A stretch of 64,000 nucleotides of DNA, from assembly GCA_030390025.1 (NCBI GenBank), contig CM059446.1, positions 15,500,001 to 15,564,000 on the forward strand. Direction: 5' to 3'. Below, one piece after another: positions 1 to 64,000 of the stretch. This DNA comes from Squalus acanthias. Lineage: Eukaryota. The position numbers and the translations under genes were made by a program. Position 1 is the first letter of the stretch. Every line of letters starts with the position of its first letter. The notes beneath the pieces were generated by a model. It worked only from the letters and a program-made list of their open reading frames with translations. It did not search any database and was not told the origin of the DNA.

Positions 1-1699
1 GCCAAGGTTGACAATATTAGATTAGATTCAGTGTGTTGATGTTTCAGTTTCCTCTCGTCTTCCTAACATTTTGAGGATGTTGAAAGCCATTGTGATTAAA
101 TAGATAGCATGAGCTTTCATATTTTTTGTACATCAATAACAAGCTAGATAGCCCATTGGTGCACCATGTTGATACATTGATGTGCTGTGCAATGAGATTT
201 AGGTTCTTCCTTTTATTTTGGGAGGAACAAGTAAAGGAGGACCATTCTTTTCCGGAAAATAATGGTTTCTGATTTACAGATTTTCATCAATTGTAGCAAT
301 GCTGTTAGTTGATCAAGGACTGGCATTGGTGACTGCATATTGCCCTGGCCTTTTGCACACTCACTCAAAATATGGTCCACCCCAGTGTTAAATGCTGCTG
401 TGTGTTGATATAAACCAGAAAACAAGGTACTGATACCTAACCTGAGAATTGCTGGATGCATGGCTACCTGTTTTCTGGGAATGAGCATTGACTGTTGCTG
501 GGGGTAAATTTTGGGAATTGTCTCTATGGTGCGAGTTATCTTCCAGGCAGCAAGTTCCACTGTCTTGTAGATGGTGACAAACATTGTTTTTTGGATATGG
601 TGTTCATTACTTCATTTGGTGTACATTTTAAGTGCTTTGATACCCTAGTAGTGGGTGGAATATTTGTAAAAGCTGAATTAAAGCCAGTAGCTTGTTTTAA
701 CAGTTGAGGAACTAAGATTGCTATCATTTGCTGAGTAATGATTAGTATTTGCTGTAAAGACACTATATATTTTGTTTCTTTTTGAGTTAACCAATAAAAT
801 TATAACAATTGGTCATTCATTATTACTTTATTTGATCAATTAGATGGTGTCCTGTAAAAATGTGTTTTCTATAAACTGAGTTCAATTTACTTTTCTCAAA
901 CCAAGACACAGCCTTCCAACCTCAGATTGAAGTTTTGTAGTAATGCAATTTGTGTTTATTTCTGTCAAAAAGTAATTGCAAATGAGATGCTAAAATTAAG
1001 TAATCCTCTTAGACGCCACTTCGATTTCCATTTATACATATTTTGAATCGTCCGGGAGGAATAAACAGGCCATTTAGAGCTGCCCTGAATAGCTTGCACC
1101 AGAATTCATAGCCTTTTAATAATTTGTTATTTCTAGTAATCCTTAGATTAAATTTCACTAATTTTACCGTGATAGTGCTGATAGTCATAAATGCTAAAAT
1201 TCCTTTACTGTCCTTATTTAGAAATGGCTGGGGTGTGATAAATGGAAGGATATCTCTTACAAAGAATCTGCGTAATGCTAATTTGTGATTGCTAAATTAA
1301 TTTTTTTTAAATAACATTACAATTTTGAATCTGTGAGCAGATCTTGTTAAATAATTTACATAAGATATAATAACTTTGGGATTGGTAAATGGCCTGTTGC
1401 TAATTTGTTTGTTTTAAAATGCTGTCAACTTTTTGACTTAAATCAAAACGTTTAACTTGAAAGTTAGTCAATTTTATTGCACTCAAGTTGTAAAAGGGTA
1501 TATTAACTTCCTGTACAAACAATAAGTTAACAGAACTTGAGGTTCTAAATATAAAACCCTTTAAGATAATTTGAAGATGCAGCAATGGTGTAGCAGATTT
1601 TTATTTACATCTGTCCTTTATTGTGTTTCTTTACTAGAGATTCCTTCGTCGGTACATTGTCTATGCGTATTGAAGTGGGTATGCCTACTAATGTTTTTT

Positions 1700-2337
1700 T
1701 TAATTTGTTTATGGGATGTGGGCGTCGCTGGCAAGGCCAGCATTTATTGCCCATCCCTAATTGCCCTCGAGAAGGTGGTGGTGAGCCGCTGCCTTAAACC
1801 GCTGCAGTCCGTGCGGTGATGGTCCTCCCACAGTGCTGTTAGGGAGGGAGTTCCAGGATTTTGACCCAGTGACGATGAAGGATCGGCGATATATTTCCAA
1901 GTCAGGATGGTGTGTGACTTGGAGGGGAACTTGGAGGTGGTGGTGTTCCCATGCGCCTGCTGCCCTTGTCCTTCTAGGTGGAAGAGGTCGCGGGTTTGGG
2001 AGGTGCTGCCGAAGAAACCTTGGCGAGTTGCTGCAGTGCATCTTGTAGATGGTACACACTGCAGCCACGGTACGCCGGTGTTAGAGGGAGTGAATATTTA
2101 AGGTGGTGGATGGGGTGCCAATCAAGCGGGCTGCTTTGTCCTGGATGGTGTTGAGCTTCTTGAGTGTTGTTGGAGCTGCACTCATCCAGGCAAGTGGGGA
2201 GTATTCCATCACACTCCTTACTTGTGCCTTGTAGATGGTGGAAAGGCTTTGGGGAGTCAGGAGGTGAGACACTCGCCGCAGCCGCAGAATACCTAGCCTC
2301 TGACCTGCTCTTGTTGCCACAATATTTATGTGGCTGG
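1700..2337 (-). mobile_element. 5'-truncated non-LTR retrotransposon (CR1/L2 group), ORF2 C-terminus and 3' end
   Basis: Minus-strand peptides RAGQRLGIL..LSTIYKAQVRSVMEYSPLAW..IQDKAARLI and SKSWNSLP. The same family occurs at 14060 and 36523. Confidence 0.85.
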
Positions 2338-2461
2338 TGAACATTGCATGGTTAAACATGTTTCATCAAAAATTATTTTGTCGCAAATGGCCTTATCCAA
2401 CCAATTTGCTGTTCGTCCAAAGATAGTGGCTACTTAGATCAAAGCAACTTTCATAAATGGG

Positions 2462-2795
2462 CATAAGAGCATAAGAAATAGGAGCAGAAGTCGGCCCTAC
2501 AGCCCTTCGAGCCTGCGCCCCCATTTAATAAGATCATGGCTGATCTACCTCAACTCCACCTTCCCGCGCTATTCCCCATATCCCTTGATTCCCTTCGTAT
2601 CCAAAAATCTATCAGTCTCTGTCTTGAATGTACTCCATGACTGAGCATCCACAGTCCTCTGGGGTAGAGAATTCCAAAGATTCACAACCCTTTGAATGAA
2701 GAAATTTCTCCTCCTCTCAGTCCTAAATGGCCAATCCCTTATTCTGAGACTGTGACCCTTCGTTCTGGACTTCCCAGCCCAGGGAAACAGCTTCT
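2462..2795 (-). mobile_element. CR1 LINE 3' fragment
   Basis: Reverse complement of a CR1 ORF2 end, 3' UTR and cataaga-type tail. Confidence 0.8.
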
Positions 2796-5002
2796 TGTAT
2801 TATAATATAACATGTACTGGTTCCACTCTTTGTCCATAAGACAATATGTTCCACTATTAGTGAGCCTTTTGTTATAAATATATACCACAGGAACATACTA
2901 TTTTTCCTGTCAGTCCGCTTGTTTTCGGGTTTTTTTGGTCGGGGGTGGGGGTGGTGTATTATTTAGTCTGCTAAAGTTATCCAAAAAAAATTTGAAAAAT
3001 TCGCTTACTCGAATTAAATGTTTAAACATTTGTATCTTTAACAAAGATTGCTGATTCACAAAATCCTGTCAAAACATCAACATCAGTGCACAGAGAGAAA
3101 TGATTGTGACTTTAGTTATTTAATTGCAGTGTAAAAACAGAGGCATCATGCTAACTGAAATCTGATGTCATATTAAGAACATTAGATGTCTCCTAATGTA
3201 CTAAAGTTTTGATCTTGATGCAGTCTTGCAGATTTGTCATGATAAAATGTCAATATTGTGCTGCAAATGAAACATTTGGACCTGTGGTTCAGCTACAGTA
3301 TTCTTTGTTCAAAACAAATCATTTTCTCCTCGTGGCTAATTTGAAAATAAGACTTCTCACTACACCCATAGAAGCAAGCATTTTGACTTTAATAGTATTT
3401 TTGCCACAATATTTTACATAGTTGATCGGAATTTGCTTTTTACATCAGCTATTGCTTTAATACACTTGCTGAAAAATGTCTGCATGAAACTCTCCTGCTT
3501 TTGTGTTTGAGCTTTTGTTACCTAGCATTCTTGTCTTGGCATTGACCCCGTTGTTTACTCTATATCTGCCCTTCTCATGTCAACACAATTCTAACATACC
3601 AGTTTCCCATTTTGTAGAATTCCTTATCAAGGCATAAGTATTATTGCTGTCTCGAGGTGAAAGTTAGTAAACTGATTATGTTGAATGAACCAAGTGTCTT
3701 TTGGATATCATAGGAGGCGTAACAGGGTGCAACCAAAGACTACCGGAGCTAGAACAGATATCTAACAATTATGACTGTTGGCTGCTAGTGCTCTGCATGT
3801 CTCTGATTTCCTGTAGCATAGTACATATCCTGCCAAACCTGGTTCAGCAAATGAGCTGTGTTTATAGTTCTCTACACGTAGGAGAGGTGTCCAGGCAATA
3901 ATACTGCCGAGCTCCTCAGACAGGCGAATCAGCATGAAACTTTCACTTGTAGTCTGTGCAGTTTTTTTAAAAAAGCTTTACAACACTTAAGTGTTCTTGG
4001 CATAACCAACTAAGTCAACACAGACTGATGGTGAACCTGGGAATTTCCTGGCTGGTATAGTTCAGCTCCAAAGGTTGTAACAGGAAGGATATTTCTGAAT
4101 ACATTTCTTCATGCTGAAGCACACAACAGTTTGAATCTTGTCTAGAATATCATTAGCTGCATGCTTTTACTGGTTGAGTTATCAGCTTAGACTTGTTTTG
4201 AAGTGTTTATACTTAATACTGATTTTGTACTGAAACTCTTCTGGAAATTTCACCAGAGCATGCAGTAAATAATATTTAGATGAGATTCAAATTGTTTCTG
4301 TTTGGGCATCATAAAGAAATCTGTTCATAAATTTCCTTGAAACAGGCTTAGTTTCAGTTCACACAGATCAGTTACAACAAAACTGTCGGGATCTGGAGGT
4401 CTGAATTAGGTGATAGATTAGATGGCAGTCTGATTTTAAGATAGTGTAGGTGTTCATGGAGCATAAGTGCTGATAATGATTCATTTCCTTCAGTGATAGA
4501 CTCCCAGTAGGTCTCCATGTCAACAACTGAAATGAATTTATTGACTTTGCATTATGCTTGGTTTGCTTCACTTGATTATATCATTCAAGTGGAAATTAAG
4601 ATACCAAAATATTCCATTTCCTTTTCCATGTTTCTGTTATATAATTTCTTGTAAAGGCTTTATTAACTGCTTTTTAAAAAATTGTATCCTTGAATATCTA
4701 TATTATTAAAACTCACATGTACACATCTATAGCATCACACCTCCAAAGTGATACCTGTCTAGGGTAAAAAATTGTGCTGGACTATCAGTTAAGTATACTG
4801 ATATGCAAATATCCCATTGACTAACTGCAAAGCAAGAAAAACAGTTCCATTCTCTCGGCAAAAAGAAGAGGAACACACAAATTACTCAATCTTTTTTTTC
4901 AAACTTAGTAATTTGAAACTAACCAAGATCGTGAAGTGAACCAAATTGCTGAAATAATTTATTCCCACTGGTTTCAGCCTCCTTTTATGCATTCAGGCCA
5001 GT

Positions 5003-5291
5003 TTACAGATTTAAGGTGATTGGCAAAAGAACCAGAGGCAACATGATGGGGGGAAAAAAATTTACACAGCGAGTTGTTGTGACCTGGAATGCACAGTCTG
5101 AAAGGCTGGTGGAAGCAGATTCACTTGTAACTTTCAAAAGGGAATTGGATAAATTCTTGAAGAGAAAACATTTACAGGGCCATGGGGAAAGAGCAGAGGG
5201 AGTGGGACTAATTGAATAGCTCTCCCAAAGTGCTGGCACAGGCTCGATGGGCCAGATTGCCTCCTGTGTTGTATCATTCTATGATTCTATA
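5003..5291 (+). mobile_element. CR1 LINE 3' fragment
   Basis: Peptide FTQRVVVTWNA..VEADSLVTFKRELDKFL and an ATTCTATG-type tail. Confidence 0.85.
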
Positions 5292-5701
5292 TAGCTACAA
5301 AATTCTAACCTAAATGCAACATAATCACAGAAAATTACTAAAATTACCCCATAAAATTGTTCATTAGAAATGCCTGAAAGATATGCCTCTTTCAGCCATG
5401 GCCTTCAGCTTGAATTGGAAATTTCACCTGGGCCTTGGGTGTTGAGGATTTCCAGCTGCTACAGACTAATTCGATGTGTACTTGTGAGAGGAATGGATCA
5501 TATGAGTTGTATTTTTCACCGTATTTGATAACCTGTGACATGTTAACAAGGCAGAAAATTTACAATTAACTGGGAAGTATGGAGGCCAGAAAAGGAATCT
5601 CTCTTACGATAGCAAAATACTGCAGATGCTGGAAATCCAAAATAACAACAGAAAATGCTGGAAAAACTCAGCAGGCCAGGCAGCATCCGTGGAGAGAGAA
5701 A

Positions 5702-5743
5702 CAGAGTTAACGTTTCAGGTTGAAGACCTTTCGTCAGAACTGG
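5702..5743 (-). ncRNA. Minimal hammerhead ribozyme motif in the inverted pLTR copy
   Basis: Reverse complement reads CCAGUU-CUGACGA-A-AGGUCUUCAACCU-GAAA-CGUU-AACU, with one substitution in stem II. Confidence 0.75.
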
Positions 5744-6530
5744 AAAAAAGCAGGAAATGAAATAAATTTAAAGCAAGGATAAAGCTGGGAAAAGGGGAAG
5801 GGGATGAAAGAACAAAAGGCAAGGTCAGTGGTGGGATAGAAAAAAGGGCAACACATGCCCTTATACCTCCCCTCTCCCCACTGTCCAGGGCCCCAAACAC
5901 CCCTTCCAGGTGAAACAGCGATTTACTTGTACTTCCTGCAATTTAGTATACTGTATTCGCTGCTCACGATGTGGTCTCCTCTACATTGGGGAGACCAAAC
6001 GCAGATTGGGTGACCGCTCTGCGGAACACCTCCGTTCAGTCCGTAAGGGGGACCCCGAGCTCCCGGTGGCCTGTCACTTTAATTCTCCGCTCCACTCCCA
6101 CTCGACCTCACCGTCCTCGGCCTCTTGCATTGTTCCACGGAAGCTCAGCGTAAGCTCGAGGAACAGCACCTCATCTTTCGTTTAGGCACCCTACAGCCCT
6201 CTGGACTCAACATCGAGTTCAACAATTTCAGATCATAACCTCGGCCCCTATCACTTTTTTTTATTTTATTTTTTCATCCACCCTTTTGTTTGGCCTTTTT
6301 TTTTCCCTCCCAGAAGATGGCAGCTGTCCTTCATTCTGCTAGCCTAGTTCACACTTCATTTAGCCTCAACCTGTCACATTAACACCTCCTCTTGCCTTGA
6401 TTATCTCTTTATGTCTCTTAATCTCTCCTGCTTTCTATCCCACCACTGACCTTGCCTTTTGTTCTTTCATCCCCTCCCCCTTTTCCCAGCATTATACTTG
6501 CTTTAAATCTATTTCATTTCCTGCTTTTTT

Positions 6531-6572
6531 CCAGTTCTGACGAAAGGTCTTCGACCTGAAACGTTAACTCTG
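6531..6572 (+). ncRNA. Minimal type I hammerhead ribozyme motif in Penelope pLTR
   Basis: AGUU-CUGACGA-A-AGGUC(UUC)GACCU-GAAA-CG-UU-AACU: complete core, 5-bp stem II, palindromic loopless stem III (ACGU), 4-bp stem I. Confidence 0.8.
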
Positions 6573-7028
6573 TTTCTCTCTCCACGGATGCTGCCTGGCC
6601 TGCTGAGTTTTTCCAAGGAATCTCTCTTGTTTTTCTAGCTTTTTATACCATTAAAGCAGTCAGAGGGAAGGGGTTGCTTGATGGTCGGGAATGGATTGCG
6701 AATGTTCAGGTATGCTAGGAGCATAGTGTAGCAGGGTGGGATAAGCTGTAAACTCCAGGTCTAGGCTCCTGACTGAAGTTAGGTCCTGGATTGAGCACTC
6801 AGTTGGTCATTATTGGTAAAAAAAAATGTTTTTACATATTTGTATGCTAACCTGTTTTTACCTGGATGTGGTCAGTAGGCTCAAGAAAAAAAAATGGCAA
6901 ATGAAAAACTTTTCAAGTGCTTTGGTTATTTGATTGTGCTTGATTTACATTTCCATTCTAAGAAGTTTGCAGAAGATATAAGTTGACTTCCAGCTCATTA
7001 ACATTTAATTATGTATTTATACATAAAT

Positions 7029-7100
7029 TAGGGCTGTCAGTTAATTGCAGTGCACTCTGCAATTAATGCAGAAGTTAACGGCTATTAATTGGCAGTCCTA
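7029..7100. mobile_element. Tiny hAT-like MITE or palindrome
   Basis: Termini TAGGGCTGTCAGTTAAT and ATTAATTGGCAGTCCTA are inverted (14/17). No clean 8-bp TSD. Confidence 0.45.
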
Positions 7101-7186
7101 ATAAAGAACTTTCAATTTTGAAAACCCATTGTATTCCTCCACCCCAGCCTTTTCTGTTTTTGTAATAAAACCTCAGTTTTCTTTTG

Positions 7187-7423
7187 AACAAAAATCAAAA
7201 TACACCAGATGCTGGAAATCTGAAACAAAAACAGAACATGCTGGAGACACTCCAAGTCAGACAGCACCCGGGGAGAAAACATGAGTCAATTGGTATTTCA
7301 GGTATAAAGCTTCCCTCAGAATTTAGTGAGGTAAGATTTATACCTGAAACGTCAACTGATTCGTCTTTTCGCGACGAATGCTGCCTGAATTGCTGAGTTT
7401 CTCCAGCGTTTTCTGTTTTTGTT
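7187..7423. mobile_element. Older fold-back Penelope pLTR insertion (two inverted pLTR arms, degenerate hammerheads)
   Basis: Arms are homologous to the pLTR at 5606-5745, centred near 7322. The + arm keeps CCT-GAAA-CGTC-AACTG. Confidence 0.75.
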
Positions 7424-7429
7424 CTCAAT

Positions 7430-9410
7430 TTTTTTGGAGCCTTTCTTCATAACTCTAAACTCTCATTCATGTGAATCTTCACTGTACCATTTCATTGGGT
7501 CCAATATTCTTCCCATAATATGTTGTCCAGAACGGTACACAATACTCCAGCTGTGGCCTAACCAATCTCTTGTATCATTGCAACATCACTTCCTTGTTTT
7601 TATAGTCATTGTTCCTATATATAAGTCTCAGAATTCCATTTGTCTTTTTAAAGGCCTTTTCTACCTGTACTGCCATCTTTTAAAGATTTACATATCTGCA
7701 CTCTTGGGTCTTTCTATCTTCTACTCTAAGGCTGGAATTTTGCCAGTGCTCAGCAGACGGGATTGGTGGTGGCTCAGCAGTGAAATTTGATTTGATTGAC
7801 AGCGGGTCGGGAACCTGCTGTCAAATCATGCACACTTGCCTTTCCCAATGTCGGGTCTGCCAGTGCTGAGCAGACCTGACCGGCCGCGGCGGGGGACCTA
7901 ATTTAAACAATTGTTGACGAGCCCTTAAGAGTGAATTTAACCTTACCTTTTGACTTTAACAGCTCGCCCATGGCTTCCACGCTGCTCCTGGACCCCGTTT
8001 GTTAATCTGAGGCTGACGTTGGCCGGCCATTGATGCTACAGAGGGCATCAGCACCTGACCACATTGCTGCCCGGGAGGCCAGCGATGGCCTCACCATGGC
8101 CAGATTTGCTTCACTTGACGCTGTACACCCTGGCTGCCACATGATGCGCCAGGTTGGCACCACCCCACACCAACACCATAAAGCATCCCTACAATGTCCA
8201 AGCCATTCCTTTCACACTCACCACCATTGTGGGGGGTACCATTATGTTTTACCATTCACTGCAACTCACTAAGCCACTTCCAAAGGTGCACACAAATCTG
8301 TCCAAGAATGCAAAGTGTTGAAGATAAAGGTTTCAATGTTTGACACCATATTAACAGAAACTCTACATGAACATTGCATAAAACACCCAAATGCCTACCC
8401 TTGTGTGTTGTTAGTTGGTATGATTGCACTAGGATGAGGGTAAGTGTGAGGGGTGGCTAGTGAGATGGGGAAGTGATAATGTAGATAGAGAGGGATGGGT
8501 GGAGGTGCAAGGTAAGTTGGTGTGAGTAAGGATGTGCAGGAGTAGGGTAGGGAAGGCAGAGTGATGGGGATGTGATGAGAGGCACAGAGGTTGAGTGTGG
8601 CTTTGTACTAACATTTTGTGATCTACTGAGATCATTGAAATGTTTGCGGCACTGCACCCAGGTCCTCCTGACGACATCCCTGCTTGTGCCGCCCTCTGCA
8701 ATGTGCAACCAGGCTGTGTTGATCTCCTGGGGAGGTCTCTTCCGCCCAGGGGAAGGGAAGAGGACCTCCCTGTGTGCTGTGACTCCCTCCATAAGCAGGC
8801 TGGAGTCACAGGAGAGCCTGGGTACAGCCCTGAGTGTTTGTGTAGTCATTGTCAGTGTTTGCAGCACCTCAATGCTGTAGACCACTGACAGCAGAAATGT
8901 CAAAATAAATTTGGACATGGTCCCTTTTAAGAAAACCAGCTGATGAAGCGTCATCAAATGATGTCACCAGACCCGCTTCCTCTAATCGGCTGGGAAACTC
9001 GCTGGGCAGGCTTAACAAGCCCAATCAAGGTAAATTCATTTTACAGAGTGGGATGGAGTCACCAGCGGGGCCGCAACCTGTCACCGACCCCAACCGCCCC
9101 GGACCCTCCGAGGTCAGCAAAACCCCGGTCTAAGGTTCTTAAGTGTTCAAGGTATAATTGATTTTACTGTTCTTTCTCCCAAAATGTACTATTTCACGTT
9201 CCACTGCATTGAGCGGCATCTACCTGTCTGCCCAATCTGCTAGCCTGTTGATATCCTGGACTTTCCTGCATTCTACTCACAGCGTGCCATGTCCCAAATT
9301 TATATCATCAGCAAACTTTGATATCATTCCTCTTTTCCCTGAGTCCAAATCATTTTACACAAAAGGAAAATGAGAGATGCCAGCACAAATCCCTGTGGTT
9401 CACTATTATG
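7430..9410 (-). mobile_element. Old CR1 RT remnant split by the Harbinger insertion at 7730-9130
   Basis: The minus strand near 9305-9320 encodes KFADD, with a degenerate PQG motif near 9390. Downstream RT sequence continues at 7430-7729. Confidence 0.7.
7730..9130. mobile_element. Non-autonomous PIF/Harbinger transposon with a Myb/SANT-like gene remnant
   Basis: TAA on both flanks (7727-7729 and 9131-9133). Imperfect TIRs GGCTGGAATTTTGC and GCAAAACCCCGGTC. Minus-strand peptide LLMEGVTAHREVLFP..AWLHIAE..RRTWVQCRKHFNDL. Confidence 0.8.
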
Positions 9411-10966
9411 TAATTGCACCAACCCAAAGAATGTCCATTTGCTCTATCATTAGTAACAAAACTGCTATTACCATTGACATCCTTTTCAGTTTTTAAAATA
9501 ATTATCCTTGCAAAAGCAAATGTTTATCATTTAAATACATCACGTGTCAGTTTTTGAAGTGAGCATGATTAAAACTGAACAGATCAAAGGGAAACTGAAT
9601 CTTCTGTGGGAATTGTGTTCATGTTTCTTATTAAAAATACAGGTTTTGAAGTACAAGTGATAACACTTGGTCTCGCTATATCGTATTCATTCCACTGCAG
9701 GCTCCATACAAGTACTGATAGACAGTGAAATAACCTTTCTATCTAGCATGCTGTTCTACATATTAATTGCCTGCTCAGCAATGATCCAGAGCAGTTTTAT
9801 TCTTCTGTACTAACTGATGCAAATGATCCTGTTTAATTATTAAAACTGGCTCAGAGTATCTCTTTGGCTTGTGTAAGTTGACCTGACAACGATGTACCTT
9901 GAATACTTGGAATCAGAACCTTAGTGCTTGACCTTGTTCAAACAACTGTAATTCAATGAGTTTGCTGTCTTGTGGAGATGGAGGCAAATAGAGCAAAATA
10001 TTGTCTGTTGGCTTCAGTCAGCTGTACAAGAGCTCTGTAATGCAGGATGTAATCGTGTCAATAAATAGCAAAGTGCTGAAGGATCAACAAGCTTTCCACT
10101 GGAATTAAATGTTTTCACTTTGTTGTCATTGAGAGAAAACATTTAGGCTATACATAATGTGAGAGTCAAAACCTGAGAAAAATCACATCCGTTACTGTCA
10201 TTTGGGAAATTTCTGTTCCCATTTCAAATTAGCTGTTGTGATTTAAAAATAGGGTTTTTTAACGTTTGGTTATATATCTGATTTTAAATAGTGTAACTCT
10301 TTATAAACGTGGCATCAGCTATGCCCCTGGGATGTCTGTATGAAATTTCCTTTCTTCTGTGACAAAGTTGATCTGTAAGGGCCGATCCACTGGCTGCATT
10401 GCAGTTTATTCCTTGTGTATGTATTCAACGTGAATGTCTGTCTGTCGTGAATATGTTTTTGTTTCATATCTATGTCCAAATGCTCCAAAATCCAGTCTGT
10501 TTATTTCCATTGAATCCTTCTCGGGACAGCTTTTATGAACTAATCTTAATGGTAATGCTCTAATAGTGTAATTTCTAACCAGTGCCAATATTATAACCAG
10601 TTTATTTGAATAGGTTTACTGTAGTGTTTGTTTTTGTGGATACTATTTGTCCTTCTTCAAAGCAAATGTTTCTACAGCAAAATGATCCAACTTGTAAATA
10701 TCAGGCCAAGCAGTCATTCTTTAGTTTGCCTCTATACACTGAGGGGGCTACTGTAACTAAGAATCACTAGAATTTCTGCCAAGAGAAATTGTAGAATATT
10801 TTAACAGTCATCTCAGTTTGTATGTAGTTTAACTGAATTGTTGAAACTTCTGTTAAACTATATCGTCTTGTATGATACATTTTAAACCCCTTTGTTGTTG
10901 TTCTGTATGAAAGGTGAACTTAGCTGTTCATTCTGTGTGAGGTGCATATTTTAACTTGAACTTGAT

Positions 10967-11715
10967 GGCCCAGAATTTGCTGGGAAAATAACAGCAAGTT
11001 AAATGTGCATACCGTTATTAATGTGTAAATAACTCAGCAATTTGTGGCAAGGAAGAGAAACCCCATGAGTTGTGAATAGTCACAAATTGCTGGACGATTT
11101 GCACCATTCCGCTGTTAGTATTGTAAAAACCGGAGCTCGCCCTCAACCTCCCCGTGAGTTTCAAGAAATTGCTGCATTTGCGCTGTTAAATCGAATTAAA
11201 CTCGCCGCAGAAAGTTAGGGCAGGTACTTAACAACATAAGTACCCCTTTTAATGGCAAGATTTATGTTCCTGCAATGACACTCGACCTCGGAGGCCCAGA
11301 AAGGGAGCAGTTGAAACAGTGGAGTCTCCTGCAGGTAGTAAATTGTTCTTGGAGGTATTTAAAATATAAACTTTTAAAAAAACATTTTCTTGCTTTTCAT
11401 TTTTGTCTGTGTCTCTGTCTGTTTGTCTCTCTCTCTCTCTTAATCCAATCTTTCTTTCCCTCTCATCATTTTTCTCTCTCTATCTAATTTCCCTCTTAAT
11501 TTACCCTATTTACTTTTCTGTCATTCCTCTGTTTCTTTATCCTTAAATCTCATTGGTTAAGGAGACAGATTGTTGGTCCTATCATTCACCAAGGTCCCAG
11601 ATGAATCGTTGACCTTGCACTTCCAGCACTTTGTGTTGCAAATTTTTTTCGAACTGCAGGGTGAGGAAAAAAATCCAACCCACAGGGCATGCCCCACAAC
11701 AGCAAATTCCGGGCC
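10967..11715. mobile_element. Non-autonomous DNA transposon (MITE), probably Harbinger-related
   Basis: TIRs GGCCCAGAATTTGCTG and CAGCAAATTCCGGGCC (15/16). No ORF; TSD ambiguous. Confidence 0.75.
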
Positions 11716-12164
11716 ATTGTTTTTTTTCAGTTGAAAACTGCACTGCTGCAACTATTTTTGAACCTGCCTTCATGGTGAATCAAATGTGTCTCCAAATACT
11801 TATCTGAAATTCCTCTAGAAATTATTTTTGCATGACAGAGCTGGTGGGCTCAGTTACACAATATTACACTATTATCTGATTTACTGTTTTCCAAGACCTT
11901 AAACTCATGCATACTTCTGGTCTATGGCCTATTGTGGAAAAACTTATATTGTTGTAGAATGAAGCACAAGTTATTTCTTACAGTTTAGCTATTGCATTAA
12001 AATATGTTTCAGTCATTAAGGGATAGAGTGAAGTCTCAGTCCTGGAAAAGCTTGTAGGAGAGTAGAGATCTGAGAACTTGTGTCTTCCAAATACAAGCAG
12101 TAGCTGCCTATTTAAAAGTTGAAAAGAATGCACCCCTTCTGTATCAGTTAGTAATGTGAACTCT

Positions 12165-12495
12165 GTCATACAATACTGTAGCATAAAGACCAGAAAAGCC
12201 TAGGTTTAATCTTCTGTACATGCTGATTTGGTTATAGTCACAGTTGGCCACTAATTTTGGCTTCAGGGTTTTTGCTCTTGATCACTATCTAGTAATTGGT
12301 TCTGCAAAATATAGTTGTGTGGATGTTGGGTGAAGAGGGATTCTTCTCAGCTGTGATGGCTACTATGATCAAATAACCTGCTGACCGTCGCTGTCCAGGC
12401 TCACACATGATAAATGACCTTTTGATAAGGTACTGGAGGCCTCTGGCACCTGTCGAACCATAGATCAAGCAGAAGTCACCACCTTCAAGAGTTTG
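12165..12495 (+). mobile_element. Ancient SINE-like dispersed repeat (family unassigned)
   Basis: Similar blocks occur at about 18215-18490, 45690-45970, 52735-53015 and 55545-55780 (all minus) and 63190-63790 (plus). Confidence 0.5.
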
Positions 12496-13350
12496 GCAAA
12501 AGAATTGGGGGAGAATAGGGTGTGCCTATTTCTTCCAATCTGATACCCATTAGTTGCAAGTGACTCTCTTCCTGTCCTGACTTACCTGCTCTCTGGGGAA
12601 AATGCTACACTACCTTTTGTGGAATTAAAAGGATAAACTTCCAAAAAATATGTAATTAAAATGCTTGCATCTGGGACACTGTTAACAATGGGGAGAATAT
12701 CTTGGGGCTTGGGAAACATTTTGATATGCCTGTTGGGCATGAAGCATTTTGAATTGGCTTGAATTTCCTCTTTGCATTTTTTTTAAATGCATAAGCTATT
12801 TTTACATTCACTACAATGCAAAAGCAACCAGTCAAATTGCGAAAAAAAATTCCAAACTCCATTGAGCAACCATGTTGCTTGTCTACCACCCCAGTAAAAA
12901 ATACTAAATGCATAAACACAAAGATTTACTTTGTTTAGAAAAATAAGAATTGTTTATGCTGTATACTGCCGTATGCTAGAAATGCCTGAAACATGGTCTG
13001 CATGTGGCCAGATTGGAACTACAGAATATTATTTTTTAAATGGAGGGAAAAGCATCAAGAGTAGAAATTACCATGAGATCCCCAAAGTAACAAATAGTAG
13101 CTGCAGTCGACTTCCACTTCAAGCTGAATGAATAGTTAATTGTGGTGAATTTCAGTATTCTGGAGATAAAGTGGACAGAGCAGAGAAATGATCAGTAGTT
13201 GCAAAGTAGGTGAAACCTTGTATTCTAAAGATGTGTTTTGGCAAACTAGGTGTCTGACAGTTAGGAAATTCCATCATTCTGCTTAAAAGACCTCAAACCA
13301 AAATATGGAGAAATCCACGTAAGTAGAGTTCCGTTTGCCTGGTATGGAAT

Positions 13351-13360
13351 GCTCGCTCGC

Positions 13361-13409
<49 letters not shown>
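13351..13409. repeat. Compound microsatellite (GCTC)6(TC)n
   Basis: Read directly from the sequence. Confidence 0.95.
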
Positions 13410-13411
<2 letters not shown>

Positions 13412-14059
13412 CTCTCCCCCTATAGGGACACATCCCACTTATCAAACCTCATAGAAATTAGGAACAGATAGGCAGAGCCAAGGTCTAGGGACTCCCCAAG
13501 TGCATATTGTTGGAGTTTAACCAGCTAAAACCATGCAGTTTACCTTGCATGTCGTATTCTTCCCACTGTTTGTCCAGCCTTGGCTACCATATCAGTTAGG
13601 TTTTTGAATTTCAGAGTGTATATAGTCTTCGTATAGAATGGGCTTGATGGGTTAAATTGTTTGCTCCATATTTCCTCAATAAATACATTTGCCTTACAAG
13701 AATGGCAGTATCTTCAAACATGGTGTTCACTTCTCTAGGTGTAGTTCTGTTAAATATTTTTTTCGGAGGGAAAAATTGCATTGCTTTTTAAAACCTTGAT
13801 GACGTCATAATTTACAATTCCTTCCTGAAGAAACTTTGTAATTAGGAGGTTGAACAAAAGCTAATGTCAGTCAAGTTGTTCCAAAATAACTCCTGGCTAC
13901 AGTTTACACATCCTGCATCCAGGTTCAAAAATGATTTTGAACTTTTAGCACCCGCGATGGTACTGGTTTTATACCCAGACAGGCCATAGTTTTTACACTA
14001 AGGGTTTGAAGATTTATACCCTCTGCCCAGAGTAAATGGTGTTGAAGAGTTAACCCGTC

Positions 14060-14385
14060 ATCTTCGACAGGACCTCCCAAACCCGCGACCTCTACCACCT
14101 AGAAGGACAAGGGCAGCAGGCGCATGGGAACACCACCGCCTCCAAGTTCCCCTCCAAGTCACACACCATCCTGACTTGGAATTATATCACCGTTGCTTCA
14201 TCGTCGCTGGGTCAAAATCCTGGAACTCCCTCCCTAACAGCACTGTGGGAGTACCTTCACCACACGGACTGCAGCGGTTCAAGAAGGCGGCTCACCACCA
14301 CCTTCTCGAGGGCAATTAGGGATGGGCAATAAATGCTGGCCTTGCCAGCGACGCCCACATCCCATGAACGAATATTTAAAAAAAT
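14060..14385 (+). mobile_element. 3' end of the same LINE family as 1700-2337
   Basis: Highly similar to the reverse complement of about 1705-2015; ends in an A-rich tail. Confidence 0.88.
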
Positions 14386-15926
14386 AATCAGGGCTGTGCA
14401 AACGTTTTATCTTAGTGAGCCACTTAGCTCTCTACCATGGAGTCCCCTGTGCCACACATAAGTAATGAGAATACAAAACAGCAAATTCACATTTAGAACC
14501 TAATTTTAAATAAACAATGTAAGCATTTTATATTATTAAATGCATTCTTTTCACATACAAACATTTCTCCATAAGGATATTAAATTGCTACATTTTGCAT
14601 ATTTATCTACTTACAAAAGTCTTGCATTCAATGTTCGTCTGTCACACTTCTGACATTACACTTTGGAGGTCATAATCACAACTTGGAGTGTCAAAATTGT
14701 TCCTGAAAAACAGAGAGCCTGTCATTTGTTGCTGGACTTTCTGACCTTGAAAATTTGTCCTCATCTCCAAAAGCAGGAGCCAGGAATTTATAAGCAACTT
14801 TTAATCCGTAAAAAATTCCATCAACAATTATCTGACCTTCATTCTTTTGCCTAATGATCTTTTCAAGATCATTTCTAAGGTATTCTGGTGGTTTATGTGT
14901 AAATAAATACTGATGTACTTCCTCGCTGTCTCTGCTCTCCCTGATATGGTGCTGGCGCTCTGCACTGTCTCAATCTCCTAAACATTTGGACTCACTATGT
15001 TCTTTTTCCTCCTACCCACCCACCACCAGCACAATCAGCATTTTGACTGCCTATACTTTGTGTAGTGCTGGAGTTGCCTTGAATTTTGTGACCTGGGTGT
15101 ACTGGAAAGGTCTGTTCCCAGTGCCGCATCTTACTGGTGGATTTCGAGTTTATGCAGCAATGGACACAACACTGAAAATGGATTTTTCCAATCTTTCAGG
15201 CTAGCAAAATTCAAGCAGGCAAACCATTACAAATTGCGCAGCCAGTGCCTGCAGGCTGTATTTGGGTAATCCAGAGTTAAACATTTTATTGGAGTTGAAA
15301 TATATTTTTACTTGTATTAGTGCAGCAGCACCCTGTGGAAAGTTATTCTTCAAGATAGCAAATAGAACAAATGTTAATTATTGGTTGTTTCTAAATATTC
15401 CTGACGTTTGGAAAACGGATGCCTTGCTAAATATATCAATGGTGGTTTATGTGTAAATAAATCGACAGTTCAAGGGGATTTTCTGTGATGGAGAATGTTT
15501 AAAGTGTTGCGGCTGTTAATCTTGGTCACTGGCATTTTGTATAGTATCATGCATTCATGTTAAGATTACATCAGTTATCCTGTTAAGGCTAAAAGGCACC
15601 TACTTGGGAGAGAATTGACTGGTTTCTTACTTGTAAAAACATTTTTAAAGGAGGCATTATTTCAAAGATTTTTTTCAAAAAAAGGAATTTGACGTGTTGT
15701 TTTCAAGGTGAAGAGGGTCAGCACTGAGCAGTGAAACATTTTCCCAGTGTCATTCTATGTTGCATGAAGCCAGATGCAGAGTGAAGGTGTCCAATAGTAT
15801 GCCTCAAACCCAAACCCTGAAGAGCACACTCCCTTTTCTCTCCTGCATCCCCCCCCAAAAAATAGCAGTATGGGCCTATACCCCGCTGGGAATTGGATTG
15901 CAACTATCCATATTTATTCCATGTAC

Positions 15927-17215
15927 CACAACAACTTGTATTTCTATAGTGCCTTTAATGTAGAAAAATGTCCCAAGGCGCTTCACAGAAGTGTAATCTG
16001 GCAAAAATCAATACTGAGCCAAAGAAGGATATTAGGAGGTGTGACTAAAAGCTTGGTCAAAGAGGTGGGTTTTAAGGAGGGTCTTAAAGGAGGAGAGGAC
16101 AGTGGAGTGGCAAAGAGTTTTAGGTAGGGCATTCCAGAGCCATAGGGCCGATATGGTTGATGGCACGACTCTCAACACAGAGGGACTGGAGGAGTCGAGA
16201 GGAGGTATATAGGTAGAGCTGGTTATGGTCAATGTGTATGTGGAAACTGATCCTGTGTTTTCAGGTGATGTTGTCAAGGGGCAAATACTGGGATGAAAGA
16301 AGTGGGGGACGCATAAGAGGCCAGAGATGCAACATCGCAGAGTTCTCGGAAGGTTGTAGGGCTGGAAGACGTTACAGAGATGGGGAGGGCTAAGGCCATA
16401 GATGGATTTGAACACGAGGATGAGATTTTTAAATTTGAGGGTGGAGGCAGGGGGAACCAAGAGCCAATGTAGGTCAGTGTGGACCGAGCCAATGGGTGTG
16501 CAGGAGACAGGATACAGGCAGCAGAGTTTTGGATGAGCTGGTTCATGGAAGTTGGAGGATGGGAGGCCGACCAAGAGGACATTGGAATAGTCAAATTTGG
16601 AGCTAACAATTACATGGATAAGGGTTTCATCAGCAAGTAGGCCAAGACAGAGGCAAGTTATGTTATGGAGGTAGAAGTAGGCGGTTTTTGTAACGAAGAG
16701 GATATGGGGTCAGGAGCTCACGCCGGGTCAAATAGATGCCAAGGTTGGGAACGGTCAACCTCAGGCAGGGAGAAGGATGGAATTGGTAGTAAGGGTTTGT
16801 GGCAGGAGCCAAAGACGATGGTTTTGGTCTTCCCATTGTTGAACTGGAGGAAATTGCAATTCATCCAGGTCTGGATTTTGCTCAAGCAGTCTGACAACCC
16901 AGAGACAGTGGAGGAGTCAAGTGAGGTGGTACGAAGGTAGAGCTGGATGTCGTTAACGTATATGTGGAACCTGGCCCCGTGTCTTCAGATGATGTTGCCA
17001 AGGGGCAGCATGTAGATCTGGAAGAGGAAGGGTAGATCCTTGGAGGGTCTCCAACGGTAACAGTGCAGGGGTGGGAAGAGAAGCTGTTGCTGGAGGGGCT
17101 CTGGCTAGGATTGGATCGGTAAGAATGGAACCAAGTAAAGGCAATCCCACGGAGGGGAGGCGTTGGAGGAGAATGGTGTGGTCAACCATATTGTAGGTTG
17201 CAGAGATGTCGAGTA
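15927..17215 (-). mobile_element. L2 LINE remnant (fragmented RT to 3' tail)
   Basis: Minus-strand LLDISATYNMVDHTILLQRL, IQNSAACIL and LWNALP..SSFKTLLKTHLFDQAF; L2-type tail at about 15930-15990. Confidence 0.82.
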
Positions 17216-17619
17216 GCACCTTTGCAACTAGAATAGAGAAGAACTTCCATTAAATTATTCTGAATTAATTCAAACCCGCTTCAAGAGCGAAAAGGACAGT
17301 TTGCTTTAACTTGCTGTGCCACTCAGATAAACAAATAAAACAAACCTTTTGCAACTAGATTTTTTTTTTAGTTTACAAAATTTAAATTCAACGGTGCCGG
17401 GTCTCAGGAGGCTGGTTTCTCCAATTATGCGAGAATTTATTTTCTCCCGCCCTGAAAATTTATATTTGGGGAGAAGTTGGGCCATAGGTGGGCAATCTTC
17501 TGTAGGCGAAAGAAAACTGTCTTTGCGACAGACCAAAGCTGGCTGTGAAAAGCTGGACACTACTAGATTTAGCCTGCGAAGGCAACCAGAGAGGAGTCGG
17601 TGTTGGGGACCAGAGGCAC

Positions 17620-17770
17620 ATAGGTGTTGGTGAGGCCTGAAGCAGATAGCTTTGGCATTGCCAACATTGAGCTGTAGGAAATGAAGTTCTTTCCAGGACT
17701 TGATACCCAAGAGGCAGTTGGAAAGTATCACTGTGTCGAAGGTGGAGGTGAAAAAGTCGGCATACCCCTG
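17620..17770 (-). mobile_element. L2 RT fragment
   Basis: Peptide YAD..LSNCLLGIKSW..FLQLNVGNAKAI. Confidence 0.65.
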
Positions 17771-17780
17771 CAAACAATTA

Positions 17781-18200
17781 CAGGAAACTTTTGTTTATCC
17801 GGCACCCAAATATCCGGAATTCTCGCTTAACCGGCAAAAATCATCCTCCGAAAACTCCTCTCAAATAACCGGCAATGTTGCCGAGTCGCAGTCGAGTCTC
17901 CCCGAACGCCGAGTACTCCGAAAACTCCTCTCAAATAACCGGCAATGTTGCCGATCCCGAGTCCGAGTCCGCGAACGCCGATTTTAGTCAGCAGGGGTAG
18001 TTTTCAAAAGTGCCACTACTCGGCCTCCTGGCGCTGTCGGAAGTCCGAAACACTGCAGTAGCAGGAGTTGATTCTCCCGCGCTGCCTGGAGTCTCTTTGT
18101 TAAAAATAGCCTCGGTAGATATAACTCTCCGTTATCCGGTACTTTCGATAAACCGGCACCAGGCCGGTCCCGTCGGTGCCGGTTAATAAAGAGTTTCCTG
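17781..18200. mobile_element. pogo/Tigger-type MITE with TA TSD and an internal 70-bp tandem duplication
   Basis: TA|CAGGAAACTTTTGTTTATCCGGCACC ... GGTGCCGGTTAATAAAGAGTTTCCTG|TA (22/26 TIR match); CpG-rich. Confidence 0.88.
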
Positions 18201-21200
18201 TACTTGTATTAGAGTATGGTTCACAGTGCCAGTACCCATCAAGTGGCCGTTCCTCATTTTGAGGGTTGGTAGGTTATTTGACTACAGGGAAGGGTGGAGT
18301 CGCAGACGAACCGGATCTTATCCTTGTAGAATATCAACATAGGTGTACTTTTTGCCAGAAGTCACTGCATAGTGATCAAAAGCAGGAACAGAGCTGTTTT
18401 TTTGTTTCTTTTCTCCCCCGACTCCCTACCAGAAACACAAGGCCAGCCGCAGCACCCTCAGTGCTAACTTGACTGAGATCAGTTCGAGTGCTGGTCCATA
18501 ATAACTGCTTTTAATGAAGTCACTATAACCAGAAACATTCGTTTATATGTGATTTTGGTTAAATCAAATATACTTTTTTTTTCATTATTTGACAGCACTT
18601 TACTGTTGCCTTTAACTCAATGATGCTGCTATGCCCAATAGTGTCTTGAGGAAGTTACCAGCTCACCAGCTGATGTACATTAAACATACAATACATCCTC
18701 TGGAACTTTAAACGGGCAATCATGGCATCCAAGTATCTGGGAGCCGCCAAAGTGTGCTGCTTCAGACATGAAAATGTCCTTGGTTGTTTTGGGTAGTCTT
18801 TAATAACCAATATTTAGTCTTATCTATTCTGTTTGAATAATATTTTTCCTGATAAAATAAGAGGGAAGAAAAGTTTGAATATGCCAATAACTTTGTTATG
18901 CAGGATTTTCTGTTATTAGCAGTTTTGAAATAAGTGGTTTCGACTGTGTGAAGGAGTGGTTTGTGAAGTGTCAGTATGCTTTTAAAATGGCATATATTGT
19001 ACGTAAGGTCAGTGAAGTTGCTTGTGAGTACAATTAGAATTTTACTATGGGAAGTAAAATCTGCTGCAGATATTTCTGTGACTACTATGTAGCGCTGACC
19101 TTTTCTGGTCTTGCTGAAACATTTTTTTTAAATGTACCATATTGGTGTATCAGTTCATTTAACGTGATAACTGAAATACAGTATATTCTGCACTAACCGA
19201 GGAGAGTCATCACATTTTACCCAGCAGGTGGTTTCCATCCAGCTTGGTTCTACAGTACCAGGGCCTAGAGGGGATTACCGGCATGAACAGCAGTTTGCTT
19301 TTGACAGCAGCATGTCCTTGTTGCTATTGATTGGGTTGTTCAGTGGAGTGAGAAACATTGATTTAGTCTTAAAACTGGTAGTTATGTGATAATCTTGAAG
19401 ATAAATGGATGTCAAGTGAGGTATTGGTGGGATGGAATCAAATACACTTGGAGTTATTTACTCCTATATGGCAGCAATAATACTTTAGTGGTGTTGAATT
19501 GTAGCTGCACTTGCGAGATCCTTGACAGCACCATTAACTAGGAAATACGCACATCATGCATAGGTTGTCTTATGCACAATGACCCATTTGTGCAATTGCA
19601 GATTCAGTTGAGAATGATTTTTTTCCCTCCATTTTATCCCCTTCATTTGCTCATAAAGACATTGATTCCTTGCTGAGATATGCTCACATGGGTGCCAGCC
19701 ACTTTCCATAGTGCAGCCAAGTGGCCATTACTCGTGTATGAGCCTTGACAGTAGATCTCAGCCATCTGTTTGAGAGAGGCATCAGATCACGTAAATACAG
19801 CAACTTCACGCTTTACAATGTATTTCCATGCTGAGTGTCTTAGCGCGGCTTTTGATTTCCACGTTAAACTGCGCATGTGCAGTCGCCGGAGGTTATTGTC
19901 CAATTTACACTTTAATAGCGGTGAATGCTGTTTGCCTCACCGTTATTTCTACAGCAAAATCTGGCCCATAATCCCCTTTGAGCTCATTCCTTTTGTTATG
20001 GTTATTTGTTTTAGAAATTTGTTGCATGGAAAATATAGACTTCTGCAACACTTCTCTGGTAATTGTTTTGTACGTGATTTGGAATCCGAGGAAAAACAAG
20101 TAAATGTTGGATGTACGTTTCCTTACAGAATCCTTTCCCCGCCCCACTAAAAATGGCAGGCAGGGAATGCTAACCCTAATCCAGCTCGAAAGTTGTGAAA
20201 GTGGGATCTAAGGTGACTTGGTCTTTTATTTATTTCTTACAAGGACCTTCAGTCACTTGCCAATCCTACATTGAAATCCCATGTGATTTGGCATGGGCTT
20301 GTGGTCATGAATAAAGTCTGTTTTCTTTCCCCCTGCCCTTGCACTTAGAACAAGGAACACTTAGAACAGGTTACTGAATGTCAATGTTACCAATGTTCTG
20401 TATTTTTGGGGTGTTTGTCCAAAATCTTCAGATATTAGCCTCTGGCAGGCATGTCCAAGCTTATTGTCTTTGGGTGGCATAGTTGTGTACCGTGGAGCCT
20501 TGAAGCTATAAAGTAAATCCACCTTCTTATTTATGTATATACATCTCCAGTTACTGATATTAACAGATCTTGGTGTTCTGACTTGGGATTTATCTACCAG
20601 AGGCAATAGCACTAAGAACAACAATTTCCAAACCATCATGCCCTCAAAATTCAAACAGAACAAAAAGTACAGTGAATTAGAAATACAAGTTGCCTAATGT
20701 TCAAGGCACAGATGGCTGAGGCCAGTGGGCCATCGGCTCAGTTAGGACACCCCTGCTATAAGGAGACCGAATAAGTCAGATGCACTTTAAAGTTTTCAGG
20801 TTATAGTTATAGTTAAGTGCCTGAGGCTCAGGATCAAATGCTTTTTTTCTATTTTGTTATTATGGCAGCTTATTTACATGCTTGAAATCTATTACGGACT
20901 TGGCCCTAATATTGAATATCACTTCCCTTGTTATATATAGTGCGGCTGAAGTAGCTGTGAATCATTTACTTGAGGGAAGCCTATTTTCATATTTTTCAGG
21001 TAGAATTGCAAGTGCCTTGGGTTTAAATGCCAAGAAACTCTTACCAATACAAGTTGCTCAAATTGGGAACTGCAGAAGTTCTTATAGAGAAAACCAAGGC
21101 ACATGAGGTGTCAATTAAAATGCTGAATTGCTCATTTTTACCACAAGAAACCTAATAAATTTTAGGAACAGGAAAAGCATATTCGACCAAACCACACTCG

Positions 21201-21388
21201 TATATTAATCCCACCTATTCTTGTTCTCGCATATTCCCCAATCTCTGGAAACTCGTGCAATTATCAATTACTGATTTACACCATCAATGGTGTCTCTGGT
21301 AGCTTACTTCATAACTCTTATTACTCCCTTGCAATTTGAACTCTTCACCATAGTGAACAGTTTGGCTTGATCAATTTGCATTTGAACT

Positions 21389-21412
21389 CCCCCCCCCCCC
21401 CCCCCCCCCCCC
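21389..21412. repeat. Poly-C run (24 nt)
   Basis: Read directly from the sequence. Confidence 0.95.
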
Positions 21413-21629
21413 GGCCACAACCCCCACTTAACAACCAGATATTTACTTTATGGTTCACTACAGTTTAGGTGCAATGCCTTGTACACAAGGTTGAAGAAGG
21501 GGATTGTAAACCGCAAGTCTGGCATGCTCTGTAATGGCCAGCCTTGCTGTTAATCAATACAATTAAATGTGCATGTTGTAGGCACAAATGTATGCTGTGA
21601 GATGCTGCCTGCAATTTAGTGAGTATGTC

Positions 21630-21898
21630 AGTACTTGAGCTCATCCAGAACTCTGCTGCCCGTATCCAAACTTGCACCAAGTCCCGTTCACCCATCACCC
21701 CATCGCTGACCTACAGTAACTCCTGGTCCGGCAATGCCTCGATTTTAACATTCTCATCCTTTTCAAATCCCTCCATGGCCTATCTCTGTAACCTTTGTTG
21801 ATTAGGACTGTTGCTCATGTGAAATATAAACACCAACATGGAAAGTTTGGGTCGAACAGCCTGTTTCTGTGTTGTAATTGCTATGTAATTCAATGTAA
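21630..21898 (+). mobile_element. L2 fragment followed by a CR1-type 3' tail
   Basis: Peptide LELIQNSAARIQTCTKSRSPITP, then ...cctgtttctgtgttgtaattgctatgtaatt. Confidence 0.65.
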
Positions 21899-22082
21899 CA
21901 TCAAAGTTGTTATAGTCAGTCACTAAGATTCAATGCGGAATAGGTAAGCTGCAGAAAACTGAGTAATCAAATTGCCCTTTTTTTCAATGTTATCAATCTT
22001 GAACATATGAAAAGAAGAATGATCAAAGACCATCAAACCAACTCCATTCAGTCAACTATGCACACTGTTCCCCTACCCCCTT

Positions 22083-22130
22083 GCAACACTATCTTCTGAG
22101 CGGGAAGCAACACTATCTTCTGAGCGGGAA
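22083..22130. repeat. Perfect 24-bp tandem duplication
   Basis: gcaacactatcttctgagcgggaa x2. Confidence 0.95.
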
Positions 22131-23194
22131 ACAACGTTGTCAATTCAGGAAAATCCCTGGGAAGTTCCTCTCCAACTCTCTAAGGCAGTCAAGCAAGCTC
22201 CAGGATACTGTGGTTTCCCATGACTCATGATAATCACAACTAACTAACAACTTGGCCCCTAAAACTGAAAATGCTCTCCTCTCTCTTAAGAAATTGTCAT
22301 TGTCAGTTGGACTGTAACAACCCACGCTCACTGCATAACTTGGCAGTTTGTTCCAAAGGGCAATTTTTTTGGCATCTAACTTCGATTTGTCTGCTGATTT
22401 TTATAGGCATGACCTTGAGTCTCATCATTCTGTTTCAAATAATCTATCTAATCAGGGTGTACCTAATCCTTGCTCATCAATTTAAGAACTTCAAGCCTGT
22501 GAATAAACCTAACTCTTGGAGCCTATTCTTAAAACTAAGAACTCTAAGATTTAGTATCATTGTTGTCAACAAATAATTTACTCTTCCTGCTGCACTTGGC
22601 TGCTCCATATCAGACCACTTAAAAGAAGTATAGCTACAGTGTTCTGTTGCTCTTCTCGTGTGTTAAAATTTGTTGCTCTTCCATTGTCTATAACACGTGC
22701 CAAGGATCAACCTTGGACCAAGCACATACTCTAGTTGCATCAAAAGCATTTCAATTCACTTTTGTTGATCAGTATCATCCCTTTCAATTGCAGTGGTATC
22801 CTCTTTTACAAATAAAGCTACATCCCTGCCTCTGTGACCCAACCTATCTTTATGGAATACCATATAACCTTTCAACTGCATGTCTGACCCATCACTAATG
22901 CAACCAGGTTTCAGAAATACCTAGTAAATTCTTTATGGAAACACATGCCTATAATTCCAGCATTTTATTTCTAATACTTCTAGTATTAGCATAAAAAACA
23001 TTTCAAGGAATTCCATTTGTTGCCAGTCATTTGAGGTGCATCATAACCGAACAGAAGAATCATTGGTTTTAGTGAACGGCTGGAGACATGGACAGTAAAA
23101 GAAAAGCTTCTGTTTGTTTAAAAAAATACAGGATATTTTTTGGGGAAGTATGTGGTTCAACGTCATTCTTTGGCCCCCAGTATCCCAATGGCTT

Positions 23195-23450
23195 CAGTTT
23201 AAAATTCTCTGCCTCATGGCCTAGCACCTCCCTATCTCTAACGTCCTCCAGCTCTTTAACCTGCCAGAACTTTCTCCACTATCTGGGCCGCACACTGGAA
23301 TTCCCTTCTTTAAACCCCTCTGTCTCTCCAACGCCCTTTCTTCCTTAAAGACCCTCTTTAAAACCCATGACTTTGACGAAGCTTTTGGTCAGCCCTCCTA
23401 ATATCTCTTCCTTTGGCTCCTTTTTGCACCTTTGTCTGATTACATCTCTT
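23195..23450 (+). mobile_element. L2 3' fragment
   Basis: ctggaattccct..ccttaaagaccctctttaaaaccca..tttgacgaagcttttggtca resembles the other L2 ends in the window. Confidence 0.65.
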
Positions 23451-26009
23451 TATGCTGATGATATTGATGGATAGCTGAATTTTCCCAATGCCTGTAGATT
23501 TGTTAATGAAACTAAGCTACTCTGTTCAGTTATGAGCAGATATTTACCAATATATATGAAACAAAAAGCAAAATGGAGTCACTCAAAGTCAATGTGCCAT
23601 AATTCCACGTGTACTTTGTAATTAGGTTTAATCAATCGGTCTTTTTGTAAATCATTCAGTCTTAACTGTCGTCTGGTTTAAGAAATGTATTCACCTTGCC
23701 AGTAGCTGTTTCCAGGTTTTCACAGCTGTACAGCATGGTTTTGATTTTGCAAAAATTTAAATATGTTTTTAAAGTTACTGGAAAGTAACCAGAGACTTAC
23801 TAGAAAGCTGTGTGTTGTGTAATGTGTAGTTTTTTTAAGTGCCTTTAATAATTTTGATTACCTTGATAGGACTTTATGCACAATGCAAAGAACTACAATA
23901 TATAGGCAAAGTATTAATAGTTCAATGTTTTGTCGCTGATTTCTGTTGTGAGGTGAAGCTTTTGGCAGTTGTCGTATCAATCAAATCTAAAAAGTTACCA
24001 ACCAACTTTGTATTGAAAATTCTGATACAGATGTGATAGTCTTTTATCGATTGCCAAATAGGAACCAAACTTTGAAAGTGGCTCAGTTTCCTAATTGGTG
24101 CCTGTTGTATCCATTTAGTTTACAGCTTAATCAGTTATTGACTTCCCCATAGGAAGTACTTGACCTGTGCAGGGCACCTCCCCATAATTCAGCAGAGTGC
24201 ACTTTCAAAAAGGCAACTTCCCATCTGTGGCACCATGCTTTGATGTTTCTGTGCCTTGTGCTGCTGCTATAGGGCACAAGAATCATAAAGTGTAAACCGA
24301 TTGGGGTTTTTTAAATGGAACAGTGCCAAGTTTTTGAAAATTGATGTCCTTTTTATAATTTATTTTTTGATTGACTGCTACTTGAAATATTTTCTCCATC
24401 TCCACCCATATAGGCAGATATTTACATATTACAGTGTAATGTTCTTTTCGGGACGGGGTGGGAAAGGAGATTAAAAAATCTAACATCAAAAATAACTTAT
24501 GGTTGGTGCATTAACTGCATGTACACTTCAGTTTTAAAATGAAAATGAATTAGAACATTTTATTTAGCTTTTCTTATTTATTTTTTACTCAGCCTTGCTT
24601 TTTCCAAAGGTGGTCCTTATTTGTTTACCAGTTGATTACAGACAGGAAGCTTTTGATCTTTTGTATCATTGGGTGATAAACATTTGTCTGCAGTACATGA
24701 AACACTGAAGAGGTTAAAAGCAATTTCCTGCAATAAATTACCGAGGTAGTGACTTGAGGAAAATGCTTTTTTTCCCTCAGTACAATATGTGTAAAATGTG
24801 ACTTCTAGCTTATCATAGGTCATTGTTGTTGGTCATTGTTCATTGCTCTGTATGCCCATAGGTTTAGGATCATACAAGATTAGGTTTATTAATTCATGAA
24901 TACTGCTGTAGGGAAAATGTCAAGCTGGTGCGAACATTGCAAGCTTTTGTCATCGATTAGATGTGCTGTTATTATCTGAGCCTCAAATGCAGGAAGCTGC
25001 CAAGCTTTCTGTTAAGAAAAAGTCAGTAAAAAAATGATCAACTAGGTATTAAACCATTCATGAAATTCTCTAAAGTGACTGGAGAAATACTGAGAAGATG
25101 GGGGGGGGGGGAGCGAGGTTGAACAAGGCTATTTCTAAGTACTGTTTACTTGTCAGTTTATGTGTTTGTCATTATGTCTGTAACTTGGCTTCATGAGGGT
25201 TGCAATATCTCTTCAGAATTGCATTCTGAAGTGAATTTTAGTCAGTCAAACAATACAAGTAAGCATTCTTAAGTTATGATTCTTATTTCAGTAATAGTAA
25301 TTGTCTAGCCCAGGGGTGTCAAACTCAATTTACATGGTGGATATGATCTGACATTCTGGCACTTGGCATTGGCCACAATCAGCAAAAGTTATTTGGACAC
25401 ACTGGGGTAGAAGGTGGTACGCGTTCTGTTCGTTTTTTGGGTGTAGAACGGGTTCAGTGTATACCGGTTTCTGGGTGCGAGGGCTTGCACCGAATCTGCG
25501 CTTGCGCCATATTAATCATCACTGTTTTTAGGCATCCCTGGCAGCTGCCTGAAATCAGCGTTGGTTCAATTTAAATGTGCAAAGAAGGGTCCTGCAACTA
25601 TTTTAGGACTCTTCTGCAAAATGCGTGGAAAAACTAAGTGGAGCATGTGCCATGCAAGCTCTGACTAGTTTTTCCAGTTCTACAGCGGCCTAAATGGGAC
25701 CCCTTGAGGCTGCTAAAGAAATGGTAGGGAAAGTTTTTTTTTTACTTCCCCATCTGTGGAGTGTGGAGGAGCAGGAGTGCGCTTCCCAACTCCCCACAAA
25801 CTACTATGTTCCGCTGCCGGCCAGACACTTCCCTCCTGAATCTCCGTGTATTGGAGCTTATGATGCTCCCTGAGTGCAGTGAGAATTCTCAGTCTCTGTC
25901 CCCTTGTTCCCCATTTGCCCATCAGTGGAAACAATCTTTCACTGTTTACCCACAGTAAGGTCCCCAGGTTTCACTCACCCCTTTACTGGCTGTTCCTCTC
26001 TAGGCGCCA

Positions 26010-26880
26010 CTTCTACTCACTATGATGCTTCTGCTGCTGCTCCTGGCTCTGCAGGTCAGTTCTACATGCACACTGATGACACCCAGATCTACCTCTCCAC
26101 CACCTATCTTGATCCCTCCACCACGTCTGTGTTGTCAGACTGCTTGTCTGGCCTCCAGTCCTGGAAGAACAATAATTTCCTCCAGTTAAACGCTGGGAAG
26201 ACCAAAACCACCATCTTAGGGCCCCGCTACCAATTGTCTACCTTCACCAATTCCAACCCCTCCCCAACCACTATCTCAGTCTGAAGAACAACAACAACTT
26301 GCATTTATATAGCGCCTTTAATGTAGTAAAACGTCCCAAGGACATCTCATTGAAACATAAGATTCTGAGTGGGATTGACAGGGTAGATGCTGAGAGGTTG
26401 TTTCCCCTGGCTGGAGAGTCGAGAACTAGGGGGCATAGTCTCATAATTAGGGGTCGTCCATTTAAAACTGAGATGAGGAGGAATTTCTTCATTGAGGGTT
26501 GTGAATCTTTGGGTATATTCAAGGCTGAGATAGATAGATAGATTTTTACGACTCTAGGGGCATCAAGGGATCTGGGGATCGGGCTGATATTCGACCTCAA
26601 TTCCACTTTCCTCCAACTCTGGCCTCATGCATTCCCCACTCCCTTCGCCACACCATTTGCAGCCATGTAGACCCTAAGCTCTAGAATTCCCTCCCTAAAC
26701 TCCTCGGCCTCTCCACCTCCCTCTCCTTTAAGAACTTCCTTAAAACATACCTCTTTGGCCAAGCTTTCAGTCACCCGTTCCAATATCTCCTTTGGGCTGT
26801 ATCGATTTTTGTCTGATTCCCTCCTGTGAAGCACCTTGGGATGTTTTTCTACATTAAAGGTGCTATCTAAATGCAAGAAT
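26010..26880. mobile_element. Composite: + strand L2 remnant interrupted by an inverted L2 tail (26284-26342) and a CR1 fragment (about 26345-26585)
   Basis: HTDDTQIYLST..DCLSGLQSW..FLQLN (L2); KILSGIDRVDAERLFPLAGESRTRGHSL (CR1); L2 tail at 26820-26878. Confidence 0.75.
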
Positions 26881-28273
26881 TAAAGCCATAAAAATAGCAA
26901 TGTTTTGATTTTCTGAGAATATTCTAATTTACGTTACATTGTGAATAGAGTAATCCTTAGTATCTACTCAAACTAGATACTAGAGTGGAAAAATTTGTGT
27001 GGTTGGCGCTAAAATGCCATTGACCGCTGTAATGACAGCTGATGCCGGTTCCAGCGCCGCACACCATATCCGTGTTGCCAGTAGCGCTGCCGGTTAACTT
27101 GATCGCCAGGGACCTCGCCATCATGGAGATTGTGGCGTCAGCAAGTGTGCAACGCTCACTAGACGTCCGATCTCCCAACTTCGTTATAGCCACTGACCTT
27201 GACGGCAGCGCAGAACAACGACAGGGAGTGCTGCCGTCTCCAAGCTGAAAGCAGGCTGCAGCAGTGATATTTAAAGGTACCATCCCCAATCAGCTCCAAC
27301 TAACATGGTTCTACAGTTTCAGTGCCTGTTTGCTACTTCCTGCAACGGAAACAGCTTTCTTTAGTTCGTTCAAGTTTTTTTGGTGACAGGGAGTGTTGAT
27401 TCAAGTGCAGAAGCCACTCATTATTTGTTAAAAGCTTCTGCTCATAACACTTCCTCACAGTCTTGGGGATTGCAGGATTACCTCAGGAGGACGGGGCGGA
27501 GGCAGCAAGACAATTGTTTTTCTGGACGGGCTGTCCGTGACCGGCTCATCAGACTTCGATTCGCATGAATGAAACTCCAGATTCCCGTAGCTCACCACAT
27601 TCCCATCATACAATCCCTGTCTCACGCCATATCACAGCATCCTCCTGGGCACAAAGGTGAAATGAGAAGAGACCACAAAATATTCCAAACACACTTAACA
27701 TATCACATAAATTCTAATAACTAATGACCCTTGTGCCTGCCATAGTTGAATAGCTGTCATTGTGTGCAAGATGTGAGTGTTGCTAGATAGAGATTGTTGG
27801 TGGGTGTGCTGGGGGTGTGGTGCATTGAGCAGTGTGTGAAGCTTGTGGTACAGATGGTGGTATGTAGCATTTGTTGAAGCCTTCACTCACCCTGAACACC
27901 CACGTGAGCTCGTTAAACTTCCTCCTGCACTGTGTGTGGATATTGGGGAGCACAGTGCTGCCCGTGACGTGGTGTGCCACATCCCTCTACATAGTCTGGC
28001 AGACTTGTGGCGAGGGCCTCCTGCCAATTCGGGGGTACAGGACCGCCCGCCTTCTCTCCACCGCTAAAACCAATGCCTCCAAAGCTTCCTTGGAAAACCT
28101 CTGGGCTCTCTCCCTGGGGCGGAGATCTGCCATCAGGATTTGTAAATAAGTGCTCCTTCTCCTTGTCCTCCTCCTTATGGTTGTTGAGGCAGTTACACAC
28201 CCAACAATGCTGAGAATGATGTGCTGCAGCATCAATGAACTCCCCCCCCCCCCCCCCCCCCCCCTTTAAGTAG

Positions 28274-30562
28274 GAGGGTTTCCTGACACAATATGTGGAT
28301 AGGCCGACAAGAGGTGGGGCCACGTTGGATTTGGTACTGGGTAATGAACCGGGCCAAGTGTTTGATTTGTATGTGGGAGAGCACTTTGGAGATAGTGACC
28401 ACAATTCGGTAACTTTCACTATTGCAATGGAGAGGGATAGGGCCATACGGCAGGGCAGGGTTTATAATTGGGGGAGGGGTAATTATGATGCGATTAGGCA
28501 AGAATTAGGGAGTATAAGATGGGAACAGAAACTATCAGGGAAAGGCACAAACGAAAAGTGGAGCTTTTTCATGGAGCAATTACTGCGTGTCCTTGATAGG
28601 TATGTCCCTGTCAGGCAGGGAGGAAATGGCCGAGTGAGAGAACCATGGTTCACAAAAGAGGTTGAATGTCTAGTCAAGAGGAAAAAGGAAGCGTATGTAA
28701 GGATGAGAAAACAAGGTTCAGTTGGGTCGATTGAGGGGTACAAGGTAGCAAGGAATGAGCTAAAAAAAGAGCTTAGGAGAGCTAGGAGGGGACATGAGAA
28801 GTCCTTGGCGGGTCGGATCAAGAAAAACCCCAAGGCTTTTTACTCTTATGTGAGAAATAAAAGAATGACCAGGGTGAGGGTAGGGCCGGTCAAGGACAGT
28901 AGTGGGAACTTGTGCATGGAGTCAGAAGAGATAGGAGAGGTGATGAATGAATACTTTTCGTCAGTGTTCACCGAGGAGAGGGGCCATGTTCTTGAGGATG
29001 AGAGTGTGATAAAGGTGGATAGGCTGGAGGTGGTAGATGTTCTGAGGGAAGATGTTTTAGTAATTTTGAAGAACCTGAGGGTCGATAAGTCCCCTGGGCC
29101 AGATGGGATATATCCTAGGATTCTTTGGGAGGCAAGGGAGGAGATTGCAGAGCCTCTGGCTTTGATCTTTGGGTCCTCACTGTCCACGGGGATGGTGCCA
29201 GAGGACTGGAGAGTGGCGAATGTTGTTCCTCTCTTCAAGAAAGGAAATAGGAATGACCCTGGTAATTATAGGCCGGTTAGTCTTACTTCGGTGGTTGGTA
29301 AGATAATGGAAAAGGTCCTGAGGGATAGGATTTATGACCATTTGGAAAGGGGCAACTTAATCAGGGATAGTCAACACGGATTCGTGAAGGGTAAGTCTTG
29401 CCTAACAAATTTGATTGAATTCTTTGAGGAGGTAACTAAGTGTGTAGATGAAGGTAGAGCAGTTGATGTCGTATACATGGATTTTAGTAAGGCGTTTGAT
29501 AAGGTTCCCCATGGTCGTCTCATGAAGAAAGTAAGGAGTTGTGGGATAGAGGGAAATTTGGCCGATTGGATAAGTAACTGGCTATCTCATAGAAGGCAGA
29601 GGGTGGTGGTGGATGGAATATTTTCGGACTGGAGACCAGTTACCAGCGGTGTGCCACAGGGGTCGGTGCTGGGTCCTCTGCTGTTTGTGATTTTTATCAA
29701 TGACTTGGAGGAGGGGACTGAAGGGTGGATCAGTAAATTTGCTGATGACACCAAGATTGGTGGAGTAGTGGATGAGGTGGAGGGCTGTTGTAGGCTGCAA
29801 AGAGACATTGATAGGATGCAGAGCTGGGCCGAAAAATGGCAGATGGAATTTAACCCTGATAAGTGCGAGGTGATTCATTTTGGTAGGGCAAATTTGAATA
29901 AGGATTACAGGGTCAACGGCAGGGTTCTGAGGAACGTGGAGGAGCAGAGGGATCTGGGGGTTCATATCCACAGATCTCTGAAGGTTGCCACTCAAGTGGA
30001 TAGAGCAGTAAAGAAGGCCTATGGTGTGTTGGCGTTTATTAACAGAGGGTTTGAGTTTAAGAACCGTGAGGTTATGCTGCAACTGTACAGGACCTTGGTG
30101 AGACCACATTTGGAATATTGTGTGCAGTTCTGGTCACCTCACTATAGGAAGGACGTGGAAGCATTGGAAAGAGTGCAAAGGAGATTTACCAGGATGCTGC
30201 CTGGTTTGGGGGGGCGGTCTTATGAGGAAAGATTGAGGGAGTTGGGGCTTTTCTCTTTAGAGCGGAGGAGGATGAGAGGCGACTTAATAGAGGTTTATAA
30301 GATGATGAGGGGGATAGATAGAGTGGATGTTCAGAGACTATTTCCTCGGGTAGAGGCAGCTGTTACAAGGGGGCATAACTATAAGGTGCATGGGGGGAGA
30401 TATAGAAGGGATGTCCGAGGTAGATTCTGTACTCACAGAGTGGTTGGGGTGTGGAATGGACTGCCTGCTGTGATAGTGGAGTCGGACACTTTAGGAACTT
30501 TCAAGCGGTTATTGGATAAGCACATGGAGCACACCAGAGTGATAGGGAGTGTGATAGCTTGA
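28274..30562 (+). CDS. CR1 ORF2, 5'-truncated (end of APE endonuclease plus complete reverse transcriptase), uninterrupted frame, no native start
   Basis: Motifs TLDLVL, SDHN, PGPDGI, YRPVSLTS, QHGF, DFSKAFD, GVPQGSVLGPLLF, FADD. Confidence 0.93.
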   Translation, partial: EGFLTQYVDRPTRGGATLDLVLGNEPGQVFDLYVGEHFGDSDHNSVTFTIAMERDRAIRQGRVYNWGRGNYDAIRQELGSIRWEQKLSGKGTNEKWSFFMEQLLRVLDRYVPVRQGGNGRVREPWFTKEVECLVKRKKEAYVRMRKQGSVGSIEGYKVARNELKKELRRARRGHEKSLAGRIKKNPKAFYSYVRNKRMTRVRVGPVKDSSGNLCMESEEIGEVMNEYFSSVFTEERGHVLEDESVIKVDRLEVVDVLREDVLVILKNLRVDKSPGPDGIYPRILWEAREEIAEPLALIFGSSLSTGMVPEDWRVANVVPLFKKGNRNDPGNYRPVSLTSVVGKIMEKVLRDRIYDHLERGNLIRDSQHGFVKGKSCLTNLIEFFEEVTKCVDEGRAVDVVYMDFSKAFDKVPHGRLMKKVRSCGIEGNLADWISNWLSHRRQRVVVDGIFSDWRPVTSGVPQGSVLGPLLFVIFINDLEEGTEGWISKFADDTKIGGVVDEVEGCCRLQRDIDRMQSWAEKWQMEFNPDKCEVIHFGRANLNKDYRVNGRVLRNVEEQRDLGVHIHRSLKVATQVDRAVKKAYGVLAFINRGFEFKNREVMLQLYRTLVRPHLEYCVQFWSPHYRKDVEALERVQRRFTRMLPGLGGRSYEERLRELGLFSLERRRMRGDLIEVYKMMRGIDRVDVQRLFPRVEAAVTRGHNYKVHGGRYRRDVRGRFCTHRVVGVWNGLPAVIVESDTLGTFKRLLDKHMEHTRVIGSVIA

Positions 30563-30640
30563 TCTTGGTCTCGGACAATGCTCGGCACAACATCGAGGGC
30601 CGAAGGGCCTGTACTGTGCTGTACTCTTCTATGTTCTATG
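28274..30640 (+). mobile_element. Young 5'-truncated CR1 LINE with a 9-bp TSD
   Basis: TSD tttaagtag at 28265-28273 and 30641-30649; (TTCTATG)2 tail; 3' UTR hairpin GGCCGAAGGGCC. Confidence 0.95.
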
Positions 30641-31063
30641 TTTAAGTAGTGAAAAAAGCCTGTGGCAATCATTACATACGTTTAGACTGCCCCCGCCCGG
30701 TATTGGTCCATCTTTTCAGTGTACCACCAATGAGTTTGAGCTTTTAGACTAGAATCATGACTGCAATCATTTTAATGAGGAGTGAGGACAATTTTCAACT
30801 GGCGCTTCTTAACCATTTTTAGTCTAAGCACTACCCATTTCTTGGCTATAATGAATTTCTAGCCCTAAGGATTTATTGTATTCAAACTGGCCATGAAGAG
30901 CTTTTATGGCCATTTGGGTTTTTAGATCTTATCATTTGATTCGATATAAATTTATTACATTATCAGATTAAGCTGTTGCAGAATCCGGCACTAGACTAGT
31001 TAATTAATAGTTTCTGTGTCCAATGGATTCACAATAAAATGCTTTTGCATGCAGCTACTATAT

Positions 31064-31468
31064 AGAAAGACAGAAAGGACTTGGATTTTTTCAGTGCCTG
31101 TCATGACCTCAGGAAGTCCCAAAGCACTTTGCAGCCAATTAATTACTTTTGAAGTTAGTTACTGTTGCTTTATACGCAAACAAGGCAGCCAATTTACACG
31201 TCGCTGAGTCCGACAAACAGTAAATGAGAACGACTAGAAATATGTTCTGATGGTGTTTGTAATAATATCATGGGATCTTTTACATCCACCTAAACAGGTA
31301 GATGGGGGTAGTTTAACGTCTCACTGGAGAGATGGAAGATTCCACAATGCAGCATTCCATCAATATTGCACTGAAGCATCAGCCGAGATTATGTGCTCAG
31401 TTCCTCGAGTGTGCTTGAATACATCTTCTTGCTCAGAAGGGAGAGTGCTACCAACTGAGCTAAGCTGA
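31064..31468 (-). mobile_element. Near full-length SacSINE1/DeuSINE-like tRNA-derived SINE
   Basis: Minus-strand head TCAGCTTAGCTCAGTTGGTAGCACTCT (A box) with a degenerate B box, Deu-like core and L2-type tail. Confidence 0.75.
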
Positions 31469-33669
31469 TATTCAAGGAATGCTTAGTATGCCTAACCAGA
31501 TATCCGTCACCAAAAACCGATCTTTGTAAACTATTTGGCTACGTAGGACTTCAAAGTAAACTTAAACTCTGCAGTTCATGTAAAATCTGGGCTTTAAGAT
31601 TTAGGGAACCTGTGTGTTAAAAGCTCTCCACTAAGGAGCAATAGCTCCTCTAACCTCATTTTGATAAGCTAATTTTAGCTTCCACTCAAACTAGGTTATA
31701 CAGATACTGTTATGTAGATGCATTCCCTGAAACATTTTCTGCTACCACTTTCTGGTCCTACCAGCAGCTTGCTCCTGAAAAGCCCTGGAGATCAAGCTTA
31801 GCTGTCAATGGAATTGTCTGCATTTGTGGCCTGGTTAAACAGAATAATGTGCAGTTTGTTGACTTAAGTATCTTGAGTATGAAAGAGTCATTATAAATTG
31901 TGGAGACTGTATGGATCACCAAAAAAAAGAATTCAAATTGCGAAAGGATTTTGTGTCACGGAAGGTGCGGGAAAGGGAGGCCTTTGAAGTATTGTTTGCA
32001 AAGCCAAATCCAAATGTTTGGTTCTGTCAACAGTGCGGAGATACTTGACCCCATCCTGCCGCTTATATTGTGACAGGAAAACTAACCTGGCTCCTATCCC
32101 CACTGATCAGCTTGCCATCTACACCAAGAAAAACAGAAGCACCTTCCCTCTACAAACCACTCAGCATTGGATACCACTCCAGACACGTGCACAGTAATGA
32201 GTGTTTTGTAAAAAAAAAAGCCCTGTGATCAAATGCTGTGTACATGTTGCTGTTGTTCCAGTCACCATTAAAATTCCATTCTCATGACATCAAGAATGAA
32301 CAGTACTGCCCACATTTCTGATGTTATTGGAATAGAACCTTAGTGTCACTGAGATGAGAATTCTCCCAAAATGTTTAATGGAATTCGGGTTATAGTTACT
32401 ACTTTGTCCATTTTCAATTGGATTTCAGTTATTTGCTTCAAGATTTTCTTCTGCCAAATGACCACCTGATATTTTTTTTGCACTTCAGCTACTCTGCAAA
32501 TTTTTCTTTCAGCTTCGAGAGTGGATTCTTTCATTAGTGTTCCCACTCACTGTGTACTCATAGCTTAACCAACAGGGAGCGAGTTGTGTGGGCAGTGAGA
32601 CTGCACCTCTATCTACAATAATGGACCCTAGAATTATGCTGGTTATGACAGCCAGCTGTGAATGACTTTCTCTGATTTTAGTCTTCCAGTCAGTGATGAT
32701 CCTGTAATTATAAGGAGCCTACTGTATTGGGAATCAAACTGAACCTCGGTCATTAATCCATGTCCTACGTGACTGCAATGCGGCATGCCAGTACATCTTT
32801 TTTTAAATCTAATTTTTCTGGGTTTTTTTTTCTTTTCGCCCTGCCTATTTCTCACTAATTCTTCCAAAAGAACATTCCACTTATCTGTAGCTATCATAAT
32901 ATTTAAACACTATAATCATATCCTCCTCAATCTTTTTTTTTAGTGAGAATAAATTGAACTCTCGGACCCATTCCTCACAACTAGCTAAATTAAGTCGGGA
33001 AAACATCAGGCAGCATAAAATAGAAATGAGAAAGACAATTCAGCTAATGCCTTGTTATTTAGGTCGTATTCAGCAATCATACACCCTTCATCTTTTTACC
33101 TAACACCCAGCATGCATCCTCTGCTCTATGTTGAACTGGGAATTTCTGTTTCTTTTAGTGTTTCAACTGAGTCTGAAAATGGCAGAACAATCTCACTGAT
33201 GTCATAACTCTTAAGGTGGTTCTTTGGGTATATACAATCTGTTGGAGGCCTACTTTGTAATCGGAAAAGAATAAACTGCATTTTGCTATCTCAGAAATGC
33301 ATGGGTTAATTGCTGCTTTATACAAGACTACAGTATGCCCCAAGATAAGAGGGGGAATACACTCGCATAGCTTTTGTCATTTTCATAAGGCTTTGATCTG
33401 GTCCCTTTGACTCATGTGTGAGATCTTGGATCAAGCCAGGAGGTGTATTTGTGGTAAAAGGGGGAAATTGTTACAAGGAGGGAGGTGCTGACAAACATTG
33501 ACTTGTCACTTGGTGCACTGGCAGGGGAGTCAGCCTCACAGCAGGCACATCTCTGCCAAAATCCTTCCTGGAGATCTGAATTAAGCAGTTGGTGATGCGT
33601 AAGCCTGGTATGCAGCATTGGACTCCGGCAACTAGAATATCAAGGTGGCTGGCACATTGCAAAGTATCC

Positions 33670-33775
33670 GACATTACAACAGTGACTACACTTCAAAAAG
33701 TACTTCATTGGCTGTAAAGCGCTTTGGGACATCCTGAGGTCGTGAAAGGTGCTATATAAATGCAGATCTTTCCTT
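33670..33775 (+). mobile_element. SacSINE1-like 3' end
   Basis: acattacaacagtgactacacttcaaaaagtacttcattggctgtaaagcgctttgggacatcctgagg...gctatataaatgca. Confidence 0.75.
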
Positions 33776-34450
33776 TTTTTTTCTTTCTTTCAAAGTATCC
33801 TGCATAAGGCTTTCCACCATGTTGAAGGCCCTAAAGCTGAAGAAGAAACTCTTGGGTTTGGGACAACAACTGCTGGAAGCGTTACCTCGAGGCCAAATAT
33901 GAAAATATACACTCTCAAATCCAGGGTTTGTTGCCTACCACTTTTCCTGAGAGTTCTATGGGGCCTGGGCCTGAGTCAGAGCAGTGTCCAGAGAATATTG
34001 AGCAGGAATTTGAGTTTTTTTTGGTGGGGGGGGTGCTGGAAAGGTTGGCATATACCCTGATGGAAGGTCTGAGTATTGAAGAGTTAAGAGGATGATTGGG
34101 TGTAATTGAATACAAACCGAGATAATCGATTGACCAAGAGCAAGCAAACTGCAGAATTCTTTTGAACTGTCTCACTAAGATAGATAATTGGTGGTATCCA
34201 TCCCAGTGAGGCTGCAATGGATGCTGTATAGATCTGTAAGGCTAGTTTGTAAGATTGTTCTCCAGGCTAATTATGTAGCCTTCCTCTGGCAACCTTGGGA
34301 AACCTGTGCAGAAATATTGGAATGAAAGGTGGCTAGGGTGTCTTATTTGTATTTGCAGACTGAGGCTAGGGCTACACTAATTTGGAGATGATTGTTGTCC
34401 TTTGGTGATTCTGAATAGTGCTACCTGCTCTTGATGACTACTTTTTTCCT

Positions 34451-34600
34451 GTTTAACATCTCATCCAAAAGACAACACCAACAATACAGCACTCCTTCAC
34501 CACTGCACTGAAGTGTCAACCTAGATTATGAGCTCAAGTCTCTGGAATAGCATCTTCTGACACAGAGGCAAGAGTGCTATGACTGAGCCATGGCTGACAC
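34451..34600 (-). mobile_element. SacSINE1-like 5' half
   Basis: Homologous to 31310-31468; tRNA-like head GTGTCAGCCATGGCTCAGT on the minus strand. Confidence 0.7.
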
Positions 34601-35586
34601 TATAGAGGCAGTTCACCGATATTTTTTCCTCATGCTACCATGTTTTAAGAAATCATATTTTTAATTCCCATTCTGATTTAAGATAACCTAATTGTTTGGC
34701 TTATTAAAGGCACTATTGATGTAACACAATGGTAATGTTTCAATGTATGACCAGGAGAAAATTGTGAGCACTGTTGCCAATAGTAACAACATTCCGAGCC
34801 AGTTGTGTAGTTTTGCAACATTCGATGACTCCAAAACAGCTCTCCAGTTCTCGTCTGTGTAGCCACACAGGAATGTTGATGACATCACTGGAGCAACCTA
34901 GCAGGGAAACAACTCAACTTAAGGATCGAAATGACAGTTAACCTCCTGAGGGGGGAACAAAGAAAGGAGGTAAATGACCCACTCCGAGATGGAAGTGGCT
35001 CTAAAATTACACTCTTGGTAATGGAAGTTTAGAAATAAGTTCACCCTCCATTGCAGAATCTCTCAATAAGTGGGGTTTTCACTCTACACAGTAGATTTTT
35101 TTTTCACTAGGATTTCAGTAAAGGGTAATAGGCTCATAAAATCTTTGTACCGTCAAAAGAAAATAAGAAATTTAGGCAACATTTTTTAGTTTGAGTGTAA
35201 TAGAATTGTAGAGCAGGTTGCCAGAAAGTACTGTTGATAGCTTATGAACGCCTCACATGTTGATAAAATCCACTCCTTTTTCTGCTGTATTGGCAGTAAT
35301 CTATTTTAATTGTGATATTGCCTCAGCTGTAATAGTGGACAGAAAAATGTCTTAATGCTTTAAATATGCATACAGAAATATTGTGAGCAGCAAACTGTTT
35401 CAGAAGCAGTGAAAGGAGTTATGTTCACCATACTGAAAACATAAAAGTAGAGAAAAACGAAAGGATACACACTGAAAAGAATAAAAGCAAAGCTGACTTT
35501 GGTGGATAAACGGTGGAATTGTGTGATGGCTTGGGAGAAGAAAGCATAGAAAGGAACATTTTAATTCTACTTCATGCAATCATCAA

Positions 35587-35710
35587 AGATGATTGTTGTC
35601 CTTTGGTGATTCTGAATAGTGCTACCTGCTCTTGATGACTACTTTTTTCCTGTTTAACGTCTCATCCAAAAGACAACACCGACAATACAGCACTCCTTCA
35701 CTGCACTGAA
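35587..35710 (+). repeat. Dispersed local duplicate of 34386-34512
   Basis: About 125 bp, identical except two substitutions and one 3-bp indel. Confidence 0.93.
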
Positions 35711-35999
35711 TCACCATGCGTACATTAAGAACAATTCTGAAATTTGTGTATGGATAGTGAGCTGCATTGTGATTGTTTAAGGATGTATTAATTTCAGAAA
35801 AATCAGACAAAGGAATACTGTCGGAGATGAAGAAAGATGTACATCCATATTAATTAAAATTGGACAAATTGTTTGTGCTTCGTGTCCACCAAAGTTGGAA
35901 AGTACTTTTTTTCTGACTGTTATACAAATTTTATATCCCTAGGTACAACAGAACTTAGTTGGCACAAAACTTGTTTAATCTTAGCAAAAGGATAATGAA

Positions 36000-36505
36000 A
36001 CTGAGAAAAATAATGATGGAAATAGGAAAGTTCACTGATGATTCAAGGGATGGAAAATTATATTTATGAGCAGAAACTTGAGATAATGGGATTATTTCCA
36101 CTGGCGCAGAAATGACTAAGAGCAAGAGTAGATTTAATGGAGGTTTTCAAAATTATGAAGGGTTTTAATAAGCTGAATTGGGAAAGACCATTTCTTCTAG
36201 TTAAGAAGCCAATGATGAGGGCTCATCAATTTAAAATTGTCACTTGAGAGTGAGGAGAAGTTGAGGTTAGAAGAAATTTATTTACACAGATGGTTGTTGA
36301 AATGTGGAATCCTTGCCACAGGTAGTGCTTGTGGCAGAGACCATTACATCTTTTAAGAGAAAATTGGATAAATATCTGAAGCAGAGGAACATACATGGGC
36401 TGTGCGGAGAGAATGGGGCAGTAGGATTAGTTTTGTATTGCTCTAACATAAAACTGGCACAGATGTGATGTGCCAAAATCCTTACTTTTGTGGTATAGAC
36501 TTCTT
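36000..36505 (+). mobile_element. Old CR1 3' fragment
   Basis: Degenerate similarity to 30180-30640 (gatttaatggaggttttcaaaattatgaaggg..tttacacagatggttgttgaaatgtggaat). Confidence 0.72.
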
Positions 36506-36522
36506 TGGCATGTTATTCATTA

Positions 36523-36810
36523 TCGGGATTTGGGCATCTCTGGCAGGCCCAGCATTTATTGCCCATCTGTAGTTGCCCTTGAGAAGGTGGTGGCGCGCAT
36601 TCTTACTGAATCATTGCAGTCCATGTGGTTAAGGTGCTCTCACAATACCGTTAGATAAGGACTTCCAGGGTTTTGACCCAGCAACAATGAAGGAACAGCG
36701 ATATATGTCCGAGTCAAGATGGTGTGTGACTTGGAGGAGTACTTATAAAACATAGAATTGGAGGCGATGGTGTTTCCATGCATCTGCTGCCCTTGTTCTT
36801 CTAATTGGTA
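36523..36810 (-). mobile_element. 3' fragment of the same LINE family as 1700-2337
   Basis: Diverged match to 1712-1980. Confidence 0.82.
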
Positions 36811-38591
36811 GCGCTCTAAAGATGGAAAGGAGTGAACCCCTTATTTGAATTGTTTGTTACAGGACTGAGGGTTGGTGTATAAAACCCGTGTATAAGTAAC
36901 TATAAAGAAAAATGAAAAAGGGTTAAAATCTGTGATAACAAACTTAGCTAAGAGGTGTAATCTACTATATTATAACTTTATCCTTCTGATTTTTAGGTGA
37001 ATTGTTATTAACTTGCAGTATCAGGTTTATTCTGTATCAGCAGAGTGAGTTAAAATTAAATTAAAAATTTCTGCTCGGCTGCAATTTTGAGGTCGTTTTT
37101 GACAATTGCATCTGATTTGTTAAAGCAGTCTTTTCAATTCCTGGGTAACATGAGCTCCAAATTAGGAAATGAGTAGTTATGATTGGGGTAATCCCTCCTA
37201 TTTAAACCCCCACCACAACCAACCCTTCCTTCCTGGGAATGGAAAAGAGGGAGCAGGTCTAAGTAAGTAATCAAGAGTAGGATAGCATAGTGAGATAATG
37301 CATTGACTGCAATAATCTCATTGAGAAGTTGCAATTGTGTCATGACTCTTAAACTGTTCAAAGTTCTTTTTTTTTAATCAACAATATTTCAATCCCAAGA
37401 TTTATTATTACCTTGCAATGCAGTCTAAAGTCTGCTATTCGCTGATGTATAGAAACCAAAGAATTTCTTAGTTTTCTGTTTCTCGTCAGAAGGGTTATCA
37501 TAGCAGATAGCAATGGAGGCTTAAATCCTGTAATCAAATAGAGATTTGAGAAGCAACAATATTATCCCATGTGCCTTAACAAGAAATTATATTAGAACTT
37601 CACTGAATAATACAGGAGAATATAATAGCTTTTATATACCTAGCCCAAGTTTTGTTTGACTCTTCTAAAGATTATTATTGCTGGATTGCTTGGTACATAT
37701 CCATTATGTTTCGAATGCTGACTTTTGGTACATTTTTCCAGTGATGAAAGCATAAACCCATACATCATTAAAAAAAAATCAATATAGCATACTGAAACAT
37801 CATTCTATTGGAACAAACGTGCAGTTATTTATTGAACTACTTCTGGGATAAAGGTGGAGTGATTACTACATTTTCCACACTGATATTTATTAAGATGGAG
37901 TATCGTCTAGTAATCTTCATATGCACTTCTTTTGGCAAGGTTCAAGGTTGCTGACGCCTCCTTAGTAGCAAAAGCAATCGTTCAATAATTCAGACCTATT
38001 TTGATAGAAAATTAAACCTGTATCAAAAGCTTAACCGCAAAGGCACAATCTATAACAGTCCTTAATAAAACCTATTTGATCCCTCGAAATGGGGTAATCG
38101 ATTGTGCTTTTCAAAGTAAATTTCTGTACTGTTGTCCTGCTGCAAGCAGGCCTTTTCTATTTTAGTAGCAGATGGAAAAACTGACGTTTTGCTTTGGGAA
38201 GTTGAGCATTCTATTAAATTTTGTAGAAAAATAATATAAAATGTAACCTGAGCTGACTGAACTATTTTGTGGGCTGAGAGAACCATGTATAGCACAGTGC
38301 TGGACTTTGTTCATTGCTGAGTACAGTAGGTCGACTAAAAACATATCCACTGAGGCAAATTGATGTGGAAACTGTTGAATGTGCCAAAATGAATGAGTTA
38401 AATTGATAAATTGTGTGATACATTTTTAAAGCAAATAGTTTGCATAATGGGTGAATATGGTGCATACTTTCTGTGATTTGTAATGAAAACTTTTTATGAT
38501 GCATAGCCCTTTTTTTTAACATGATGTTAGATTGATTGTCACACTTGTTGTACGGCAAAAAAATTAAATGAAGAAAACCTCTTGTTTCTAG

Positions 38592-38700
38592 CCCCGTGCA
38601 AATCCCTTTCCAATCTGCAGTTTCTGCTTGGGGACAAAGGAATACAATCGAGAAAAAAAGCCAGAAGATCTCATCTCCTGTGCAGACTGTGGTAGCAGTG
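38592..38700 (+). CDS. KAT6B: KAT6B coding exon, PHD1 N-terminal half (about human exon 4)
   Basis: Acceptor ttgtttctag|CCC, donor AGTG|gtgagt, 109 nt. Translates [36 protein letters not shown](G). Not present in the ORF track. Confidence 0.96.
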
Positions 38701-39284
38701 GTGAGTTGAATCATTTATACATCAGTAATTCAACAAACGAAAAAAGGTTTTGCGTTGGGGGGATTTCATCTTCCAGCAGCATTCATTGTAAGATTTTTTT
38801 CTAAATTAACATGCCGAATTTTAAGCACAGTTCACATATGCATCCCGTTGTGATGCTCAGCAGGCATTTGTTGCATTTCAGGCTTGGATGCTGTTCCTTA
38901 ACAGAAATTCTATTCAACATGGTTTCATGTGGGGGAAAAATCATGAAAATGGACTCAATTAAAACCTAGTTGATATTGGGAATGCATGAAGAGAGAGAGA
39001 AGCAGACAGATAAGAAATGTAAACCCCTCCTCCAGTTACACTGCCAAGTTTGTACCAGAATCAATCCAGAACCCAGTTGTCAATATTAAATTTTGGATCT
39101 CCAAAAAAATGATTTATGTTGGTCACCTATTCCTGCCACTAGTGATGATGTATCTTTGTTGGTGTCCATATCTGCAATAACTAGATTTTAAAAGTCCAGG
39201 TCTGTGTTGATGTGTAAAAGCTGCAGACTTAGAAACTGTATCTAACATAGGTAAACTGTAGTCCTACTAGATACAACATCTACT

Positions 39285-39710
39285 TACAGTCTTTCATGTA
39301 GCAAAACATCCCACGGTGCTTTACAGAGATGATTAGGGAATCTGAGCAGGAAGTGGGAGAGAAGTTAGGGGAAGTGGCTGAAGGTACAGTCAGAGAAATC
39401 GAATATTGAATTGTGGAGGAAGAGAGAAAAGGTAGAAAGGAGGAAGGGTTTAGGAAGAGACGTGGCCCACTGGCACAGAGCCGATGGAGCTCATGAGGCT
39501 AATGAGGAGACTGAGAAATCAAGACTAGGGATGAGGGTTTGGGCAGTGTTGGGAAAGGTAGAGATTCGGGAAGGCGATGTTGTTGAGGCGGAAGTCAGCA
39601 GGACTAGATGTGGGGATTGAAGCTCAGTTCAGAATTCAACAGGATAGTGGAGTTATTCAGGGTGTGGTGTGCCAGCATCTGGGAAGAGGGATGAAACTGG
39701 CCTCTGAAAT
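39285..39710 (-). mobile_element. Highly decayed L2 fragments
   Basis: Similarity to 15930-16100 and 16620-16800. Confidence 0.5.
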
Positions 39711-40544
39711 ACAAGTTTACACAGTGAAAGAAGTCTACGAGATTAAAAATAAGAATAAATGTGAGCTTGCAGAATAACCAGTGAGAGAAGCAGCTAGAAA
39801 AAAGTGTCAGAAAATGATTATGGGGTTTTGTGTTCAGGATGAAGATAATCTCTCACTTCTAGTTTTAAGGAGTTATCTTAACTTGAGAATGATTTGTAAA
39901 GTGACCATCTGTCTCATAAGCACTTAACTATTGGGGGAGATTTTTGCCTTTACCGTCTGGGAGTTAACCATCGCCTTGGTAAAGCGCAGATGGAACATCT
40001 GGCGGGAGGATTGCATGTCCCTTACAAAACTTGTCTGATTTTCCTTCCATTAATTTCTGAAGAAAGCAAGTCAGGTGGGTTTTGTTACCAGCATATGATC
40101 CTCCCTGCCAGATTTTCCTTTTTGCATTTTGAGAGTTGTCTGCATTGAGAGAGGTCAAATCATATGACAAACTCTGTTTGGGGATAAGTATTGACTGTGG
40201 GAAGGTATCGAACCTGTTGAATCATTCAAGAATGGCACAAATGACGGTGCAGACGGTGAGTGCCAGAATTACTTCAGTATGAAGTATATGTTCATTGACA
40301 TAGGGAAGTTACTTGGAGGTATGTAAAATATGCAGATACATGACCTGGATAAATTACTGGATATTGTGTAAGGATCCTCGACAAAAACCAGAAGACAGAG
40401 TAAATGATGTATGAAAGAGAAAGGAGCAGAGCAGTAATCTGGAGACAGTCTGTCTGGAAAACCTATTTTCTGCTTTTGCTTTTTTTCTCTTCTACAATGT
40501 AAAACTTTCTTATTTCTTTCAACCTCTTGTTTTTAAGTCCCCCC

Positions 40545-40720
40545 AGGCCCCGTGAATAGATCAGAGCCGTCTGCTGCCTCATCCCCACTGTCTGAAATTC
40601 TTTCCCTGAAACCCTCCATTACCACCTCTCTCCCCATCTCTTTGACCTAAAGCTTCAGTCAGTTCCCCCCAACTGTTCTACTACTGGGTGTCTATTTCTC
40701 CAATGTGAGATGCCTTTGGA
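40545..40720 (+). mobile_element. Decayed L2 3' end
   Basis: ctgaaattctttccctgaaaccctcc..tttgacctaaagcttcagtca..gtgagatgcctttggacg. Confidence 0.55.
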
Positions 40721-40723
40721 CGA

Positions 40724-40905
40724 TTACTGGATTCAAATCCAGTCCAAAATGCAGGGACTATAGTCTCCTGTCCAACTGCTGAAAGAGTCCCATAGGTGTT
40801 TGAGCAGGTTCATCAGTCTTAGTCTAGTATCTATTAAGCATGAGTGTACAACACAAAACGACTCAAAATTTAGCATTCATTGGCTTTCTAACCCAGATCA
40901 TAAGA
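40724..40905 (+). mobile_element. LF-SINE-like fragment
   Basis: actggattcaaatccagtcca (B box) and gtcttagtctagtatcta..acaacacaaaac..aatttagcattcattggc resemble the LF-SINE consensus as I recall it. Confidence 0.5.
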
Positions 40906-42970
40906 AAGTATCAAAGAGGAAACTGAAAGATTCATACCAAAGCAATAGTAGAAAGTTCTTCCATGGTTAATATTAAGCTGGATTAATGAGACCAACTATG
41001 ATCATTTTACACTGCATCTAACTTAGTCCTGATACTCGATGGCAAAACTAGACAAGTTGGTAAGTGATGATTCTGGTTGCAATTTTGGGAAAAATCATGG
41101 TTTAAAAAATACCAAAGTTCAAGGATAAATCATTATAAAAATGACCAACAGTTGTTTTCATTTTGCTCGAGGTGTTGCATTTCAGAGCAGTGGGTCCTAC
41201 TTACTTTTGGGGATTATATTGGGCCCTGATCTGAACCTGGAACATGCAGATGAAATTACTGGAGATGGGTTTTTTTCAGGAGGGGTTGAAGTATGTTCTG
41301 ATGGGGGAGCAGTTAGTTGGGGTAGGTTTGCTGCCAGGTTTGGTGCACCTTGGAGGATTTTGCATGGTTTTTCGGGAAAGGGGGTGGGGTTGAGGGGGTA
41401 ATCCCCTCTAGTTTCCGACAACAGGCAGTGGAAATAATTCTTCCCTATTACCTCATCAAAATATCTCATCATAAAACATGGTTGATTTGAAAAGATATGA
41501 AATCTGCAGTATAGTCAACTTGGAACAGCAAATCAGAACGACACTGACAACTTGTGTATAGTGTGCTTGTACAGTTTGTTGGAGAGGCTATTTACTTTTC
41601 ACAATAGAAATAAAGCAAACAGCAAACAAATAATCAAATGCAAAACAAGAATCTGAGAAATAAGCAAAATTAGCTAGATATGTAAATTGCACAAACTTTG
41701 CAAATGAAATGAAAAATTAAGCCATAAATGAAATAAATACAGCATGTGGCTTGAATTGGAAAGAAAAGGAGAAAATGAAATCCAGTTCCTAACGGAGCTG
41801 AGTTCACAGGGTTTTTAAAAAAAAATGAAAAATTTAGTAGTCATAAAAACAACTATGGAGCACAATAGTGCCGTATATTGATGATTTAATGTGCATCAAC
41901 ATAGACCAGTAAGGTTTGTTTGCCCATGATTTTATGTGGCACATTCTAGCTGTGTAGTCAGAAATACTTTGCAGAGATGAGATACTTCAGAGGGAGGGAG
42001 AATCAGTCAGTGAATCACTGGAGCTGCTCTTGCACACCTCCTGTTGGCTTGGCCAAGAGTAACACTGACAGTGCCTGAATGGAAAGAAACTCAGATCCTC
42101 CCATGTCTAAATATGCTCATAATGTTTTATGGAGCTTATTACTCCATTATATGGACTTTTCCACTAGTATGAATTTAACGACATTATGAGAGACTGGTGG
42201 ATGATTAGAATTAGAAAGTGCAGAAGAGGAATGTTTTTGTTCAAATGAGGATAAAAACGGTACTTTTTTCATGATGACTTTAAGCTAAATGGAACAAAGC
42301 ACAAGTAATTTATATTTGACATTTTCTTTTGATGCCATCAATGCAACTTCACTGTTAAAAATTATTTTAAACTCGATCATACATTCTCTTACATGTCAGT
42401 TGTTTGTAGCCCAACATTTTTATCAATGGCAATAGCAAGAAAAATGTCATTATGATATGCATTAATGTTAACATTTTTGTTTTCTTTTGTCTATTGCTGG
42501 TAACCAAATGGTCAAATTTGACTTTCAGAATATTTTTGAAAACTTGTAAATGTAATGAGCTCGAGTTGAGACTTGATTGTGTAAAATAGATCTCCAGTAG
42601 TTATGGGAGAAGATGTGAGGTTTTGTAGACGAATCTTTACATGACTTTCATGGATCGACTTACATTTGAATTAATGCTGATACCCGTTCTGCCTCATTAA
42701 GATCAAATTATCTTTAATTAGCTGCACAGATGTATTGGGTGATGCAGTGGTTTCTGCAAGAACACTGAAATGTGGAATCGCATACTTAGCAATATTGATA
42801 AGACATGTTAATCTATTATACCTTACTAACAGAACTCATGCATGTTTTTTTCAATAACAGGTTTTTTTTTAATAAAGGAGAGATTTAATGAAGTTTAATA
42901 GTCATGGTTCGGCTGTTCCAGAGTATTAATAAAATTCTTGTGCAAGGCAGCTAACAGATTTATTAGTGGG

Positions 42971-43081
42971 ATAGCAAAATACTGCGGATGCTGGAAATCC
43001 GAAATAACAACAGAAAACGCTGGAAAAACTCAGCAGGCCAAGCAGCATCCGTGGAGAGAGAAACAGAGTTAACATTTCAGG
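42971..43081 (-). mobile_element. 111-bp truncated Penelope pLTR insertion with a 12-bp TSD
   Basis: TSD tttattagtggg at 42959-42970 and 43082-43093. Near-identical to 5609-5719; truncated inside the hammerhead. Confidence 0.9.
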
Positions 43082-44119
43082 TTTATTAGTGGGGTGGTTT
43101 ATGTAGAATTGTGTCCATTTTTGTATTTTTAATTTCCAATACATTGTATCAATACACAGAAAGCTACAGTACTGTTAATACAGACTATGCAATGTGCATG
43201 GTCATTCACGGGCTGGAAACTTTATTGATGAGAGGTTTTTTTATCTGTTACAATACTGTGCGTGATATAGGAAAATAGTTTGGTTTGGCATTTGAAACCA
43301 TTGGTAAAGTCTGTTCTAGGTCGTCAAAAGCATTTGATTAAAATTTGGCCAAAAACTAATACTCCTGTACGTGACACCAATGTCAGCGGGATTTTGTCTG
43401 TTTTCTCATTGTCGTAGAATGCTCACTAACATCGAGTATCAACAAATAGCTTAACAGTGCATACATTAATGGCAGATTGCTTTGCCCGCCGTAAAAATCC
43501 GAGTATTGTGTCAAATGTCTCTTCAGCGCTCATTTCAAAAATTGGCATCAGCTTTTTTTTATACCTAGAATTACATGCCTTTTTGGAATTCAGCACCACA
43601 GTCTCTCTCATTTCTATTTTTATGCCAGTTGTTAATCCAAATATGCATCACTTTCTTTTGTTCAAAATGTTACTACCTCTTATGAAGCCATGGTCTCTTG
43701 ACCGCATATTCTACATAAAGCATTGGGTTTTAATCTGTTTTACTTTGTGATGGTATGGTGAAATGTTAAGTACTCAACTGCATGTATGTGATTTTTTTAA
43801 TATGTCTGAAAAAAATTCCAGATTCCTTTGCAACAATTAATTTGCTTATCTAATTCTACTTATACTTAGGGGGAGGGTAGCACATTGTGTAACTTAAAAT
43901 TATACCTCCAATAGATCACCGTGATCCCAAACCTGCAACATAATGAAGGAGGCACTGTACCTATGTACCCAGACAAGTGTGCTCCTTCTGTTTAATCATA
44001 CAAACTTATTTTTCTTAGTATATTATTGGGTGGTTTGCTGCTTGAATACTGAAATACCATAGCCATTATATTTTGTTTGTGGATTGCCCAAGTAACACTG
44101 TGCATACTTCTTCTGTTGG

Positions 44120-44370
44120 TATTTATATGGTGCCTTTCCCAAGGCACTTCAGAGGCGTAATCAGACAAAAATGAACACCAAGCTAAGATGATATTGGGAT
44201 GGGTGACCAAAATCTTAGTCCAAGAGGTGGGTTTTAAGGAGGGCCTTAAAGAAGGAGAAGGAGGTGGAATGATGGAGAGGCAGTGGGGTTTAGGGAGGAA
44301 ATTCCAGAGTGTGGGGCCTAACCGACTGAAGGCACGGCCACCAATGGTGGGGCAAAGGGGAGGATGCACA
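44120..44370 (-). mobile_element. L2 3' fragment
   Basis: Peptide PTIGGRAFSRLGPTLWNFLPK. Confidence 0.8.
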
Positions 44371-45105
44371 AACGGTCAACATCACAGTCAGTTGAACCAT
44401 AAAGAATATATTTTTAAATGTGATATTTTTCTTTTTGGGTTCATTTGTTTTGTGGCAGACCTGGCCATGTACAAAAAAAATCAAACTTGTGTGGATATTT
44501 GTAGATTGTGGACTAATTGAGGAACTAAACTCTATTTGTAGAAAATGCCTTTTTAACACAGAAAATAGGCAGTTTGTGATCTTTTTCACCCAGGCAGGGC
44601 TCAAAATCCCATTTTTTTTTTAAACGAAGTACTTGCTACAGAGCAAGCAACATTTGGCATTTTATATAAACCAGAAAATGAAGCAGTGATCATTAATATT
44701 ATTAAAACTTATTCTGACAGCAAATGAAAATAATGTTCAAATATAAATCATCATGAGTTAGTTAAATGACAGCATAATGGCTTCTTTGAATTAAAAAAAA
44801 AATACTTTGCACCTCTTTTCATTTAAAATCCGAGCTTTCCATTGCCAAAGCTAATATTGTTTTAATGAAAATTGTGCAGTATTTTAAATGATACAGTTGG
44901 CATTCACATTACTTTCAGTTTCTGTCAAATCAGTTATAATATTTTTTACTCCTGCACCCTTTGCTTCTCTCTCTTTCTTCACTTTTTACTATTTCTCATT
45001 TCCTCAAGTTTTTTTAACTTGTTTTCTCTGCCTTTCTCTTGCATGCTTTCTTGCGCATGCCTTCTCTACCCTCTCTTGTCTTCTCGGTATTGTCTTCCCT
45101 CTATT

Positions 45106-45110
<5 letters not shown>

Positions 45111-45150
<40 letters not shown>

Positions 45151-45500
45151 TCCACTCACTTTCTCTCGTTTTCCATCTTGTGTTCTCTCTCTCGTTCTCT
45201 CTCTCCCTTGCGTGTTCTCGTTCTCTCTCCCTCGCACGTTCTCTCGCACGTTCTCATTCTCTCTCTCTCCCTCGCGCGTTCTCGTTCTCTCTCCCTCTCC
45301 CTCACGCATTCTCGTTCTCTCTCCCTCGCAAGTTCTCTCTCTCCCTCGTTCTCTCTCTCCCTCGCGCGTTCTCTCTCTCCCTCTCCCTCACGCATTCTCG
45401 TTCTCTCTCCCTCGCGAGTTCTCGTTCTCTCCCTCGTTCTCTCCCTCGCGCGTTCTCATTCTCTCTCTCCCTCTCCCTCACGCGTTCTCTCTCTCCGTCT
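45111..45500. repeat. (CT)n microsatellite grading into a CT-rich degenerate minisatellite
   Basis: Recurring ctctctccctcgcgcgttctcgtt-like units. Explains the L/S-rich and R/E-rich ORFs at 44872-45645. Confidence 0.92.
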
Positions 45501-46072
45501 CTTATGTCCCCCCTCACTCTCATTCACTTTCAGTTTTCCTTTTGTTCTGTCTGTAGCTCTCTATCACACATTCTTTGCGAAAGAAAGGGTATTCTTACTT
45601 CCAGAATTAGTTATTTTATTTAGTCTGCTTTATTTTGCCAAGTAACTAGATTCTCTCTTTCTACTACTTCCTGAGGACAGTGGGTGGAACTCTTTGTGCA
45701 CCAACAACCCTCCAGTATCTTACCCCAATGTAAGCCTGGCCAGTGAGTGTAAGGAAGCTAATTGGATCATAGCTGAGTCCAGTCCTGTTCCTGGCATCAC
45801 CCCATGTGTATATGCACACACGAGGGGAATCGTTTCTGATTTTCTCTTTTGAGGAAACTTGTGGCATCCTAGTACTACTGTGGCTGAGTCAGCATGGGTG
45901 AGGGATCAAATTTGGCAATATTTTAGATAATTTAATACCATACCATGTGGTGCATTTACCCAATGAGCCATCATGAGAAACATTGCAAGATAAGCTTACA
46001 GTAACACTAAATAACTACAGGCAGTACTCCTGTACTAAGATCAGCTATTAAAATCATCTTTCTCTTTTGAAG

Positions 46073-46188
46073 GGCATCCATCGTGTTTAAAATTCTCTCC
46101 AGAGTTAACAGCCCATGTGAAGACCTTAAGATGGCAATGTATTGAGTGCAAGACTTGCAGTGCCTGTCGAGATCAAGGAAAAAATGCT
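46073..46188 (+). CDS. KAT6B: KAT6B coding exon, PHD1 end and PHD2 start
   Basis: Acceptor tctcttttgaag|GG, donor GCT|gtgagt, 116 nt. Translates (G)[38 protein letters not shown]. Confidence 0.96.
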
Positions 46189-46529
46189 GTGAGTATTTGT
46201 TCAGTGATAATTTGTAGTGTAACATTTCTTCCCCCCCCCACCCCCGTCCCCCCAAAAAAATTCTTGCTCCACATATTTTGTGCAGAAAAAAGTAAAGGAA
46301 ATTTAATGTTCTTCCCCCCCACCCCCCCCCCCCCCCAACTTCCCTCACAAAAGTTTGGCACCAGCAAGGAGAATCGCAAAGGGTGCTATCTGCTGAAAAT
46401 GTTTTTTGCCCTTAACCATGTGACTCTTGTCTTCTGACACTATGAATAAAGGATGCTCCTCCAGGTATCATATGTTTTTTGCCCCATTACAGGCTTCAGA
46501 CATTTCTTCTTAGCTTCTTGCATTGGCAT

Positions 46530-46755
46530 TGTATAGCATCTTTCACAATCTCAGGATGTCTGAAAGCACTTCACAGTCAATGAAGTACTTTCGAAGTGTA
46601 GTCACTGGTGCAATTTAGGGAAGCACTACATCCAATTTCTACACAGCAAAATCCCCAAAACAGGAATGAGATAAATGAACAGATAATTTGTTTTAATGAT
46701 GTTGGTTGAAGGTTAAATGTTGCCAGGACATCGGGAGAATTCCCCTGCTCCTTCA
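46530..46755 (-). mobile_element. SacSINE1-like 3' half
   Basis: Reverse-complement similarity to 33670-33760. Confidence 0.7.
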
Positions 46756-47169
46756 TCATGTATAGTTTTAGTCTGTTTCTGGCATCAGGTGTCGTTTAAG
46801 TTATCTAGTCCCTGGAATTTTATATGTTTCAGCCTCCACAGAATTCCCTTCCTCCCTCCCTCTTATGTGCTCTGTCTCCCCCTCTCTCATGTTCTCTCTC
46901 CCTCTCTCGTGTGCTCTTTCTCTTCCTCTCATGATCTCTCTCGCCTCCTCTCCGTTTCAGCCACCACAGAATTTTTGGGTGTTTATTAACCTCTTCAGTT
47001 CTTTCCTTTGTTTGTGGCTCCATCATCAGAAATGCAGGTGTTGTCAGAACTAGAGCTTTCTTTCTGCAAGTGTTAAACACAAGTACTTTTGTGCATCTCG
47101 GAGCTATGAAACCTACTCCCATCTAATGTGACCAAGTCCTTCTCTGAAGACTCTGTAGTTGATGTAAAT

Positions 47170-47326
47170 ATCAAAATTTCAGAACTGAGATGGATAGATT
47201 TTGGTTTGGTAAAGGTATTAAGGGATATGGAGCGAAGGTAAATGGAGTTGAGATACAGATCAGCCATGATCTAATTGAATAGAGGAACAGGCTGGAGGGG
47301 CTGAATGGCTTATTCCTGTTCCTATG
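47170..47326 (+). mobile_element. CR1 3' end fragment
   Basis: Reverse-complement similarity to 2470-2630; ends ttcctgttcctatg. Confidence 0.78.
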
Positions 47327-48690
47327 AAGAGAATAGATTTTTCAGCTAGCCAGTGTCAGGTCCTTCAGCCAATTTGATACCAAAGTGGCTCGAGTCTTGA
47401 ACATTCAGATCACTTAAACTCCTGTTGAGGGAGTGGTTCAGCAATGTCACCCCTTCAAAACCCAGTGCTCCAGTCTTCAGTGTTCCTCATGAATAGGTGA
47501 ATTGCAGCACGTGTGGAATGGCATGAGTCAAAACTTTCTGTCACCAGCTGCATTTCTAGGTTCCTTGAAGGTAGCATGAAGATCCTGCAAGCTCTGACAC
47601 TCAGTGCATTCTATCTGCACTATAAATTTGGGACGTTCCTTGTTTTTAGTGCTGATAACATATCTGGCTGAAATGGACTCGACCCTCGTGTGGGTTAAAG
47701 GACTTAAGACTGCTTCCCCATAATAGCAGGGTGCAGTGGATGTTCTTCCTAGATCTTGGCACGTCATATCCTGCTCACAGTATCGGCTGCATTGTTGTTT
47801 AAGGCTATGTACTTCCGGTCTCCCTTCAGACAGTTAATCTGGAAAACATTTTTTAAAACTGTGGTTTTGAGCACTCCACCAATTTGGACCAAACAGCAAT
47901 TTTTGGATCCTTTTGCTGAAGAGGATTTGCTTTTTGGCTGATATTTTTTTTTGGGATTCAAATTCACGTGTCATCTCATCAAAAGGCAATACATAAAATC
48001 TTCGTGGTATGTATAATAAAGAAACAACTGAAATAACATGCTGCATTTTTAAAATGGAGAACGTCTCAAATGACCACGTGCCTATCCAGTTGGCTCCATT
48101 TTGCCGTTTTAAGGTAGTAGAGGAATGAGCTTTGATGGGCCAAATTGTCTTTTTTGATCATTGATTTTTCTTGTATTTAGGAGTTACTAGTTTCATATTT
48201 TTTGTAGTCCATTTCCAGCTGTTTTATGTATTGCTTTACATGTTCTATTGGGAAAATGAACTTTTAATGTTGTCATCCGCAGGGTCTATAGTGTTTTGTA
48301 TGACAATGCACATCTCTCTAACAAAAAATCCAAAGGGTGTTAAGGTGACATTGTAATAGTTTCAAGTTGCTGATAGATGAGAGGTTGCCATAACTGCAGA
48401 ATGGTTATTAGGATTTCCCTTCCACCTTGTAGTTTTGTTCAATATTTGTCATAAGTGTATAAATTACTTGACATTTTTAAACGAGCAAAATGTATTGGTG
48501 TGGTTCCAAAAAGATTGAGTTGAGTTAGCAAATTGATAAAAGTTCATAGTCATTATACTTTTCCTTTTATACTAGAATCAGATTCAAATTGATTACTTAG
48601 TAATTTTAGTACTTGGAGATACTTGAGTATAATTTAAAAACCTAAGTGAATTTATGTATTGAAGTACTTTGCAATTTTTCTCCCCTCTAG

Positions 48691-48930
<240 letters not shown>

Positions 48931-49196
48931 TAATCCGTTCTCCTCCCAATGAAATATTACTCCACTCTTGCAAAAGGACAGAATACCCCTTTTGTGCACA
49001 GATAGTGCTAATTTGTTTGAAGCCAAAATTACCTCCTAATGGTGGATAGTGTTCGCTGAGAGATATGAGAAAAAGCATTGAACAAGAAAAGCCCACTTGT
49101 CCCATCAAACTGTTCCTTACACAGATCACATACAATCTATCTTATTGTGAGCTTTTACCCCTCAAAATATTAGGAACCAATTATTAATTTGTTCTC

Positions 49197-49826
49197 AGAA
49201 AATGTTGGAAATACTCAGCCGGTCAGTCAGCATCTGTGGAGAGAGAAACAGAGTTAACGTTTTTGGTCGGTGACCCTTCGTCAGAACTGGAAAAAGCTGG
49301 AGATGGAACAGGTTTTTAAGCAAGTGTAAGGGGAGGGGAGGAAAGAACAAAAGGGAAGGTCTGTGATAGGATGGAAGGCAGGAGAGTTTAAGAGACAAAA
49401 GGGATGATGGTGCAAGGCAAAAGGAGATGGTAATGGGACAAGTTAAGAAACAAAAGATGACTCTAGATGAAGTGTAAATGGCAATGGCAGAATGATCGAT
49501 AGCTGCCATGTGAGAGAGAGAATGAAAAAAGATAGGGGCAGAGGTTATGGTTTGAAATTGTTGAACTCGATGTTGAGTCCAGAAGGTTGTAAAGTGCCGA
49601 ATAGAAAGATGAGGTGCTGTTCCTCGAGCTTACGTTGAGCTTCATTGGAACAGTGTAAGAGGCCAAGGACAGAGAGGTCAGAGTGGGAGTGGAGCGGAGA
49701 ATTAAAGTGACAGGCGACCGGAAGCTCGGGGTCACCCTTACGGACTGAACGGAGGTGTTCCGCAAAGCGGTCACCCAATCTGCGTTTTTATTTCAGATTT
49801 CCAGCATCCGCAGTATTTTGCTTTTG
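49197..49826. mobile_element. Penelope-like element, inverted and truncated, with a 15-bp TSD
   Basis: TSD tattaatttgttctc at 49182-49196 and 49827-49841. Minus-strand GIY-YIG C-terminus GDRFAEHLRSV..HFN..RKLEEQHLIFLFGTLQPSGLNIEF. Its hammerhead at about 49251-49290 has GAAA changed to AAAA. Confidence 0.92.
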
Positions 49827-50869
49827 TATTAATTTGTTCTCGCAGTCTCAATTGTTACACGTCCCTGTGCCTGACGCTAGCAATACAAGGACTATTGAAG
49901 CTTCTTGCAGTATTTGATCATCTCGGTTTATACCAGTGTGTTTAACTGCTAATCCTTTCCCAACCGGGTAATTATTTGGCTACTTTTTGAAGGAGTTAAT
50001 TAATACAATATTAACTGCTTTTGCTGCAAGCCTAAAAGCTTTATCTACTAATATGTAATTTCACTTGGGGTTTGTTAATTTTATGGCTGTCGACCTCCTG
50101 TATTATTGCTCATGGGCAGTAGAGCTAGTTCTAGTGTTTACTGTGACCACATTCTAAGATCCAGGATTGGAATTCACCCCTTTCTGTTGTCGCTCTCTCA
50201 AATTCCGGAGCCTGTGCTAATTAACAGAATCATGGGTTGAATTGATGTGATGCAACCACTCAGGAATTGCAGTCATTTGGCTGATCCCTGACACTCAGGT
50301 TGGAGAGCAAAGGCAGGAGTTAGGGAAACCAGAGTGCTGAGCATTGAGAGGGGGAGCTATGGAATAAGGCTTAGCAATTTTTACTATATAAAGTGAGGAG
50401 AACCTGTCTTTGGAGCATTTTGGCTTCCTTTATAACTTCTAAGAAATTTTATTTTTAAGAGTGCATATGTAATGGGTTGGATGAAGCACTTTAATGGTGG
50501 CTATACGGCACAAAAATTATTTGGATTGTGTTAAAGGTTCACCAATCAGAAATGATGCTATAAAGATTTGATTGGTTGAGTTGACAAGTTGAAGGAACGG
50601 TGACTTCTTGAATCGGACTGATTGGATAATGATCTAGGGACAGTAGCCTTTGGTTTTGCTATCTGATAGATGGCAGGAAAAATATGCAAAAACACTACCT
50701 TCACACATAATTTAAATAATGTATAGATAAATTGATCCTCTAATTCTGTGCTTACCGAGTCAAAGTCAAATAATCTGCTTACTTTTACATGAGTTATATG
50801 TTTCAAATTTTTAAAGTTCTGGGTCATGATCTTCCTTCAATTTTCTTTTCTCTAATAACAGGTTCTGCA

Positions 50870-52330
50870 AGTCTTTCCTCACAATTAGGGGCCTTAAATT
50901 CCAAAATTATATTTGTTGCTCTTCTCTAACCCTCTCAATGCATCAGTGCCCATTTCAAGATTGCATGCCCAATATTGTTGACAGTCTTGTCCCAAATCTC
51001 GCCGCATCAATGATCTGTACAAGATCAGAATAAGTTTTGTCAAACATTTATGAGATGTAAACTAGTATTTGGTTAGGTTTGTTGATAATGGTTTAAACAC
51101 TAGAAACTGTCAGTGAATGGCCAAACATCACACCCAATTGCTGAGGATATAAGTTTCTGTTTCCTGTTCCTATATGCAGTGCCTTGCATTTATAAATATT
51201 TACAGTAAAATTCATCTGTCATTCTTGGGCCATCTAGTTATTTGGTGCAGATCTCTCTGAATGTAATTTATATTTGTCTTCTGGTCATACAGCTTGATAT
51301 CAACAAATTTAATAAATTAAGTATTTTTCTCCAAATTATTGTGAATACTGTGACTAGCAAGGGACCCAAAACATACTTCTGCAGACATCCGCTAGTCATT
51401 AAAACTTATAGATAACCATTTTAATTTATCATTGCCTTCTACTTCCTTTTGCTGAGCTAGTTTTCAATCCAGCTAGCTAATTTACTGTTAATCCATGAGT
51501 CTTAACTTTTTTAAAAGGCTCATGTAAAACTTTCTCATGCTTTTTGAAAATCTAACTAAATTACATCGAGTGAATAATCTCAATTCACTATCTCCTCAAA
51601 AGAATTCAGCAGGTTAGTGACCCATGACCTATATTGTTTGTAAATTCATGTTTATGGCCTCTGCTCTTCGGATCAGCATTGATTGCACCCTACCTAATGT
51701 ACTCAGTGCATTTTCTCCAATACAATGTTAAACTGGTTGGTATATAGTTTAGAGTTCCCATTTCATTCCTTTTTGAATTTTGAGGTGTTTGCTCTCAACC
51801 AGTCCTTTGATAATTCCAGTGTTCATGGATCTTTTAAAAACAATAACCAGAGTTCCTTCTATTTTCTTTCTCATTTCCTTGAGTATTCTAGGGTGTTCCC
51901 CATCTGGCCCAGCTGCCTTGCCTGAAATTTCTCTCAGTGAAAAACAAGAAAATGCCTGTATCTCCATAATTAACAATCCTCCGATTAAAATCATTTTTTT
52001 TTTAAATCACAGGTTTTCAGCTGCATATTCTTGCAGATTATTAAGTGTGGGGGGTGGGGGCAGAGGTGAACAGACACTCCTTTTTTTTCAATAGGAGGAG
52101 GTATTTTGAGCCATCATTCTTTAAAATTTCTTCATTGTCTTGTGCTTTAATGTTTACTTGTGTTATTCTTTCTGGAGCCAAAATAACTTTATCTGGATTT
52201 GACAATCGTCATTTGTTTAAAGTAATCTGAAGAATCTGTTTAATGCACTTGTTATTTCCTGTTTCTCCAGATCGCTTCCCAATTTATCCCTTAAAGGCCC
52301 ATTTTGTTTAACATGCTGTCTGTAGCTAAT
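50870..52330 (-). mobile_element. Ancient fragmented CR1 RT remnant
   Basis: Minus-strand GKAAGPDGEHPRILKE..IVFKRSMNTGII, with further degenerate RT blocks at 51170-51640. Confidence 0.65.
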
Positions 52331-52734
52331 CTAACTGAGAACATTCTTTCAGTTCCTTTTAATGCTACAGCCCTTCTAATACTGTACTTTTGGTTATCAT
52401 CCATGAATACTTGTACAACTCTCACATCTTATTTCTTTTTGTATTTTTTGTATATTTTAAATGTTTCTGTTTGGCCTTAAAGGTAGTTTGGTGTTAATTT
52501 ACCCATCATGGTTTTGGTCTTGCTATTTAATTCTTATGAGGTACATCCATTTTTCTTCGTGTGTTTTATTTTCTAATTTTGTTTCTCACTCAGTTCTCTG
52601 TGCAATTTTCCTATCGTTCTGAATTTTGCTTTCTTAATGCTGTGCACCTCTGTGCTATTGCCCCCGCCCCCCACTACTTAATCTCCCCATCTCAGCTCCT
52701 CTCCTGGGACATTGACTCTTTCCTGGGGTATAGT

Positions 52735-53015
52735 TTGGCTGATCTCAGCAGTGAAGTTCCTGAGGCTGTTTTACCATTGGGGACTCAGCTAAGCCCAATC
52801 TTCTCCTCCCCAGACATCCACAGGCATTTCATCTAGAAAATGATCAGGAAAGGGAGCCTTGATTGATTTTCCCCTTCATAAACCAGGGTATGTAGCTAGT
52901 TGTAGCACCTCTACTGGTATCCTGGCTGAGATTAACTAGCTCAACTCAAACTGGGATTCAATCTTGGGACTTTCCTGGTCTGTGTGGCTCAGCTGCTAAC
53001 CAGCTGAACCATCAG
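52735..53015 (-). mobile_element. Ancient SINE-like repeat (same family as 12165 and 63190)
   Basis: tRNA-like head on the minus strand near 52950-53010; shared internal blocks. Confidence 0.5.
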
Positions 53016-54270
53016 GGTAGTGGGCTTATCCTTTTAATAATTTTTCAAATTTAACTATACAGTCTAGAGCCCAAGTGTTCACCCCACTTCCAGGTCATCC
53101 GTTCCAGTGGACTGCAAAGGACCAAATCTACTTTCAACTCTCATTCATGCACTACTTCTATGAAATTGCTTGTTCATTCACAACTCCTTTCTGCCGTCCC
53201 TCATCTAACCACTTTACTTCTGAGACATTGAAATCCTCCACAATTATCACTTTATGGTTTCCTGCTTTTTTTCTTGCCCAAACGAGTCTATCTACCGATT
53301 TAAGTTTGAGCTGCTGGTGGATATCGGAACAAATTACTATTTTGTTGCCACTATCCTATATTGCTAATTTCCACCCAGATTGCTTCTGCCCTAACCATTT
53401 AGTCTATTTATATCCTCTTTTACTAGTAATGTCATTCCTCAACCTTGCTTCACATGCCTATTCTGGCAAAATGTCCTATACCCTCAGCTCCACCTCATGC
53501 TCAAAGCCATGTATCTGTAAAAGTAGGTACATATTTTTGTGAACAATTTTTCCACATGGCTTGTAGCTGTTTTACAGTTTTCTATTCTATTATAGTGATC
53601 TATGGGGGTTAGGGCAAGAGGAGGAAGTGTCTGAATCTCTAGCATTCTATTAAAGGGAGATTATGCATTAGAGTTGAAATGGAAAATTCATCACCTACTA
53701 TCCTAAGGCGAGTTAATTTCTAGCTACAGCTCATTAGCTTGCAATTAACATCATTTATGTTATCTTTCCATCTCCAGTTCATTCTGTTTTTCTGTGTTCC
53801 TTGTGGACTGTTCTCTACTTCACTGGTGAGCTCCTTATTATTCTGAGATTTATTTCCTATAATTCAGTAAAAGCTCATTCTTATCCTAGTTAAAGAGATG
53901 TCCTATTCATCAAGTGGTTTTAAAGAAAATCTTCCATCATTGATGTGAGTTCCATGGCTGTACAGTGGTGGTTGTAGGAGAAAGGGGCGTCTGAGCCCCC
54001 GATGATATCACAAAACCTCTTCTGTACCTGTGCACCAGCATTATTAAATAATTGCTTCTGGATTTGGAGGATTCTAATTGTGAAGTTTCTAAGATGCAAA
54101 TTTAGCAAAATTCTCATTTCCTGTAATGTTTTCTAACTGGTATATTTCAGTTGCAGGAGTTGATTCTAACTTTTATCTTACTTGTAAGTCTTACTGTAAA
54201 CATAAATGGAATACATGGTGCAGATTGGAAACTTTGTTGAGAAAGCTAATGGGTGTCTTATTTACAACAG

Positions 54271-54403
54271 GAATGTGGATCTGTCAAATATGCAGACCAA
54301 AGAAAAAGGGAAGAAAACTACTGCACGAAAAAGCTGCACAGATCAAACGTCGTTATGCGAAACCAGTAGGACGTCCCAAAAATAAACTAAAGCAAAGAAC
54401 CAT
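54271..54403 (+). CDS. KAT6B: KAT6B coding exon, PHD2 end and basic region
   Basis: Acceptor tttacaacag|GA, donor AT|gtacgt, 133 nt. Translates (G)[43 protein letters not shown]. Confidence 0.96.
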
Positions 54404-57184
54404 GTACGTTTATCCTTTTCTTTGGAACAAGTATAACAAATGACTAAAATATTGCACTGTAAATACCTTTAAAGAAGTGGAAGTATGTTTGATTCGTTTC
54501 CCACTAATTGTCATGCCTTCAAATCCAAATACTGTGTCTCACGTTCAAAGGGAGTCTAGACACAGAAGTTTGTTTAAAACAACAGTGTAGCTTTTTAAAA
54601 TTGATGCTCCATCTTTAGAAAACAATTATTTACAAAATTATCAATAAATATTAAACAGCAGCAAAAATGTAAATGTCTACCTCATTATTGCAGCCTCTCA
54701 TTATACCATACCCCCTCCTACATCTGGTTGAAGCTAAAATATTGGCTGTTAAAGGACTTGGGGCGTGGTAACATACAGGACTGAAAAAGACCATTGGCCT
54801 GTCCAGTATCTTGGAAATATTATATCTTGAGGTACCCACCATATATCCCTCTATCAACCTCAATAAATTCTGCCACGCTGCTCTGTCCAATGAGTTCTGT
54901 AATAGTGAGGCGCAACAGTGTTACACTAGCTTATTGAAAACTATCAATTCAGGGGGATTTTACTTATAACTAAAGCACAAGTTGTGATGGTGTAGAAATA
55001 TTATTACAGTCCCCAAATACAGGAACCAGAGTCCCATACAGGTCGTCATTGCTGTAGTGTACAGTTGTGCAACATTTTACTTGTGATCTCCAATTTTGTA
55101 TGGAAATGGGTGCCCACTTAACTTTGTCCTTCACTTTTTAATTTTTTCCCCCATTAACCAGTGGAACTTTAGTTATACAAACTTAAACATTATTTTTATG
55201 TTCTGTTCTTTTAACAGATTTTGCAGCTTTTTGATACTTTGTGTAAGTTTGAAAGTTCTGTATTTGACTCTCCTATTTAATCCAAAACTCAAAGTTAAAA
55301 TATATGTTATGCTCCTAAATTGGAAACCTGCAACTGTCTGTAAATCTAAACTTAAAGCTGAATCCACACCAATCTGCTGTTTCCATCAGTTTCTTTGCCT
55401 TTACTTTGATTTGTATTTTATTACTTTTCTAAGGTGTGCTCACAGCTTAGCCTGAGAAAAAGAGAATGATGTATCTCTTCCTATTTGTCTTCATATTGTG
55501 CCAGATCTTGATAACATTTCTTTGATCACAATCATGTTTTATGCAACTGAGCACAATCCTATCATTTCTGGACATGTATATTCCAGCAGGGTGTTGCTGA
55601 ATAATAAAGAGCAGAAACCCTAGTGGACTTTTTCTTTTTCCCTCCCTATCCCAGGAATGCAAGGCCAATCATCATACCCCTATTATTCCCCACCTCGATA
55701 ACTCCGCACAAACTGTGGATCAAACGTGAGACCTTCCTGTAATATTTTGTTCAGTACCACACTGGGTGGCGTATTTACCCATTGTTGTTGAGGAGCTGCA
55801 GGCTGCTTTCATTTAAATTATTCAGTTTCACCACATCAGGGCCTTGCGAACTAAACATTGCCTTTGTCTTACTGGTGGAGGTACCACCTGTGCTAAAACA
55901 GAAACAGGCTAGCGACAATCAACAAAAGCACCTCTGGGGTGTTTCCCTTCATTACCAACCATTACTGCATTTCTATGCTTAAAAACACTGTAGTAGAAAA
56001 ATGTTCCTGATTTTGTGTTTTTAATCCTGAACGAGGTATCCAGCCCTTAAAAAGAAACATTTTTTATTAAAAGCCTAAGAAACCTGTAGCGTCTTGTGGT
56101 ATTGAAAGGTCTATTTAGTGGTGACTGCCCTCAGAACTCTCATTGTCACCTTGTCAGTGAAGTAATTGAGCACAGACAGCTTCTCCTCCAGTGTTCAAGA
56201 ACTGACTTCTGTCAAACTGGGTAAAGAGACTTGAAAATACACATTAATGTCAAAGTTGATGGATGTTGACCTTTTGTAGTTGAAGCAAATACTGTACCAA
56301 TGTTCACTTCTCCTTCATGATACACATTTTCAGAAAAAAAAATCTGTCACTGCACATCCACAGCCAGGGCAGGTTCATCAGACAGTGCTCTCATGCTTCA
56401 ACAGAACTGAACTCTGAATTCAATACAAATGACTTTCTCATGAACCAGCAGATTCTATTTCAGATGTCACATGCGAATAAAAGAAATAGATATGACTTTT
56501 CCCATATCCCCATATACACACTCATCCCTTCCAGGTCTACTTGAAATGCATAGTTCCTTATATCTCATTGATTTGATTTTTTTTAAACTTTGTCAATCTT
56601 TAACAGCTAATTGCTCTGCACTTCCACTCATTAAGATCTTCTATGGTCCAATTAAGAACTGTGGCTCTGTGTACCCATTGTAACTGCCTACCAACCCCCA
56701 AGAATTGTATTCTCTAATTGTGTCTGCAAACACTGCCAGGAGCATTGGGCAAATTGCCCCCATATTTTGTCTGGAATCGCTTTCCCACAAGTTGGAAAGT
56801 TAATTTATGAGCTAGACATTTCTGAGTGCAATGGGAGGGCATCTAAATGTTCGCACAGTGCAATGTTGTGAACCATTACCAGAGACACAACATCACATAA
56901 AAATCTCTGGTATTTATATGTTGCTTTTAAAAGCACTTAAGAACATCGAACACACTTCTTGAAGCAATGTTCTCCAAGCAAACAACGTAATGATCTGGTT
57001 ACAGGAAATAAGTCTATAGCCCTTTGCAAGCTTGCAATTGCGTTCCCGCCAGAGAAGAGCAAGTTTGGAGCTAATCATTTGGCAGACAAGGACAATGCAC
57101 TGGCAGATCTCCTTGGTGGTAATCTAGATCAATTCTTATGGTGGACAGATCGAATTAGTGAATTATGTGTGTATTAATGGGGCG

Positions 57185-57545
57185 GCAGGGATAAATATAC
57201 TACATGAAGGAACAGAGGCTGAACCTTGGAGGGAAAGTTAAGTGCGGTGACTGACCGCTTGGTCGAAAACATGGGTTTTGAAAAGGTTTTTAAGGGGGGG
57301 CGTGGTAGAGGAAATGCCAGAGTCTGGCCAAGACGGCTGAAGGCTCTGCCTCCAATGGTGGTGCGAAGGGAGTGGTTATGCATAAAATGCCAGTGTTGGA
57401 GGATCGAAGCCATGCAGAGATTTGAAGAGGAGGACAAGGTATTTAAATTTAATTGATTGGGGGAAAGGGAGACAATGTACGTCAGTGAAGACTAGTACGA
57501 TAAGCAAGCAGAATGTAATGCCGGACAGGATAAGGACTGTTTTGA
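57185..57545 (-). mobile_element. L2 fragments
   Basis: Peptide TTIGGRAFSRLGQTL; similarity to 16380-16520. Confidence 0.7.
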
Positions 57546-59774
57546 AACTGAGAGGGACAGTGCCTACAAAGGAAGCAACTAACAATGTTGACTTCCTTTG
57601 ATGTCCTCATGCCAAAGGTCAGCATCATGATGATATTGACAATATGAAATGTTTTGCCATGACATCATTTATTGATATCAGTTGTTCAAGGAATTTTTAT
57701 TGTCTGGAAAATTAGTTCAGGTCACTTTGTAATTGTAATATCATATCTTAAGCAATATGATTTTTATTTTTGATACTTTTCCACACACCAAACAAGTTAT
57801 AAGAATGTAATCTGAAATGAGAAAAGGCAATTCGACTTAAGTTAAAGCAGTCTATTGGATTGATGCATCAAGCAGGCCCCTCTTGTTCTCAGAGTCTCTA
57901 AGTCCCAAGCCTGTCCATCACCATATTGTTCTATACTTATTGGTATTCCATGAATAAGAAATCACCCAGCAAATACTACAGTAGAAGTGAACCAAACAGG
58001 GTAGCCATTATTCCACAATTTCATAGCATTATGCATGTAATTTCTTATGAACTTCCACTTGCTCAGTGACTTGTTAATTTTGAAACCATGTCCTACGTTC
58101 CCAAATAATTTACTGTTACTGATTAAAACTGGCATTTCCACTCACCTTAATTTGGCTCAAGAAAATAATCTTAATCTCCTCTGGCCTGTCCTTGTACCTT
58201 GTACTGTTGGACTATAACCTGGTGTTGTGCGACCTCTCAATTCTGTCCTTGTACCACAGTGATCTTTGCTTAAATGCTTTTATATCTGTTCTCTGTATCC
58301 TTTCTGATGACACAGTGCTCCTTTGGAAAGCTGATGATCAAAGCCAGGCACAACATTCTCGTGTGATTTCCCTGATATATTTTAAAGAGCTACTATCATA
58401 TCTTTGGACTGGTACTCCACGCTTCTGCCAAAGCACCCTAACATTCTGTTTGTCTTTGATTAATCTCAACCTCACACTGCAGCTGTTTTTAAAGACTTCT
58501 CCAAGTCATCGTCCTGCTCCACCTTTATCAAGATACAACCGTTCATTTTGCTATCATATATATGCTTCACTTTGCATTTAGTCACATTAAACATAATGTA
58601 CCAGTTACAGACTTTGTAAAGCCTATCTAAATCTCTTGAAAATTATCCCTTTTTTGCCATGATTCTTGTTCTGCTGTGTAATTGTGGCATGTAAATTTAG
58701 AAATTAAAATTTTTAAACCCCATCTGTATTCTCCTGTTGTTAAGTATAATTCTACGGGCACATACTTCAAAGGACATGATTAATTCTACCAGCTTGAATA
58801 ATTACATTCAGTTTCTTATTATCTATTCAGTTTTCAGTCAATATTCCTACTTCACCCATAATTATGGGAGCTGTCCCTTTCAGTGCAGCCCCTCATGAGG
58901 CACTTCTTCAAATGGATTTTCAAAGAATAGATAATAGATAGCTGCCAATATCCACCAACTCGGTCACATTGCCACAGTCAATTAAATTTATAAGACACTT
59001 GGTTCACTTCATAACTTAATGCTGCCATTTATAAATCATACTAAACCTAAGTTGTAGGTTCCAAAAACTCCTGGGTGAGTAAATGCAAAACACAAATATA
59101 AATACATGGACAAATGCAAAAGGAATGCATGAACAATTGTGGTGATGTCAATGAGATAACTTGGTGAAAGTTTTCTTTTGTACTTATTTAATAAATTACC
59201 AGTGATTGATGGGTGCTCACATATCCAGTAGGCTGAATTGTTCTATTAAAATTAGTTTGAAGGATGGTTATACAATTACGCTGCCTGTTGGTATGTTGAG
59301 ACACACTGTGCCACAAAGTAGTAGAATGCAGATTTTCATGTGGGATTTCTGAATTTTAGCCAAGCTATTTGGAGGAGGTGGTGGGGCATTTCCTTTGATG
59401 GAGGGCATGTCTACCTATACTGCACTTGTGCATTTTATAGTGGCTAATTACATTAGCAGTGCCCTGGTCGCAATTTAGTTGCTTTACCACTTCCACTGGA
59501 GAATGGTTTGAGTGGCGGCAATGTAAATGATGAGGTGGAAATAACTCTTTATGACATAGAGCAAAGTAACAAAAATATGCATGAAAATATAAAGGTCAGT
59601 CACATCAAATAGAAATGCAATCTGACAATGCAATTTGTGAATTTTGCATTTGTAAATACAATATTCCCCATTTATTTTTCTCCCCCACATCATTTTCCTA
59701 ATTTTACAAACACTCCTAGAAATAGTGCATATTCTTTTCTTAGTAGTAATGTTGTACTTTGCACTTTTTCACAG

Positions 59775-60664
59775 ATCGGCTGACAATGATGATGGATCTA
59801 TGACAATGGACACAGGAAGGGGGTCACCTGGTAGGGGTCAAAAGACTAAAATCTCTACCACACCTTCATCTGGTCATGCTGCGTCTCTGAAGGACTCATG
59901 CAGCAGATTGGCTCATACAGACCCCATCCTGGCTAATGCTACCACCTCCACATTCACAGTTAACCAAACAACTAATGGTCTTGTTGATGGCCTAACTAGA
60001 TTTTTTACACCCTCACCTGATGGCCGAAAGGCACGTGGTGAAATAGACTTTTCAAAGTGCTATTTGCTTAAGAAAAACTGCACTCTGAAACAATCAGCCA
60101 CTTTTAACTCCAGCATATGGTCTGCAGGTATTGCTCAAAAGTTAACCCCATTCTGTCGACCCCCACTTCCTAGTCAGAGCCCCAGTTCGCACAAATCCAG
60201 CACTTCCACTTCTGCTAACTCCCCTCAAAGTTCTTCCAGCCAATCAAGCGTACTCTCTCTTAGCAGCCTTCCGAACAGCAGCCATCTAAAGGGACTCTTT
60301 GATGGGCTATCTCATATTTACACCATTCACAGAGAGTCTCGTAAAAAGGGACATCCCAGTTATGCACCACCTAGGCGTATGCGTCATAAGCCTGAGTTGG
60401 CTCCCACACCAAAAGCCTATCCTCACTTCCGAAAAAAGAAAGGTGTTGCAAGTAGTAGCTTTATGTTCCCTGCCTTTTCCCATGGCTGGAGGGCTTCCAG
60501 GACATGCTCACTGAAATCAGTTGCTCACTTCAGACAAACTTCTTTCCTTGTAAAGCACAAGATATTAGGCAGATTAAAATATAGAGTGACCCCTCAAATG
60601 GGGACCCCCTCAGCAGGGATGGGGAGCTTGGCACTCGGAAGGATTAAACGTGATCGGGACGATG
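59775..60664 (+). CDS. KAT6B: KAT6B large Ser-rich coding exon (about human exon 8, long form)
   Basis: Acceptor ctttttcacag|A, donor GATG|gtaagc, 890 nt open. Contains [55 protein letters not shown] and [16 protein letters not shown]. Confidence 0.95.
59828..59836 (+). promoter_or_regulatory. Candidate internal 5' splice donor (shortest isoform)
   Basis: CTG|gtaggg after GRGSP, phase 1, the same phase as the terminal donor at 60664. Confidence 0.6.
60125..60133 (+). promoter_or_regulatory. Candidate internal 5' splice donor (intermediate isoform)
   Basis: CAG|gtattg after WSA, phase 1, the same phase as the terminal donor. Confidence 0.6.
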
Positions 60665-61408
60665 GTAAGCAAAGGTCCAAACCAACCTGCGTCCTGTCCA
60701 GTAAAAGTTTACTCTATTTTGTCACGTAGCCCTTAGCTTCTTCTCTTGTTCCTTCTTCACTTTTGTAGGAATGTAAACAAACAAAACATCTTGTCCCTTT
60801 TTCTAATGCTAACTAAATACCTTAACATTGTTTTTCAAATAAACTTGCATCACAGATCAAACATCTTGTTTAATTTGCATCTGTTGTAGTACTAAGAATC
60901 CCAAATGCCTGCATAGCACTGCTTTCAGCTTTGTAGAATCGCATGGCCATCCAACTTGCCACACTACACCTCTCACTCTTCCAGCCCTTTCCAAACAGCG
61001 GCTCAACCATTTTGATTGTTTGCTTCCAGTGTTGATAGTGAGAAGTGGCAGATGTGTTAACTGTAGACCTTTCTGTTCTGCATTTTCCTCAAGTTTTTTC
61101 CTCTGCTTTATTTCTTTGCATAAAGTAATTTCAACCTTACTGGATTTCAGCAACAAAGCAAATGCTGCTGTTGAATTACTTTGTGCTACTGCCTGCCTTC
61201 ACTGCATGTCTTGTTTACTTGTGTGATTATTAATATTTAGAATTGTTAGATGAAGAATGCTAATTTACCTCACCTGAGTAATAAAGCACCAGAAGAAGTG
61301 GTGTGCTTTTTATGGAGCTGTTAATAAAGCATATAATTAAATTCATGTGATGGTGGATTTTGCTCATGTACATGAACATTTTTCCTGTGCTGCTTTGGTG
61401 AACTGCAG

Positions 61409-61530
61409 ACAATGAAGAAATGAAAAATATCAAAAAGGAAACTGCAAATCAAGGTGTAGCCTGCCATCAGGACAATGTGACAGAGGAGGACTTGGAGATG
61501 TTCAAGCAAGCACGGGATTTATCACTCCAG
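61409..61530 (+). CDS. KAT6B: KAT6B coding exon preceding the MYST domain
   Basis: Acceptor aactgcag|AC, donor CAG|gtgaga, 122 nt. Translates (D)NEEMKNIKKETANQGVACHQDNVTEEDLEMFKQARDLSLQ; phase is compatible with the upstream exon. Confidence 0.93.
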
Positions 61531-63260
61531 GTGAGACCTTTTATTTGAGTAGTGAAACAAATTCTGAATCTGTGACCTGTGTTACAAAATGCACATATAG
61601 ATTCATGTAGTCTGTGTCTTAAAATTAGTTACGTAATGAATAAATACAGCACGGACAAAATTTTAACTGCTTCTTGCCTATTGTTAAAAAATCCTGTTCC
61701 ATACATCTTTGCTGTTTAGCTGATGATGCATACGTCACAATACTTTAGTGCAAGAAAATCATAGTCAGCGAATCATGCAAAAAAGCGTAAGTTTAACAGT
61801 TTAAAAAAACTATATATTTAATATGTTTGTATGTATATAAAAATAATAGTCTTCACTGGTGTTTAAAACCAGGATAACTTATAACTAACAATGTTTTGCA
61901 AAAGATTAGTACAATGAAGGGCTTAAACACACTATAGCTATGGTGATCATTTTAATGAGTTACCATTACCGTTACAGTTGGAAACCTCAGCCTAGCTATA
62001 AATTAGAAAACATAAAGCACTTCTTGCCATTTTCATGAAGGTATTTCTGAATGTAATGAATTGGTTTTAAAGTAGTTCCATTTGAAATGGATGGCGTGCT
62101 CCTATGATATATATCTTAAAATGTTGTATATGTGACATACTAAAATTATATTTAATTTTAATTCACCAAAATGTAGAAAATTGCATAACTCTGAATATAA
62201 GATTGGAATTCATTTGTGATTCAAATAACTTTCTGAGCCACTCCGACTTTGTCTGTGGGGTATGTGGTGCCTTTTGACCTCGCATATGTTGTAGCTTCAA
62301 AGGCAGTTTTTATTCTCTTTATTCCTACTCAGTGGGACCTTCTGATTGTGTACACTTTGCCATCCAAGTATTAGTGAACATTCGCATTTAAATGGATAAG
62401 GACAGAACCAGAAGCTAAAATGAAATAGAAAATATTTTTTTTGAAGAAATGCTGATGTAATTAAGGATTTTAAAAAAAATAAGAGTTGACGAACTAACTT
62501 GTGCGAGTATACTAACCATTTTATTCTACATTTGGACTTAGTGTGAATGATTTAAGTGTACATTTCTGTTAAATTCAGATCAGTTGTGGCCAGCTTCAAT
62601 GGATGCTTCTATCCTGATAGGCACACTTCTGAGACATATCATGTAAATTGTGTCAGAAAACTACTAGAAAGTTTAATTGTGAAGATTGTGATACAGATTG
62701 TGATTATGGAGTTACATGATTGATTTGTTCTTCATTTGAATTCTCCACACTGTATCCATATACCCATTCTCAAGTTTGTCCATAAAGAAACCAGACAAAA
62801 TGCCCTTTAAAATTTTTATTTTCCATATTGATGATAAGAATCTGACTCTTGTTATGCCGAAACAGTATTTATCTTACTTAAATTGTGTTGTTGGTCATTA
62901 TAAAGTTTTCAAATGTTAGAACTTGAAAAAATGAGTGACTGCAGCAAAAATTACCCCCAAAAATGTAATATATCCATTAGAGTTGAATGTTAGATAAGGA
63001 AGGATTGCAAATTATTATATTAATTTTGGTCATAATTGGGCTGAACTGGTATCTTTGCTGCGCAGGCCTCAGCCATGAGAAGAAGTCTTATGTACTTTCA
63101 TCACTGAAGCCATACGAAAGGAAGTTGCAAGGTTCCTGTGATGGGTCAGCAAATTTACCCAGAGTACCTGGGCTGTAAGGATGATAAAGGCCCTGGATTT
63201 AATCTTCAGTCTGTGCTGAGTTAACTAATTCAGCAGGGAATGTGTGGGGTGTTCTAATTG

Positions 63261-63587
63261 AGGAGCGCTGCACTGTCGGAGGGGCAGTACTGAAGGAGCG
63301 CTGCACTGTCAGAGGGTCAGTACTGATGAGTGCTGCACTGTCGGAGGGTCAGTACTGAGGGAGCGCCGCACTGTCAGAGGGTCAGTACTGAGGGAGCACA
63401 GCACTGTCGGAGGGGCAGTACTGAAGGAGCGCTGCACTGTCAGAGGGTCAGTACTGATGAGTGCTGCACTGTCGGAGGGTCAGTACTGAGGGAGCGCCGC
63501 ACTGTCAGAGGGTCAGTACTGAGGGAGCACAGCACTGTCGGAGGGGCAGTACTGAGGGAGTGCTGCACTGTCGAGGGTCAGTACTGA
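63261..63587 (+). repeat. 32-33 bp minisatellite (10 units) with a 131-bp higher-order duplication
   Basis: Unit approximately GGGAGCGCTGCACTGTCGGAGGGTCAGTACTGA. Units 2-5 (63294-63424) equal units 6-9 (63425-63555). Confidence 0.93.
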
Positions 63588-64000
63588 TCCTGGGTGAGAG
63601 AGGGGAAAATCAGCTATGGCTCTCACTGGAGTGGACATTAGGTGAGAACAGCATTGAGTTTGGCTATAATGGCTAAATAGTAGGAAACACTCATTGGTGA
63701 AGGATCACACTTGGTGAGGTAGCTGAGGATGACCATCACTGTAGAACCAAATCCCAGCAAGGTGTTCACACCTTTAAGAGGGTAGGGGAGAGGAGAAAAT
63801 TGGTTGAGAAAACTTGTGAAAGAAAAAAAGTTAAAATATCCCTTTTATTTAAGAAGTTGTTGGGAGAAAATATAAAATGAAATGCTCTTGCCTCAGGGAA
63901 AAAGTGCCTCTGACAAGTCTTCCTATTAGCTCCAAGAAAGAAAAAAGGGGAGAAATGCCAGCATCTAGATCCTACATTGGGAGGAAAAGTATATTGTAAA

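What the first reader, a model, noticed from the sequence alone, without database searches (positions are those of the whole stretch)
6531..6572. Intact minimal hammerhead ribozyme motif, sense to the KAT6B pre-mRNA
Seen: the Penelope pLTR contains AGUU-CUGACGA-A-[AGGUC UUC GACCU]-GAAA-CG-UU-AACU. This has all core nucleotides, a GUU cleavage triplet (predicted cut after 6565) and a loopless palindromic stem III. Established: Penelope-like pLTRs carry minimal type I hammerheads that cleave as dimers. Inference: this copy is transcribed with every KAT6B pre-mRNA and could cut the intron if it finds a partner.
Basis: partly seen in the sequence, partly recalled or inferred. Interest (0 to 1): 0.7.

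Follow-up and report, generated by a model that had tools for sequence, protein, structure and literature searches.

The report
Penelope hammerhead zipped in shark intron
The self-cutting-RNA motif is real, but it is the standard part of a truncated jumping gene with over 40,000 look-alikes in this shark-like genome, and its own mirror-image copy 800 bases upstream is predicted to zip it shut in the KAT6B transcript, so it likely does not cut.

Summary
Observation confirmed; inference not supported. Window 6533-6569 is a minimal type I hammerhead motif, sense to KAT6B, about 12 kb into a 44-kb intron. It lies in a 1.0-kb, 5'-truncated Penelope-like insertion (broken GIY-YIG fragment, 14-bp target-site duplication) whose two ends are inverted copies (179 of 184 nt alike). 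It is transcribed first and is predicted to pair with all 37 motif bases (-64 kcal/mol, against -10 for the active dimer). An inverted element carries a hammerhead on both strands, so 'sense' means little. The genome holds 41,981 exact matches to the family pattern; one sense copy in a 150-kb gene is expected (0.84). No compatible sense partner exists in the gene. The insertion is absent from the same site in contigs of three related organisms. Published metazoan Penelope minimal hammerheads are inactive as monomers, weak as dimers, or need the element's protein. No cleavage or RNA-end data could be obtained. The scan found the same arrangement before, in this genome and in others. Ordinary.

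The parts
5592..5605 (+). Left copy of the 14-bp target-site duplication
   Evidence: Longest exact direct repeat around the two element ends, identical to 6615-6628
5606..5842 (-). Inverted, 5'-truncated pLTR copy with the long 3' tail; its transcript is antisense to the right arm
   Evidence: 179 of 184 nt identical to 6432-6615 over 5659-5842; its tail matches the long end seen in other copies
5705..5741 (-). Mirror hammerhead motif (one G-to-A change in stem II); on the + transcript it is the complement that pairs with the finding
5848..6238 (+). 3' fragment of the element's ORF: GIY-YIG endonuclease piece with CCHH residues, frameshifted near 6100
   Evidence: Pfam GIY-YIG E 9e-4, below the curated cut-off; reads in two frames against the intact version in L036; 92% identity over 768 nt to the near-full-length copy in L036
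6239..6614 (+). 3' untranslated part / pLTR of the forward copy, ending short of the tail
6533..6569 (+). Minimal type I hammerhead motif (the finding); nominal cut after U6565
6615..6628 (+). Right copy of the target-site duplication (first base shared with the element end)
7196..7431 (.). Older fold-back stub of the same element family with decayed hammerhead cores on both strands
   Evidence: 75% identity to the young copy; inverted arms; 7207-7520 covered by contigs of organisms B, C and D
38592..38702 (+). Next KAT6B coding exon (first PHD finger); closes the ~44-kb intron that holds the insertion
   Evidence: tblastn of P0001 residues 209-245, 100%

Best explanation
The motif is the pLTR hammerhead of a dead, 5'-truncated Penelope-like retroelement (likely Neptune-type) in a KAT6B intron, and in the pre-mRNA it is predicted to be locked in a ~184-bp duplex with the element's own inverted arm, so it likely does not cut. 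Shown: motif, strand, intron position, inverted arms, 14-bp target-site duplication, broken endonuclease fragment, copy number, absence from the same site in three related organisms. Inferred: (1) the unit arose in one target-primed insertion, with both nicked strands primed from the element's 3' end, which leaves two truncated copies with their tails pointing outward; (2) polymerase makes the antisense arm first, and each hammerhead base pairs with it as it emerges; (3) the hairpin leaves with the intron. The motif was probably kept by selection in the active source elements, for their own RNA, not for KAT6B.
For: Arms 97% identical. All 42 nt of the finding pair with 5702-5743 at probability 0.997 or more in the folded 5590-6660 RNA. 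In nascent-RNA snapshots 12 of 13, 25 of 25, 33 of 33 and 37 of 37 motif bases pair with the arm. Arm duplex -64.1 kcal/mol per motif, against -9.7 for the strand-swapped active dimer, -9.1 for the monomer's best fold and -22.9 for the best (non-hammerhead) two-molecule fold. 15,543 exact matches to the subfamily pattern and 41,981 to the wider pattern, strands balanced, reversed-pattern control 0; 0.84 sense copies expected per 150 kb. 25 of 79 copies picked by a non-hammerhead anchor have an inverted partner within 1.5-3 kb (my count). Single contigs of organisms B, C and D run from 5605 to 6642-6655 with only 14-16 nt between. The older stub at 7196-7431, shared with those organisms, has lost its cores. 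Literature: PMC4209133, PMC11167929, PMC8557442.
Against: Folding is computed, not probed; helicases, RNA-binding proteins or A-to-I editing could loosen the duplex. The arms are 590 nt apart, so pairing needs loop closure. The motif itself is undamaged, and across 63 aligned copies the variation sits mostly at tolerant positions (N7, loop II, 10.1, H17), so the family is probably a real ribozyme. Runs guessed to be RNA show very deep cover of this repeat family, so partners in trans could exist if those runs are RNA.
Confidence: 0.9

Rival explanations
1. One reading: the copy folds as a hammerhead, pairs with a second copy (in the same pre-mRNA or a Penelope transcript in trans, perhaps helped by the element's protein) and cuts the KAT6B intron after 6565 in a measurable share of transcripts.
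For: All core bases are present. GUU is treated as a cleavable NUH site in PMC3138052 (passages). A protein-assisted Penelope hammerhead cleaves in vitro (PMC11167929). About 42,000 genomic copies could supply partners.
Against: The upstream arm outcompetes the dimer by over 50 kcal/mol in the model. A strict descriptor over -10 kb to +140 kb finds only one other sense motif, at +123,211, of another family, with a different stem III palindrome and stem I, so it cannot pair; the same-family sense piece at +116,071 lacks the palindrome and the stem I 3' strand. Monomers were inactive and dimers weak in PMC4209133; no read ends at the site in PMC11167929. The A-U closing pair and U17 are recalled (no call) to slow cleavage.
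Confidence: 0.05
2. The copy matters to the host as double-stranded RNA rather than as a ribozyme: the 184-bp intronic hairpin is edited by ADAR or diced, and slightly changes KAT6B splicing or feeds silencing of the family.
For: Near-perfect long duplex predicted. Junction contigs suggest that a second individual carries the insertion too (X5 records 27 and 31). That long intronic duplexes are ADAR substrates is recalled, not tested.
Against: It lies about 11 kb and 32 kb from the nearest coding exons, is lineage-specific and is one of thousands of such hairpins. Editing, if present, would be a by-product.
Confidence: 0.04
3. A domesticated intronic hammerhead like those in amniote RECK, kept to regulate KAT6B.
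For: Such cases exist (PMC6155905, PMC10761166, passages), and the motif is intact and sense.
Against: Those are conserved across amniotes and cleave as monomers. This one is absent in three related organisms, has no stem III loop, sits in a recognisable insertion with a target-site duplication and matches its subfamily pattern exactly.
Confidence: 0.01

Closest known systems
[quoted passage not shown]
   Same: Conserved core, extra base between 9 and 10.1, 4-bp helix I, palindromic 15.2-16.2 with no loop III, place in the pLTR, thousands of dispersed single copies, and pairs on opposite strands 100-700 bp apart.
   Different: Closing pair 10.1-11.1 is A-U or G-U here (U at 11.1 in 62 of 63 copies), not G-C; helix II is 5 bp; copy number (about 42,000 exact pattern matches) is above the 4,000-9,000 reported there for coelacanth and Xenopus. 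No cartilaginous fish is named in the parts read.
Endonuclease-positive Penelope-like insertions with an inverted 5'-truncated copy and a 30-40-bp tail at one end; Neptune/Nematis clades with the CX2-5CxxC linker (Craig et al. 2021, PMC8557442)
   Same: Inverted truncated copy at the 5' side, tail at one end only, C-terminal GIY-YIG with CCHH residues; the near-full-length relative L036 has a CX4CxxC linker.
   Different: Nothing of kind. Clade was read from motifs only, not from a tree.
Poseidon element of Anolis carolinensis, PAc (Frangieh et al. 2024, PMC11167929)
   Same: Vertebrate pLTR hammerhead; two preferred 3' ends bracketing a tail (seen); the enzyme nicks and extends both strands, which would explain two outward-facing ends.
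   Different: PAc is of the Penelope/Poseidon clade, which lacks the cysteine linker. Protein-assisted cleavage is shown for PAc and untested for this family.
Conserved intronic hammerheads of amniotes (RECK, C10orf118; PMC6155905, PMC10761166)
   Same: Type I motif, sense in an intron of a protein-coding gene.
   Different: Those are conserved across lineages with confirmed cleavage; this one is lineage-specific, loopless and predicted to be buried in a duplex.

Membership tests
PLE minimal type I hammerhead (min-HHR) | Core C3-U4-G5-A6-N7-G8-A9, G12-A13-A14, A15.1-U16.1, H17 | tested here: met
PLE minimal type I hammerhead (min-HHR) | Unpaired base between 9 and 10.1 | tested here: met
   A6544; A in 59 of 63 copies
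PLE minimal type I hammerhead (min-HHR) | Palindromic 15.2-16.2, no or tiny loop III | tested here: met
   6561-6564
PLE minimal type I hammerhead (min-HHR) | G10.1-C11.1 closing pair (called highly conserved in PMC4209133; a typical trait, not part of its descriptor) | tested here: not met
   A-U in this copy; A 36, G 23 of 63 opposite U in 62 of 63. The pair is kept, its identity is not.
PLE minimal type I hammerhead (min-HHR) | Lies in the pLTR of a Penelope-like element | tested here: met
   Downstream of the GIY-YIG fragment; same place at both ends of the RT-EN frame in L036
PLE minimal type I hammerhead (min-HHR) | Self-cleavage as a dimer or with protein | not testable with these tools
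   Only energies were computed
Endonuclease-positive Penelope-like element | RT followed by C-terminal GIY-YIG endonuclease | tested here: inconclusive
   GIY-YIG hits just under the Pfam cut-off in the window, L036 and L038. The upstream L036 frames show DKG, GxxMG and YIDD-like motifs by eye (motif labels partly recalled) but no Pfam RT hit at E 0.01.
Endonuclease-positive Penelope-like element | 5' truncation, inverted copy, tail at one end, target-site duplication | tested here: met
Neptune clade | CX2-5CxxC linker plus CCHH in the endonuclease | tested here: met
   L036 frame; definition from PMC8557442. Shared in part with Nematis.
Neptune clade | Placement by RT phylogeny | not tested
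   No reference set was at hand
Domesticated intronic hammerhead (RECK type) | Conserved at the same site across lineages | tested here: not met
   Empty site in contigs of 3 of 3 other organisms laid
Non-LTR retrozyme | Head-to-tail tandem units, each with a hammerhead | tested here: not met
   The two motifs are inverted, and no direct-repeat partner lies nearby

The most novel reading that the evidence does not exclude
In this shark lineage a very abundant Penelope family, with an atypical A-U/G-U closing pair and a GUU site, cuts host pre-mRNAs in trans: element transcripts, helped by the element's protein, pair with the thousands of intronic sense copies, and the inverted-arm copies such as this one are the ones that escape. 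KAT6B would then be a tolerated, caged case of a genome-wide intron-cutting burden, and uncaged sense copies should be depleted from introns.
Probability: 0.04. Interest if true: 0.6.

Novelty: new member of a known kind. Interest (0 to 1): 0.1.

Why it matters
As a single locus it matters little: it is one of tens of thousands of dead copies. What Penelope hammerheads do in vivo is still open (PMC8557442 calls it unclear), and this genome has enough copies for a statistical test: compare sense and antisense, caged and uncaged intact motifs in annotated introns. A deficit of uncaged sense copies would show that these motifs do cut host RNA. This copy would be one caged data point.

Tried and rejected
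Rfam scan of the window at gathering threshold: 0 hits. Sequencing runs: no RNA holder listed. Two runs of the same organism guessed to be RNA (X21, X22) covered only the repeat and not the unique flanks, and all runs were contigs, so no RNA ends, strand or editing could be read; this is no evidence either way. Search for a cis partner over 414 kb: 23 family hits, 8 passing the strict descriptor, 2 of them sense within the gene span used (-10 kb to +140 kb): the finding and an incompatible motif. Pfam found no RT domain in the L036 frames. A rate for GUU against GUC was not found in the passages read; that GUU and an A-U closing pair are slower is recalled. A literature search for Penelope + shark + inverted + retrotransposon listed 9 papers, none on this family by title or abstract start; subscription journals and supplements were not seen, and the supplements of PMC4209133 may list shark motifs. 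Rejected: chance motif; retrozyme tandem; domesticated ribozyme; assembly artefact (both junctions appear in contigs of two individuals).

Full report
1. Observation. A core-plus-palindrome pattern matches twice in the window and never in 100 shuffles. Rfam has no hit in the window at its thresholds.

2. Host gene. The exon at 59,776-60,666 finds KAT6B proteins; the best is a catshark KAT6B at 83% identity. Laying that protein on 414 kb of contig C23 gives 16 exon-like blocks, all on +, from -6137 to +135,869 in window coordinates. The first coding exon ends near -5514 and the next starts at 38,592, so the motif is about 12 kb into a 44-kb intron and is sense to the pre-mRNA. The transcription start was not mapped; CpG-rich stretches lie near -9 to -7 kb and -22 kb.

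3. The element. A 14-bp direct repeat (5592-5605, 6615-6628) flanks a 1.0-kb unit. Inside are an inverted, truncated pLTR copy with the long tail (5606-5842, minus), a GIY-YIG fragment broken by a frameshift near 6100 (5848-6238; Pfam E 9e-4, under the cut-off) and the forward pLTR with the motif (6239-6614). The arms are 179 of 184 nt alike. A near-full-length relative (L036, 92% alike over 768 nt) has the same motif at both ends of frameshifted RT-like and endonuclease frames, and an inverted arm too. Its endonuclease is preceded by a CX4CxxC linker and holds CCHH residues, the marks of Neptune/Nematis in PMC8557442 (passages). That paper describes the inverted truncated copy and one-sided tail as typical. 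Clade was not tested by a tree.

4. Copy number. The subfamily pattern has 15,543 exact matches (7,735 +, 7,808 -) and a wider pattern 41,981 (20,783 +, 21,198 -) in 3.71 Gb, with 0 for the reversed controls. That is one per 88 kb; 0.84 sense copies are expected in a 150-kb gene. I collected 79 copies from 70 loci on contig C1 through a non-hammerhead anchor (46,611 matches genome-wide; loci taken from the first 80 or so listed). 32 of 79 pass a strict minimal-hammerhead descriptor. 25 of 79 have an inverted partner within the 1.5-3 kb examined (my count). In the 63 copies that reach the 5' box (16 dropped as truncated; the filter let a few rearranged ones through), core columns match in 56-63 of 63, while N7 (C 43, T 18), position 10.1 (A 36, G 23), loop II and H17 (T 57, C 4) vary. 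This is the pattern expected if source elements kept a working fold, though the family is young and most flanking columns are also little changed. Position 11.1 is U in 62 of 63, so the closing pair is A-U or G-U, not the G-C that PMC4209133 calls highly conserved.

5. Can this copy cut? Folding 5590-6660 pairs every base of the finding with 5702-5743 at probability 0.997 or more. The antisense arm is made first, and in nascent snapshots ending at 6545, 6557, 6565 and 6570 or later, 12 of 13, 25 of 25, 33 of 33 and 37 of 37 motif bases are paired to it. The 37-nt motif gains -64.1 kcal/mol in that duplex, against -9.7 for the strand-swapped active dimer; even two free motifs prefer another fold (-22.9). 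These are nearest-neighbour energies without tertiary contacts or proteins. Because the unit is inverted, either direction of transcription gives one sense motif and its complement. Within the gene, the other same-family copies are antisense or broken. The only other sense motif passing the descriptor (+123,211) belongs to another family with a different stem III palindrome and stem I, so it cannot form the swapped dimer.

6. Conservation. Contigs of three other organisms (X6, X7, X9; 3 of 3 laid) run across the site as single records, from 5605 to 6642-6655 with 14-16 nt between, so the insertion is absent there. A second individual of the same organism (X5) has short contigs over both junctions (5566-5627, 6589-6648; under the tool's 31-letter bridging rule, so suggestive only). 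An older fold-back stub at 7196-7431 is covered in the three other organisms and has decayed cores, which suggests the usual fate of such copies.

7. Literature. PMC4209133 (parts 1-2 of 4 read: abstract, results, discussion): minimal hammerheads in Penelope pLTRs, thousands per genome, opposite-strand pairs 100-700 bp apart, no monomer activity, low dimer and trimer activity. PMC11167929 (parts 1-2 of 4: main text): an Anolis Penelope enzyme nicks and extends both strands, starts reverse transcription at two sites that bound the tail, its hammerhead cleaves only with the protein, cleavage is not needed for insertion in vitro, and no RNA-seq reads end at the site. PMC8557442, PMC6155905, PMC10761166, PMC3138052 and bioRxiv 10.64898/2026.07.22.740005: passages only. 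No supplements were read.

8. Mechanism. Shown: anatomy, strand, copy number, empty sites. Inferred: one insertion event primed from both nicked strands gave two outward-facing truncated ends; the pre-mRNA zips them into a long hairpin; the motif cannot fold or dimerise; the hairpin is discarded with the intron, perhaps edited. I put this at 0.9. Cleavage in trans with protein help gets 0.05, a duplex-RNA effect on the host 0.04, domestication 0.01.

9. Earlier notes of the scan (looked up after my reading was formed) report the same caged arrangement in other introns of this and other shark or ray genomes. They are not independent evidence. Verdict: a real motif and an ordinary copy of a known kind; interest 0.1.

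Noticed in passing
window 7196-7431: Older ~235-bp fold-back stub of the same Penelope family with decayed hammerhead cores on both strands; covered in contigs of three other organisms.
   Followed up: partly
window 49196-49828 (minus) and 42970-43083: Two more remnants of the family in KAT6B introns: a 77%-alike truncated copy with G12 mutated and a short inverted tail, and a tail-only piece.
   Followed up: partly
G000:C23 about 15,623,205-15,623,245 (window coordinate +123,211, beyond the window): A second, different minimal hammerhead, sense in a later KAT6B intron, with another stem III palindrome and C at H17; probably from another Penelope family. Whether it has an inverted arm was not checked.
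   Followed up: no
L036:2429-6371 (G000:C1 about 18,427,400-18,431,400): Near-full-length, frameshifted copy of the element with tandem pLTRs and an inverted arm; useful for clade placement.
   Followed up: partly
Family-wide: Stem II closes with A-U or G-U instead of G-C and the site is GUU in about 9 of 10 copies; many short copies are fold-backs that break in or near the hammerhead.
   Followed up: partly
window 1684-2015 and 14061-14392: A 332-nt inverted pair (92%) of LINE 3' fragments 12 kb apart in the same intron, flanking the finding.
   Followed up: no
window 28274-30562 (+): 762-aa open frame of a LINE with an RT domain (Pfam E 1e-36), sense in the same KAT6B intron.
   Followed up: no
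G000:C1 about 6,988,650-6,992,100 and 7,052,500-7,059,150: Runs of three or four same-strand hammerheads spaced about 1.6-1.7 kb (or twice that) apart, which look like tandem arrays where dimers could form.
   Followed up: no
window coordinates about -155,088 and -79,777 (minus; upstream stretches L016-L035): Two near-identical open frames of 560-575 aa that look like Tigger/pogo-type transposases (label recalled, not searched).
   Followed up: no
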